The notes under the pieces: generated by a model
What the model was told of the DNA's origin: nothing
The model's database searches: none
The model's input: only the letters and a program-made list of their open reading frames with translations
Program-made: the position numbers and the translations under genes
Assembly: GCA_002104905.1 (NCBI GenBank)
Contig: MCFE01000474.1
Coordinates: 4,906-68,905, forward strand
DNA from: Basidiobolus meristosporus CBS 931.73
Lineage: Eukaryota > Fungi > Basidiobolomycota
Length of the DNA stretch: 64,000 nt
Reading direction: 5' to 3'
Shown here: one piece after another, positions 1 to 64,000 of the stretch
Layout: every line of letters starts with the position of its first letter
How positions within the stretch are numbered: the first letter of the stretch is position 1

Positions 1-689
1 GGTAGGCTTCAAAGCAGACAGAGACTCTTTTGTTCATCATCTACACCAGCTTTAATACTGTGGAGTTTGTCTGCAAGTGTCTCCATTCTGGTAATGAATT
101 GTAGCATGTCATCATCTGACTACTTCCTCATGTTGAAGAACTTTTTTTTCAGTAAAGGTTGCTTGATACTTACTTTGCTCTAAAGATCTTCTCTAAGGAT
201 TCCCATGCTGCTTTGGCAGTATTTGCAGGATGGATTTATCCTATGAAGGAGTTTTGCACATTGATACATATATCATTGAAGGCATTTCTCTCCTTGTCTT
301 GAAACTTCTCCACTTCTTCTGCTGTTTGTTGGGCTCAGCATCTTTTCCTGCTACTATATTCCAAAGCTTTTTTTCCTCAATGCAGATCTGCATCCTCATT
401 CTCCCAAGTCTGTAGTTCTTCCCATCAAACCTCACCTTTACAGGTAAGATGTTTGTATTGTACTGTTGGCTGGTAGAAGTCATATTTAGAATAGGCTAAG
501 GCAATTGGGGCTCATAACCTGTGGCAATTTAAGAGGTTATTTGGATATAAGGAGCTTTCATTCAATAGTGATAATAGCTGAGCTGTTGTTTATTCATAAA
601 GAGGATCAATATTTATACCTTTGTAGAAGTAATACAGCTATAGCACTAAGTAAGGAGGGTTTCTTAACATTCAGGGGCATTCTGTAACA
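1..689 (-). mobile_element. Ty1/Copia element 5' end: LTR (520-689), PBS (507-519) and decayed gag
   Basis: Minus strand reads TGTTACAG...CA (LTR), then GGTTATGAGCCCC (copia-type tRNAi-Met PBS), then gag start RFDGKNYRLG..MQICIEEKKLWNIV (ORF 241-483). Continues off the window edge with stops. Confidence 0.75.
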
Positions 690-899
690 GTTTCAGGCTT
701 AGTACATAATGTTTTGTACAAAGTGTCAATTTGATCTTGACTCTAGGAGAATAATCATAGGATCATAGATCTGAAGAAACTGGCAAAGTTGGGGCTGCAA
801 GTTAGTCCTACAGTGGCCAAGACTAGCTAGAATTGTTAAATAAGCTCTTAGCTGCTGAATAATATGAAATTGTCCAATATTTCAACACATACTTCGGAG

Positions 900-2050
900 C
901 TAGTATTCTTCTGCATGGTGTTAATTTTCGTTGGTATCACTTCAGATTGTCATCTTTTGTTCTGATTATAAGATTTCTGACCAGTCACTGTAGCCTTTTC
1001 AACTCCAAACACAGCTGATTCATAGTTAATGACAAACTTAATGGGTCTTTTAGTGGTCTGAGGTTGTCTAAGAATCACCTTCTTATCAGTTCTCTCTTTC
1101 AGACCATCAATAAGATATTAACCTTTATCTCAGGGTTTTATTCTTTTAATCTGCCCAAGTAGACTACAATACTCCCTGATGTATTCTTGAACCATGCCTC
1201 CCCATCTTAGTTTCTTCAGCTTCCTTCTTAGAAGTGTTGGCCGATGTGGAGGCTCAAAAGCATGCTAAATTTCAAACACAAGCTGATGCCAAGTAGATTT
1301 AATTGAGCATCCATCATAGTGATTGATCTAATCTTGCAGTGGTTCCACTGTAAAGCTGCATCTGCAAAGTAGAAGCAGCACATTTAAACTGGGTTTATAG
1401 TGCCACTCCTATGGCCTGAACGGCTTTTTTGATTTAAAAGAGCCCAGTTGCCAGGTTCTTATTGACCTTACCATGGTGCTAGTTGGCCTTCCCACTAAAG
1501 TTACTCTTGACAGGGCTTTATTGGCTCCAAGTCACAGTATTCATTACTTGTTGCTGCTGGTTGAATTTCTGGACCAACTGATGCTGTTGGGCCTTGAAAC
1601 ACTGCACAACATTCTTTAATTCTAAATTATCCAACATTGCGGGGGAGGCTTCTTTCTTCAGCAACAAAGTTTCTGCTTATTGCAGCTGCATATGTTACAA
1701 GTCCTGATATAAGAATTTAGAGGAATAGAGAGTTTAGCTAGTATTATACAAAGCTAAAGTTTGAAGAGATCTTTATTGAATTCTAGTAGCTCCTTGAATA
1801 AATTTTGCCAGATCAATTATTGACTAATTTTGTATTCAGATGTAGGTAATGGCTGATGACTCATTAAATTACATCAGCACAACTGCAAAAGATCCTACCT
1901 GATATATCTGTATCTGTTGGATTAAGTATAAAGCTGGATTGGTGGCTAAAGGCTTCTCCCAAATTGAAGGACTAGACTTCATGGGGAAGGTGGCTCTATA
2001 AGAATAGTTTTAGACTATCTGGTAATATGTGATATTATTAGCCCTGCAGC
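900..2050 (-). mobile_element. Ty3/Gypsy relic: gag fragment plus LTR (~1693-2050)
   Basis: Minus translation near 1050-1140 (KYLIDGLKERTDKKV) matches the gag at 7260 (EYLIDGLKERTHKEV). 1693 onward is the reverse complement of the 10906-11274 LTR end (GACTTGTAACA). Confidence 0.7.
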
Positions 2051-2074
2051 AAAACCTATATACAGCACTTTTAG

Positions 2075-2415
2075 CACCTGATAGTACTAGAGGACCAAGT
2101 TAGTGCTATACATTTTTGTGGCATGATAAAAGCCTCTGGAGCTAGATTCAGAGTGCCATGGTTATTGAGTACCAGAAGCATGTCTTCAGAATTTGTGTGC
2201 TCCAACACATTATGTACAATAATGATCCCAAAAAAAAATCAAGACATGGGCTTTTCTCAGCACAATAAGTACACATGGAGGTTGCTTTGCATGAACTTGA
2301 AGAAGAGTATCTTACACTCTTTAGCCCAGCTTAGGTATACCATGCCTCTCAGGCACACAATGGCATTATTTAGCACATATGGCTTAATGTGACACAATTC
2401 ATTACAGCAAGCATT
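2075..2415 (+). mobile_element. Isolated degenerate arm of the foldback MITE family
   Basis: Aligns by eye along its length with 14432-14772 (CCTGATAGTA..GGACCAA..GAGCTAGATT.CA.GTGCCAT.G..TTGAGTACCA..). Confidence 0.7.
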
Positions 2416-3294
2416 ATGTATATGGTGCCACCAGAAGGCTCTGCCATTCCAATTAGCCCTATAAGGTGTGCAGACATGGAAATTGCTGTATGTGCTTAAG
2501 TAGTTCACTAGAAGATACTGAAGCAAAATTCACACATATCTGGAGGAGATTAGACTTGTTCCATTGTACCATGCCAGGGCGCGTGGCACAATCCGCGGTT
2601 GTAAAGAACAATCAAGCGCAATATTATAGCTACCAGAAGGCAGGATTGTTCTTGGACAATTTTGCACTATGCGGGACAATCTTGCACACTATGGCACAAT
2701 CTGACACAATGAGGTTGGCACAGATGATTGCGCCAACTTGTAATGTTTGCATCATGTGCACAATTGGATACCGCTATTATGGCAGGTAAAATCCGGTATT
2801 TGGGTATGTTTCTTTAATGTTAATGGAAATAAATGTGTATCACACTATAAACTACACTGATACTTACCATTTTGGTTACCCTCACTCCAATTGGATGGTA
2901 TCTCAGTGGTTAACTGGTCCAAAAGTATCCTGAAGCTGGCAGCCCCCAATTGGCTCATTGACTACTGAAAAATCCACCTGATTTGCCATCAAATATCCCA
3001 TTTTGCTCATTGAGCAAGTAAATCCCTGATCCTAGTGATTGGACATGGTGTCATAGCTAGCACGCAAGCAATTGTGTAGGTGCAAAACAGATCCAATAGC
3101 TGCACTGGTATTACGGATGACGTATATATATGCAGGGTGTTTACTTATAGGGGTTCTGTCTCAAATGTGAGATGACCTTGATATTACTTATATCAAAAAT
3201 TTGATGATCACTGATTTGCAATGGCTTGATTCAGATTGCAAAAAAAAAGGGTGGTTGGGATCATTACAAATGTGAGCAATTCAAAGCAATTGCA

Positions 3295-4557
3295 TCATCT
3301 TCTCCTGGGTTTTTTTCTCACAGGGATTACTACTGAAGCATTTGGTAGTGACTCACTTTGCACACCTACACTACTTCTTGGCTGACTATCATCTTGGCTA
3401 CTTGTGTATTTGTACTCAGTATGTTGCCTCTCAGTTGATGAGTGCAATGCTGCAGCTTGGCCGTGCTGAATTGCTCCAACTGAACCAACTGCTCCAGCCT
3501 GTAGTGCCATGCGCTGATGCGTTCTTTTACTTGCCAAGGGCTCCGGTGGTTGAGGCACTTCATATTGGTCATCATCAGTCAGTTCACCAGAAGTAACTTG
3601 CTGATGGTCAGGCAAAACGGCATGCGCAGGCGCACCTTGACGCGTTGAGATGGCCCTTGGCTGAGTTCAATGTGATGCTGCATGTTGACACGACTTGGTC
3701 TGCTCCAATGGACTGATGTCTAAATGAGCAGTTTGGCAAGTTCTCGTAGTTTTGCTCTGAAGTGCATGCATTGACCCAACACGTGCTGACTCAATGCACG
3801 TTGACTTGATGCGAGGCATTCTGGTAAAGGGTGTTGGCGTAGTCAGGACTGACGTGCGCCGGCACGCTGTGGTTGCAAGAGATGGTAGGGAATCCAGCAA
3901 GGCATGCTGGCGTGATCTGGACAATGTTGCTTGCGGTCTGTATTCTTCCTCCTGAAGCACACCATCTGATTCCTCAAGGTATTCACTTACCCTCTGTCTG
4001 ATACTTTGGAGCTGTTGCCTGGATGAGTCCTGTGTATATTGCTCTTGGAAGCTACTTAGCTCTACTAATATATCATGAAGTAAATTAGTCATTTGAGGCA
4101 AAAACTCATTCAAAATCTCTTTGGTTCCCAAAGTTGAGGCACAAACAGACGTGTCCGGCCCGTACTGTGCAAATTGCGCGCAAAATTGTTCCGGTGCAGC
4201 TTCTTTGTCAAATCCCCTCACTCTCAGCTCATTCTTGATTTCAATACTTGTCTTGTTATATATCTTTTTACATACATTGGCTGGCATCTTGATGTAGAAC
4301 TCATGCCACAGCTTTCTACTCAAATTCTTCCATCTTTGTCAACTCTCTGAGGTATCTAGTTCTGCTAGATTAATCAGTAGTGCCCAAATATCTGTATGAA
4401 GGCTCTTCATAGACACTTGGGCCATACTAAAATCATTTGGCAAGAACTCAAACGGATCCAACATTGACTTTTCCAATCCAGACCGTGCTTGTGAGCTGGG
4501 GGATGGGTTTTGTCTGGATTGTACTAAAGATGAGTTGAGGCCTGGTATGGGGACCAT
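3295..4557 (-). pseudogene. Accessory ORF2 of the PHIS element (putative DNA-binding partner), interrupted
   Basis: ORFs 4339-4557 and 3667-4323 are in the same frame, separated by one TGA (ES*QRWKNLSRKLWHEFY). ORF 3295-3615 ends in basic RKKPRRR. Possible donor GTAAGT near 3990. Homologue in copy 2 at ~17600-18200. Confidence 0.55.
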
Positions 4558-4916
4558 AGCAACGGATTTGGATACTTATACAGCAGTATATTGGAATCAA
4601 CCTGGTCTTATATGAAATATATATGAAAACTAATGTGTTTGTTGAATTTTCCATATATTATGCATGATGCATCTTGGATTGCGTTGACACGGATCAGATC
4701 ACATCAATTGCAGATTTCCTAATTGATTATAGACCTATGATTAAAGCATCAATAAAAGTACCAAGGCATTGTTTGCGGATGATTTTTGCAACATAATGAT
4801 GGGATATATGGCAATTAATGGAGATTTAACCATAATGTATTAATAATCAGATAAATAACACAGATTGCACCAAATCAATTCAAACCACCCCCATACAGTC
4901 ATCCATCAATTTTAAT

Positions 4917-5801
4917 ATGACTTACTCATCCAAATGGTCTTTTCTCATCAATCCCATCACTACCACTGGATTTCCTTTTGACACACTAGAGGAGATCTAT
5001 TCCAAGTACTGTGGACCATCAACCCCAATCTACTCAAGAAGATCCCTTGTTAAGCTTCTCTGCTATTACAAGAACTATTGCCCTACAAGGTTTCATCCTA
5101 CCATCCATGGCAACAAAAGTCCTAGAAGCTTTCATACCCAGCTGACAGCAATGAAGAACCACCTTGCAGAGGGTATGAATGACTTAGAGCAAGCTTGGAA
5201 CACTAGGTTCAGAAGCTCCAATAGACTTCCATATCCCAGAGTGTTCAGCAACAGGTTCCATATCAGGAGTATTTTGGATACCTTCCCAGTGAGGATTAAC
5301 AGACCTTCTAGAGGGCAGAGGCACTTTTATTCTGGCAAGTACAAGGCACACTGTGTGAAGTTTCAAGCACTGTCTGACATTGAGGGTAACATCATCTGGT
5401 TTAGTGGGTCATTTGCTGGAAGTAGGCATGACAAAGCACTCTGGGTAGAGAATCATCCTGAATTCAGTAGAGGGGAGAAATGTATGGCAGACTTAGCCTA
5501 TATAGGAGAGGATTGTCAGAGATTAGGATGTATTACTGCTTATAGGAAGCCAAGGAATGGTGTGCTTAGCAGGAAGCAGAAGCTCTACAATGAGATATTT
5601 AATCATTTCAGAGTAAGGGTAGAGCACACATTTGGATATCTGAAGAGATTTAGCATATTGGCAGGTGAATACAGAGGAAAGTCATATATAGGAGAAAACA
5701 GCAGAATAGGTAAAATAGTTAAGATACTTATTAATGCTCAGTATGTTCATACAAGAAGACATCCACTGAGAGAAATGTGTCTGGAGCATTATGAAGAGTA
5801 A
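4917..5801 (+). CDS. DDE_Tnp_4 / Harbinger-type transposase, 294 aa, open frame
   Basis: Motifs DTFPVRINRP, YSGKYKAHCVKFQ, GSRHD, MADLAYIG, YNEIFNHFRVRVEHTFGYLKRFSIL, typical of IS5/PIF-Harbinger nucleases. Confidence 0.9.
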   Translation: MTYSSKWSFLINPITTTGFPFDTLEEIYSKYCGPSTPIYSRRSLVKLLCYYKNYCPTRFHPTIHGNKSPRSFHTQLTAMKNHLAEGMNDLEQAWNTRFRSSNRLPYPRVFSNRFHIRSILDTFPVRINRPSRGQRHFYSGKYKAHCVKFQALSDIEGNIIWFSGSFAGSRHDKALWVENHPEFSRGEKCMADLAYIGEDCQRLGCITAYRKPRNGVLSRKQKLYNEIFNHFRVRVEHTFGYLKRFSILAGEYRGKSYIGENSRIGKIVKILINAQYVHTRRHPLREMCLEHYEE

Positions 5802-6399
5802 ATAAAGCAAGGAAGGCACTACTCTGAGCAACATAAGTAAGATTGAGTAAAGTTACCAGTAACTGTATCATACCACTGGCATCATGGTAGAGATTATAGT
5901 GCCAGATAGTGCCATAGAGTGCCAGATCAATCCGGCACCATAAACCGGCTGGCACTCTGTGGCACTATCCAACAGAACAAGTCTATTTGGTTCACTTGTG
6001 AGTTTGCAGATCATAGCATATTTGTCAAACAGCTTGAAAAGAGAATGATTATCCTGGTACTAATATGAGGACAGTTTAATAATAGCTACAAGCTACTAGG
6101 GGGCAGTCAAATAGGCAAAATCAGATCTTTCAGCAAATTAGAGTGGTGAGATTGCTGAAAATTGGGCTATTTTCTCTGAGTTATGGTCAAACTTGACATG
6201 CTTACACAGACAACTAGGCTCAATCAGCCAGCTTCCATCTTGGCAATTATCAGATGCCTGAAAATAGACAATTTTAAGTCAGCCGTAACCCCCCTCAATG
6301 GTAAGTTAAAATAAAGCTACTCCCAGCCAGCTTTTAGGGAACACTATTCATGTATTCATCAGGACACTCTCTAATAATCATTGGTTGGTAGCCCAATGT

Positions 6400-7075
6400 A
6401 CTCAACAGTATCAGCATATCTAGAGATCAAAGTGACAGCTAGAAAACACAGACAAATGATGCAGAACCAGGGATGTGATTAAATTCCAACAGTTGAGCAT
6501 TTTCAGATATCTACAAGGTGCCATTAATGTGATTATTAAGTACTTGGGAGCAGCTATTAGAAGAAGATTTGGCAGTTACAGTGATTTGGAACAGCATAGG
6601 GATTGAATTAACACACTCCACCACAGGTCATGTATCTCTTTTTGCTGGTACAGTTATTACATAGAATCTCAATAAACAACCAACTGTGGTATCCTTTACA
6701 ACTGAGGCAGAGTATAAGGCTACCTGTCATGCAATCAAGTAGGCCATATGGCCACAAACATTACTAAAGGTTTAGGTTTTATTTCAGAGGAACCAACTTG
6801 TACCTACATGATAAGTTTCTTAAAACCAAAGAGCTTCCAGTATTGCAACAGAAACAACCAACTTTGGTAATTTTAACAACTGAGGCAGACTACAGGGCTG
6901 CTTGATAGGTAACTAAGTAAGAAACATGCCTACATAATTTATTCAAAGTCAAAGGTTGAATTCAGATTCACCAACTTATATTTACAAGGACAATGAATGT
7001 TTAGTTCATCAAATAGATATTCTACCAATTGTGCTAGAACTAAGCTTTACAGTGATACCATAACAAGATCATTTC
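6400..7075 (+). mobile_element. Decayed Copia RT/RNase H fragments (RNase H start present twice)
   Basis: KQPTVVSFTTEAEYKATCHAIK (6670-6740) and a second RNRNNQL..TTEADYRAA copy (6845-6905). Many stops. Confidence 0.6.
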
Positions 7076-7079
7076 AGCC

Positions 7080-10000
7080 ACCATGATGGGATAATCCACA
7101 ATCTCTACCTGGGATGAGCTTGTGTCAGAAATTTAGGATGCTTTTGAGTCTCCACACCAGCAGACACTACTAAGAAGGAAGTTAAAGACACTCAGACAGA
7201 AAGGAATGGTTCAAGAATACATCTATGAGTAAAGATGTCTACTTGGACAAATTGAAAGAATGGACCCCCTGGATCAAGTTGAATACCTTATTGATGGGTT
7301 GAAAGAAAGAACTCACAAGGAAGTGAATTATCAAAGACCTCAGACTATTGAAGAAGCCATCAAGATTGCCATTGATCATCACTCATCTATGTTTGGAGCT
7401 GGGAAGCCTGCAGTGACTAATCAGAAAGGCTACAATCATTACGAAAGAAGACAGTCAGAAGCAGTACCAATGGAAATAGATGCTAGGCAGAAGAACCCCA
7501 CCTCAGAAGAATGAAGGAAGAAAGGACTTTGTTTCAATTGCCACCAGCAAGGACACATCTCAAAGTACTGCCCCCAGAGAAGAAATGGACACCAGCCAGC
7601 AAGAACCTTCAACCATATTGAGTCCCATGAACACAGTAATGTGGAAGATGAGCTTGAAGAAGACTTAGAACTCACCTTCCATGTGACAGAAGGGTACTTG
7701 TCCCAAATGACCTCAAACTCAGGGAAGTTATTGTACCTAAATGCAGTAATCTATGGAGTACCTGCCAAAATCATGATTGACTCAGGAGCATCACATGAAT
7801 ACATGTCAGACAATTTGCCTTGAAAGCTGGAACCAACTTGGAAATTACCAAATCAAATTCAGTCTCCACAGCTGATGGGAACTCTCACATAATCAACCAT
7901 ATCACCCAGTCAATAAGAATGAAGATCAATGCCTATGAAGAGAACCTACAGGCTTATATATTTGGGAGCTGCAAGTTTGACCTTGTACTTTGAAAAAACC
8001 TGGCTATTTTGTTGTAATCCATCAATCAACCGGAGAACCCATGCTACTCAGATCCAAAAGGACAACAATACCTATGAGCTATTGCCTGCTAGACTGGATT
8101 TCAACTTGGTTAATTCCAGTATGTGTGAGACAAGTGAACTTAGCAAGAGCCAGTTCTGTTGAGCACTTAGAAAAGGTACCCAGATGTTCCTCATGGCGGT
8201 ATTACAGGAGGATTCCTCTACCCCAGCACCCCAGCAGGTCCAGACTCTCATGAAGAAATATTCAGACGTGTTTCCAGATGAGCTTGTAAGCCTACCACCA
8301 GTCAGAGATGTGGAACATGTCATTGACACAAGTGATAGCCCTCCAGTGAGCAAGACACCTTACAGAACGAGTCCATTGGAATTGGAGGAAATGAAGAGAC
8401 AAATTGATCAGCTATTGGAGCAAGGATACATCAGACCCAGCAAGTCACCTTGGGGAGCACCAGTGCTTTTTGCAAAAAAGAAGGATGGAACACTTAGGAG
8501 GTGCATTGACTACAGAGCCCTGAACTCAGTTACCGTCAAGAATAAATACCCCATACCTTGGATTGATGAGCTTTTGGACCAACTTAATGGAGCCACCATA
8601 TTCAGCAAGATTGACTTCATGTCAGGATACAACCAGATTAGGGTGAAACCAGAAGATATCCCTACAACAGCATTCAGGACCAGATATGGACATTACAAGT
8701 ACTTAGTCATGAGTTTTGGCCTTACCAATGCCCCTGCAACATTCATGACCCTGATGCAGACTGTCTACCAGGAGTACTTAGACAAGTTTGTGATAATCTA
8801 CCTAGATGACATATTGATATACAGCAAGACAGAAGAGGATCACTTAGTACACATTGAAAAGGTCTTGAAGAAGCTAAGAGAGAACAAGCTATATGGAAAG
8901 CTAGCCAAGTATGATTTCTTCAAGGAACATGTTGAATGTCTGGGACCCATAGTGACTAGCACAGGAGTGACCTTAGACCCTAAGAAGGTTGAAGTTACCA
9001 AGAATTTGAAGCAGCCCCATAGTATATCAAAACTCAGATCATTCCTTGGAATGGCATCCTATTATCAGAGATTTGTCAAGTTCTTTGCAAGCATTGCAGC
9101 CCCTTTAACTTATATCCGCAAGAAAGATAACACTTACAAGCAGGACATAGCCTGTGAGACTGCATTTCAGACACTCAAGAATCAACTTGCCAAGCTGCCA
9201 AGCTCAAGAATACCTGACTTCCAAAAAGAGTTTACCCTGTGCACAGATACTTCAGATTATGCAATTGGTGGAGTACTAAGCCAAGAACACAAGGGAAAGG
9301 ACTACCCAGTTGCCTTTGGGTCCAAGAAACTGAACTCAGCAGAACAAAACTATCCTGTGCATGAGAAGGAGATGCTTGCTATAATACGCTGTTTGAAGAC
9401 ATGGAGATGCTATATTGAAGGAGTCAAATGCCCTGTAAATACTGATCATGTCTCACTGAAGTATATATTTACTCAGAAGCTTCTATCCAGAAGAATGACA
9501 AGATGGAGTGAATACATTCAGCAATTTGACTTGGAGAATGTCTACTGCCCTGGGAAAAACAACATGGTTGGTGATACCTTATCAAGACTAAAACAAGTGG
9601 CAAAACTCAACTTGGTGCATGAATCAGATTGGCCTAGCTTATTGCCACAATACTTGGAGGACCAAGCCATTCCTAATGAGTTGGATGAAGAGATAAAGAA
9701 GATAATCCGGGATGAAGCCAGCAAATTTGTTGTACGGGATTAAACACTCTACCAAATTGTAGATGGAGGTCCTATTGCCTATTGCCCTTATGTTGCTTGC
9801 CTGGATATAATACATAAGCTGCACAATGGATATGGTCATCTTGGGATTGAAGGAACCTATAGCCTTGTGAAAGCCAGAGCTTAGTGGCCAAGAATGAAAC
9901 AAGATAATGAGAAGCTAGTGAAAACATGCCCAAGCTGCCAAATTAATCAAGGCCAGCTACAAAGAATTGCCAAACTGTTTCCTTTGGAGCCTGTAAGACC

Positions 10001-11274
10001 ATTTGAGAGATGAGGAATTGACTTTATTGGGAGACTGCCAACTACCAGGAAATGCAACTTTTGGATCCTAGTAGCAATTGACCATGGTACTAAATGGCCA
10101 GTTGCTAAAGATGTACCAATAGCCAGTGAACAAGAAGTTGCAAGTTTCATTTACCACAAGATCCTGATGAAGTTTGGATGCCCTGTGGAGATTGTATCTG
10201 ATAGAAGAGCAAACTTTATGGCAAAGACATTAGAGGCTTACCTGGAAATGCAGCAGATTAAGCACTTGAAAACCTTGGCATATCACCCCAGAACTAATGG
10301 AGTCACTGAGTGGGTTAATGGATTGTTTGAAAAAATGCTGACCAAGTATGCAAATTGAGTTGTCAGTAGATGGGATGAGTATATAGACCAAGCACTCTTT
10401 GCATGCAAAGTCAGAGTATACAACACCATCCAGCAATTGCCATTTTACTTAGTCTATGGATGTGAACCAAGGATTCCTGGAGATCCCACACAACCAAAGC
10501 TTACAGACACCTTAGAAGATGAACTCAGTCAGCCAAGTAGACACCAGCAACTGGAATATAGACGTCAAGAGGCATAGACCAAAGTATCTCAGATTGCAGA
10601 AAAGATGTAGCAGAGATTTGATAAGACTATAGCACTAGAAGCATTGACAGTTGAGAACTTTGTATTGCTAAGAAATACCACTTGGAAGAGGTTTGAGCCA
10701 CAATGGGCAGGACCATTCAAGATCATCAGAGAATGTCCATTTGCAACTTACCAACTAGTGGACAAACAAGGCAATATCCATGAAGACTTAGTGCATAGGG
10801 ACAGACTCAAACTTGCAAGACTTGCTGATAATACTGAACCATCAAGATATTGGTATCACAGGAAAAGAGATTCAGGAGAACCCTCTCAACTTTAGCAGGG
10901 GAGAATGTTATGATCTGCTCCTTGAATATTTAAGTTAGATCAGTTTTTAGTCAAATCAATTAGTTATATATTTAGCTTATCAGTATAACAGTATTATCTA
11001 TCAAATCCGTGGTATTAGTCAGCAAAAGAATCAGCAGATCCTTATCAGACAGAAATAGATATATTAAGTAGGATCTTAATGGGTGATGATGATGCAATCA
11101 AATGAGTCATCAGCCACAGCCTACTTTAGGAAATACAATTAGTCAGCAATTAATCTGGCTAAATGTATATAAGGAGCTGCTGGAATCTCAATAAAGAACC
11201 GTTCAAGTTTTAGTGAATACAATACTAGCTAAACTCCCTATTCCTCTACAACTCTTATACCAAGACTTGTAACA
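7080..11274 (+). mobile_element. 5'-truncated Ty3/Gypsy retrotransposon with 3' LTR (10906-11274)
   Basis: Gag with zinc knuckle CFNCHQQGHISKYC (7530), protease IMIDSGAS, RT YLDDILIYS, RNase H DTSDYAIGGVL, integrase HH-CC and AYHPRTNGVTE, purine tract AGCAGGGGAGAA, then TGTTATG...TGTAACA. Several stops and frameshifts. No chromodomain seen. Confidence 0.92.
8184..9743 (+). pseudogene. Gypsy RT-RNase H open segment
   Basis: 519 aa ORF with SKSPWGAPVLF, CIDYRALN, FSKIDFMSGYNQIR, FGLTNAPATF and YLDD; broken on both sides. Confidence 0.9.
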
Positions 11275-11289
11275 AATACCTTCTGAGGA

Positions 11290-12200
11290 AAATGGTACTT
11301 GAGTGAGGCATAATCAGTTATCAGAGTGCCCTTAACTCCTTCAAAGTAGCTCCCTAATGTCTTCAGAAAACAAAAAGCATCTCCTTCTCATGCACTTGGT
11401 AGTTTTACTCTGCTAAGTGCAATATATTGGGCTCAGAAGCAACTGAGTATTCCTTTGTGTCACGTTCTTGGCCTTCTATTCCACCAGTTTCACAACTTCA
11501 TGTATCAGTGCTGATATAAAACTTTTTTCTGAAGTCAGGTCTCACAAGCTTTGTTCCACTTGAGTGCATTGTCTCTGTTGAGGTCTTCAGCTAAGGGGCT
11601 GCTATGCTAGCAAAGAACCTGGCAAATCTCCAATGATGCAGAGCCTTTCTAGGATATTGATCATTTATTATGGAGCTGCATCAGATACCTGATGACTTGA
11701 ATTTTCTTGGGGTCCAGAGTCACTCCAGTCTTCATGACCATGTGTTCAAGAGATCCATTGGGTACATTGAAAAGCTTAGACTTGAGCAGCTTTCAGTAGA
11801 GCTTACTCCATCTTAGCTTCTCCAGGACCTTTTAATATTTATCAAGTGGACCTCTTCTGTCTCCCAGTTTATCAATATGTCATCTAGGTAGATTACCACA
11901 AGCTTGTCCAAGCATTGATGGATTGCAGTTTGCATCAAGGTCATGAATGTTGCTGGGTAAGGCCAAAACTCATGACTGACTACTCACGGTACCTATATCT
12001 GGTCCTGAGTGCTGTCTTGAAGACATCTTCTGGTTTCACACTAGTCTAGTTGTATCCCAACATGAGGTCAGCTTGCTGAATATAGTGGCACCATTCAGTT
12101 GGTCCAAACAATCAGTAATCCCAGATATAGAGCACCTTTTCTCTGTATTAGCTGAGCTCAGGGCTTTGTAGTCAGGTTGAAATAATACAGAGAAATGCTG
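11290..12200 (-). mobile_element. Heavily decayed Gypsy RT/RNase H fragment of the same family, inverted
   Basis: Reverse complement matches 8510-9370, e.g. LDQLNGATIFSK in ORF 12036-12293. Confidence 0.75.
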
Positions 12201-14137
12201 GAAGTGAATTAGTGAATCTGTTGATTTGCATGATATACACAGGTAATTTGGTTGAGTTGCAACTAAGTTTTTACGTAGTAAAGAACCACACAAATATTAC
12301 TATTTGTAGTTTATAAGAGCAATATCAGAAATAAATATTCCACGTCTCATCTCCTCTGGGCAAATTTGAGATTTCCTCAAAATTCTATACCTCACAAAAT
12401 CCTTATAATCAGCAAACATCCTGCAAACTAATTTCTATAATGATAGTGTGAGATACCTCAGTTGCCTAATTGCCTGTTCATACTACATTAAGAGTATGAC
12501 GGCCTCCTGAGTAAGTTAACACCCCTCCAACATAATGAAACCATACAGTCATGAACTTTCTTGGTTATTTCTATTGTCTTGTCAAGATCAAACCTGCAAT
12601 AAAGCATCTAAACTATTGGACTAATATATTCTGTATTACATGATATGGCATACATATTATTTTGCATGACTAAAAATTAAAACATTATGGCAATTAATAC
12701 TTCAGATCTAAATTCTGGTCTCATTAGAAGATAACTATGAGTGAACATTAATAGCCTGATCAGAGTAATCTTCTCAAAAACCCATCTAATTCTAGCAAAT
12801 AGCTTATCTCTAGGTAGCTGCACTGTTGGGTTTTTGCTGCTAAATATGACTTACTTAGATCTTAATATCAGATTTGTTCTGGTGAATATGGACATATAGA
12901 GCAATGGGTGCTAATAAGGGACACAGAGGCCAGAGGAGCATAGCAGACCTGTACTTTGCCATGCAATATGAAACATGATTTTGCATTGTTATAGGTAATA
13001 CATAAGAACAGCTTTGCATAATGATGCAAAATTATGTTTCACATTGTAAGGCCAGGTATAGGTCTGCTATGGCTCTCAGACACACTGCTGCACTTTTTGG
13101 CACTCATTACGCACTGTGAAACTATCCCAAGGTATATTTCTTTAGCAACTGACTCAGCATAATATTTGTAAGATGCTTTTTAACCATGGATCATAGATTT
13201 TGCCATACCAGTTATTGCTCTATTCCCATATTCTGACACTACATTTGGCTGTGGGGAGTATGGTACTGGAGTTTCCTGCTTTTCCTATGGGCCTTGGATG
13301 AGTGGATGAGGACTTGTGAGGTGTAGTCTCTACCATTGTTAGAGTGTATCTAGTTGACTTCACCACTTCCTCTCTCTACCATGAACTTTTACTCCCTAAG
13401 CTTTAATATTGCTCCTTTGTTTTCACTCTGTGAAGTATACCCACATTGATCTTGTACAATCTTCAAGATGTGCAAACAAATACCACATTATCTTGGAGAA
13501 TAAGCTGTGAACTGGCCCATACAGATCCAAGAAAATCAGAACTATTTTTTCCTTATTTTTTTTTAACCAAGAGCTCTTAGGTAGTTTTTTGGCTTGTTTC
13601 ATAAATACACATGCTTTGTACAGCAGCAATTCACCTGAGGACAAATTCACACTCAGAAATCAGCTGAAATGAATCTTAAACTTCTCTTTTGGTGATTGTT
13701 ATAGAGTGTTAGGCCCTCTGGTTCTTTCTGGTTATATGAGTATGATTTTCTTAATGCTTAATCCAAGAGCCTGATACTTACAGAGTTTATTGTGAAATCT
13801 TTGTTTCCATATTTTAGCAGTATTAAAGTTGCAAAATTCTGAGGAGTAGAGGAATTGTTGTGTAAAACTAGAGGACTTACATGTTATCTACAGGTATATT
13901 TACTGGTCAAGTGCATGGTTTTCATACACCTGAAAAGTAAAGCATAAGTACATACAGATCTTGTTAAGCAAGGTCCCAACAATATGTGTGTAAAGTGTGG
14001 GTCTTTTGAACAGCTGTGAGAAAGATTATAATGAGGCAACCTGATGCATTAATGAAAATATTACAAGTAAGTCCAACAACAAATTTGGTCCAGACAGAAA
14101 TCTAATCCAGTAATAAGATCTAGGTGGCTAAGATAGT

Positions 14138-14772
14138 AAACTTGTTCCATTAAATAGTGCCACATTGAGCCATGAGTGCTAAATAGTGTCATTGTGTTGG
14201 AGAAAATCCATTTTTTGACCTTTTTTTTTGGGTTAATGTTGTACAGAATGTGAAAGAGTACAGAGGACTGAAGACATGCATTTAGTACTCAAAACCCATG
14301 GCACTCTGAATATAGCTCCTGTGGCTTATATCTTGTCACCAAAATGAATGGCACTATCTTGGTCCACTGATACTATCTGGTACCTCAAGTACTGTGTACA
14401 GGTCTTACCTTAGGGTTAATAATTAAATATAGTGCCTGATAGTATCAGTGGACCAAAATAGTGCCATTCATTTTTGTGACATGATTCAAGCAACAGGAGC
14501 TAGATTACAAGTGCCATAGGTATTGAGTACCAAGTACATGTCTTCAATTCTTCTGTGCTCTTACACAGCATTCTCAACATCAATCCAAAAAAAAAGTCAA
14601 AAAATAAATTTTCTCTGTACCATGAGTGAAACACAAGGGCTGCTTTGCATGAAGATGCAGAGCTATGTTTCAAACTCTGTGGCCAAGTATAGGCTCACTT
14701 GGCCTCCCTGACATACTATGGCATCAATTGGCACTCATGGCTCAATGTGGGACTATCCAATGGAACAAGTCT
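14138..14772. mobile_element. Foldback MITE with Pangu-type termini (635 bp)
   Basis: TSD AGT/AGT (14135-37, 14773-75). Termini AAACTTGTTCC...GGAACAAGTCT. 14138-~14390 is an imperfect inverted copy of ~14432-14772. Confidence 0.8.
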
Positions 14773-15153
14773 AGTGTAGATATTTAAGTTACAACTTAAA
14801 ACTACAACTTCTACTAATGCACTATTTATAAGTACAAGAGACATTTGCAGAATGTGCAATCAATAATAAGCATTTTTAGCTTAATTATGTTATACACTGG
14901 ACTGTTGTATGATCCAACAGTATTTGGATTGGTGTATAATCTGATTGAAAAGTAATTTTAATTCAGTGTTCATATCTATTACATGGTTTTCCTAATATCA
15001 AAGAAATCTGATCATAAAGTATCATCAACTTGATCACTGGCAAAGAATTGAATGTTGAAATGAGCTTTCTTGCCAGATGCCATGACATTATATAAACTCT
15101 GGGCCAACCAATGCTTCTTATTTGAGTAAAATGACCCACTTTTGGTCATTTTG

Positions 15154-15521
15154 TGTTACAAGTCCTGGCATAAGAGTTGTAGAGGAATTGGGAGTCTAGC
15201 CAGTATTATATTCACTAAAACTTGAACTGATTCTTATTGAGGTTCCAGCAGCTGCTTATATATGTTTTTGTCAGATTAATTGCTAACTACGTATATTTCC
15301 TAATGTAGGTTGTGGCTGATGACTCCATTTGGTGCATACTCATTGCCCAATAATATCCTACTTATTATATCTGTTCCTGTCTGATAAGGATCTGCTGATT
15401 CATCTGCTGATTAATGCTACTGATGTGATAGATAACACTGATATACTGATGGCTGAACATAAAACTATTTGATTTGACTAAAACTGTTCCAACATAAACA
15501 CTCAAGCGGTATATCATAATA
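15154..15521 (-). repeat. Solo Gypsy LTR (family of 10906-11274)
   Basis: Reverse complement aligns with both ends of the 10906-11274 LTR. Confidence 0.8.
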
Positions 15522-15844
15522 GTTGAAGTTTTGTTATTTACAGCAGATCTGCAGCTGCCTGATTTCCATGCAGCAATCTTATTCACTTGTGCACCTAAGC
15601 ATTAAGTCCATAATAGGCTCAGGGACAGCTCTCTCCATCATATAGACTCCATATAAGCTAAAAAACAATCACTTACTTTACATCAAGGTAAGGTTTGTCA
15701 CTTACTGCAGATCTGGAGTTTCATTCTTTCTAGGCACTGTGGCACAAACATAATTGCCAAAAAAAATTCTTACTGAGCTCTGAGCTGGGACAGGCTACTC
15801 ACAATTCAGTCCCATCTATTGAGTGATGCTTATTTACAAGAATT

Positions 15845-16055
15845 AGACTTGTTCCATCATTCCAGCTGATCATAGTGCCCAATAGTGCCATAGCATGCCA
15901 GATGGTGCCTGATCATGCCTCAGAGTGCCAGATGGTGCCATACAGTGCCAATTTGGGATCAAAATTGACATGCATATGACCCTAAAATATTAAATTAATA
16001 ACAAAATATACAGCACTCTCTGGCACTATGATCAATGGCACAATGGAACAAGTCT
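15845..16055. mobile_element. 211-bp MITE with Pangu-type termini
   Basis: TSD ATT/ATT. TIR AGACTTGTTCCAT...ATGGAACAAGTCT. Array of about 7 GTGCC(A/C) motifs on the left and TGGCAC motifs on the right. Confidence 0.85.
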
Positions 16056-17569
16056 ATTATCTACACTGGTCATCTTTGTCCTCCTTATGAATAAAGACTT
16101 TCTTTGGACTATTTACTTCATTTATAGTAGATTCAATGTCACAGTTCTCTTGCTGACTACATTTTTTGAGCAGATCTAACCAGCCAGTGCATCCAATTGC
16201 CATATATAGAGAAAAACTTGGCAGTGTTTTGGTAGCCTTGTTGTGGACATCTGTTGGTACTAAAATGGCAGTATGGTGGCCTATAGCTAATCCTGTATAA
16301 TGCTAGCATAATTATCACCAAAATGGTATATCCTTTTGCTACCTACCATTCTACAATTCATATATACCATTGTAGAGCCACCCTTATTTTTTGCTTATCC
16401 ACTACTACCATGGGAATTCCACTTAGAGTTTCAAGGAGTTACTTGTTGATCGTGAGGTTAGGCTTAATCTTAGTGTTGAGTATGGGGACTTCTACAGGTC
16501 TGTACATCTTGTAAATGAGTTAAAACTGAGGATTGAATGGAAATAAACCAACTTGTATGCATGAAAAGTTAGTTCATTGTTTGAGTCCAAAAACATGCAA
16601 TGTAAAAAGACGCAATAGACAATCTGTGTATTCAAATGTAATAGAAGATTGAGTATCTGGGATAAGAAAGTGAGAGAATTGGTAGAGGATTAATCAAACA
16701 CTACTCATCAGTTAATGCAATGAGAATCTTAACCATGTTTTATGCAAAATCTGGGGTTCTACTTCTAGTTGACAATCTTTGCATGGTGTCCTGACAGCAC
16801 CAATACCTCTTAGTCATCAAATCTTAGTATTGCAATGGCCTTTTGTCTGAGTTATCATAGTTATTTTTAGGGCTTGTATTACCATCTGTGTGACGGTTGA
16901 CCATTTGTACCATGCACAAGGTAAGTTTCATCCTGAAATGATTATGGCAAGAAGTAGTAGTAAATCCTCAAAGCCCTCATTACTGATATTAGTGGAAGCA
17001 TGCCTCTTCTCTAGCCACAGCATTACATTATTCCATGGTATATGGAATACTGGGTCCCCTTGACTCCATAAAGTATCCTTGGCATTTTGTTCCACAGGTA
17101 TTGTCTCATTGCATAATAGGATTTTGCCAGACTCATGCAGGGTACTACTGTTAGGGAGGATAGGTTCACAATAGCCAAGAACTTACAATTACTATGAGAA
17201 GCAATTGTAATGATCCAGTCAGGAGGCTGTCCTAAAATTAAAGTCTCATAACTAAGAGATATAGATCCCATCAGGACACTGTGCAAAGACCATCAAGAGA
17301 GAATTGCACCCTGTATATCACAAAAAACTTAGTCAAGATTATTCATCACAAAAATGTAGAAGTTACCTTTGATTGGCTCTCTGCCAGTTCTCTCACTTTC
17401 TTAACCCAGATGCTTAGTCACCTCCTATGTCTGCGTACCTTGATTGGTTATTACCTCTTTTTTACACTCCATATTTCCTGTCTTAAGAAATGCTCTTACT
17501 TTTCATGTATAAAATTGATATATTTCTGTGGAAATTTCACTTGTACCTTGGATACCAAATATACTGGGC

Positions 17570-19791
17570 TATACTGTTTGATACAGTGGAACTGTTGCCT
17601 TGATGAGTCCTGTGTATATTGTACTTGGAAGCTGCTTAGCTTGACTAAAATGTAACACAGTACAGTTGTCATTTGAGGCAAAATTTCATTCCAAATCTCT
17701 TTGGCTTGCAAAGTTAAGGCACAAGCAGATGCATCTGGCCCATACTGTGCAAATTGTGCAAGGAATTGTTTGCAATAGCCTCCTCATTAAGTCCCCTCAG
17801 TCTTAGCTCATTCTTGATTTCAATATTTGTCTTGTTATATATCTTCCTATACATATCTGCTAGCATCTTAATGTAGAGCTCATGCTACAGCTTTCCACTA
17901 AGATTCTTCCATCTCTATCAGCTCTCTGAGGTATCTGGTTCTGCTAGATAAATGCATAGTGTCCAAATAATTGTATGAAGGCTCAGCATAGAAACCTGGG
18001 ACAAACTAAAATCATTTGGTAAGATCTAAAACAGATCCTACATCAACTTTTCTGGTTCAGACCATACTTGTGAGCTGGGGGATGGGTTTTGTCTGGGTTA
18101 TATCATAGATGAGTTGAGACACGGTATAGGGATCCTAGTGACAGATTTGGATACTTCTACTGTAGTATATTGGCATCAGTCTGTTCTTGTATGAAATATT
18201 TATAAAACTAATGTGCTTGTTGAATTTTCCCTATATTATGCACAATGCATCTCAGATTGCATTGACATGAATCAGATCACATCAATTGCAGATTACCTAC
18301 TTGATTATAGACTCATGAGTAAATCATCAATGAAATAAGTAAGTCATTGTTTAAGGATGGTATTTGCAACATAATGATGGGATACCTGGCAATTGATGGA
18401 GACTTAATCATAATACATGGGAAATCAGATAAATTAAGCTAATTGTGTCAGCTCAGTTCATTTACCACTACTTGATCATGTACCAATTTTGATCTGACTC
18501 ACTCATCTGACTGGTCTTTTGTCATCAACCTTATCACTACTGCACCAATACATTTTGACACATTAGAGGAGATCTATACCAAGTACTGCAGACTATCTAC
18601 CCTAATCTACTCAAGGAGATCCCTTGTTAGGCTTCTCTGGCACTACAAGACCTATTGCCCTATCCCAGAGTACTCAGCAACAGGTTTATATAAGGAGTTC
18701 TTGGGACACCTTCCCAGTCAGGATTAACAGACCTTCTGAAGAGCAGAGGCACTTTTATTCCGGCAAATACAAGGCACACTGTGTGTTGTTCCAAGCACTG
18801 TCTGATGCTGAAGGTGACATCATCTGGCTTAGTGGACCATTTGCTTGAAGTAGGATTGACAAAGCACTCTGGGTAGAGAATCATCCAGCACTCAGTAGAG
18901 GGGAGAAATGCATCACAGACTGAGCTTATATAGGAGAGAATTGTCACAGATTGGGATGTATTATAGCTCATAGGAAGCCAAGGAATGGAGTGCTTATCAT
19001 GAAGTAGAAGCTCTACAATAGGATATTTAACCATTTCAGATTGGGAGTAGTGCATACACTTGGATATCTAAAGAGATTCAGCACATTGGCAGGTAAATAC
19101 CTAGCAAATTCATATACAGGAGAAAACAGCAGAATAGATAAAATAGCTAAGATACTTATTGTTGCACAGTATATATGTACAAGAAGACTTCTACTGCAAG
19201 AAATCTGCCTAGATAATTATAACAAGTCAATAAAGTAAGAAAATCATTGTTCTGAGCAACATAGGCAAGATTGAGCAAAAATACCAGTAACTGTATCCTA
19301 CCACTAGCATTATGTTGAAAACTAGAGTGCAAAATGTGAGTACTAAATGTAACACCTACTCTTTGCCCAAGAGTCCCCCAGAGTCATACCCAAAGTCTGC
19401 CCAGTATCCTCCCTATGAGTCCCTCAAACATCCTTCTTCTTATTCCTGTCCTTACCTAGTTAGAATGCTTACCATAACAGGAGGGTATTCACACCCTACT
19501 TTATAACATATTGCCTATCACCTAAGCCCCTCTCAGTGAGATATATACATACCCAATTGAGACAAGTTGAAAGGGACAAATGTTTGCCATAATACACATA
19601 AGTCTTTATTTCCTTGCTACCTTCTATTGGAAGCACTTCTGAACCAAGTGGTACTGACTTGACCCACAAGCTCTCCCAACTACCAAGTACAGTCAGTAGT
19701 AGCCCACACCAAACAGTGCTGTAGAGTGCCACATCAATCTGGCACTATAAACAGGCTGACACTATGCAGTACTATCCAGCAGAACAAGTCT
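17570..19791. mobile_element. Second, decayed and left-truncated copy of the PHIS/Pangu-like element
   Basis: Colinear with ~4000-5984 (ORF2 part, spacer, transposase YSGKYKAHCVLFQ with stops and a deletion). Right TIR GAACAAGTCT followed by AGT. Confidence 0.9.
19335..19708 (+). repeat. Solo LTR-like insertion in the subterminus of PHIS copy 2
   Basis: TGTGAG...CCACA, absent from copy 1. Imperfect 5-bp TSD CAAAA/CCAAA. Second copy at 25413. Confidence 0.65.
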
Positions 19792-20735
19792 AGTATCTTT
19801 GCTGTAAAGAAGGAACTCAAAGAGCTCAGTTTCACAGCCAGCAGTTGAGGCATTTCTCAATGTAACAGCACAGGAACACTGTACAGTCTTTGAAGCACAA
19901 CAACAGTGCCCAAAGACAATGCCCACAGAAAAACCTGTTGCAGTATTGGAGGGAGAGACTATGATGTATATACCAAAGTCTAAAAATCTAGTGACTCCAA
20001 AGATCTGTGAAGCCATTGAATGCAATGATGAAGAATGGGCTAAAATTCAAAAGGCTCTAGGAAGTCAAACACAGCATTGCCTTAAGGCTGGCATACCATG
20101 GGACCATCAGTAACATAAGGCTCAGCAGAATGAGCTTTACTTGTTCCATGATCATTATGCTGCATTCAAACAAGCAAGCAGATTTAGGGTCAGCATTGGT
20201 ATACTAAGAGAGTTTCACAAGAATAGAAGACACTATCAAAGACCGAAGAGCAAGGGTGGCATGGCTAGAAACCAGCAGTGTGGTGGTGTATAGGTCCAAG
20301 GGAGAGATATGTCCAACACTTTTCAAGTGTTTTGTGTGTGGGGTGTTCACTGGGTGCAATAACCTCTGGCAAAAGCTTGCTAGGAATACTTTGATCCTGG
20401 CTCTAATCTAATGTGATGGGGAATAAAGCCACAAGCTTGTCAAGGGAAAACTATTGAGCTACAATCCCTAACCTAGTTGGCGTCTTAACAAAAGTATGTG
20501 CTGAGTTCAGTGTCCTTTGAGATGACAATGTACTAAAGCTTCCAAAGTCAAAACAACTGTAAACTCCATCAGCAGGGGCTTGATAAGAATGCAGCTGTGG
20601 TCAATAGTTACAAAGACAGAAAAGTATCTTTGCCTGCACAAGAACAAACTTGGGAAAGAATCAAATATAATAAAAGATACCTACTCTGAGTATTCCTCAC
20701 AAGTAGTGCCTCCAAGGTCAGTTGGCTGTCAGTGC

Positions 20736-22157
20736 TGTGGTAGGGTAAGCATACCTCTCACAGACAAGTTTATTCATACAGTCATTATGATATACTTTTC
20801 CAAATTTTATCTTATCAGTATTATCCCATTCTTCTTTTGCCCATATTATCAGTATTATCCCCATATGATGTTTACCCTGATTAGTTATTAGCATTAGTTA
20901 TCCCAGATGTTATTCAGCTTTGTGATCAGTATATGTATCTACATAAGGCAAGTACCCACGTCAGTACCTGTGACACATGACCTAGGTCTGTGTTACCATC
21001 CCTACCATTTTAATACCATATATGGTATTTCTATGTTGCACAGGTTTCAGACTACTGATTCCTGATTGGTTGAATGTGCTGTGCCTTTTAGAACCTTCCA
21101 GGACATTCTTGGTATAGTTTTAGCTCATAGTGATGTCATCAAGAATTCCACTGATACCTAGAGTCTTCTAGAACCATGTCATTAGTAATCACTTGGCAAT
21201 CAGGAAAAGTATTTAAGGGAAAGCAATCCCTCATCAATAAATCATCCCTTCTATCAGTAATACTTCTGCCTTATTGATTAGCAGTTGATCACTGCACCTG
21301 CCTTCAACAGTACATCTCAGACCTGCCATCAAGGAGCTTTTCAGGGTAGTGCACAAGACACACAGAGGCCTTTGGAGACACTTGGAGCACCTAGGAAGCT
21401 AGAGAAGCAGGTGCTTTTACCATAGTGACATATTGACAAAGACACCAGCAGTTTAGACACAGAGGTTATTGCACCCATCAGACACCTCACACACCTTGAG
21501 TTGTGTAGTTTCTCCCAGGAGTACCTCTACACCACCACAGCACGGTTTCCTGGGAGTGTCCTGTGGTCTGGGGCTGAGAATTCAGGTAGTAGCAGGTAGC
21601 AGTGATCACACTAATCAACAAGTCAGTATATTGATAAAAGGGATGATGATTAATTGTTGAGGGATAGCCTCCCTTATATACTTTTCACACTGGCTAAGTG
21701 ATTACTAATCATGGTGTTTCAGAAGGTTCCAGATATCAATAAAAATCTTAATGACATCAGAAAGACCTAAGAATGCTCTAAGTAGGTGCCAGAAGGTTCT
21801 GAGAGGCACAGCACATCCAACCAATCAGGAATCAGTATTCTGAAACCTGTGTAACATAGGGATACCATATATGGTGTGGAAATGGTAGGGATGGTGACAC
21901 AAGTGGATCATGTGTCATGGGTACTGGCACAGGTACTTGCCAAATATAAAAGCACTTATAGCTAGTAATCTTACATAAAGTGAGAGGTAACTTATGCAAC
22001 AAGGTAAGCAGGTGTGATAGTCAACCAGCTTATGGGATAGTACTGATCAGGTAAGACAGATGGGATAAAACTAAAATAACTGTAGTAGAGATATAGGGAA
22101 GTAGAAAATATGGGGATGAGCACATCTGTCAGTGGGTGTCACTGTCACCCCACTACA
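20736..22157. repeat. Two diverged copies of an LTR-like repeat in convergent inverted orientation
   Basis: 20940-21300 aligns to the reverse complement of 21590-21950. Both start TGT(G/A)GT(A/G)GGG at the outer ends and carry TATA-like and AATAAA/AATTAA signals. Confidence 0.7.
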
Positions 22158-23399
22158 GTAGTTTCCTCAAGAGCCTGTGACATGCAGAGCTAAAAGCTTT
22201 AAACAAGCATCAAAGAAATGTCAGGTAGCTGAAAGAGCTCCAGTAAGTGACAAGCAGGTAGATATGGATGTGCTTGTGCAACACTTATTAAGGAAAGAGA
22301 GTAGTTGCATTCAAGAAGCACTCATGCAAAGTTGTGTTGAAGGACCTGACAGTAATAAGAACTGGCAGCTTCCTCTTGAGCCCATAATAACTAGGGCCAA
22401 AAGATCAAATCATGCAGCAAGGAAACATCAGGTTGCCAGTTGAGTGCCAGTCAGGGACAAGCAGGCCAAAGCAAATGTATTAGAATAGCATTTATCAAGG
22501 GGAAAATGTAGTTCAGTGCAAGAAACACTTGGACAAAGTAGGAGTGAAAGTCCAGGCAATGATAAAGGAAGAAGTCAACCCAAGCCAGAGACAGGTAAGC
22601 ACAAGAAGAAAGCTGTGGCTCTTGCCATTTAATGTCATAATCTTGGAATAGGCTGAATTCCCTCACAGCCAAGAAGAATTACAAACAAGACAAAGGTTGA
22701 CTTCTCAAGGGCTGGAAGTATGGCCAGTTGAGCAACACTCCAGTGAGGTAGATGAGTTTACAGAGAAAGGTAGCTTGTCTACCACAACCTCAATTGTGGA
22801 CAGAGTGGTGGTTGTGCAAACAGACAAAGTAGCAATGTCAAGGACTTGAGAGACTATCACAATGCTTACAGTCAAATTTTAGACATTAATAGGAACACCA
22901 AGAGGATGCATCACTTCTTTAAGAGCAGTGCTCCAGAAAATGCACTCAAACAGTGCAAGGACTTAGTGTAAAGACTGACAAATAAGGTATCATATCTTGT
23001 GGCACCAGCTGAAGACCAGGATATATAGGCATCAGCAAATGAACAGAACATAAAGCTGTAGGCTTCCCACTAATGTTATGGAAAAAGGGAGTTGCAGCAG
23101 AAATACTTATTGAATGATTGATTTTAAAGGTGTTACTAGTGAAGTGTGGGGTAATGCTTAATGTTGGTGTTGGTTATAGGGATTTGTATAGGCCAATTCA
23201 ATTGGCAATTGTGGTGCTACAGAACCTTCAGCAGATGTTAATTAACTTGTTATTGTTAGCCTATTTTTCCTTGCAACACACCCATGGATGAGTCTAGCAA
23301 GATTATAATATGCAAGGAGTCAATGCCCATGGAAAAAACGCCAAGAGTACTCTGCAGAGTCAAGTGAGCCCAGTATTTTATTTACTGGTGAGTAATGAG

Positions 23400-24200
23400 A
23401 TTTTGTGGCTAGTGGAGTGGTGTACCTGCACCAATATTAGTCATGGGGGCTATGAGGATTTACTGCAGCATCTTGACAAGGTTGTTCCACCATTTATACT
23501 ACCATGGATTTGGTACTAATGAAAACCATCATACAGCTGTCATCATATGACCCACAGATCACTGTGATACTGGCATGTGTTAACAGTTGCATGGCATTCA
23601 CATCAGAAAATGCCATCATGGCAAGGTTTTCAACTTGACAGGATTCCACCAACACAGGAAAAAATATTATTCACACTCCAGTTGTATTCCAGTAATACCC
23701 AGTCTACAGAAGCTGATGCAGACTAAAAAATATTGTGAAGCTATCTATTACCACACTCAGTATCAACGGTTGTAAACATTTCCAATATATTTAATGGCAA
23801 ACACTACAAACAACCAAGAAGTAAGGGCTATTCAGATGATATATATGACCATGTCTTTGCTTTGACACATGACGGATTCTCACTCAACAAGTACTTTACC
23901 AACAAGTTCTGCTAGCCACTGATTCTCATTGACCTGAATTTACCACCAGTATTATGGTATCAGAGCAGAAACCTTCTGGTAGTACCATTGATCTCTGAGC
24001 CTTAATTACCATCTAGCCAGGATAGCCACCTGTGCTCATTACTGGATTAGTTCTCTATGCTATCCAGATGGATACTGATAAGTCATCATCATGTCAAAAT
24101 GCATATTATTATTTGCATTGGAGATACCCTGGCCATCAGCATAGTAGTTGGCTCTCTATGGGCACAATGGAGAGTATTGTTTTTAAATTTATGAGATCCA
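23400..24200 (+). mobile_element. CACTA/EnSpm-like (Transposase_21/Tnp2) relic
   Basis: Broken translation 23850-24180: FALTHDGFS..C*PLILIDLNLPP..LLVVPLI..IIICIGDTLAIS..GHNGEYC, resembling Tnp2 motifs (STDGF, WP.IL.NLNLPP, GD.PA..GHNG..C). Confidence 0.55.
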
Positions 24201-25412
24201 GCTGATTTACTCCATAAATCACACACATCATTATTACCCAAGCACCAATACTAAAACATCATCTTCCTCTAAAGAGAACTTATAGAAATCAGCATGCATT
24301 TGTAGTAAAGTTGGCAAGCTGTCAGCCACTTACTGGAATACAGAATTAAATGGAAACCAGAGATACATAAGACACCTTCTGAGCTCAAGTATAGGCTTAC
24401 TTTGCCTTGCTGACACACTATGTCACTATTTGGCACTCCTGGCTCAATGCAGCATTATCCAACAGAACATGTATAGCATCTATATAGAAAGGCTAATCCA
24501 CTGTATTACATGCTTATACATCAAGGTATTTAAAAGTGCTGACAAGCACCTCCCCCACCACCTAAGAGTAAGAAACTAACAAGACAAAAATGGAAACCAT
24601 ACAATAAGGTGCAGCATGAACAAGCTGTTGCAGGCCTCAAGTTTTACCCACAGTTTACACATTGATGGAATTGCTCTTGTACTATTACCAGTTAGGACCA
24701 TGGACCAAAGTTCACCATCACCCTGGTTAATAAGACACTCAGCAACATAGTACCAGATGGTCTGAGACCCTTCCATGAGGATTGACTTATTATTGCTAAA
24801 ACCAAATCATGATTAAACAATTATCAGGACAAGGATAGAAGTACTTACTGGATATATGTGAGGTTCATTAGAAGTGGCTCTAGACAGTATAAGTACAAAT
24901 GATATGTGCAAGGAAGTTTACCTAAAAGGGAGAACAAAAGAGCATATATGGAAAGCAACAAAAGAAACTGTTCACCCAAAAGCTGGCTTTACTCCTCCCA
25001 TCAGCCCAAACCAAGATGATATCAAAAGCAAGACCAACCTGCAAGAGTTGAGAGATATGAAACCAGTGTTACATGCAATAAGGACAAGCCCCAACAACAT
25101 TTGCAAGATTAAGCAGCAGGACTCTATTGCTCCATTGCATCTCTTCTTGTTCTCCAGTCCCCCTGAGGAACTTTCACAGAACCTTATGATTTGCCAATTG
25201 TATGGCTCTGTGGAAAGCATCCTTCAAGTAGCCCAAGCCACACCCCACTTAGCCACCAAATGGTATCAGGTATATGCCCACAGTCCTCCAGCATGTGACA
25301 ACCAACAAAGGCACTATAGCAACTCCCTATGCTCAGTAAACAAAATTATCCCTGGAGAAGCAAGCCAGTCATTAAACTTTGAGGACAAAGCTTCCCCTTA
25401 GCCCCTAGAATA

Positions 25413-25780
25413 TGTGAGTACTGAGTATAGTACTCACTTCTTGCCCAAGAGACCCCCCCAAAGCTCCCCCAGAGCCTTATGCAAAGTCCCTCAATATCCT
25501 TCCTATGGCTCTCCTACACATCCTCCCTCCTATTCCTGTTCTTACCTAGCAAGAATACTTACCATAACAGCAAGGTGTTCACACCCCAATTTTATAGCAT
25601 ATTGTCCATCACCTAAGCCCATCTCAGTGAGATATATTTAATGTGACAAAATCTGTCTCACTCTATTTGACTCCATTGAACATATATAACTAAATCTTTA
25701 TTACCTTACTACCTTCTATTGGAAGATATTCTGAACCAAGTGGTGCTGATTTGATCTACTAGCTCTCCCAACTACACAGT
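25413..25780 (+). repeat. Second copy of the 19335 LTR-like repeat
   Basis: TGTGAGTACT...CTTGCCCAAGAG.CCCCC...GCTCTCCCAACTAC shared with 19335-19690. Confidence 0.8.
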
Positions 25781-28176
25781 ATAGAACATGATAACTCTCC
25801 TCTCTTACTGCTGTTATAGATCTAACTGATGTCTGCATCAAGGCCACCAAAATACTCTCAAGTTCAATATCTGTATGCAAGGCAACAGCAGAGGGTTCAG
25901 TTTTGGTTTTGACAATTCTGGATGGAGGATCACTTAAAATGCTCAAATGAAGAAACACCAATGCTTTGACACAGAACATGTGGGCACATCACTTTTGATC
26001 ATTTGCTTAAAATGATCAAAGATTAGCTAATTTCCAGAGTAAAAATTGATACCCAAGCAAATTTGGAGCACTGTCAAGCCTGCATATATGGGAATTAACT
26101 CATGCAACTATTTAAGAGGTCTTTATTAATCAAAACCCACTGGATCTAATTCACTGAGATCTGTGTTGACCAATGCAAAATATATCCTTAAGCTGGATGA
26201 AGTAGTTCATCATTTTTATTGATGTTTATACATGATATATGTGGGTCTACTTCATGGAATGAAAGAATAAGCTCCATCTAAGTTTAGGGACTTTAAAGCC
26301 TGGTGGAGAGAGAAACTGGTGAAAAAATCAAGGAAATACGCTCCAACAATGGTGAAATAGATACCTGAAAACTCTTCATCCACTTGTGTGAGATTCATGT
26401 GATTATATATTAGATTACTGTACAATACTCTCCACAGCAAGATGGGTATCAGATCATAGAAGCAGATCAATCACCAATATAGCAATATAAACAATCCATA
26501 ATCAAAAAATATCTTGAGATATTTTGGTGGAATCAGTTGCTACAGCTTTTGATCTCAGAAGTAGGAGTTCCAGCAGTATACTTTGTGATTCTACTCCATT
26601 TGAGGCATAGTATGGATACAGACCAAGTGCAGAACATATAAGAGTATTTAAGTGCCCTGCTTTTGCCAAGAAACTGTCTGGGAATCAGTCAAAACTTATG
26701 CCAAGAGTGTAAAATACATATTTTTGGCCTACTGCCATGAAAGTAAGAATTATGGGCTTTGAAGTACTAAAGTAGAGAACTTCAGCAAGTTCAGGTATGT
26801 GCCACTTGATGAAAACTCAAAATTCTCATAATATATGACATCAATTGATGCCAAAACTCAGATCTCCGGCCCACTAAGAGTGAGGATTGAATCAAAGTAG
26901 AGTAATGAAAGCTTACTTACTTCAGCAGACTCTACAGGCCTAGTTCACTGTGATTCAGTGCCCAGGAATATCCCAGAAGTGATTATTCCAGTATTACAAG
27001 CCAGGAGATCCAATTGGACTAGAAATAACCCAAATTACAATATTCTATGGGTACAAACTTAGCCTATGTCTATTAAGTCCATATTGATCAGCCCTAGACA
27101 GTTAAAGAGACCCTAAATAGCCTGCAGACAGTATTTTAGAGATTTGCAATGACTGAGGAGTATATGGCCCCAATGGAATATCAAACTTAGGACTTAGCCA
27201 AATTACCTATCAACCAAAAGTTAATTGAATGCAGATGGGTCTTCAAGACAAAATTCAAGGCTGATGGTACAATTGAAAGATCTAAAGTAAGACTTGTGGC
27301 CAAAGAGTACTCCCAAACAAAAGGACTGGACCATACTGAATTCTTTGCACCAGTTACCAAGTTCAATTCCATCAGACCAAAATTGGCTATTGCAGCCAAT
27401 TATAAGTTTTTATTCATCAAATGGATGCAATATTGCACTTTTGAATAGGGAACTTGTTGAGGACATGTACATCAGCCAGTCTGATGAGTTGGCTGACCAA
27501 GATAACCCCCATTTGGTCTGCAAGCTCAAATAATCCTTAAATGATCAGAAACTATCACTAAGAGCCTGGATTCACAAGATATGTGCTTACTGGGACCCTT
27601 TGAGTTTCCAAAGAAGTATTGCTGACTAAGGTATCTACTAAAAGCCATATAGAGCAAATGCAGCTCTATTAGCACTATATGTATATGATCTTATTACAGC
27701 CACCAATAACCAAAAAACATTGCAATAGACTAGATCCAGCCTATCTAAGGAGCTAAAGGTATTCAATCTTGAGGAACTGTAACTACTTTGGGATAAAGCC
27801 CCCTTTAGACATAAGTACTCAGAATACTGCCCTGAGCCAGTCCTAGTGTGTACAAGATATATTCAAGTGCTGTAAGAGTCTTGGAGATATTGGAAATGAT
27901 TGGGAGAACTAGTACATTATGTGGTTTTCACTTAATGATTTATTGAATGTAAAAGTAGTATTTATACTTTTACATGGTCTTGGCATTACAAACACGTAAA
28001 ATAGGCTAAGGAAGGTCCCAAGAACATGTGTGCAAAGTTTGGGGCTGTTTGGACAACTTTGAAAATTTTCATGTTCTGGGTACCTGGTATTTTGGTGAAA
28101 ATATTCCAAGTAAATCCTGACAAGGAATTTGGTCGGTATTCTCTAGGATTTGAGGGTAATGATCTAAGTGACTAAG

Positions 28177-30651
28177 TTAGGTGAATATTAAGGTGGAAAT
28201 ACAAATTTTTACAACACTCCCACTCAGCAAAATGTTCACACTGACTAGTCCTAATTTTGACCTAAGATATTCAAACTTGTCTCTAGCTAATGGTTTGGTA
28301 AATATGTCTGCAATCATTTCATCTGTAGGACAGTAAACTAAGCTAACTAAGTTTTTCTCTATAGCTTCACATATGAAATGATGTCTAATATCTATGTGCT
28401 TGGTTCTAGCATGAAAAGTTGGATCTCTACCTAATTGTATATATCCTTGATTATCTTGAAAAAAAGTAATGGGCATATTTTGACATAGGCCTAAATCTGT
28501 AAAAAGCTTTCTTAACCACATTGCTTCTTTTTTAGCTTCACAGGCTGCCATATACTCTGCCTCTGTGGTGGAAAGTGCTACGGTTGGTTGCTTTCTTGAA
28601 TTCCATGAAATTGCTCCTTTACAGTAAAGAAAGGTGTATCCTGAGGTGGATCTTCTGTCTTCTAAATTTTGTCCCCAATCAGCTTCAGAGTATCCCACAA
28701 AATCCTGTTCTGAATCCTTACAAGTGTATCTTAAGCAGATATCAGCAGTTCCTTTTAGGTATCTAAAAATCCGCTTAACTGCTGCAATATGATCAGATCC
28801 ATAGTTCTGATTATGTAGGCTGACAACTCCCACTGAATATGAGATATCTAGACGTGTTCCAACCATGGTATACATCAGACTGCCAACCATTGACTGATAA
28901 GGAAAGTCAGGGCTTTCAGATGGCACCAAGCTCTCTTGATTTGGTTGAGTTTTGACCAAGTTAAGGTTTGTCTCCATTGGGGTAGCTGCTGGTTTACAGT
29001 CTTCCATTTTGTACTTCTTTAGTATATCTTGAATATACTTGGATTGGCTTAGGGTAATAGTCTGGGTACTTCTGTCTATGGAGAACTTAATCCCTAAGTA
29101 GTAACTAAGTTCTCCTAGATTGGACATCTTGAACTCCTTAGATAGGCTGGATTTAGTCTCTTCCAATGTTGCTAGGTTATTGGTGGCTATAATAAGATCA
29201 TCCACATATAGAGCTAATAGAACTGAATTTGCTCTATCTGGCTTATAGTATACACTATAGTCAGCATTACTTCTTTTGAAACTCAAAGATTCCAAATAAG
29301 AATCTATCTTGCAATTCCAGGCTCTTGGTGATTGTTTGAGACCATATCATGACTTTTTAAGCTTGCAGACCAAATGGGGGTTATCTTGGTCAACAAGCCC
29401 ATCAGGCTGGTCCATATACACGTCCTCATCAAGTTCTCCATTCAAAAATTCAGTTTTTACATCCATTTGATGAATAAAAAACTTATATTTGGCTGCAATA
29501 GCCAATATTCATCTTATGGAATTAAACTTGGCTACCGGTGCAAAGGTCTCAGTATAGTCAAGTCCTTTTGTTTGAGAGTATCCTTTGGCTACAAGTCTTG
29601 CTTTGTATCTTTCAATTGTATCATCAGCCTTGTATTTTGTCTTGAAGACCCATCTGCATCCAATTGATTTTTGGTTGATTGGTAATTTGACTAAGTCCCA
29701 AGTTTGATTTTCCATCAGGGCCTGATATTCCTCAGTCATTACAGATCTCCAAAACTTTGTCTGAGGGCTATTTAGGGCCTCTTTTACAGTCTGGGGCTCA
29801 TCAATATGGACTGAATAGGCATAGGCTAAGTTTGTATCCTCATTGATATAGTAATTTGGGCTATTTCTTGTCTGATTGGATCTCCAGGCATTTGATACTG
29901 GAATGATCACTTCTGGGATATTCCTGGGCACTGATTCTGGCTGAACCACGGTTGTAGAGTCCTATGGAGTGAAAAAATTTTCATTGTTTTGCTCTGATTC
30001 AATCCTGACAATTGGTGGACTTGAGATCAAATTTTTGTCATCATCTGATGTCATTTTTTGTGAAAACTTTGAATTTTCATCAAACAACACATCCCTGGAC
30101 TTGATCAGCTTCTTTGCTTTGGTATTGTAGAGTCTGTATGCCTTACTCTCACTGCAGTAGCCCAAAAATATGCATTTTACACTTCTTAGCTCAAATTTCA
30201 ACTGATTTCCGGCCAGTTTTTTAGCATATGCTGTACACCCAAATATTCTTAGATGTTCTGCACTTGGTCTGTATCCATACCATGCTTCAAATGGAGTAGA
30301 ATCACAAAGTATTCTGTTATAACTCCTATTTTTAAGGTATACAGCAGTGGCAACTGATTCTGCCCAAAAATCATACAATAATTTTTGATCATGATTCATG
30401 GATTGTGCCATAAACTCCCTGAACTTAGACAGAGCTTCTTCCTTTTTCTCCATGAAGTAGACCCATGTGTATCTTGTATAATCATCAATAAAAGTGATTA
30501 AATACTTCATCCCGCCTAAGGATAAATTTAGCATAGGTCCACGCAGATCTGAGTGAATTAGATCTAATTTTTTCTTAGTTTTGATTAACCCAGAGCTCTT
30601 GAATGGTTGTCTGGCTTGTTTCCCATATATGCAGGCTTCACAGTGCTCCAA
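28177..30651 (-). pseudogene. Copia integrase, RT and RNase H (frameshifted, integrase core deleted)
   Basis: LIHSDLRGP, FIDDYTRYTW, WVFKTK, ARLVAKGY, LYVDDLII, SSTEAEY-like LSTTEAEY, KHIDIRHH, ADIFTKPL. Confidence 0.9.
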
Positions 30652-30664
30652 ATTAGCTGGGGGA

Positions 30665-31987
30665 TCAATTTTTCACTCTAGAAATTGGCTGATCATTGAT
30701 CATTTTGCGCAAATAATCAAAATTGATGTGCCCAAATCTCCTGTGCCAAAGCATTGGTGTTTCTTCATTTAAGTTACTTAAATTGGCTTCCAGATATGAT
30801 GGAATATAAGTCAACTTGTATAGATTCTGATCTCTGATGCCCAAAGCAATATGGGCACCATTTTGATCAGTGATCCTGCATCCAGAATTGTCAAAACTGA
30901 AACTGAGTCCTTCTGCTGTGGCCTTGCTTACAGAGAGTAGGTTCTTTGCTATTTCTGGTACATAGAGTACTTCTTTAAAGGTCAGTGTATGGCTTCCTTC
31001 ACTGCTTCTAAGGTTTACTTGGATAGTTCCTTCTCCCACTGCATCAAGTGTTCTATTGTCACCCATGAAAACCTTCTTAATTGGAATTTCTTGATATTGG
31101 GTAAAAAGTTCTTTTTGGTGTGTAAAGTGTTGAGATGCTCCAGAGTCAATATACCACGTCTGAGAACCCTTGTTTGTGGTCATATTTAGTGCAGATATGA
31201 ATAGTCTATCTTCAGTTGTTGCAGCATTTCCATATTCAGGCTTCTTTTGCTGATTATCTCTCTTTTTGAGACACCGGTCTGATGTGTGTCCTTTCCTTTT
31301 GCAGTAGTTACAAAACAGGTTGCTGTTGCCTTTGTAGGGTGTTGGGTACCTCCTTTGTTGGTTATCATTGCTTATTAAAGCATTTTCTTCTTCCTTCTTA
31401 TTAGCACATGATTTTCTTAATTCTTCATCCAGGAGCCTTCCATATATGTAATCTAAGGTCAAATCTTCAGTTCTGGACTCTAGGGCAGATACAAGGCCCT
31501 GAAACTTGTCTGTCAAGCTATTTAGGATGGTAACTATCACATCCTCATCAGTAGTTGGTACGCCCACAGATTCCATCTCATCTACCAGCAGGGTAATTCT
31601 GTAAATTAGATTTTTCATTTCTTCTCCTGGCAGCATCTTTGTAGTAAAGAATTCTTGTCTCAGGTACATCTTCTTGGCAGCTGAACATGACTGGTAGGTG
31701 TCTTCTAATGCTTTCCAGGCATTCTTTGCTGTTTTTGCTCTTGAGCATTGAATTATCAATTTGTCCTTGACATTAAGGCAAATGCAGTTAAAGGCACTTT
31801 GTTCTTTCTTCTGGTACTTTAAGGCTTCCTCTCCCATATTTTTAGGAGGGCATTCTTCTCCCATGACAATATCCCAAAGGCCTCTTTCTTGTAGCAGCAT
31901 CTTCATCTTCACCTGCCATACTTGGTAGTTAGATCCATCCAACTTTTCAGCAGAGGAAAAAATTCCAGTAATAGCAGTAGTAGACAT
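30665..31987 (-). CDS. Copia gag-protease (MSTTAITG...), open to a frameshift at the integrase start
   Basis: KLDGSNYQVW, zinc knuckle CNYCKRKGHTSDRC, protease WYIDSGASQH, GAG-pre-integrase LWHRRFGHIN. Confidence 0.85.
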   Translation of the reverse strand: MSTTAITGIFSSAEKLDGSNYQVWQVKMKMLLQERGLWDIVMGEECPPKNMGEEALKYQKKEQSAFNCICLNVKDKLIIQCSRAKTAKNAWKALEDTYQSCSAAKKMYLRQEFFTTKMLPGEEMKNLIYRITLLVDEMESVGVPTTDEDVIVTILNSLTDKFQGLVSALESRTEDLTLDYIYGRLLDEELRKSCANKKEEENALISNDNQQRRYPTPYKGNSNLFCNYCKRKGHTSDRCLKKRDNQQKKPEYGNAATTEDRLFISALNMTTNKGSQTWYIDSGASQHFTHQKELFTQYQEIPIKKVFMGDNRTLDAVGEGTIQVNLRSSEGSHTLTFKEVLYVPEIAKNLLSVSKATAEGLSFSFDNSGCRITDQNGAHIALGIRDQNLYKLTYIPSYLEANLSNLNEETPMLWHRRFGHINFDYLRKMINDQPISRVKN

Positions 31988-34517
31988 TGCAGAGAGTGAC
32001 AGCTTGGGGCTCATAACCTGTTGTAAGAGTCTTGGAGATATTGGAAGTGATTGGGAGAACAAGTATATTATGTGGTTTTCACTTAATGATTTATTGAATG
32101 TAAAAGTAGTATTTATACTTTTACATGGTCTTGGCATTACAAACACGTAGAATAGGCTAAGGAAGGTCCCAAGAGCATGTGTGTAAAGTTTGGGGCTGTT
32201 TGGACAACTTTGAGAATTTTCATGTTCTGGGTACCTGGTATTTTGGTGAAAATATTCCAAGTAAATCCCAACAAGGAATTTGGTCAGTATTCTCTATGAT
32301 TTGAAGGTGATGATCTAAGTGACCAAGTTAGGTGAATATTTAGGTGCAAATACAAATTTTTACAACATCAAAAAGTACCAAATGGAAGACTGTAAGCTGG
32401 CAGCTACCACAAAGGCAACAAACCTTGATTTGGTCAAAACTCAACCAAATCAAGAGTGCTTGATGCTATCTGAAAGCCCTGACTTTTCATATCAGTTAAT
32501 GGTTGGCAATCAGATGTATATTATACTTGGAACATGTCCAGATATCTTATATCCAGTGGGAGTTGTCAGCCAATATAATAAGAACAGGATCTTGTGGGAT
32601 ACTCTGATATGGATTGGGGACAAAATTTATAGGACTGAAACTCCACAACAGGAAACACCTTTTGTTATGGTGAAGGGACAATTTCATTGAGTTGAGGAAA
32701 GCAACCAACTGTGACACTTTCCACCACAGAAGTAGAGTGTATGGCAGCCTCTGAAGCCACAAAAGAAGCAATTTGGTTAAGAAAGCTTTTTAATATCTTA
32801 GGTTGGTGTCAAAAAATGCCTGTTACTTTATTTCAAAAGTATTAAGGGTGTATACTACTCCATCTAAATATTCACCTAGCTTAGTCACTTAGATCATTAC
32901 CTACAGCACTTAGAGCATGCTGAGCAAGTCCCTTGTTGGGATTTGCTCAGAATGTATTCACCAAAACATCAGGTACCCACAAGATGAGAATTAGATAAGT
33001 TGTCCAAACAGCCCCAAGCTTTACACACATGCTCTTGGGACCTTCCCAGACATACTCAACAAGTTTTTTATGCCAAGACCATGTAAAGTAGAAATGCTAC
33101 TTTTACATTCAATAAATCATTGGGTGAAAACCGCATCATCCACTTGTTCTCCCAGTCACTTCCAATATCTCCAAGACTCTTACAACAGATGACACTATTA
33201 AGTAGACCCCAACAAGGAATCTGATTAGAGTTACCTAAGATCTGTAGGTAATAATCAAAGTGACTAAGTTAGGTGCATATATATGTGCAATTACAAACTT
33301 TAAAATACTTACTACCCTACCCTGGTTGCAGTGCTATCCCTATGAAATATGCCAAAGCTGTAATTCATTAGATTTTTAGCTGGTATTTAGCTGATTTTCT
33401 GATGGTGTTTTGCTGGTATTCAGCTAGTGTTTCTGCTTCAAATGTCAATAGTAATTTTGGGTAGAAGTAATGAGCAGCTGATTACCAAGTTTGGTATGAT
33501 TCCTAGTTGGCCTTGCCTCCCCCTGGAATGGATGTCTGCTGCAATGCTAGTACCTGGAATATTGAGAGTTTTCACTTTTGGGAAAGTTGAAATTCAGCTG
33601 ATATTCTGATGGTATCCTGTTGGCCTTTTCTCAATTTTTTTTTCTTAGGGGATAGTAGAGCCTACTAAGAATGCACTGACTCCATTATAAGACATGGGCC
33701 AGTCACAACCAGAAAATATTCCAACAAAACCCAAATAGGGGACTGGGCAGACAGTACAAGGGTCTAGAAGGGATGATCTTGGTTTCCAGATCAACATTGA
33801 GGCTTACATGCGCTTACAAAAGTTACAACAATTGCAAAAGAAATTCATGTTTGGAATTCCCGCATTTCCAAAGTTGTACTGCTGATTGTAATGGATGGGG
33901 GAGCTGGTAAGAAACTGGACCATTGCACTCGTTCGCCTTGGCCCCTGATCACGCTCCTCCTAGACATCCAGTACGTTGGTAGCTGGTTCCAGTGGTTACG
34001 CCCAAGTAGTGACCACGTTGTCATTGGAGTGAGTGGCTGGCATCCATCCGTGCCCACGTGGTACATTCTCAACAAAAGCCAAGTGGTGTGGCCGTAGCCC
34101 TCTGTCCTCCATCGCTATATCCCCCACAATTACATCCGAAACGCACCATCTGCCTAGTTGCATGGACGATACAACGAAGAGCCTGTCCGTAATTCTGTAG
34201 TGTCTCTTGTCCCCTCTCTGTTGAACCGGGCCCCTCGGCGATTTTCGTCAGTCAATGCATCCCACCGGCCTTAAATGCCGATGCCGGATTGAATTACGCA
34301 TTCGATCTGGCATGACGTTGGAAGGCTGCCTTCTTCTGGCCACGTGATCCACCAATCAGGGGCGTGAACACCGAAATCACGGGCATAGGGCTAGGGTTAG
34401 GCTGAAATTGATTTAGGTCACGCAATAGGGAGGGGGGTGGAGACCGGATCCGACCGTGATATATATATATATATACGATCCATCGAGATCCTGTGTGGAC
34501 GATTTCTCACTTTCATT

Positions 34518-36575
34518 ATGCGGTGGCTTTACTTCGCACCTTTACTACAGATACTGCCTCAGAGCTGGGCGGGAAGACCCTTCACTCCGGAAGATCTTGT
34601 CTCTCTGGACCGGCCTGGTGAGGCCATTCCGTCGCCGGACGGGAGACTAGCAGTGTTCAGCAGCTCCCGGTATAACCTTACCTCGAATTCGAACCTTCGA
34701 AACCTGTGGCTCCTGGATACGTCCACTGGGGAAGTCACCAGCCTCACAACCCCTGGAAAGTCTGGCGACGGGGAGCCAATTTGGCTGGATGACACCACGG
34801 TGGGCTTTGTTGCCACCCACGGCCAGACCTCCCAGCTATGGTCGGTGGACGTGACGAGCGGCAGCTCCACTCCGGTGCAGGTGACCAAGTTCCCCATCGA
34901 CATCGGGAACATCAAGTACCACGCACCAACTCGCCTCCTCACCTTTACCGCGGCGGTGTATTCGGACGGGGGAATCGAGAATGCCGCCACCAGAGATCAA
35001 TCGGCCTCGTTGCGAGCCGACACCGCCCTCGTGTACGATCACCTCTTCGTCAGACACTGGGACCACTTCGTCACTGAGAAGAAGCAGAACATCTTTGCAG
35101 TGCACTTGGCCAAGAGTCGGGATGGCTACAACCTGGTTGGGGAGCCAGTGAATGTGATGGCCAAAGCCCCCTTGGAATCCCCGGTGGATCCGTTCGGGGA
35201 CGCGGGAGACTATGCCATCTCCCCGGATGGTAAGGAGATCGCCTTCCTATCCAAGCGGCCCGGCAGAGATCAGGCTTGGGAGACGGACATCAATGTTTAC
35301 GTGGTGGCCTCGGATGGCTCCACCAATCCGAAATCCCTGACCGACCAAAACCTGGGCCAAACTGCATCTCCGGCTTACTCCCCGGACGGTAGCACCCTGG
35401 CGTGGCTGCAGATGGAGCGACCTGGGTTCGAGGCGGATCGTCTACGGGTCATTCTGTTCGATCGGGAGTCCCAGCAGTCGAGCTACCTCAACCAGAAATG
35501 GGATCGCAGCCCCAGTAGCATCACCTGGTCCACCGATTCCAAGTCTCTCTACCTACCCACCAACGACCACGGTCGAATCAAGCTATTCGAGGCGAATGTT
35601 CGCACAGGACGCATCCGGCCGCTGACCGAGCAGGGTAGTGTGGCCTCGGTTTCGGTCCTAGATGAGGATTCGTTACTTCTGACCGCGAACGCGATGCACC
35701 ATCCCAATGAGTTCTACACCCTGAAGGTCCAAGGAAACAAGCTGACCCAGATCTCCCGCATCCACGAGGCCAAGACCAGCCAGCTGTACCTCCCGGAAGC
35801 GGAGGACTTCTGGTTCTCCGGCGCCAAAGGGGACAAAGTCCAAGGTTGGATACTGAAGCCTTACGACTTCGACCCGAAGAAGACCTATCCGGTCGCGTTT
35901 CTGGTGCACGGTGGCCCACAAAGCGCCTGGACCGACTCTTGGAGCACCCGTTGGAACCCTGAGATCTACGCCTCCGCCGGCTATGTCACAGTGGCGATCA
36001 ATCCACGAGGTTCCACCGGCTACGGTCAGAAGTTCACCGACGAGATCTCGCGTAACTGGGGAGGCCTTCCATTTTATGATTTGATGAAAGGCCTGGACTA
36101 CGTCCTGGCCAAGTACAAGTTCACCGACAAGCGTCGTGTATGTGCCTTGGGTGCCAGTTACGGCGGGTACATGATGAACTGGTTCAACGGGCACACCAAT
36201 CGGTTCAAGTGCTTGGTCAACCACGACGGGATGTTCTCCAGCGTCGGAAGCTTCTACTCCACTGAGGAGCTTTGGTTCCCTGAGTGGGAGTTCGGAGGAA
36301 AACCGTGGGAGCCCAAAGCGAGGATGATCTACGAGAGGTGGTCCCCGGCCAACTACGTCCAACGCTGGCAGACGCCTACCTTGGTCATCCACGGCGGCAA
36401 GGATTATCGTTTGGTCGACGGGGAAGGCTTCTCGACCTTCACCGCGCTGCAACGACAAAATATCCCCTCTCGTCTGGTCTACTTCCCCGACGAGAACCAC
36501 TGGGTGTTGAAACATGCCAACTCCCTCCGCTGGCATGCCGAGGTCTTAGGTTGGCTCCACCAGTGGACCCATTGA
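34518..36575 (+). CDS. DPP5: Secreted dipeptidyl-peptidase V-like S9 (prolyl oligopeptidase family) serine peptidase, intronless, 685 aa
   Basis: Signal-like MRWLYFAPLLQILPQSWA, beta-propeller repeats, VHGGPQSAW, nucleophile GASYGG, Asp in HGGKDYRL, His in DENHW. Confidence 0.9.
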   Translation: MRWLYFAPLLQILPQSWAGRPFTPEDLVSLDRPGEAIPSPDGRLAVFSSSRYNLTSNSNLRNLWLLDTSTGEVTSLTTPGKSGDGEPIWLDDTTVGFVATHGQTSQLWSVDVTSGSSTPVQVTKFPIDIGNIKYHAPTRLLTFTAAVYSDGGIENAATRDQSASLRADTALVYDHLFVRHWDHFVTEKKQNIFAVHLAKSRDGYNLVGEPVNVMAKAPLESPVDPFGDAGDYAISPDGKEIAFLSKRPGRDQAWETDINVYVVASDGSTNPKSLTDQNLGQTASPAYSPDGSTLAWLQMERPGFEADRLRVILFDRESQQSSYLNQKWDRSPSSITWSTDSKSLYLPTNDHGRIKLFEANVRTGRIRPLTEQGSVASVSVLDEDSLLLTANAMHHPNEFYTLKVQGNKLTQISRIHEAKTSQLYLPEAEDFWFSGAKGDKVQGWILKPYDFDPKKTYPVAFLVHGGPQSAWTDSWSTRWNPEIYASAGYVTVAINPRGSTGYGQKFTDEISRNWGGLPFYDLMKGLDYVLAKYKFTDKRRVCALGASYGGYMMNWFNGHTNRFKCLVNHDGMFSSVGSFYSTEELWFPEWEFGGKPWEPKARMIYERWSPANYVQRWQTPTLVIHGGKDYRLVDGEGFSTFTALQRQNIPSRLVYFPDENHWVLKHANSLRWHAEVLGWLHQWTH

Positions 36576-36890
36576 GGATCAGCTTAAAACAGAATATTTA
36601 AAGCAACATTCAATTCCTGTATATCCAATGAATAAACCCAATCCTCATCTGATCCAATTGGCCCACCCAGGGAATGTTTGTTTACTGGAAGAAATTGTTG
36701 ATCCAGATTAGAGTGCCCCTCCGAGAGAGGTAAACAATGGCCAGTGAGGAAGTTGGAAGACAGTAGGTTCCTCACCAACATTCGTTAGCTAGACTTGACT
36801 CGAAGCCCATCTTTTCGGGAGACAGACACTCAGTTTAAGCACGAAACCCCCCCCCATTTAAAGTTTAGTGAAGACCTCCTCTGGAGAACT

Positions 36891-39800
36891 ATGACAAACA
36901 CTATTTCTCAACCAGAGAGCGACCTATTCGATGAGGACGCTTTCGAAGCGTTGGCTGAGTACGAGAGCACCACAGGAGACGCCTCGTTAAACGGTAGTTT
37001 CCCTTGACCTCTGTACAGTACTCCTCCGGACGAGCCTTATTAACTCTGCTCTCCCTTCGTTTTCTACGCTCCTCTAGACCCAAAATTCAAGTTCAAAAAG
37101 GCAAAGAAGTTGGTGTTCCCAACCCAATTATCTAGCAGCCCACCTGGTAAGTTTCCCTCTGCGCTCTGGCTGCTTTTGCTTCCCTCGTGCTCGATGTAGT
37201 AACCAGCTCCATCCCTTGTCTAGCTAATATGGACCGAACTGTTCTTTTGACCTCGGAAGGGGAGCACATGACGTCTGGTTACTTGGCTTCCTCGCCAACG
37301 AACTACAAATCGTTTCAGACCCAGGATTCCGACGACGACGACGAACTACTCGTCATGAGTGTACCCCAACAGGAGCAGGGGAAACATAGCCCAACCCACA
37401 TCCCTGGTATAGGCGAGCTGCCCCTTTCCGACGTGGAGGAGTTCATCTCACAAGGGACCCCATTCGAAACTGGGTCATTGGACGAGTTCAATTCGCAAGC
37501 TGCACCTTCAGAAGAGAGCTCCATGCCGTCCACCTTTATGGAGATGGAGTCAGCCCCCGGCATCGATCCCTCCGAAACGGATGTTGCCGTGGAGAGGTTG
37601 AACACATCGAAAGCCTGCTTCACCGGCACTACCGAGCTAAACCCAGACAGCCCGGAGCAGGAGAATTCGGAGACCGAGGCATCTAGTGGTTTAGCATTTC
37701 CCACTCCCATACAGCCCGACATTTCGCAAAACCTACTGTTCCTGAGCGATGATGAGGACGAGAATGAAGGTGAGGATGCGATGTCGAACAATGCCTCTGG
37801 ACAGGAACTATTCGCCAACAAACTGTTGCACAACGGTGGTAAGGAAAGCGGGAGGTTCGGCGGCCTATTTGCAACAAGCTTTACCAAGGGCATTGTGGAG
37901 CAAGGGAGTGACGATGCCATGGATTCTGGTCGTCAACCGGGGGACTCTTCATCCATTCCGGATACCCAGAATACCAGCGGCACCTTGTTCCCGGACACGC
38001 AACCCTCGGACTTCTCCTTGGATCCAATGGGGATCCCTGCCATCCACGATCCACTGGATAAGGGAAAGGGGAAGGCCCGAGAAAGTTTCGAAGACGCCGA
38101 GGATCAAACGGCGTTATTCATGAACGTTCCTGATGAGCTAGACGACCCGGAACTGCAAGAGATGTACAGCATGCACGGGGAATCGGAAGAGTTCCAGGAG
38201 CTGCTTTCCCTGGAAAAATCCGAATCCCTGGTCAACCACAAGAAGCGGGTGTTGGACGACAACGACTTCGCCATCAGCGTAGCTGAACTGGAAACCACCG
38301 GAGAACCCATCGAAAGCTTAAAGAGTAAGTGCCCCATCCTCATCCTCGTCACCCTGGCAACAGTCATTGAACGACTCCGTTGACTATTTTAGAGCCATCC
38401 CCGCCAAGAAAAACCCTACGTTCCAAAGACACCCTGCAAGGGAGAAACGTCCCTCGAAAGGTCTTCACCCCTCACCTACGTTACACGAAGGACTACACAG
38501 AGATCCCGGAGACGGGGGCCTTTGTGTCGGCTACCACCAGCGAGGGAGCCTCCTTATTCTTCTCTCACAAAACCTCCTCCTACATCAAGCCGCAATACCA
38601 GCAGAAGAAACCGCAGAGCGGTAGCCTTCTCACCACCTCGATCTACCGAATCATGGACGAGCTGGATGACGAGCGATTCCACGAAGCACGAAACCACTCG
38701 TCCCACCGATCGGAGGAACCCGAGAACCTCCCTCAAGAGAGGATCGAAACGGACCTGTGGGTGAACAAATACGCGCCTGGTCGATTCACCGAACTCCTCG
38801 GGGACGATCGATTGAATCTCCAGGTGCTCACCTGGCTGAAGGAATGGGATTACTGCGTATTCAAGAAGGGCCCCAAACCGGGGAAAAAGCCCATCCACCA
38901 CTCGAAGTTCGACTCTGCCCCGAAGCCGGTCGACCCCTACGGCAGACCACAACGGAAGATTCTGCTGCTGACCGGGCCCCCAGGTTTGGGTAAAACGACG
39001 CTAGCCCACATCATTGGCAAGACCGCAGGGTACAATATCGTCGAGGTCAACGCCAGTGACGATCGAACCGGAGCCATGTTGAAATCCAAGCTGGTCTCGG
39101 CTACGGAAATGAGGTCCGTCCTGGGCGACAAGCGGCCAAACCTCTTGGTGATCGATGAGATCGATGGGGTTGCCCCCGGCAGCAAGGACCAGGGATTCAT
39201 CAACCTCCTGGTTGACACCATTACTGCTGGCAGTCAGCTGCCTAGCGACGGCGGCCAGGCGAAAAGCAAGAAGCGCAAGGGAAAGCACTCCCGGCCCCCA
39301 CTCCTGCGGCCGATCATCTGTATATGTAACGACCAGTATGCACCCGTACTGCGTCCATTACGAACGATCGCACAGATCCATGTGGTCCGACCTTGCTCGG
39401 CCAACAAGCTGATCGATAGGCTGCACTACATCTGCCAAGAGGAAGATATGGTCGCCGATAGCAAGGCGCTGAACGCCCTGTACGAGATGACCGACGGGGA
39501 TCTCCGTTCATGTCTGAACACCCTGCAATTCCTCAAACGAAAGACCCGCCACGTGACCATCGACACGCTGTCCCAGGTATACATCGGTCGCAAGGATATG
39601 TCGAAATCGCTCTTCACTGTGTGGGAGAATATCTTCCTCAACTCGAGCAAGCATCGCAAAACGATCAAGTTCCACTCGGCCACGGACGACTTCTGCGAGC
39701 ACGGAAGCCCAGGGGAGCTGGAGAACCGGTACGTGAGCTCGCTGGTGTCGCTGGTCCACACGAACAACGAGTACGACAAACTCGTCCAGGGGGTGTTCCA

Positions 39801-40668
39801 CAACTATCTCAACCAACGCTTCTACGACGGCTCCGGGGACAAGCTTCACAAGGCAGGCGAGTGGCTCTTCTTCTACGACCAGATGAACGCCTCGGTGTGG
39901 TCGAGCCAGCACATGGAACTATACAGCTACCTCGCCTACCCCATCGTCGGTTTCCATCCACTTTTCTCAAGCACCACACGGCCCTACATAGAGTATCCCA
40001 ACAAGCAATTCGAGACAGACCAATCCAAGCGCATGAAACGCAATATCATCGACGGGATGCTGGGCAACTTGCGGCCCACCGCCCGACGGAACTTCACCTC
40101 GACCTCCATCTCACTGGAGCTGATCTCGCCCTTGCTCCGGATCATCTCACCCGAGCTCAAGTCGGTGAACTCCCAGTTGCTGCGAGCCACGGAGAAGGCC
40201 ACTCTGGAGAGGCTGGTGGAGCTAATGATAGGATTCGGGTTGAACTTCGTCCAGGAGAAAGCGGAGGAAGCCGGGTTCGTGTACCGGATGGAGCCCCCGC
40301 TGGAAAAGCTCCTGGAGCTGTCCACCTCTCAAGCAACCGCGATCCTGATCAACCGGTACGCCGTTCGACAGCTCATCTCCCAGCACATTGAGATGGAGCT
40401 CGTGCGCAGGAAGGAGGCCAAACTCGAGGCCGAAAAGAAGGACCTTTCACACGCCAAGACCCCGTCGAAACGGGAGGATAAGCTGATCACCTCCACGATG
40501 ACCACGTTCTTCTTGCGCAAGTCTCCTCGTGACAGCAAGCGAGACTCCCACCCCGTCGCCCAGTCCCCTAAGAATCCGAATCACGCCAAGCCGCTGGTCT
40601 GGTACAAGTACCACCAAGGTCTCTCAGACGCAGTGAGAAAGCCCATGTACGTGAACGACTGGTTCTAA
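36891..40668 (+). CDS. CTF18: Chromosome transmission fidelity protein 18 (RFC-like clamp loader), 4 exons, ~1190 aa
   Basis: In-frame introns 36994-37077, 37147-37199 and 38325-38392. LWVNKYAP, Walker A GPPGLGKTT, EVNASDDR, Walker B LLVIDEIDG, RPIICICNDQYAPVLRPLR, C-terminal VRKPMYVNDWF. Confidence 0.92.
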
Positions 40669-40858
40669 CGTCGCCTCGCGCCCACCATTCCGCATCCCCC
40701 GACATACACACCTCCCCCCTCACCCTTCGTGGTTGTACCATATTCTTTGCTAATAAATTAGACTAAACCCTCAAGCGGCTTTATTTGGGAATTCAACTAT
40801 GTACAGTATATACCATTAGATGGTTGTTCGATTGCTTTAGGCAACCATCAGGGAAGCG

Positions 40859-41553
40859 TCATGATGGGATTTTACGCCGGCCGTGTCGCAATTGATGGCA
40901 TTCGTAAGGCGCACCTCTCTTGGCGGTGGCGTGGACGGGCTCGCTGGAAGTCGGGAAGGTCCGGGGGTTCCCGCTTGCCGTCGTAGTCCGCAGCAACACC
41001 GACCACTTCTCAAAAGACCGCGTGGTAATGAACAGCTGAAATTGGATGGCTTTGAGGAACTCCAGCTCGTCTGTGTTAAGCTGGGGAATAGGAATGTTGG
41101 ACAGCCTAGACCATGTCTGGGTGGAGACGGCCCGATCCTGTAGGAACTTGTGGGCTGTGACCAAAGCGGCCATGAAGAGTCTACCGCCACATCCCACCGG
41201 TGACTGAACACCCTTCTCGCGGAAACGGCCCAGAGGGTCCTCCTCAGCAGGAACCGCCCTCATACTATTCAGCCGAAACAGGTACAATATGGCGGTGAGC
41301 AGAGTCGAGTAGGTGGTCCCGGAGTAGTGGACCACCCGACGGAGGAAGCAGTTGAGTTGGAAGGTATCGAAGGTTTGCGACAGGATGGAGTGCAGCGTCA
41401 ACACCGCAAAGTCTACACAATAGATGGTGGGGGAGGGGTTAACCCTTGGCGTGCGCTCGCTCTCGACGGGAACTTACCAAAAGTCAGATCCAGGAAATTC
41501 GCTTTGTTGCCAGCCAAAGACACCCCGCTTCTGGTTGAGATACTTGCGCTCAT
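40859..41553 (-). CDS. PCL/Pho80-type (Pho85-partner) cyclin, 2 exons
   Basis: Intron 41413-41477 joins in frame. Cyclin box FLRRVVHYSGTTYSTLLTAILYLFRL...RLFMAALVTAHKFLQD...TWS...LNTDELEFLKAIQFQLFI. Confidence 0.85.
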
Positions 41554-42137
41554 TCTGGGTTAGGTTCACAACACAAATCAAGGTGGGGGCAAGGCAATAT
41601 GATCCATGCACGTGGTGAGAGGTAATTTGCGACTAGGGCTAACTCTTCTCTTGAAGCGGGAACACGTAAAATCAGCCACGGTGTAACAAGGAAGAGGTCT
41701 GCGTTAAAAAAAAAAGAAGCTTGTATTCCTGTGACTAGGTCTTGAGGTCTCCCAAGAAGAGAAGACTAGCCAAAATTTGGTGAGAATGGGCCAATTTAAG
41801 AGAAAAATCCAGACCCTCCAACCAACGAGGAATCAATCTATCGACTAGACCAAATTTGTTGAGATTGACTCATGCCAAGATCTGCCAAGGCTGATCGTCA
41901 TTTCAACCAAACAACGTTGATTAACTCGTGGGTTAAGATGAGAAGGATGATTTAACCTGGCCTCCCCAGCTGGCCAATGGGATGAGCCATGAATGTGTTT
42001 ACGTTTTCATGAATTGTTTTGGAGAGGGAAATTTTTTTCTAGTGTCGAGGCTACTTATTGTCGAGATCGTTGTTGGCCCACCATTTCACCACATTCCCCG
42101 CCGATAGTTGATTATGTTGGACGCATCTAAGATTGCT

Positions 42138-42558
42138 ATGTCTCGCGGAAGGGACGAGCAAAAGAAAATGGACATCGCCAAATACCAGGACCAGATCTAC
42201 TATTCCGATAGATACAGTGGTAAGCAACTTTCGACTTCCCCCGACCAACCGAGAGTAAACTAAGTTCCTGTTGAAGATGATGAGTATGAGTTTAGACACG
42301 TGACACTACCCAAACCCCTTGTCAAGTACGTCCCAAAGATCGTCTGATGTCCGAGGAGGAATGGAGAGGCCTTGGTGTAACTCAATCCCCTGGTTGGGAG
42401 CATTACATGATTCACGGTAGGGTCAGTCTTTCTATCATAACCCGAAGAGCCCTCTGGACTAACCAACTCCCCTCCCAGCCCCCGAGCCACACATCCTACT
42501 ATTCAAGAGAGAAAAAGACTACCAGTTGAAGTACCCCAATGGGAAGCCCAAGTGCTAA
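42138..42558 (+). CDS. CKS1: Cyclin-dependent kinase regulatory subunit, 3 exons, apparent 1-nt deletion at ~42333
   Basis: [22 protein letters not shown]...[35 protein letters not shown]. Introns 42220-42276 and ~42417-42478. Not recovered as one ORF in the track. Confidence 0.9.
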
Positions 42559-42963
42559 GCCGCGACCTTCCCATTGAATACACCACAATACATCCCACCC
42601 AAACCTGTCAGTCCACTACTTCTACATTCCATGTAATATATAAACTATCTCCCAATTCCTAAACCCTCGTTCCGCTTCTTCTACACAGAATCGAGCTTCT
42701 CGTCCACCCCGGATGTGGAATGTGCCAGAAGTATGGAATAAACCCGTTTCTAGAAGATGGATTGGATTGGAGATTCGAGCTTTATTTCTAAAGTGAACAG
42801 AATGGGGATGCATAACATTTACTGATGTATGTGGGTGTGCGAATATGGGTGCTGGACTTGTAGCCGATTGGAGTAGAAAGATAAAGATTCAAGAAATTAC
42901 TCTCCCACGGCACCGCGGGAGGCGAATGTTGAAGATGTTTACATGGGTGGATGCGCCGGCCCT

Positions 42964-44865
42964 TTACAATGGGATGTTGCCATGCTTCTTGGCGGGGTTG
43001 GTGAGCTTCTTGTTCTCCAACATCTCAAGATCCTCGATGATTCTTCTACGTGTGGTGGATGGGACGATGATGTCATCCAAGTAGCCGCGAGAGGCGGCGG
43101 GGAGTGGGTTGGCGAACTTCTTGACGTACTCGGCCTCGGCGTCAGCTGGTGGGGCCAGTTAGTGAGTGGAACGCCGCACGGGCTGCTGAATTGACTGTTA
43201 CTTACCTCTGTTGGATTCGTTTCTGAAGATAATCTCGACCGCACCCTTGGCACCCATGACGGCAATCTCGGCGGTTGGCCAGGCGTAGTTAAGATCACCA
43301 CGGAGATGCTTGGAGCTCATGACATCGTAAGCACCACCATAAGCCTTACGAGTGATCACAGTGATCTTGGGAACGGTGGCCTCGGCGTAGGCGTAGAGCA
43401 ACTTGGCGCCATGTCTAATGATGCCGTTGTATTCTTGGGCAGTACCAGGAAGGAAGCCAGGGACATCGACGAATGTGACGATGGGAATGTTGAAGGCATC
43501 GCAGAAGCGGACGAATCTGGCGGCCTTAACGGAGGAGTTGATGTCCAAAACACCCGAGGACACCAGAGGGTTGTTTCCAACGATTGAGACGGTGCGACCG
43601 TTCATACGTCCGAAACCAATGACAATGTTCTTGGCATAGTCTGGCATGACTTCGAAGAAGTGGCCGTCGTCGACCACTCTGGAGATGACGTCCTTCATGT
43701 CATAGGCCTGGGTGGAGTCAGCGGGAACGATCTGATCAAGGACGGGGTCTTGGCGTTCTTTGGAGTCCTTGGTGAAGCGGGTAGGGCTGCTCTCGCGGTT
43801 GGACAGTGGGATGAAGTCGACGAATTCTCTCAATTTGGCAATGGCCTCCATGTCGTTCTCGAATGCGTTGTGCGCAACACCGGACTTGACGGTGTGGGTC
43901 TTGGCTCCGCCCAACTCATCCTGGGTCACTGTTTCGTTGGTGACGGCCTTGACGACATCAGGCCCGGTGACAAAGAGGTAGGAGCTGTCACGGACCATGA
44001 AGGTGAAGTCGGTAAGCGCGGGGGAGTAGACAGCACCACCGGCGCAAGGACCCATGATCATGGAGATCTGCGGAATCACTCCAGAGGCCTCAACGTTCTT
44101 CTGGAAAATATCAGCATAGCCAGCCAATGAATCAACTCCCTCTTGGATACGAGCACCTCCAGAGTCGTTGAGGCCAATGACAGGGGCGCCAACCAGCATT
44201 GCCTTATCCATGACCTGAAGAGATGGTTAGAACACGCTCACGTGAGAGCAACCTTTCACCTGCAAGTACCTTGCAAATCTTGGAGGCGTGCATCTTCGAC
44301 AAACTGCCACCGAAAGCAGTGAAGTCCTGACTGAACACGTACACCAGACGGCCGTTGATTTTACCGTAGCCAGTGACGACACCGTCTCCGGTGATCTTGT
44401 TGTTTTGCATTCCGAAGTCGTAGCACTGGTGCTCGACAAAAGCATCGTACTCCCTGAAGGTTCCGGCGTCCAGCAAGAGATCGATTCTCTCGCGGGCAGT
44501 CAGCTTGCCCTTGAGAACAGATGCGGTTTAGTAAAGGGAGGAAGGAGGTCGTCAGAATGGGAAGCTCACTTTGTTATGCTGGGCGTCGATACGCTTTTGG
44601 CCACCTCCAAGAGTAGCGGCCGTTCTTTTCTCCTCGATTCTTTCAAGGATAGCCTGGTGAAATGAGCTGAAGTAAGGAAACCTGCAACGTCAGCAAGAAA
44701 AGACGAGTTCTCACAAACCTGCTCTTTGGTGTTGCCAGTGGCGTATCCTCTGAGCAGAGAAACGGAGCTTAGGCGGGTGATGGGAGCTTTGGCAGCGAAC
44801 ATATTGAGTCTAGCGCGACCCAACATAGGGGCGGCGTAGCGTGATAGTAACTGGGCAGTGCGCAT
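42964..44865 (-). CDS. PCCB: Propionyl-CoA carboxylase beta subunit, mitochondrial, 5 exons
   Basis: Arg/Ser-rich presequence, [68 protein letters not shown]-terminal KKHGNIPL. Confidence 0.93.
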
Positions 44866-46129
44866 TTTTGGGGAAAAAGCACAGTCAACGTAAAATGGTT
44901 CAAAAACTTGGCCTTGATGTGGGCTCCTCCCAGGGCCTATATTTATGTATTGTCGGAAAAGGCGCGCCGGTAAAGTCTATCGGTATTTTGGGCAGCAACC
45001 TCATGAACAATCAATACAGTCGAAGCTACCCGGGATGCTACGCAATCGAGCCAATTCTACCCGTATTGAGGCTTAAAAATGGATGACATCTAGATGTCCA
45101 CCCCCATGTGATTGGTAACTACCTTCATTTAAGACTCCGGAAGGACACGACCAATTAAGCCATTTGTGTATGGGGCAATTGCCTGAGCCTTCGAAATTCT
45201 CACGGATCGTTGCCATTCTGAAACATCAGCCAAATGCCATATTTCCCTCCGCTTGACAACACGTATTGGTGGAGGATTAGGTTACTCAACCGCATGTAAG
45301 GTTCTCTCCGTAATGGCCGCTCCGAAGGGGAAGGTCATTGGAGCGGCCGAGCTGGTGTGAGTGCGAGCTCGGCAAAGGCTCGCAACAGGCCAGAACTTCC
45401 TCCAGAACAGGGATGGCTTTGAGTAACTCCGAGTGAGAATATAACTATATCTGTGCCGGCGGCAATGCGTAATCGTCCCAAGTGGCACAATTGGGAATCT
45501 CTTAAGGTTACTGCTTAGGCAGTAGCTGCTAAGGCATACTGCAAGTCTCGAATTATCCACACTCAGTGGCTTGGGTAATTGGCCTCAATAAATGAGATCA
45601 TTGTAATGATCGGATTCAGGCCATTATTATCGGGATGTAGCAGCTAATTCTGGTTGAACGATCTTCAGGAATCATCAATGTGGGGGCATCCCGTGGAGGC
45701 TGCGATTGGGGCTCTTTTCAACCAGGGTTACCTAAGCTATGTGGATGTCTCAGAGTGGGTTCCGATTTCTGGCATCCACTGAGAGATACAGGCATATTAC
45801 TTTTATGAGTTGACGAACAGAAGCTCTGGTTTCTGCATCCAGATCGAAATTTGGAACTGGCCAGCCATCACTGATGCTGACGGGATCTAGAGTCCAAGTT
45901 CAGGGGTGAGGCCAGAATCCATGCGCGGCGACCGTGGTATTATTGAGGACTCTCACGGGTGCGGTAACCCCGGTGGCCTCCAGGTAAATTACCCATTTGA
46001 ATGCAGTAGCATTGTAAAACTATGTATAGGCTCAGGGATACACGTGAACCGACTACCGTTTCCACAAAAGCCCATGGTTCTTATATATATCCTTTGCTCC
46101 ATGCTATCACCTCAACTCTCCGCAAGAAT

Positions 46130-48704
46130 ATGTTTGCTAAACTAAGACACGTCCCTCGGTTTTCGGCCAACTTGTTGTTGGCTCGTCAATCTGCAGTAAC
46201 TCTTCGTCCTGCTTCCTACCAATTTATCCATACCACAGCTACTGCTTTCAAGGCTAATGTGCAAGAGAACGTTGACTATGGAAAGGTGAGCTTCCCCAGA
46301 GCAACCCTCTCTTTCCGCACTGCGAGACTGACGTCCGCTTTTCTTCTAGACTTTCGATAAGATTTTGATTGCCAACCGTGGTGAAATTGCCTGCAGAGTC
46401 ATTCGTACTTGTAAGAAGATGGGCATCAAGACCGTTGCCATTTACTCCGACGCCGACGCCAACAGTCTCCACGTCAAGCTTGCTGATGAGGCCTACAACG
46501 TGGTAAGTACCGGCTGACAAAGACAAGCAGTTGGGACTCGCTTTTGAATATCTTCTTCAGGGACCTGCTCCTACCAGCCAGAGTTACCTCAACGTGCCCG
46601 CTATTCTAAACGCTATCAAAGAGAGTGGCGCCAAGGCCGTTCACCCAGGTGACCGCCACCTCTAGACCACTTCTGCCCAAAGCGAGGCTCCTAACCGTTC
46701 CATCAACTAGGATATGGCTTCTTGTCAGAAAACGCCGCCTTTGTCCAGACCCTTGAGAAGGAAGGTGTCACTTTCATTGGCCCCGGTGAATACGCCATGG
46801 GCGCTATGGGTGATAAGATCCAGAGTAAAATCATTGCTAAGGAAGCCGGTGTCAGCACGATTCCTGGCTTCAACGGAGTCGTTAGAGATGCCGATCACGC
46901 CTTGGAAATCGGTAAGAAACTTCACAGGCTGTGTGGTGGGAACCAACCTAACTGTGAGATGTCTTAGCTCATGAGATTGGGTACCCTGTAATGTTGAAGG
47001 CCTCTGCTGGTGGTGGTGGCAAGGGTATGCGTATTGCTTGGTAAGTGGGATTCACGCATCTAATAGTGCTGCCTGGGCAACACTAACGGCATCCGTAGGA
47101 ACGACGAGGAGGTCGTCTCTGGCTTCAAGATCGCCTCCAGCGAGTCCATGTCTAGCTTCGGTGACAACAGATTGCTCGTTGAAAAATATGTTGACAACCC
47201 ACGTCACATCGAAATCCAGATTCTGGCCGACAAACACGACAACGTAGTTTATCTTCCCGAAAGAGAATGCTCCATCCAACGTCGTAACCAGAAGGTTATC
47301 GAAGAAGCCCCCAGTACTCACTTGGACGAAGCCACCAGAAAGGCCATGGGTGAACAAGCAGTTGCTCTGGCCAAGAAAGTCGGCTACTCCTCTGCTGGTA
47401 AGTCAAGGGTGTTTCGCTGAGATGGCCCAAATCTTCTAACATGCTTGTTCCTAGGTACTGTTGAATTCTTGGTTGACTCCCAAAGAAACTTCTATTTCTT
47501 GGAGATGAACACCCGTCTTCAGGTGGAGCACCCTATCACTGAATATATCTCTGGAGTGGACCTTGTCGAGCAAATGATCCGCGTCGCTGCCGGCCAGAAG
47601 CTGGCTTTGCAACAAAAGGACCTCACCATCCACGGTTGGGCCATCGAATCCAGAGTGTATGCCGAGGATCCCGAGAAGTACCTTCCATCCATCGGTCGCC
47701 TCAGCAAGTACATTGAGCCCAAGAGCTTGAAGGGCAAGGGTGAAGTCAGATGCGACAGCGGTATTATTGAAGGAAGTGAGATCAGTATCTACTACGACCC
47801 CATGATCTGTAAACTCTGCACTCACGGTGACACCAGAGACGAAGCCATTGAGAACATGAAGAAGGCCCTCGACTCCTATGTGATCAAGGGAGTCACCCAC
47901 AACATTCCTCTGCTTCGTGAAGTGGTCTCCCACCCTAGATTTGCCAGTGGCAAAATCTCCACCAAATTCCTTGCTGAAGAGTACCCAGAAGGATTTAAGG
48001 GACATTCTCTCAACGAGGAGACATCGAACGAGCTCGCTTCAATCGCTGCTCTAGTGTACGCTAAGCGTGACATCCGCAACAAGGCCTTTGGCAAGGACCT
48101 CAACCTCAGCGAGCTTGAAAGAAAGGTTCCCCAAGAGTGGAACTTGTATGTGAACCCCACCCCCGCCGACAAGGACAAGGTGATGAAGGTAAAGGTCAGC
48201 AGGGAGGGACCTGTCTCCCTCGAATCCAACTCCAAGTTCTCGGTCTCCATCGATGATAAGGAGCCAGTTGCCGTCGAGGCTGACTGGGAACTTGAGTCAT
48301 CCTTGGTAAACGCTCGCTTCAACGAAAAGGAGGTTGACGTTCAATACCTCGATCCCCAGCCACTAGGCTTCAAGCTTCAACACTACGGCACCAAGTTCGA
48401 TGTTAGTGTCCTCAATGAGGCCCAGCAACAATTCTCTCAATACATGAAGGAGAAGCCCAAGCAAGACATGGCCAAGTTCCTGATCTCTCCTATGCCCGGA
48501 AGTGTTGTCAGCATTGCCGTCAAGCCAGGTGATGTTATTGCCGAAGGAGCAGAGTTGGCAGTGGTCGAAGCCATGAAGATGCAGAACGTCTTGCGGGCCA
48601 CTCGTGTCGGCAAAGTAAAGAAGGTGTACACCCAACCCGGCACTAGCGTTGGTGCAGAGGAGATCCTTATTGAATTCGAGGATGACAAGCCCGAGGCCAA
48701 ATAA
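46130..48704 (+). CDS. PCCA: Propionyl-CoA carboxylase alpha subunit (biotin carboxylase plus biotinyl domain), mitochondrial, 7 exons
   Basis: Presequence [92 protein letters not shown], biotinylation EAMKMQN. Confidence 0.93.
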
Positions 48705-48964
48705 GCAGCTCACCAAGCCAGTCATTCAACCAAATCTCCATTCATTCACACCGAGTTCCAGCAACAGTGCATTTATTTTACTTTCAATCTATCATCAACC
48801 AATAGCCCAACATGCCAGATAATTTCTGATGGCCTTGATTGCACCAATGTATAGCATTTTTAGACACATTTTGTTAAATAAAAATGTCTTCCTTCTACAT
48901 TAGCATGGGCAATTGCCGGCATGCTGGTCAGGATTGATTCTAAACTAAACAAACAAATCAGGTA

Positions 48965-49270
48965 GTGCTTAACCAGGACCGACTTTTAAATGTTGCATCA
49001 ACATGTGCTTAACCATGCGGTGAGTCACCAACATAGCTGACCAGGATGGACCGCCAACCCCAAATGGACGACTCACGTGCCCAACTAGGATGGACAATGT
49101 CGCTTCTGCGTTCGCTTAACTATGTGATTAATAACCGACATAGCTAACCAGGATGGACTTCTCCATGTCGCTCCAACATCACCGGAGCCGGCTTGGTATT
49201 GGTAACGCTAACCTCTACGATTGGATGGATCGATGGATCAACGGATCACCAATCGCCAATCGCCAATCCA
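48965..49270 (+). promoter_or_regulatory. Motif-repeat region upstream of RPL37
   Basis: AGGATGGAC x3 (two within ACATAGCT.ACCAGGATGGAC), GCTTAAC x3, then CCAAT x3 about 90 bp before the ATG. Confidence 0.5.
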
Positions 49271-49350
49271 AGAATATTCATAAACGAGTGCACATGTGAT
49301 GAGTTCCTTCTTTTCCAAAACCCAGCTGCGTTTGATATCTCCCATCCGTC

Positions 49351-49689
49351 ATGGTATGCACCACCCATCCATCTTATTGACAACGGCTGTTACTCACCCA
49401 ACTTATGTGAATTTAGACTAAGGGTACCCAAAGTTTTGGTAAACGCCACACCAAGAGTCACACTCTCTGCCGTCGTTGTGGCAAGCGCTCTTTCCATAAC
49501 CAGAAGAAGACTTGCGCCTCTTGTGGATACCCTGCTGCCAAGATCCGCAGCTTCAACTGGGGCCAGAAGGCCAAGCGTAGAAAGACTACCGGCACTGGTC
49601 GTATGAGATATCTTAAGAACGTGTCCCGTCGCTTCAAGAATGGTTTCCGTGAGGGTACTCAAGCTCAAAAGCAAACTGCCTCTGCTTAA
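49351..49689 (+). CDS. RPL37: 60S ribosomal protein L37 (eL37), ATG-only first exon
   Basis: ATG|gtatgc..ttag (intron 49354-49416), then [39 protein letters not shown]...[15 protein letters not shown]. Confidence 0.97.
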
Positions 49690-50139
49690 GAATCCAAACT
49701 CCTCTGCATTTAATGAACCTTAATTTGCCGGCTTAGATTGTCTTCTCTCAATAAAGTATGCATGTTTTCATGGAAGTTGGTTGCTAGTTTACTTTGAGGG
49801 GACACTCGCAGGGAGTAGCCCAATGATTGATCGCTCTTCACATAAACAGTCGTTTTCGACGTGAATGCCATCTGCGTTTTCTACATTGTAGTGGTATACC
49901 TTGTGCGGGGGCCAGTGCTTGTCGGGTGTGTCCGTTTCAATGCGATGCAAACCTATGCCAAGTTCCAAATTTAATCAGCAAACACCTGCCACGGGATGTC
50001 CAATCAGATTGCACAACTCTCATTCTGAGCTTCGCGCGGAGGGGAAAAATTCTATTGACTGGCAAATTTCTCCCATTGATAGTCCGTCTTTCCGCTATAT
50101 CTCTTTGGCTGCAGAAACTTTCTACCCTCTTATCCAACC

Positions 50140-50559
50140 ATGAACGCAACCAGAACCCTCCTTACCGGACGCGTCGCACCACGCGTAACCAGCTCTGTGC
50201 AGAAGCTCTCCGAGCAGGAGTATACCAGACAGAAGGCCCAGAACGCCTACAAATGGCTGTCTAAGGACGCCAAGAAAGTTGTGGATAGCGGAGAAAAAAT
50301 CCAGCCCGCCGGGTTTTTCAAAATCACTTTGATTCGTTCCCCCATTGGCCTCCACCCAAAAACCCGCAGAGCCGTAAAGGCCCTTGGTTTCAGGAAATTG
50401 CAGCAGACTATATTTAGACCACAAACCCCCGACGTTGCTGGTACCATTTTGAAATTGAAGGAGCTCTTGAGGGTCCACAATGTAAAACAACCCCACGAGA
50501 CAAGAGTCAAGGCGGCTAGAGGTTTTGAGGTTGAAAGATCCCATGGTTTCAACTATTGA
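50140..50559 (+). CDS. MRPL33: Mitochondrial ribosomal protein uL30m with N-terminal presequence
   Basis: FFKITLIRSPIGLHPKTRRAVKALGFRKLQQTIFRPQTPDVAGTILKLKELLRV is an L30 fold signature. Confidence 0.88.
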   Translation: MNATRTLLTGRVAPRVTSSVQKLSEQEYTRQKAQNAYKWLSKDAKKVVDSGEKIQPAGFFKITLIRSPIGLHPKTRRAVKALGFRKLQQTIFRPQTPDVAGTILKLKELLRVHNVKQPHETRVKAARGFEVERSHGFNY

Positions 50560-50993
50560 ACCATGAATTGCGTGGCACGCATATATATAACACATCAAAC
50601 AACCTACATTAGAGTAACTCCGCTTCATGTTCTTGCTCTCGATCATTTTCAGGCTCCTCTTGAGAATATTCAGTCTTTACACATCATTTATTCACCCCAA
50701 TTCTTTTCATATACTACCTTCATTCGCTCCTGTATTTGCTATCTAAGGATTAAATATACGAGTCCTCAAAGATGAATCCATGCTGGTTGCCCAGTACTGC
50801 TGACCGGGCCAAACCGGCAAGTCCTTGCTCTTCATATAAGTTGCCCGGAACATGGTAACAACCGCAGCCGCGCTGGTGAAGTTTAATTCTGCGTTTAACG
50901 GAATAATAATATTGTGGTGAAGAATTAAAAGGCGCTTGGGGTGGGATTTACATCTGGTTTCTTTATATCTTGGGAGCAGGCCGAGTGGCAATA

Positions 50994-51632
50994 TCATAGC
51001 CGAAACTCCAGTGGAACTTGAAGCTCGAGAAGATCTTGCCTAAGGTTGATTTGGCATGGGTCCCTGTCGGTCGCTGATCGAATGGGTAACCTGAGTTTTG
51101 GGATGGCGTGCCTCTGAAGCAGGCGAGGGAAAGGGTGCCTGTACGAACGGGAGATAAAATCATTGCGGATGTATGCCATATACTTGTCGCTAGTTACGAA
51201 CAGATTCGAGATGGGCGGCAGCTTAATCCCCTTTGAAGGCTCGGCTGGGGCGGGTGATTGCTCTCCTCTCGTCTCGTGTGGGTAATGGATGTCGGATAAA
51301 GACACTTCGCTTGGTTGGGACTTCTTCTTCATCTCCTGCCTTTTGTTCTGGAACCATATCTGAACACTTCTAGGGTGCATGCCAACTTTCTGAGCGATCT
51401 TTTCCCGCAGTTCCTTCGAGGGAAAGTTGTTGTGTTTGAGTATTTGGTTCAGCATTTTAATCTGATGAGAGTTGGCGCGTTTTCGCTTCGCTTTGACCGC
51501 CCGACCATTGACATTTCTGGATATGGTGGCCTCCTGGTCAAAGGACCTTAAGAGTTGGTCGATTTCGTAGCTCTCGGCTACAGGGCTGGGCGTGTCATCG
51601 CAGTAGGTGTAGGAGGCGTCTTCTGAGCTCAT
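50994..51632 (-). CDS. Homeodomain transcription factor (Yox1/Yhp1-like)
   Basis: KAKRKRANSHQIKML...FPSKELREKIAQKVGMHPRSVQIWFQNKRQ and an LPPISNL motif. An upstream exon is possible (acceptor near 51652). Confidence 0.85.
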   Translation of the reverse strand: MSSEDASYTYCDDTPSPVAESYEIDQLLRSFDQEATISRNVNGRAVKAKRKRANSHQIKMLNQILKHNNFPSKELREKIAQKVGMHPRSVQIWFQNKRQEMKKKSQPSEVSLSDIHYPHETRGEQSPAPAEPSKGIKLPPISNLFVTSDKYMAYIRNDFISRSYRHPFPRLLQRHAIPKLRLPIRSATDRDPCQINLRQDLLELQVPLEFRL

Positions 51633-54600
51633 GTTGGCAGTCGGTGGCAACCTACATGTACGGGCTTCTGATCACCGTCTTTATAAGTCTGGAGAATTAT
51701 AGTATATACATTAGGTTTTAGCGCAAGGTGTCAAGGAGCCTCGCCGTCACGTTAAACATAGTTTAGTGATATCAATCTCTTCTACATCAACGATATACTT
51801 GTTGCCTTATTGGGTCAGTGTTTACTGATGCGCATGGTTGCATGGAGATTGATTTCCATGGACATTTCGTGATCAAAAATAGAGCATTTAGTGAATGCCG
51901 CAAGGGCATTGTGGCATTGTCAGTCATTACACTAGATGAGTGGATGAAGTGGAAGCATGATAAATGGGAGGTTGAGCGAGGGAATTTGCCACTAAGGCTG
52001 TCTTAGTCACTTAAATGAATCCTCGTTGATAGTCTTTCCATTTATCAAACTCAGGATCATACGGTTGATGCTGACAAGGGATGAGTGGTTCGACACTTCC
52101 AATATATTGAATTCTGGTTAGGCTCGGGGTTCAGGTTTATTTAGGTCTAGATACGCATATAAGGGTGGGTGGGGTGTCGCTGGGAAGTTATAATAATTGC
52201 GTTCCTTCAGAGACACTTGCATGCTGGACATGAGTGTGTGTACAGTGGGATGAAGTGTGTTCTCTGCCTGGGATTGTATGCTGTGCACGGTCTATGCTTG
52301 GGATGATAGACTGCGTGTGCTCGCTGCTCCGCTATATCATTCCATCATGTCGATTACCATCACTCGATCCCCATGTGTGCATTTTACCGAGTAGATATTC
52401 ATGCAATGTTACGAGAATTGACGTTAACTGATCAGTCCTCGATCTGGATACATGATTTGTTTGTTTCTTAGATTTCAGAGCGAACGGATTGGCAACACTT
52501 GCCGCACTGTAGCTCCCAAACATTCATCCGATGCATCAGAAATCTCGAGGAGTCCCACTTGGCAACTTCGATTATATCATTCTACTTGCACCGTTTGGTG
52601 TCGTGTCTTTCGGGGCCTCTGATCCTGGAAAAGATGAACCATGGTCCCTGCACAAGGATGTCATGGAAAGTGTGGGTGGATATCATTTGAATGTGACCAC
52701 CACTTCCCTCCATTGGGCCTTCTGATGCAAACTTGTTCCCTTCATTGGCGCTAATATTTTTGTTAGGCACTGGTTTCAAAATCATCTAGATTGGTTTGGC
52801 ACCCGAGCCAAATAGATGAAGTCAATTAGTCGTTGATTTCCACCATCCAACCTCTGTTCAGTGGGTAGTTAAGCATCTGGATAACCTAACTGATGATAAT
52901 AATCAAGCGGGATATGTCATGCTACCTGGGAAATCTTATTCGCGCCCTGTTGTTAGCCAGCACAGACCCATATCGAACAACATGCTGAAGTATATTCCGA
53001 TTACATATGAACGCCACCGATAGATCCATAAACGCCGACTAATACATGGGAGAATTCAATCTCGCTTTTGTAACATATTGCGTTGATGAAGTTCGTGATT
53101 CAAGCAATCCATGGTGGATGATCATTGTTGGCGCTGGCGAGTTGCATCCCGTTCTCCGTTACCTTGGCGCTCTCTGGTTCTATACTGCAGAAATAAATAC
53201 CGCCAGAATCCTCAAAGGACAACATCCGTAGAATATTTTCAAAGGAACCACAGTTACGTAGGTGGTTTTTGTTCACACAAACGAGGTAGTCAAGGTAATA
53301 TATATGAGAGGGGCATTGATCCCAGAAATCAGCTGAATCCCTCTCGCTCGGACTACCAGCATGACAAAGCGATACAATCAACAATGCTCATTCTCGCTTG
53401 AGCCATCAACGCGATGTAAGTGTGACCTGTCCCAAATACATTGCTGGTTATAGAGAGCACCTGGCGTGGATGTATACTGCGAGCGGTATAGATGTCTCTA
53501 GCGAGTTCCATGCATGTGTTTTTATCAGCAGTAGCCTAGGATGATCATCTTTTTATCTTTAGCTAACCGTCAGTCGTCCTAGCATCAAGCCTCCACTTGT
53601 CAAAACTAATGGCCATGCCCGACTTGCGAACATATCTGATAGTTGCCTGACTTGGGTCTGATAGTCATATCTTGCTCAAGCAATCCTTGGCGAATTGTTT
53701 GGACCATTAGGGCTGGCCCGGTGAAACTTCCTCATGGAGGAGGCCACTGCCAGTTTGCCATTTCGTGGGATAATATGTGAAGCCATCTACAGCAATTTTC
53801 TCATAGTATGGTTCTAAACCAGTAGTCAAATACATCAAATTTTCCTCTTTGTCAGTTTGAGACTTGAAATAGTAGTGGAAGACGAAGGCCAAACATTGCT
53901 TAGCTGCAATATTGTCAATATGATCAGCTTCCATTCATAAATCAGAAATGGCTTGATGGCTAAGCCATGATGGATCACTGGATTTAACACGGCATCTGAT
54001 GACAAGGATTATCACACTACACATCGTGTACTTTGACCATCTCAGACTGCCTTTTCAAAATGTACATCCGTGTGTAGAGTTTGGCTTTTGAATGTGTTTG
54101 TGCTGTATATACTGTTTTGGCCCCATGTCTCTCTTACACCTGACTTAGTGGCCAGTGCTACAGTATGCAGATTTGTGAAGAGCATAATACAGTCAAGTCT
54201 AATTGAATATTGACCAATAGCTATCGCTCACAATGGCTATGGTGTGATTGGTAGCGTGGATAGCAGGTTTGATATGTATTCTATTGGCACCCAGTTAATA
54301 TGAATTATCATACTATTTTCATGACCTTCTACAGCCCACTTTTATAAGTATCGTGGTGAAGTCGCATATAAGATATTGATACTTCTCTTTTACTCAATAT
54401 GGGAAACCCCACTGATTCCTAATGAATGCCCAAGTTCCAGTTCCGCGACTAACACTAATATGCGGGAAGTGAGTATCATGACAACATTCAACCATTCCAG
54501 ATGACTGATTTGGCAGTTCTTGGATCGCGGAAAAAGTGCAGATACAAAAATTTTAAAATCATTCATGAGCCTCTAACCCTGAACATATTTTTCCATGACT

Positions 54601-55179
54601 ATGAACAACCCACTATTAAATTGGCTTTATGAGAATCTACAAGCTCATTTTGCATCGGTCTGCTCGTTGAGTGATAGCGATGGTTGCATGGACTGCAACA
54701 TAGCATGGTAAGCTATATGGTTACTGCGAATTGCTTCCGGGGCGCTGTATATTTATCGAAGTAATATCAATATAAAACAAGTGCACCAAAATATCTGTCT
54801 CAATTTAAATCAGCTCTACAACGGTCTTCATCAATCGATTCCTCATGGCCCTATTTATGTCACTACCCACACGTCCCCTTAGTAACATGCACAATCGCAG
54901 CGTGTCCTATTTTTGGTCGAAACAATATACAAAGATTTTCAACCTTAAATCCATTATTGTTGTGATGATGGTGTCGTACAAACAAATGTTGATCCAACAC
55001 CGAACTGCACATGCACAGCATCATTCTTGTGTGCATGTTACCAGCGATCACAGGCAATACCACTTACAACATAACTCCATGCATCATCAATGCGAACGGC
55101 GAATCCCATTGTACGATGTTTGATTAATTTCATGCAGTTTATCAAAATTGCAGCAAAAATATAAAATCATCATCCAGAG

Positions 55180-55673
55180 TTAATCAAAGTAGGCCATCAG
55201 CTCAATCACCATATCTATCTCGGCCTGATCATGGCAGCTCCAGCTGGAATTCACAATGGCCAATACGGGGTCAATTCCACAATGCATGTCCTGGAATAGG
55301 CCGCTGTCGCCACAGATCTCTCCCAGGAGATCGCCTTCTTCGCAGTCCATCACCTCCCACTCCGAGATGAGGGCGTTCAGTGAGTCGAAGAGCGCATCCT
55401 GTGCACAGCTCAACTCTACAATGAGAAACAGAAACATTAGCAACCATTCGCAACTACAGGGGAGAATGGGTCGGTCCTACCATCAATCATGTGGAGAAGA
55501 TTCTCCTCCTTCTTACCGGCTGTCAGAATCAAGATACGCTGGTAGTCATCTCCATGAATAGCCCCGTAGAAGCTAGTGTTCATCCTTGACGAAGCACTGA
55601 TCAAATTGGATACTTTTCTGATCAGACGCAAGCTGACAGTGGAGCGACGCTTAGTAGTACGAATGAAGTGCAT
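55180..55673 (-). CDS. Orphan two-exon gene, copy L (~142 aa, unknown function)
   Basis: Mirror of copy R. Ends ...MAYFD-TAA. Confidence 0.7.
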
Positions 55674-56564
55674 GGTTGTTGATGCTGTCCCAGTCACCAA
55701 GCAGAGGATATTTATGGCACTTTGACAGCAACCGCTTAGCCGTTGAAAAAAGGTTTGTGATAGCATCGTACACTGGCATTATTATGCCTGAGGGTCAAAA
55801 GCGCAGCAGAGTCACTATGAAATCAGGAGATAAGCAGTCACCTGGTCAGGTAAGGGGTGAATTTTTAGATACAATAGCGCTACCTAATTATTAGTTGCGG
55901 ATCCTGGAGTTGGTGCTCAACTCAGCATCAAACAAGTGTTCTTGGACGTTTTACAGTAGTGACAACGGAGTCAGATTGAGCTCAAGTTAATGTCCTCATA
56001 CACATACGAGATACTGTATACGAAACTATACAGCTTGGTGTCTTTTCAGTATACCTTTCACGCTTTCTGTTTTAAATGGTCACCAGTTGAAGAAACCATC
56101 TTAGCGAGAGAGCTATATGGGGATGCTTTATAAAAACAGCCTGAAGCCTTTTAGTTATCTAGAGTCTTTTGAGCATCAGCGGAGAGCACAAACGTAATAC
56201 TGGACAAGTACGAACATAGAGCCTCGCTCAAAGTATCTGATAATCATAATATCAAGTATTCTGGGCTTTTTACCTTGAAATACACCAAATTATTGGTAGC
56301 TACTGGATCACTTGATACAAGCTGGTCGTATAACAATGGATTCCAGATAACAATAGAAGTGAGCTGTATCTAAGCTTTTGCCTCTTGTTCAACCAAGTGA
56401 CTGCTTATCTCCTGATTTCATAGTGACTCTGCTGCGCTTTTGACCCTCAGGCATAATAATGCCAGTGTACGATGCTATCACAAACCTTTTTTCAACGGCT
56501 AAGCGGTTGCTGTCAAAGTGCCATAAATATCCTCTGCTTGGTGACTGGGACAGCATCAACAACC

Positions 56565-57058
56565 ATGCACTTCATTCGTACTACTAAGCGTCGCTCCACT
56601 GTCAGCTTGCGTCTGATCAGAAAAGTATCCAATTTGATCAGTGCTTCGTCAAGGATGAACACTAGCTTCTACGGGGCTATTCATGGAGATGACTACCAGC
56701 GTATCTTGATTCTGACAGCCGGTAAGAAGGAGGAGAATCTTCTCCACATGATTGATGGTAGGACCGACCCATTCTCCCCTGTAGTTGCGAATGGTTGCTA
56801 ATGTTTCTGTTTCTCATTGTAGAGTTGAGCTGTGCACAGGATGCGCTCTTCGACTCACTGAACGCCCTCATCTCGGAGTGGGAGGTGATGGACTGCGAAG
56901 AAGGCGATCTCCTGGGAGAGATCTGTGGCAACAACGGCCTATTACAGGACATACATTGTGGAATTGACCCCGTATTGGCCATTGTGAATTCCAGCTGGAG
57001 CTGCCATGATCAGGCTGAGATAGATATGGTGATTGAGCTGATGGCCAACTTTGACTGA
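56565..57058 (+). CDS. Orphan two-exon gene, copy R (~142 aa, unknown function)
   Basis: TATA-like CATAAATA at 56522, ATG in AACCATG, 65-nt phase-1 intron 56758-56822 (GTAGGA, branch GCTAAT, polypyrimidine tract, TAG) joining both ORFs in frame. Alternative in-frame donor GTAAGA at 56722. Confidence 0.7.
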
Positions 57059-57344
57059 ATCTGTAGTTATGAATTTTTGAAACTTTTGACCCTGTACACT
57101 TGTCAATAAATCCGCTCCTTGCTAACAAAGGTAAAATCAAGATGTTTGTCTGCTAATCATCTCAACATGCTTGTAACATGATGTAGGCAGTTGGTGAATT
57201 TGGTTCATTATGCTTATTGCAATGAAAGATGACAATTGGAATGCAACTGGTCCAAAATGATTCTTTCCAGAGTATAAGCATATTCTTAACATAAAGCTCT
57301 CCAAGTGATATTAGTAGACTGAGAAACAGAATCAGTTAGCAACT

Positions 57345-58440
57345 AAATCCCAACAAGGAATCTGGTCAGAGATCTCAAAGTTTGTAAGGAAATGATTCAA
57401 GTGACTAAGTTAGGTTAATTCCTAGGTGCAATTATGAGCTTTTTACAACACTCCCACTCATCTAAATACTCATATTAACTAGTCCCAACTGTGATCTGAG
57501 ATATTTAAACTTGTCTTTAGTTAATGGTCTGGTAGATATGTCTGCAATTGTTTAATCTCTGGGAGAGTAAACTAAATTAACTGAGCTCTTCTATATAGCT
57601 TCCCATATGAGATGATATCAGATATCTGTGTGCTGTGCTCTAACATGAAAAGCTAGATTTCTACTTAATTGCATATTCCCTTGATTGTCTAGATTTAATC
57701 TAATAGAATCTTTTTAATATACTCCTAAATCTTCCAAGGGTTTCTTAAATATAATGAACTCTTTTGGTCAAACAGGCTGCCATATATTCTGCCTCTGTGG
57801 TGAAAAGTCCTACAGTGGGTTGCATTCTGGAATTCAATGAAATTGTCCCTTTAGAGTAGAGAATGGTGCATGTTATGGTGGATCATCTGTCTTCTAAGTT
57901 TTTCCCCAAGCATCATAAGAGTACTCCAAAAGATCTTGCTCTGAGTTCCTATTGGTGTACTGTAAGCAGAAACAAGCCTTTATTTTCTAATATCTCATAA
58001 CTCATTTAACTGCTGCAATATGTGCATATCAATATTACTGATGAAGCTGGTTAATAGCTCCCACTGAATATATGATGCCTAGAAATGTTCCTTACTTGAT
58101 ATATATTAAGCTGCTAGTCATAGACTGGTAACTGAAGCTTGGGCTCTTGGATGGCATCAAGTCTTTGTCATTTGGTTGAGTCCTGACCAAGTTAAGGTGC
58201 TTCTCCATTGGCATAGCTGCTTCTTTGCAGTCTTCCATTTGGTTTCCTTAAGTATATCTTGAGTTTTAGATTGCACACTTTAAATTACCTGGATAGGCTG
58301 GATTTAGTCTCTTCCAATGTTTTTGGGTTATTAATGGCTACAATAATAGAATCCAAGTACTGAGAAAATAGCACTGGATTTGCTCTATTGACATATAGTA
58401 AATACTAAAGTGAACAATACTTCTGTGGAAACTTTGAGCA
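57345..58440 (-). mobile_element. Decayed Copia RT/RNase H, PPT and partial LTR (family of 27868-32367)
   Basis: Colinear with 28110-29290. Confidence 0.85.
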
Positions 58441-59145
58441 TCTAGGGAGGCAGCTAAATTGCAATATCAGACTCTCTGTGTCATGTCCACATGACATTCA
58501 TAACCTTTCATTACCTGGTCAAATCAAATTGGTGAAGAAATCCCAGTTCCTTATAGAAAGTTCTAGTACATTCTTAAAACTTCTTGAATACTCCAAGTCA
58601 ACACTACACAATGAGATATTTTATGGAAGCCTCCCTCTGGAATTTGTGTAGCTCAGTACTATATATGATAATTGCATGTCACATGACCTAGTCACATGAT
58701 CACCCAACTGTTTGCATATCCCCATGTGATTTTCTAGTCTGTTCTTTAGTATATTTCTATCTCAGCACACTGACTGTGCTTCATCCCAGAACCCTATCAG
58801 TATTAACCAATAACTCTTGGCATCCATATTGCCAAAAAGTATATATAGCTCTATCCCCCCTTGTGTACTCCTCAGTCTGATAAACACAGGTCTTGAATAA
58901 ACAGCCTTGCCTTCAAATCTGTCTAGCCTTGTTGATCCAAACCTAAGTCCTTTCCTGGTTCTGGGTTGCCTAGCCCTACTCCCCTCCCTTGTGTCTATTC
59001 CTAACAGGATCAGATCTGGAGAGTTGTGATTAATTACATCACCGCCATTCTTGACTACTCAAAATATTTTTTTCAATTTGGAAATATTAAAATCAAGTGT
59101 GATGTGTCCACAGCTGTTGCAAATAAACACAAAATGGTTTATTAT

Positions 59146-59493
59146 TGTTGAAAAGACTTGTAATTCCACCTAAATATTAACCTATTTAGTCACTTAGATC
59201 TCTACCTTCAAATCATAGAGAATACTGACCAAATTCCTTGTTTGGATTTACTTGGAATATTTTCACCAAAATATCAGATACCCAGAACATGGGAATTCTC
59301 AAAGTTGTCCAAACAGCCCCAAACTTTGCACATATGTTCTTGAAATCTTCCTTAACCTATTCTACATGTTTGCTATGCCAAGACCATATAAAAGTATACA
59401 TACTACTTTTACATTCAATAAATCATTAAGTGAAAACCACATAATCTACTTGTTCTCCCAATCACATCCAGTATCTCCAAAACTCTTACAATA
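59146..59493 (+). repeat. Solo Copia LTR
   Basis: Reverse complement of the 349-bp LTR. TSD ATTAT/ATCAT. Confidence 0.88.
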
Positions 59494-61665
59494 ATCATCT
59501 GGTAAAACTTTTTGGCAAAAATATTTTTTCAAGTCTGGAGATTGCTAAAGTCAAATTATGGGTGCTTATAGTTGTTGCCATTAAAATCAACCTAATATGG
59601 TTTGTTATCTGGAAAACTTTTTTGGTTCAAGAAATATTTTTTCAAGTCTGAAAACTATCTTAAGCTAAGCCAGGATGTTTTATATATTTCAAGTATGCAA
59701 ACAAAATAAAGAAATAAAAAGTGGCAGCAAAGTCAACAAAAAATATTATCAATTGTTATGATAAAAGGTGAGAGTTTTGGTGCCATAGTGTTAAATAAGA
59801 AATGTATGTACAAATTACGCAATTTCTATACATAAAAATGTGCGCAAAAAATGCAACAATATCAAATTGCCATTTTTGGCATGGTGCACCCTACAGCCAA
59901 AATATTTTATCATGAAGTTTCTTCAGGGTTTTGTTTATCTCATACAATATGTCCTAAGCGTCTCCCACAATAAAGAAATTGTATCATCTTTAATTAGCAA
60001 AATTACACTATTTGATGAATTATACATTTCTCCAAGTACTATTCCAGCAGTAGTTAGACAATTTCTCGTTGGAGATGTAGTTGGAGTTGCAGTCAGGGTT
60101 GTAGTTGAAGGTGTGGTATAAGCAGGTAGTTTAGCAGAATACATATGCCTTTCCATTAGTACATCCTTGGGAGAATAAAGTGGCCAATAGTCTATATCTT
60201 CAGGAATTGGTTCAGTGACTATTTTGTATGTCCCATGTATATTTTCTGCAGCTGTTTAGTCAGCAGTATACAAAGTTTCTTCTGCAAGTTGCAAATTAGC
60301 TGTTTCTACAGTAGGTGTGCAAGTGTCTAATAGTGCCTTACCCAATGTAGAATTTTGAGCAACAGAAATATTTTTTCCTGAGTTTAGTTCTTGAAGTGGT
60401 GAACTAAGCTTTTGAAGTCTGAGTTTATGAGGAAAGGCAAGAGGTTTGCCCAGAGTTGGTTTGTCAGATGAAGTTATAGAGTTTGTGCTATTATCCAACA
60501 AATCAACTTTATTTACAGTATTGTTGATTTCAAATATTGTTTCAATGCCATCTTATGACTTATCAACTTTATGTACAGGTTTTGGTTTGTCATATAAAGA
60601 AAAAAATTTCTTTGGCAGAAGCTTACTCAAGAGATGTATATAAGATTGCAAATTACTTGATAAAGCTATGCCAGAGTGCAAGATATTATTACAGGAATTG
60701 TCTGAAGTATGATACAGCCACATCTAGATTCTTTATTTCTGCCATTTTTTATTATAGCAAGACAGAAAAAATCCTCAAGATCTTGCTTGTAATCAACTTT
60801 GAAATTGTCCATTATAGCTGCAGCAGTTATGAGAGTACCAGATACGTATTGGTCAAATTACTGAGCAATGTCAAACCCAAGTCAATATAAGAATTAACAA
60901 ATTCAGGTTCCATAGTTGGTTAACTTGTAAGTCAATTGGTTGGGTGAAGTTGTGATAAGAGAATTATAGCATGAAAAAAGAGAGACTAATAGTACAAACA
61001 AGAAAACAAAGACTTATGTCTGTTAGGGTGGCACATCAAGGGTCAGTCATTAAATAAAAGATTCTTTTGTAAAAATTTTATTGTCAAACATTTTTTTATC
61101 CCAAAAATTTTTTTGTTTGATGTAACTGCATTGGATTGATATTTTAAATGTTTGTTTGATCTTAATCCAAACTTGTTATCTCAAACCTTTTTGCATCTTG
61201 AGAGTATTTTTGGTTTGAACTAAAAATTTTTTTAAGATACTGTATATATTTATTATATCTTGGTTCAAACTTGTCATCTCAAGACTTTTCACATCTTGGA
61301 AATACTTTTGGTTAGAACTAAAAGAATTTACAAAACTTTTTATGTGTTGAAAATAATTTTTGTTAAAACCAAAAGTTTGTCATCTGGAAAAAGCTTTGCT
61401 CAAACTAGTTTAAAAGTTTATTGTCTGCAAAGAGTTTTGGCCCAGCTCAAAAGTTGTCATTTGCAGTAAAATTTGGCCTGATGCAAAAGTTGTTGTGTGA
61501 AAAAAGTTTGGCCTGACCCAAAAGTTATTTGAAACTTTTTGTCCAAAAATAAAATATTATCATCTTGATGAACATTTTGTTCTTAAAAATAAGAATAGTC
61601 ATCTGAAAAACTTATGTATAATTTGATTATTATCATCACACGCAAATTTTGAAGTAGTCTATAGT

Positions 61666-62320
61666 TGTTGTAAGAGTCTCGGGGATATTAGAAGTGATTG
61701 GGAGGACAAGTAGATTATGTAGTTTTAACTTAATGATTTATTGAATGTAAAAGTAATATTCATACTTTTACATGGTCTTGGCATAACAAACAGATAGAAT
61801 AGGTTAAGAAAGGTCCCAAGAACATGTGTACAAAGTTTGGGCTATTTGGACAACTTTGAGAATTTTCATGTTCTGGGTACCTGGTATTTTGGTGAAGATA
61901 TTTTAAGTAAATCCCAACAAGGAATTTGGTCAGTATTCCCTAGGATACAAAGGTATAATTTAAGTGACTAGGCTAGGTGAATGTTTAAATGGAACTACAA
62001 ATTTTTACAACATTCCCACTCAGCTAAATGTTAATATTGACTAGTCCTAATTTTGACCTAAGATATTCAAACTTGTCTCTAGCTAATAGTTTGGTAAGTA
62101 TGTCTGCAATCATTTCATATGTAGGACAGTAAACTAAGCTAACTAAGTTATTCTCTATAGCTTTACATATGAAATGATGTCTAATATCTTTGTGCTTAGT
62201 TCTAGCATGAAAAGTTGGATTTATACCTGATTGAATACATCCTTGATTATCTTGAAATAAAGTAATAGGCTTTTTTGACAAAGGCCTAAATCTGTAAAAA
62301 GCTTTCTTTGCCACATTGCT
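61666..62320 (-). mobile_element. Copia 3' LTR (61666-62012) plus RNase H fragment
   Basis: LTR colinear with 27868-28216. TFHARTKHKDIRHHF...ADILTKLL. Confidence 0.9.
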
Positions 62321-63769
62321 TTGGTTGTCAGGGGGGGAGACAGTCACCAACAGGTGAAATCTTTATTTCAATTGAAACAAAGAAGCCAGCACCACTGTTG
62401 TAGCTTTGATACAAGTGTGTGTAGCCAAGGGGAATTTGTAGGTAAGTTAATAAGAAGTGATGATAGCTCTTCAGTGCTCAAGACACTGTTCAGTGGGAAG
62501 GGGGGTAGCAAGAGAGGTAGAATGACTTGTGAACAACATTAATGAGGGGAATGAGATAAGGATTGATATTCATCATAAAGGGAGTGTGCTGCTGCAGATA
62601 TTGTTGCCAAAGGTCTGTCTAGTACTTCAGGTAGGCCAGCTTGGGTTTTTCTGACTGCAGAATGTAGTGAGCAAACTTCTTGACTTCAGGATCTCCAAGT
62701 ATAGTTCTCCAGCAGGAGCCAGGTGTAGTGTGGTGTTGTTGTGCATCAACATTTAAAACTTAGCCAATTTTACTCCGTTTGAAAATCTAGTACCCTAACT
62801 GATTTTCCCTAACCCAAACATAACAACTCCCAGTTACAGTTTATTTTATCCCACCTCAGAATCTATTTTTAGCAATCACACCTGATCTATTTTCAAATGG
62901 TCATTACGTTATCAACCTATCTGCCAAGCCTTCCCAGGTGATTAGTCATCTGTGATCTATCCAACCATGGTGCAGTTGCCAAGACATCAGTTGATTGATG
63001 ATGTAATTTTCATTTATATTATGCACCTATGAACACCCAAATTGATTTCAATCAATCCAGTCCCTTGGCGCTTACTAATTCAACTTGATCAGAAAAGTAT
63101 AAATAAAGTTTACTGAAACTTTTGGTTTAGTGTGTGTCTCAACAAAATTAAGATTCTGTCTCAGCAAAAATAAGAATCCAACAATTCCGTTCCAGTTTCT
63201 ATCCAAGCCTAGTATATCTAGCACTCCAAAGAACACCAAGCCTAGCCTGCCTAGCAAACAAATATCATTGCCTTTATAGCCAACCCAGCTATATCCAAGA
63301 CCAATATTAGATCAGAATCTTTCTGCTAATATTTCCGCCACTCTCTGACAATTCTAAGATTCTGCACTTAATTGTCCCTTTGGTTCAGTTAAACCATTCA
63401 AGAGTTTTATTACACTTTCACTTGGATACAACAGGTGTGTTCTCTTCCAGGCCATAATCAGTGGGTTGTTGCAGTGGTGAAGTCTGAGATATAATCTGGT
63501 TCTGAGGTAGAGAAGTCTGATCTTATAGGACATAAACCCAAAAGCACCAAGAATAGCATGTCTGTAGGGGCATTCAGGCAAATGAGGCACCAAGGAGGTA
63601 ATGCACCATACTGCAAACTTGTCAAGCTTAGTGCAGTCTCTAGAAGTAAGAGAGAGAAGTGGTAAGCTAAATTCCAGGACAGGGAAGACAAACTGCTTGA
63701 GTAGAAGGAGGCAGCTGGGAGCTGAAGTTGTAGGAGGAGTAACAGCCAGTAGCTTGTGGAGTGCCTTTC

Positions 63770-64000
63770 TTAGGGTTAGGGTTAGGGTTAGGGTTAGGGT
63801 TAGGGTTAGGGTTAGGGTTAGGGTTAGGGTTAGGGTTAGGGTTAGGGTTAGGGTTAGGGTTAGGGTTAGGGTTAGGGTTAGGTTAGGGTTAGGGTTAGGG
63901 TTAGGGTTAGGGTTAGGGTTAGGGTTAGGGTTAGGGTTAGGGTTAGGGTTAGGGTTAGGGTTAGGGTTAGGGTTAGGGTTAGGGTTAGGGTTAGGGTTAG
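63770..64000 (+). repeat. Telomeric (TTAGGG)n array
   Basis: About 38 units to the end of the window, G-rich strand running toward the end. One TTAGG variant at 63878-63882. Confidence 0.99.

Follow-up and report, generated by a model that had tools for sequence, protein, structure and literature searches.

The genome of Basidiobolus meristosporus very probably harbours a small family of ancient gene palindromes at scattered loci, with arms kept homogeneous by arm-to-arm gene conversion. The palindrome described here lies in a window of 64,000 nucleotides (contig MCFE01000474.1, positions 4906-68905, B. meristosporus CBS 931.73), and this palindrome and all its paralogous loci come from one assembly, GCA_002104905.1. 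A preliminary description of the window had proposed an old head-to-head duplication homogenised by gene conversion; this proposal is borne out when the paralogous palindromes are used as outgroups, since arms of the same locus cluster together in their cores, and arms of the same type in the spacer and the 3' flanks.

The inverted repeat in the window consists of two arms of 699 nt each, 97% complementary and 491 nt apart; the inverted arms had thus been recognised correctly, the values first reported being arms of about 670 bp, an identity of about 99% and a spacer of about 545 bp. The left arm, named A-type, occupies 55175..55873 on the minus strand and the right arm, named B-type, 56365..57063 on the plus strand, as delimited by the inverted-repeat search and by alignment. 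Between them lies an asymmetric unique spacer (55874..56364), which represents the divergent intergenic region. On each arm, an upstream sequence of about 190 nt that includes a CCATAAATA box is followed by exon 1 (193 nt), a GT..AG intron of 65 nt, in which a branch-like CTAAT motif is found, and exon 2 (236 nt). As read from the sequence, the TATA-like CCATAAATA box of copy A is at 55709..55717 on the minus strand, 36-44 nt upstream of the ATG, and that of copy B at 56521..56529 on the plus strand; the motif is kept in 7/7 units of B. meristosporus.

A spliced two-exon gene on each arm, as suggested by the preliminary description, agrees with the deposited annotation, where models K493DRAFT_306038 and K493DRAFT_306039 are identical to the predicted two-exon, 142-aa product of the two arms. 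Copy A (K493DRAFT_306038) spans 55180..55673 on the minus strand, with exon 1 at 55673-55481, the intron at 55480-55416 and exon 2 at 55415-55180, and ends with a TAA stop codon; copy B (K493DRAFT_306039) spans 56565..57058 on the plus strand, with exon 1 at 56565-56757, the intron at 56758-56822 and exon 2 at 56823-57058, and ends with TGA. In copy B, tblastn matches cover both exons; furthermore, a word search with the open reading frame 56472-56798, which contains exon 1, retrieved K493DRAFT_306039 at 100% identity over exon 1. A longer N-terminus starting from the in-frame upstream ATG at 56472 was considered and discarded, as this ATG is not conserved (it is ATA in L001, one of the paralogous loci) and the TATA-like box would fall inside the extension. 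The phase-1 intron has the same position, GT..AG borders and split codon at the different loci, with lengths of 59, 64 and 65 nt, and the upstream region of about 190 nt is better conserved between loci than the intron. The dN/dS ratio, calculated per exon with the split codon left out, is 0.17-0.34 between loci; purifying selection thus acts on the 142-aa protein. As judged from these sequence features, the family is a genuine spliced gene.

Word search and cluster look-up of annotated proteins identified at least seven family proteins at four loci of B. meristosporus. Besides the window pair, these are the L001 pair (K493DRAFT_300899 and K493DRAFT_300900), the L002 pair (K493DRAFT_359518 and K493DRAFT_385165) and the single gene K493DRAFT_354074 at L003, whose contig begins 164 nt upstream of the ATG, so that any partner would have been cut off. 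The deposited model K493DRAFT_385165 is over-extended. Both L001 and L002 are also head-to-head palindromes, with arms of about 685 and 662 nt, respectively, 98-99% identical, and spacers of 500 and 245 nt. No further diverged copy was found by tblastn in the window or in the retrieved paralogous loci. The loci have no neighbouring genes in common and share just transposon fragments; a whole-genome duplication, or conserved synteny, was consequently dismissed as their source. The family thus brings together seven models deposited as "hypothetical protein".

Analysis of the arm cores revealed a clear grouping by locus. Identity of promoter, exons and intron is 96-100% between the arms of one locus and falls to 53-83% between loci, where arm segments are 72-83% identical and the arms differ by 20-28%. 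The contrast extends to the intron (98-100% identity inside loci versus 53-71% between loci) and to synonymous sites, with dS values of 0.02-0.05 within a locus, where the pairs show 2-4 synonymous differences, versus 0.55-0.9 between loci; since intron and synonymous sites are also nearly identical within loci, selection alone cannot explain the identity of the arms. In a maximum-likelihood tree of the arm cores, arms cluster by locus with 100/100 support, and a clade comprising all A arms is rejected (AU test, p = 2e-48).

Conversely, the spacer and the 3' flanks follow the type of arm. Their trees place window-left with L001-right and window-right with L001-left (support 98/99 and 89/96). 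Indeed, the left spacer side and 3' flank of the window are orthologous to those of the L001 right arm and of L003, and the right ones to those of the L001 left arm. The two spacer sides of the window locus are unrelated to each other (shuffle z 1.4), while the whole window spacer, once reverse-complemented, is collinear from end to end with its L001 counterpart, and in a single orientation, and the spacer ends of these two loci match with shuffle z of 38.7 on the A side and 42.0 on the B side. L002, which is more diverged than the others, has lost the B side of the spacer and keeps the A-side spacer (z 5.6-9.5). Flank identity is 65-77% in same-type pairs and 35-57% in cross-type pairs; same-type 3' flanks reach shuffle z of 6-20 between loci, although two cross-type scores, L1_B with L2_A, are also above the shuffles (z 5-6). 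The A-type 3' flank of the window (55116..55179, minus strand, extent from BLASTN), probably a 3' UTR, is absent from the other arm and has orthologues in the A-type flanks of L001 and L003, with 73% identity A-to-A versus 35-57% A-to-B (shuffle z 19.7 and 10.5); the B-type 3' flank (57059..57113, plus strand), which includes a conserved AATAAA-containing stretch, is orthologous to the L001 left-arm flank (z 5.9). An A/B split common to the window, L001 and L002, where the arm type of L002 is assigned from few sites and from the A-side spacer, is found at five edge positions, alignment columns 287, 306, 1014 (B arms all C; A arms T, T and A), 1016 (stop, TAA versus TGA) and 1018. In particular, the stop codon tracks arm type in all three palindromes, being TAA or TAG in A arms and TGA in B arms.

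Since orthology of the spacer and 3' flanks follows the type of arm, as does the stop codon, the palindrome predates the separation of the loci; without homogenisation, the divergence between the arms of one locus would then equal or exceed that between loci. Conversion of one arm by the other, repeated over time, is the sole economical explanation, and it has acted independently at three loci. The process probably started from an ancestral inverted duplication that comprised about 190 nt of promoter and both coding exons up to the stop codon, and that gave two head-to-head copies separated by a unique spacer and followed by distinct 3' UTRs, A and B. DNA-level copying would later have carried the whole unit of about 2 kb to a minimum of three or four genomic places. 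At each place the arms would repeatedly overwrite one another, the molecular route presumably being intrachromosomal non-crossover gene conversion between inverted repeats, and promoter, exons, intron and synonymous sites would be held 98-100% identical per locus while the loci drift apart. The orientation of the spacer relative to the A and B flanks is the same at the window, L001 and L002, and hence there is no sign of crossover-associated inversion at the three loci. An invertible switch was also considered and rejected, given this constant orientation and the fact that each copy has its own promoter, so that flipping the spacer would alter nothing obvious.

The arms are not homogeneous up to their ends. 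In the window, the innermost 533 nt or so show no difference between left and right arm; summing the three palindromes, arm-to-arm differences amount to 0.7% in the interior versus 13% in the last 36 nt, stop codon included (Fisher p = 1e-11). Conversion tracts would seldom reach the last 36 nt or so of an arm, and ancient arm-specific states, including TAA versus TGA, could for this reason survive there. At the inner boundary of the window arms, identity does not stop abruptly and fades over about 32 nt, ungapped and collinear (20 of 32 matches, p = 3e-5), while beyond the stop codons the arms are unrelated, with a z of 0.1, the level of shuffled sequences. The weak similarity previously claimed beyond both boundaries is therefore real on the inner side and absent past the stop codons.

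Exon 1 and intron do not differ between the arms in the alignment, as had been noted. In exon 2 there are eight differences, one more than first counted: five non-synonymous (D/N, S/N, F/L, M/I and Y/N) and the change of stop codon (TAA versus TGA), all six already described correctly, plus two synonymous ones. All within-gene differences are confined to the final 128 nt of exon 2. Outgroup comparison with the other loci shows four of them to be derived on copy B, inside 24 nt (56930..56953, plus strand); all are changes to A, three G>A and one C>A, leading to D>N, S>N, F>L and M>I in a variable linker. On the left copy, the derived state is the Y at window position 55191; the differences in the last codon and in the stop represent ancient arm-specific states, and one difference has no assignable polarity, since the states at the other loci conflict. 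RIP-like or CpG-targeted mutation of the arms was rejected, since just one of the eight differences falls at a CpG. The linker that holds the derived cluster corresponds to an 11-residue gap in the proteins of Basidiobolus ranarum and is disordered in structure models; relaxed constraint and the time elapsed since the last conversion are enough to explain the cluster.

Other origins of the palindromes have to be weighed against arm-to-arm conversion. Arms that are 97-99% identical could also be alike through youth, if a single-copy paralogue at each locus had separately undergone a recent inverted duplication, and local duplication is frequent in the family, as indicated by the tandem arrays of B. 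ranarum. This origin is nevertheless very unlikely: it needs three independent events with the same inner and outer end points, which would also have to produce three times the same two spacer sides, the same two 3' flanks and the TAA/TGA split, and the window and L001 spacers are orthologous end to end. The probability that only one arm is real, the other being an assembly or fold-back artefact, is negligible; all data do come from a single assembly, but the palindrome is internal to the contig, its 491-nt spacer is asymmetric, its outer flanks are unlike each other and 8 sites distinguish the two arms. Moreover, the same architecture recurs at two other loci that are 20-28% diverged, and the arm-specific orthology across loci is not reproducible by an assembly artefact. 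The presence of a unit of about 2 kb at several unlinked places, with transposon-rich DNA adjoining three of the four loci, might point to a mobile element of the fold-back or long-TIR type, whose inverted terminal repeats carry an open reading frame by chance. Such an element is highly improbable, as homology between loci extends 55-100 nt past the arms into the non-inverted A and B flanks, indicating that the unit ends are not TIRs, and the copies are few (7 proteins in the genome annotation) and 20-28% diverged. In addition, no transposase or Pfam match was found, the open reading frame evolves under purifying selection and its intron is conserved, and the B. ranarum genes form plain tandem arrays.

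The preliminary description had also proposed a function, namely a co-expressed variant pair (self/non-self, driver/antidote or effector); in this reading the two copies would be functionally differentiated and selection would drive their C-termini apart. The excess of amino-acid differences over synonymous ones (five versus two), all in the C-terminal half, and the location of the locus near a telomere are in line with this idea; however, the dN/dS of the window pair, 0.65, derives from these 7 changes only (5 non-synonymous and 2 synonymous) and is uninformative, being indistinguishable from neutrality, and four of the changes belong to the single derived cluster, whose linker is missing from the B. 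ranarum proteins. Furthermore, the L001 and L002 pairs differ by just 1 and 3 residues, respectively, at positions other than those of the window pair, and the only A/B coding difference common to the loci is the last codon, which is synonymous here, with an amino-acid change that is inconsistent across loci. The proteins lack a signal peptide and conserved cysteines, and no match to a toxin, antitoxin or other Pfam family was found. A variant pair is thus scarcely probable, and the analysis gave no support to any of its three forms; likewise, the claim that the C-terminal region diversifies is not upheld, since two of the differences are ancient states at the tract edge and four form the linker cluster.

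The family is confined to one genus among the sequences searched. A profile search of 1.84 billion representative proteins retrieved just the family itself and one B. ranarum cluster, and the word search returned Basidiobolus proteins only, including nine from B. ranarum at 36-42% identity. In the latter species there are at least 10 genes, arranged on short contigs as head-to-tail tandem repeats with a period of about 1.1-1.6 kb, and not as palindromes; this layout indicates that the palindrome is not ancestral to the genus. One of these genes, at L006, gives the expected 131-aa product only after removal of a 65-nt GTAAGT..AG intron at the equivalent position. The gene therefore appears to be restricted to Basidiobolus and multi-copy within the genus, palindromic in one species and tandem in another; the term orphan, used earlier, fits in that nothing was found outside the genus, but not in the sense of a singleton.

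The family proteins have a marked dipolar character. The N-terminal 30 residues have a net charge of +6 to +8 and include 8-10 Ser/Thr, with no acidic residue before position 32-42, and the remainder has a net charge of -16 to -20. That no known family could be recognised, as stated in the preliminary description, was confirmed by the searches: Pfam, queried with each exon and five family proteins at E values up to 10, returned nothing but AAA_5 noise, the family profile had no match among PDB sequences at E up to 10, and the ESM Atlas gave no usable match for two family proteins, including the K493DRAFT_306039 product. Rfam yielded nothing on the window at gathering scores; the locus tags were in no paper found, and searches of the literature on Basidiobolus turned up no findings on 5mC or palindromes. 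AlphaFold2 models show four helices with low confidence (pLDDT 39 with 7 sequences and 49 with 15 sequences). The protein may be intracellular and helical, and the basic N-terminal 30 residues, by their composition, most plausibly resemble an organelle or nuclear targeting signal, or a nucleic-acid-binding tail on a very acidic body; two or more copies could be kept for dosage.

Inverted gene pairs are well known to evolve in concert, and the B. meristosporus palindromes are a new example and not a new principle. In Drosophila, Hsp70Aa and Hsp70Ab form an inverted gene pair that evolves in concert; like the pair described here, it is small, head-to-head and homogenised by conversion, with the promoter inside each repeat and a copy number plausibly related to dosage. 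However, Hsp70 is a known inducible chaperone, while the B. meristosporus protein has no known family. On the Y chromosome, palindrome arms range from 9 kb to 1.45 Mb, and the 0.7-kb arms of B. meristosporus make its palindrome about a thousand-fold smaller. In gene palindromes of the human and ape Y chromosome, the arms undergo gene conversion with each other (Rozen et al. 2003, as cited in PMC5490193). These palindromes share with those of B. meristosporus inverted arms, a unique spacer, intact genes and an arm identity above what the age of the structure allows, this age being shown in both cases by comparison of orthologous or paralogous palindromes. They differ in that the Y palindromes are on a non-recombining sex chromosome and those of B. 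meristosporus on an ordinary fungal chromosome, where the outgroup is provided by paralogous palindromes within one genome. Two asexual animals, Adineta vaga and Folsomia candida, also have palindromic gene blocks, several in one genome (PMC5490193); in F. candida, Ks in these palindromes varied widely and the authors concluded that concerted evolution was not the explanation (PMC5490193), differently from the B. meristosporus palindromes, where it is demonstrated.

The value of the present case lies in a clean demonstration, with three paralogous copies of one ancient 2-kb palindrome homogenised independently, arm-specific flanks that prove the order of events and a measurable edge effect that marks the limit of conversion. 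A wider and rather doubtful possibility is that B. meristosporus produces and retains small gene palindromes unusually often, with arm conversion keeping duplicated genes intact genome-wide, and that the dipolar genus-specific protein is a dosage-critical organellar or nuclear factor. If so, the dispersed family would be a natural replicated experiment on the limits of conversion tracts and, were gene palindromes common in this species, a handy set of markers for conversion rates in an early-diverging fungus.

The chromosomal setting of the window palindrome is characterised by a bimodal CpG content. The observed/expected CpG ratio is 0.0-0.35, mostly no higher than 0.12, in the transposon-rich regions (1-34 kb and 57.1-64 kb), versus 0.65-0.96 in a gene island at 34-57 kb, to which the arms (0.56-0.59), the spacer and the left flank belong. 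The ratio drops to 0.02 at the outer end of the right arm, where a CpG-depleted, transposon-derived stretch (57064..63769, ratio 0.02-0.08) begins, with self-BLAST matches to copia fragments and LTR copies. The arms thus do keep their CpGs, as the preliminary description had observed. Nevertheless, the same is true of ordinary genes: the ratio is 0.54-0.67 in all palindrome arms, L001 and L002 included, 0.6-0.95 in neighbouring genes and 0.0-0.16 in transposons, and the B arm of L002 also adjoins a CpG-poor transposon block. The contrast is between gene and transposon, not between repeat and unique sequence, and the escape from repeat methylation that had been proposed is not needed to account for CpG retention.

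Finally, the subtelomeric location assigned to the palindrome is shown for the window pair only, and is not supported as a feature of the family. The pair is 6.7 kb from the telomere, a tandem repeat of 38.7 copies of TTAGGG at the window end (63770..64000, plus strand), and its members are the last annotated genes before it. Conversely, L002 is located beside housekeeping genes (RPL13, Tcf25 and cyclophilin), more than 18 kb from either contig end, and no telomere repeats were found in L001-L003. L001 lies about 8 kb from a transposon sequence that also adjoins the window telomere.

The CpG content of the window is sharply bimodal. In the transposon-rich blocks (window 1-34000 and 57064-63769) the CpG observed/expected ratio is 0.0-0.35, mostly ≤0.12, and TpG/CpA are raised; in the gene island that separates them (34001-57063) the ratio is 0.65-0.96. 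The transitions between CpG-poor and CpG-rich DNA are sharp and occur inside a few hundred bases, suggesting, on base composition, a long-term 5mC-type decay limited to transposons. A repeat of ~350 nt is found in two copies with 95% identity ~4.2 kb apart (window 27868-28216 and 32019-32367); since the pair encloses ORFs for copia-type gag, RT and pre-integrase, the repeat is probably the LTR of a copia-type element. Further copies are present at window 59146-59494 and 61666-62013, at 8322-8669 of L002, a locus with another palindrome of the same gene family, and at 777-1083, 1344-1560 and 1593-1936 of L003, which carries one gene copy at the contig start. Solo copies lie 0.1-2 kb from palindromes at three loci; this closeness probably reflects mere transposon density where genes border transposons.

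Between a propionyl-CoA carboxylase pair and the palindrome, the deposited annotation has RPL37e, a gene of RPL30/L7 type and a homeodomain fragment of 76 aa (window 52692-53900, corresponding to 2787-3995 of the annotated record L008, and about 54656-54883); thus housekeeping genes extend to less than 10 kb from the window's telomere. Directly under the telomere repeats, window 62300-63783 matches 177-1322 of L001, another palindrome locus, at 84-95% in translated comparison, ~8 kb away from the L001 palindrome. The common sequence may be a telomere-associated retroelement; if so, L001 may also be close to a chromosome end. Two of the three palindromes have a telomere-like motif, AACCCTAACCCC, equal to 1.5 units of CCCTAA, in the A-side spacer ~250 nt upstream of the start codon of copy A (L001 about 9755-9770, L002 about 9785-9800), and a degenerate form stands at window 55890-55905; the motif may be due to chance or be a promoter element.

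On the right arm, four substitutions fall within 24 nt (window 56930-56953), every one to A and all derived on this arm only; the cluster looks like one multi-nucleotide mutation event, perhaps repair-associated, rather than four separate hits.

The deposited model K493DRAFT_385165 (L002 8917-9532) has 183 aa and is marked 'partial'; its N-terminal extension of 41 residues comes from translating promoter sequence. Judging from the six remaining models and from the conservation of the TATA-like box, this model is over-extended and should give a product of 142 aa. In B. ranarum (GCA_040143965.1), the contigs with head-to-tail family genes (L004-L007) are 2.1-3.6 kb long, suggesting that these genes belong to a larger array left unresolved by the assembly.
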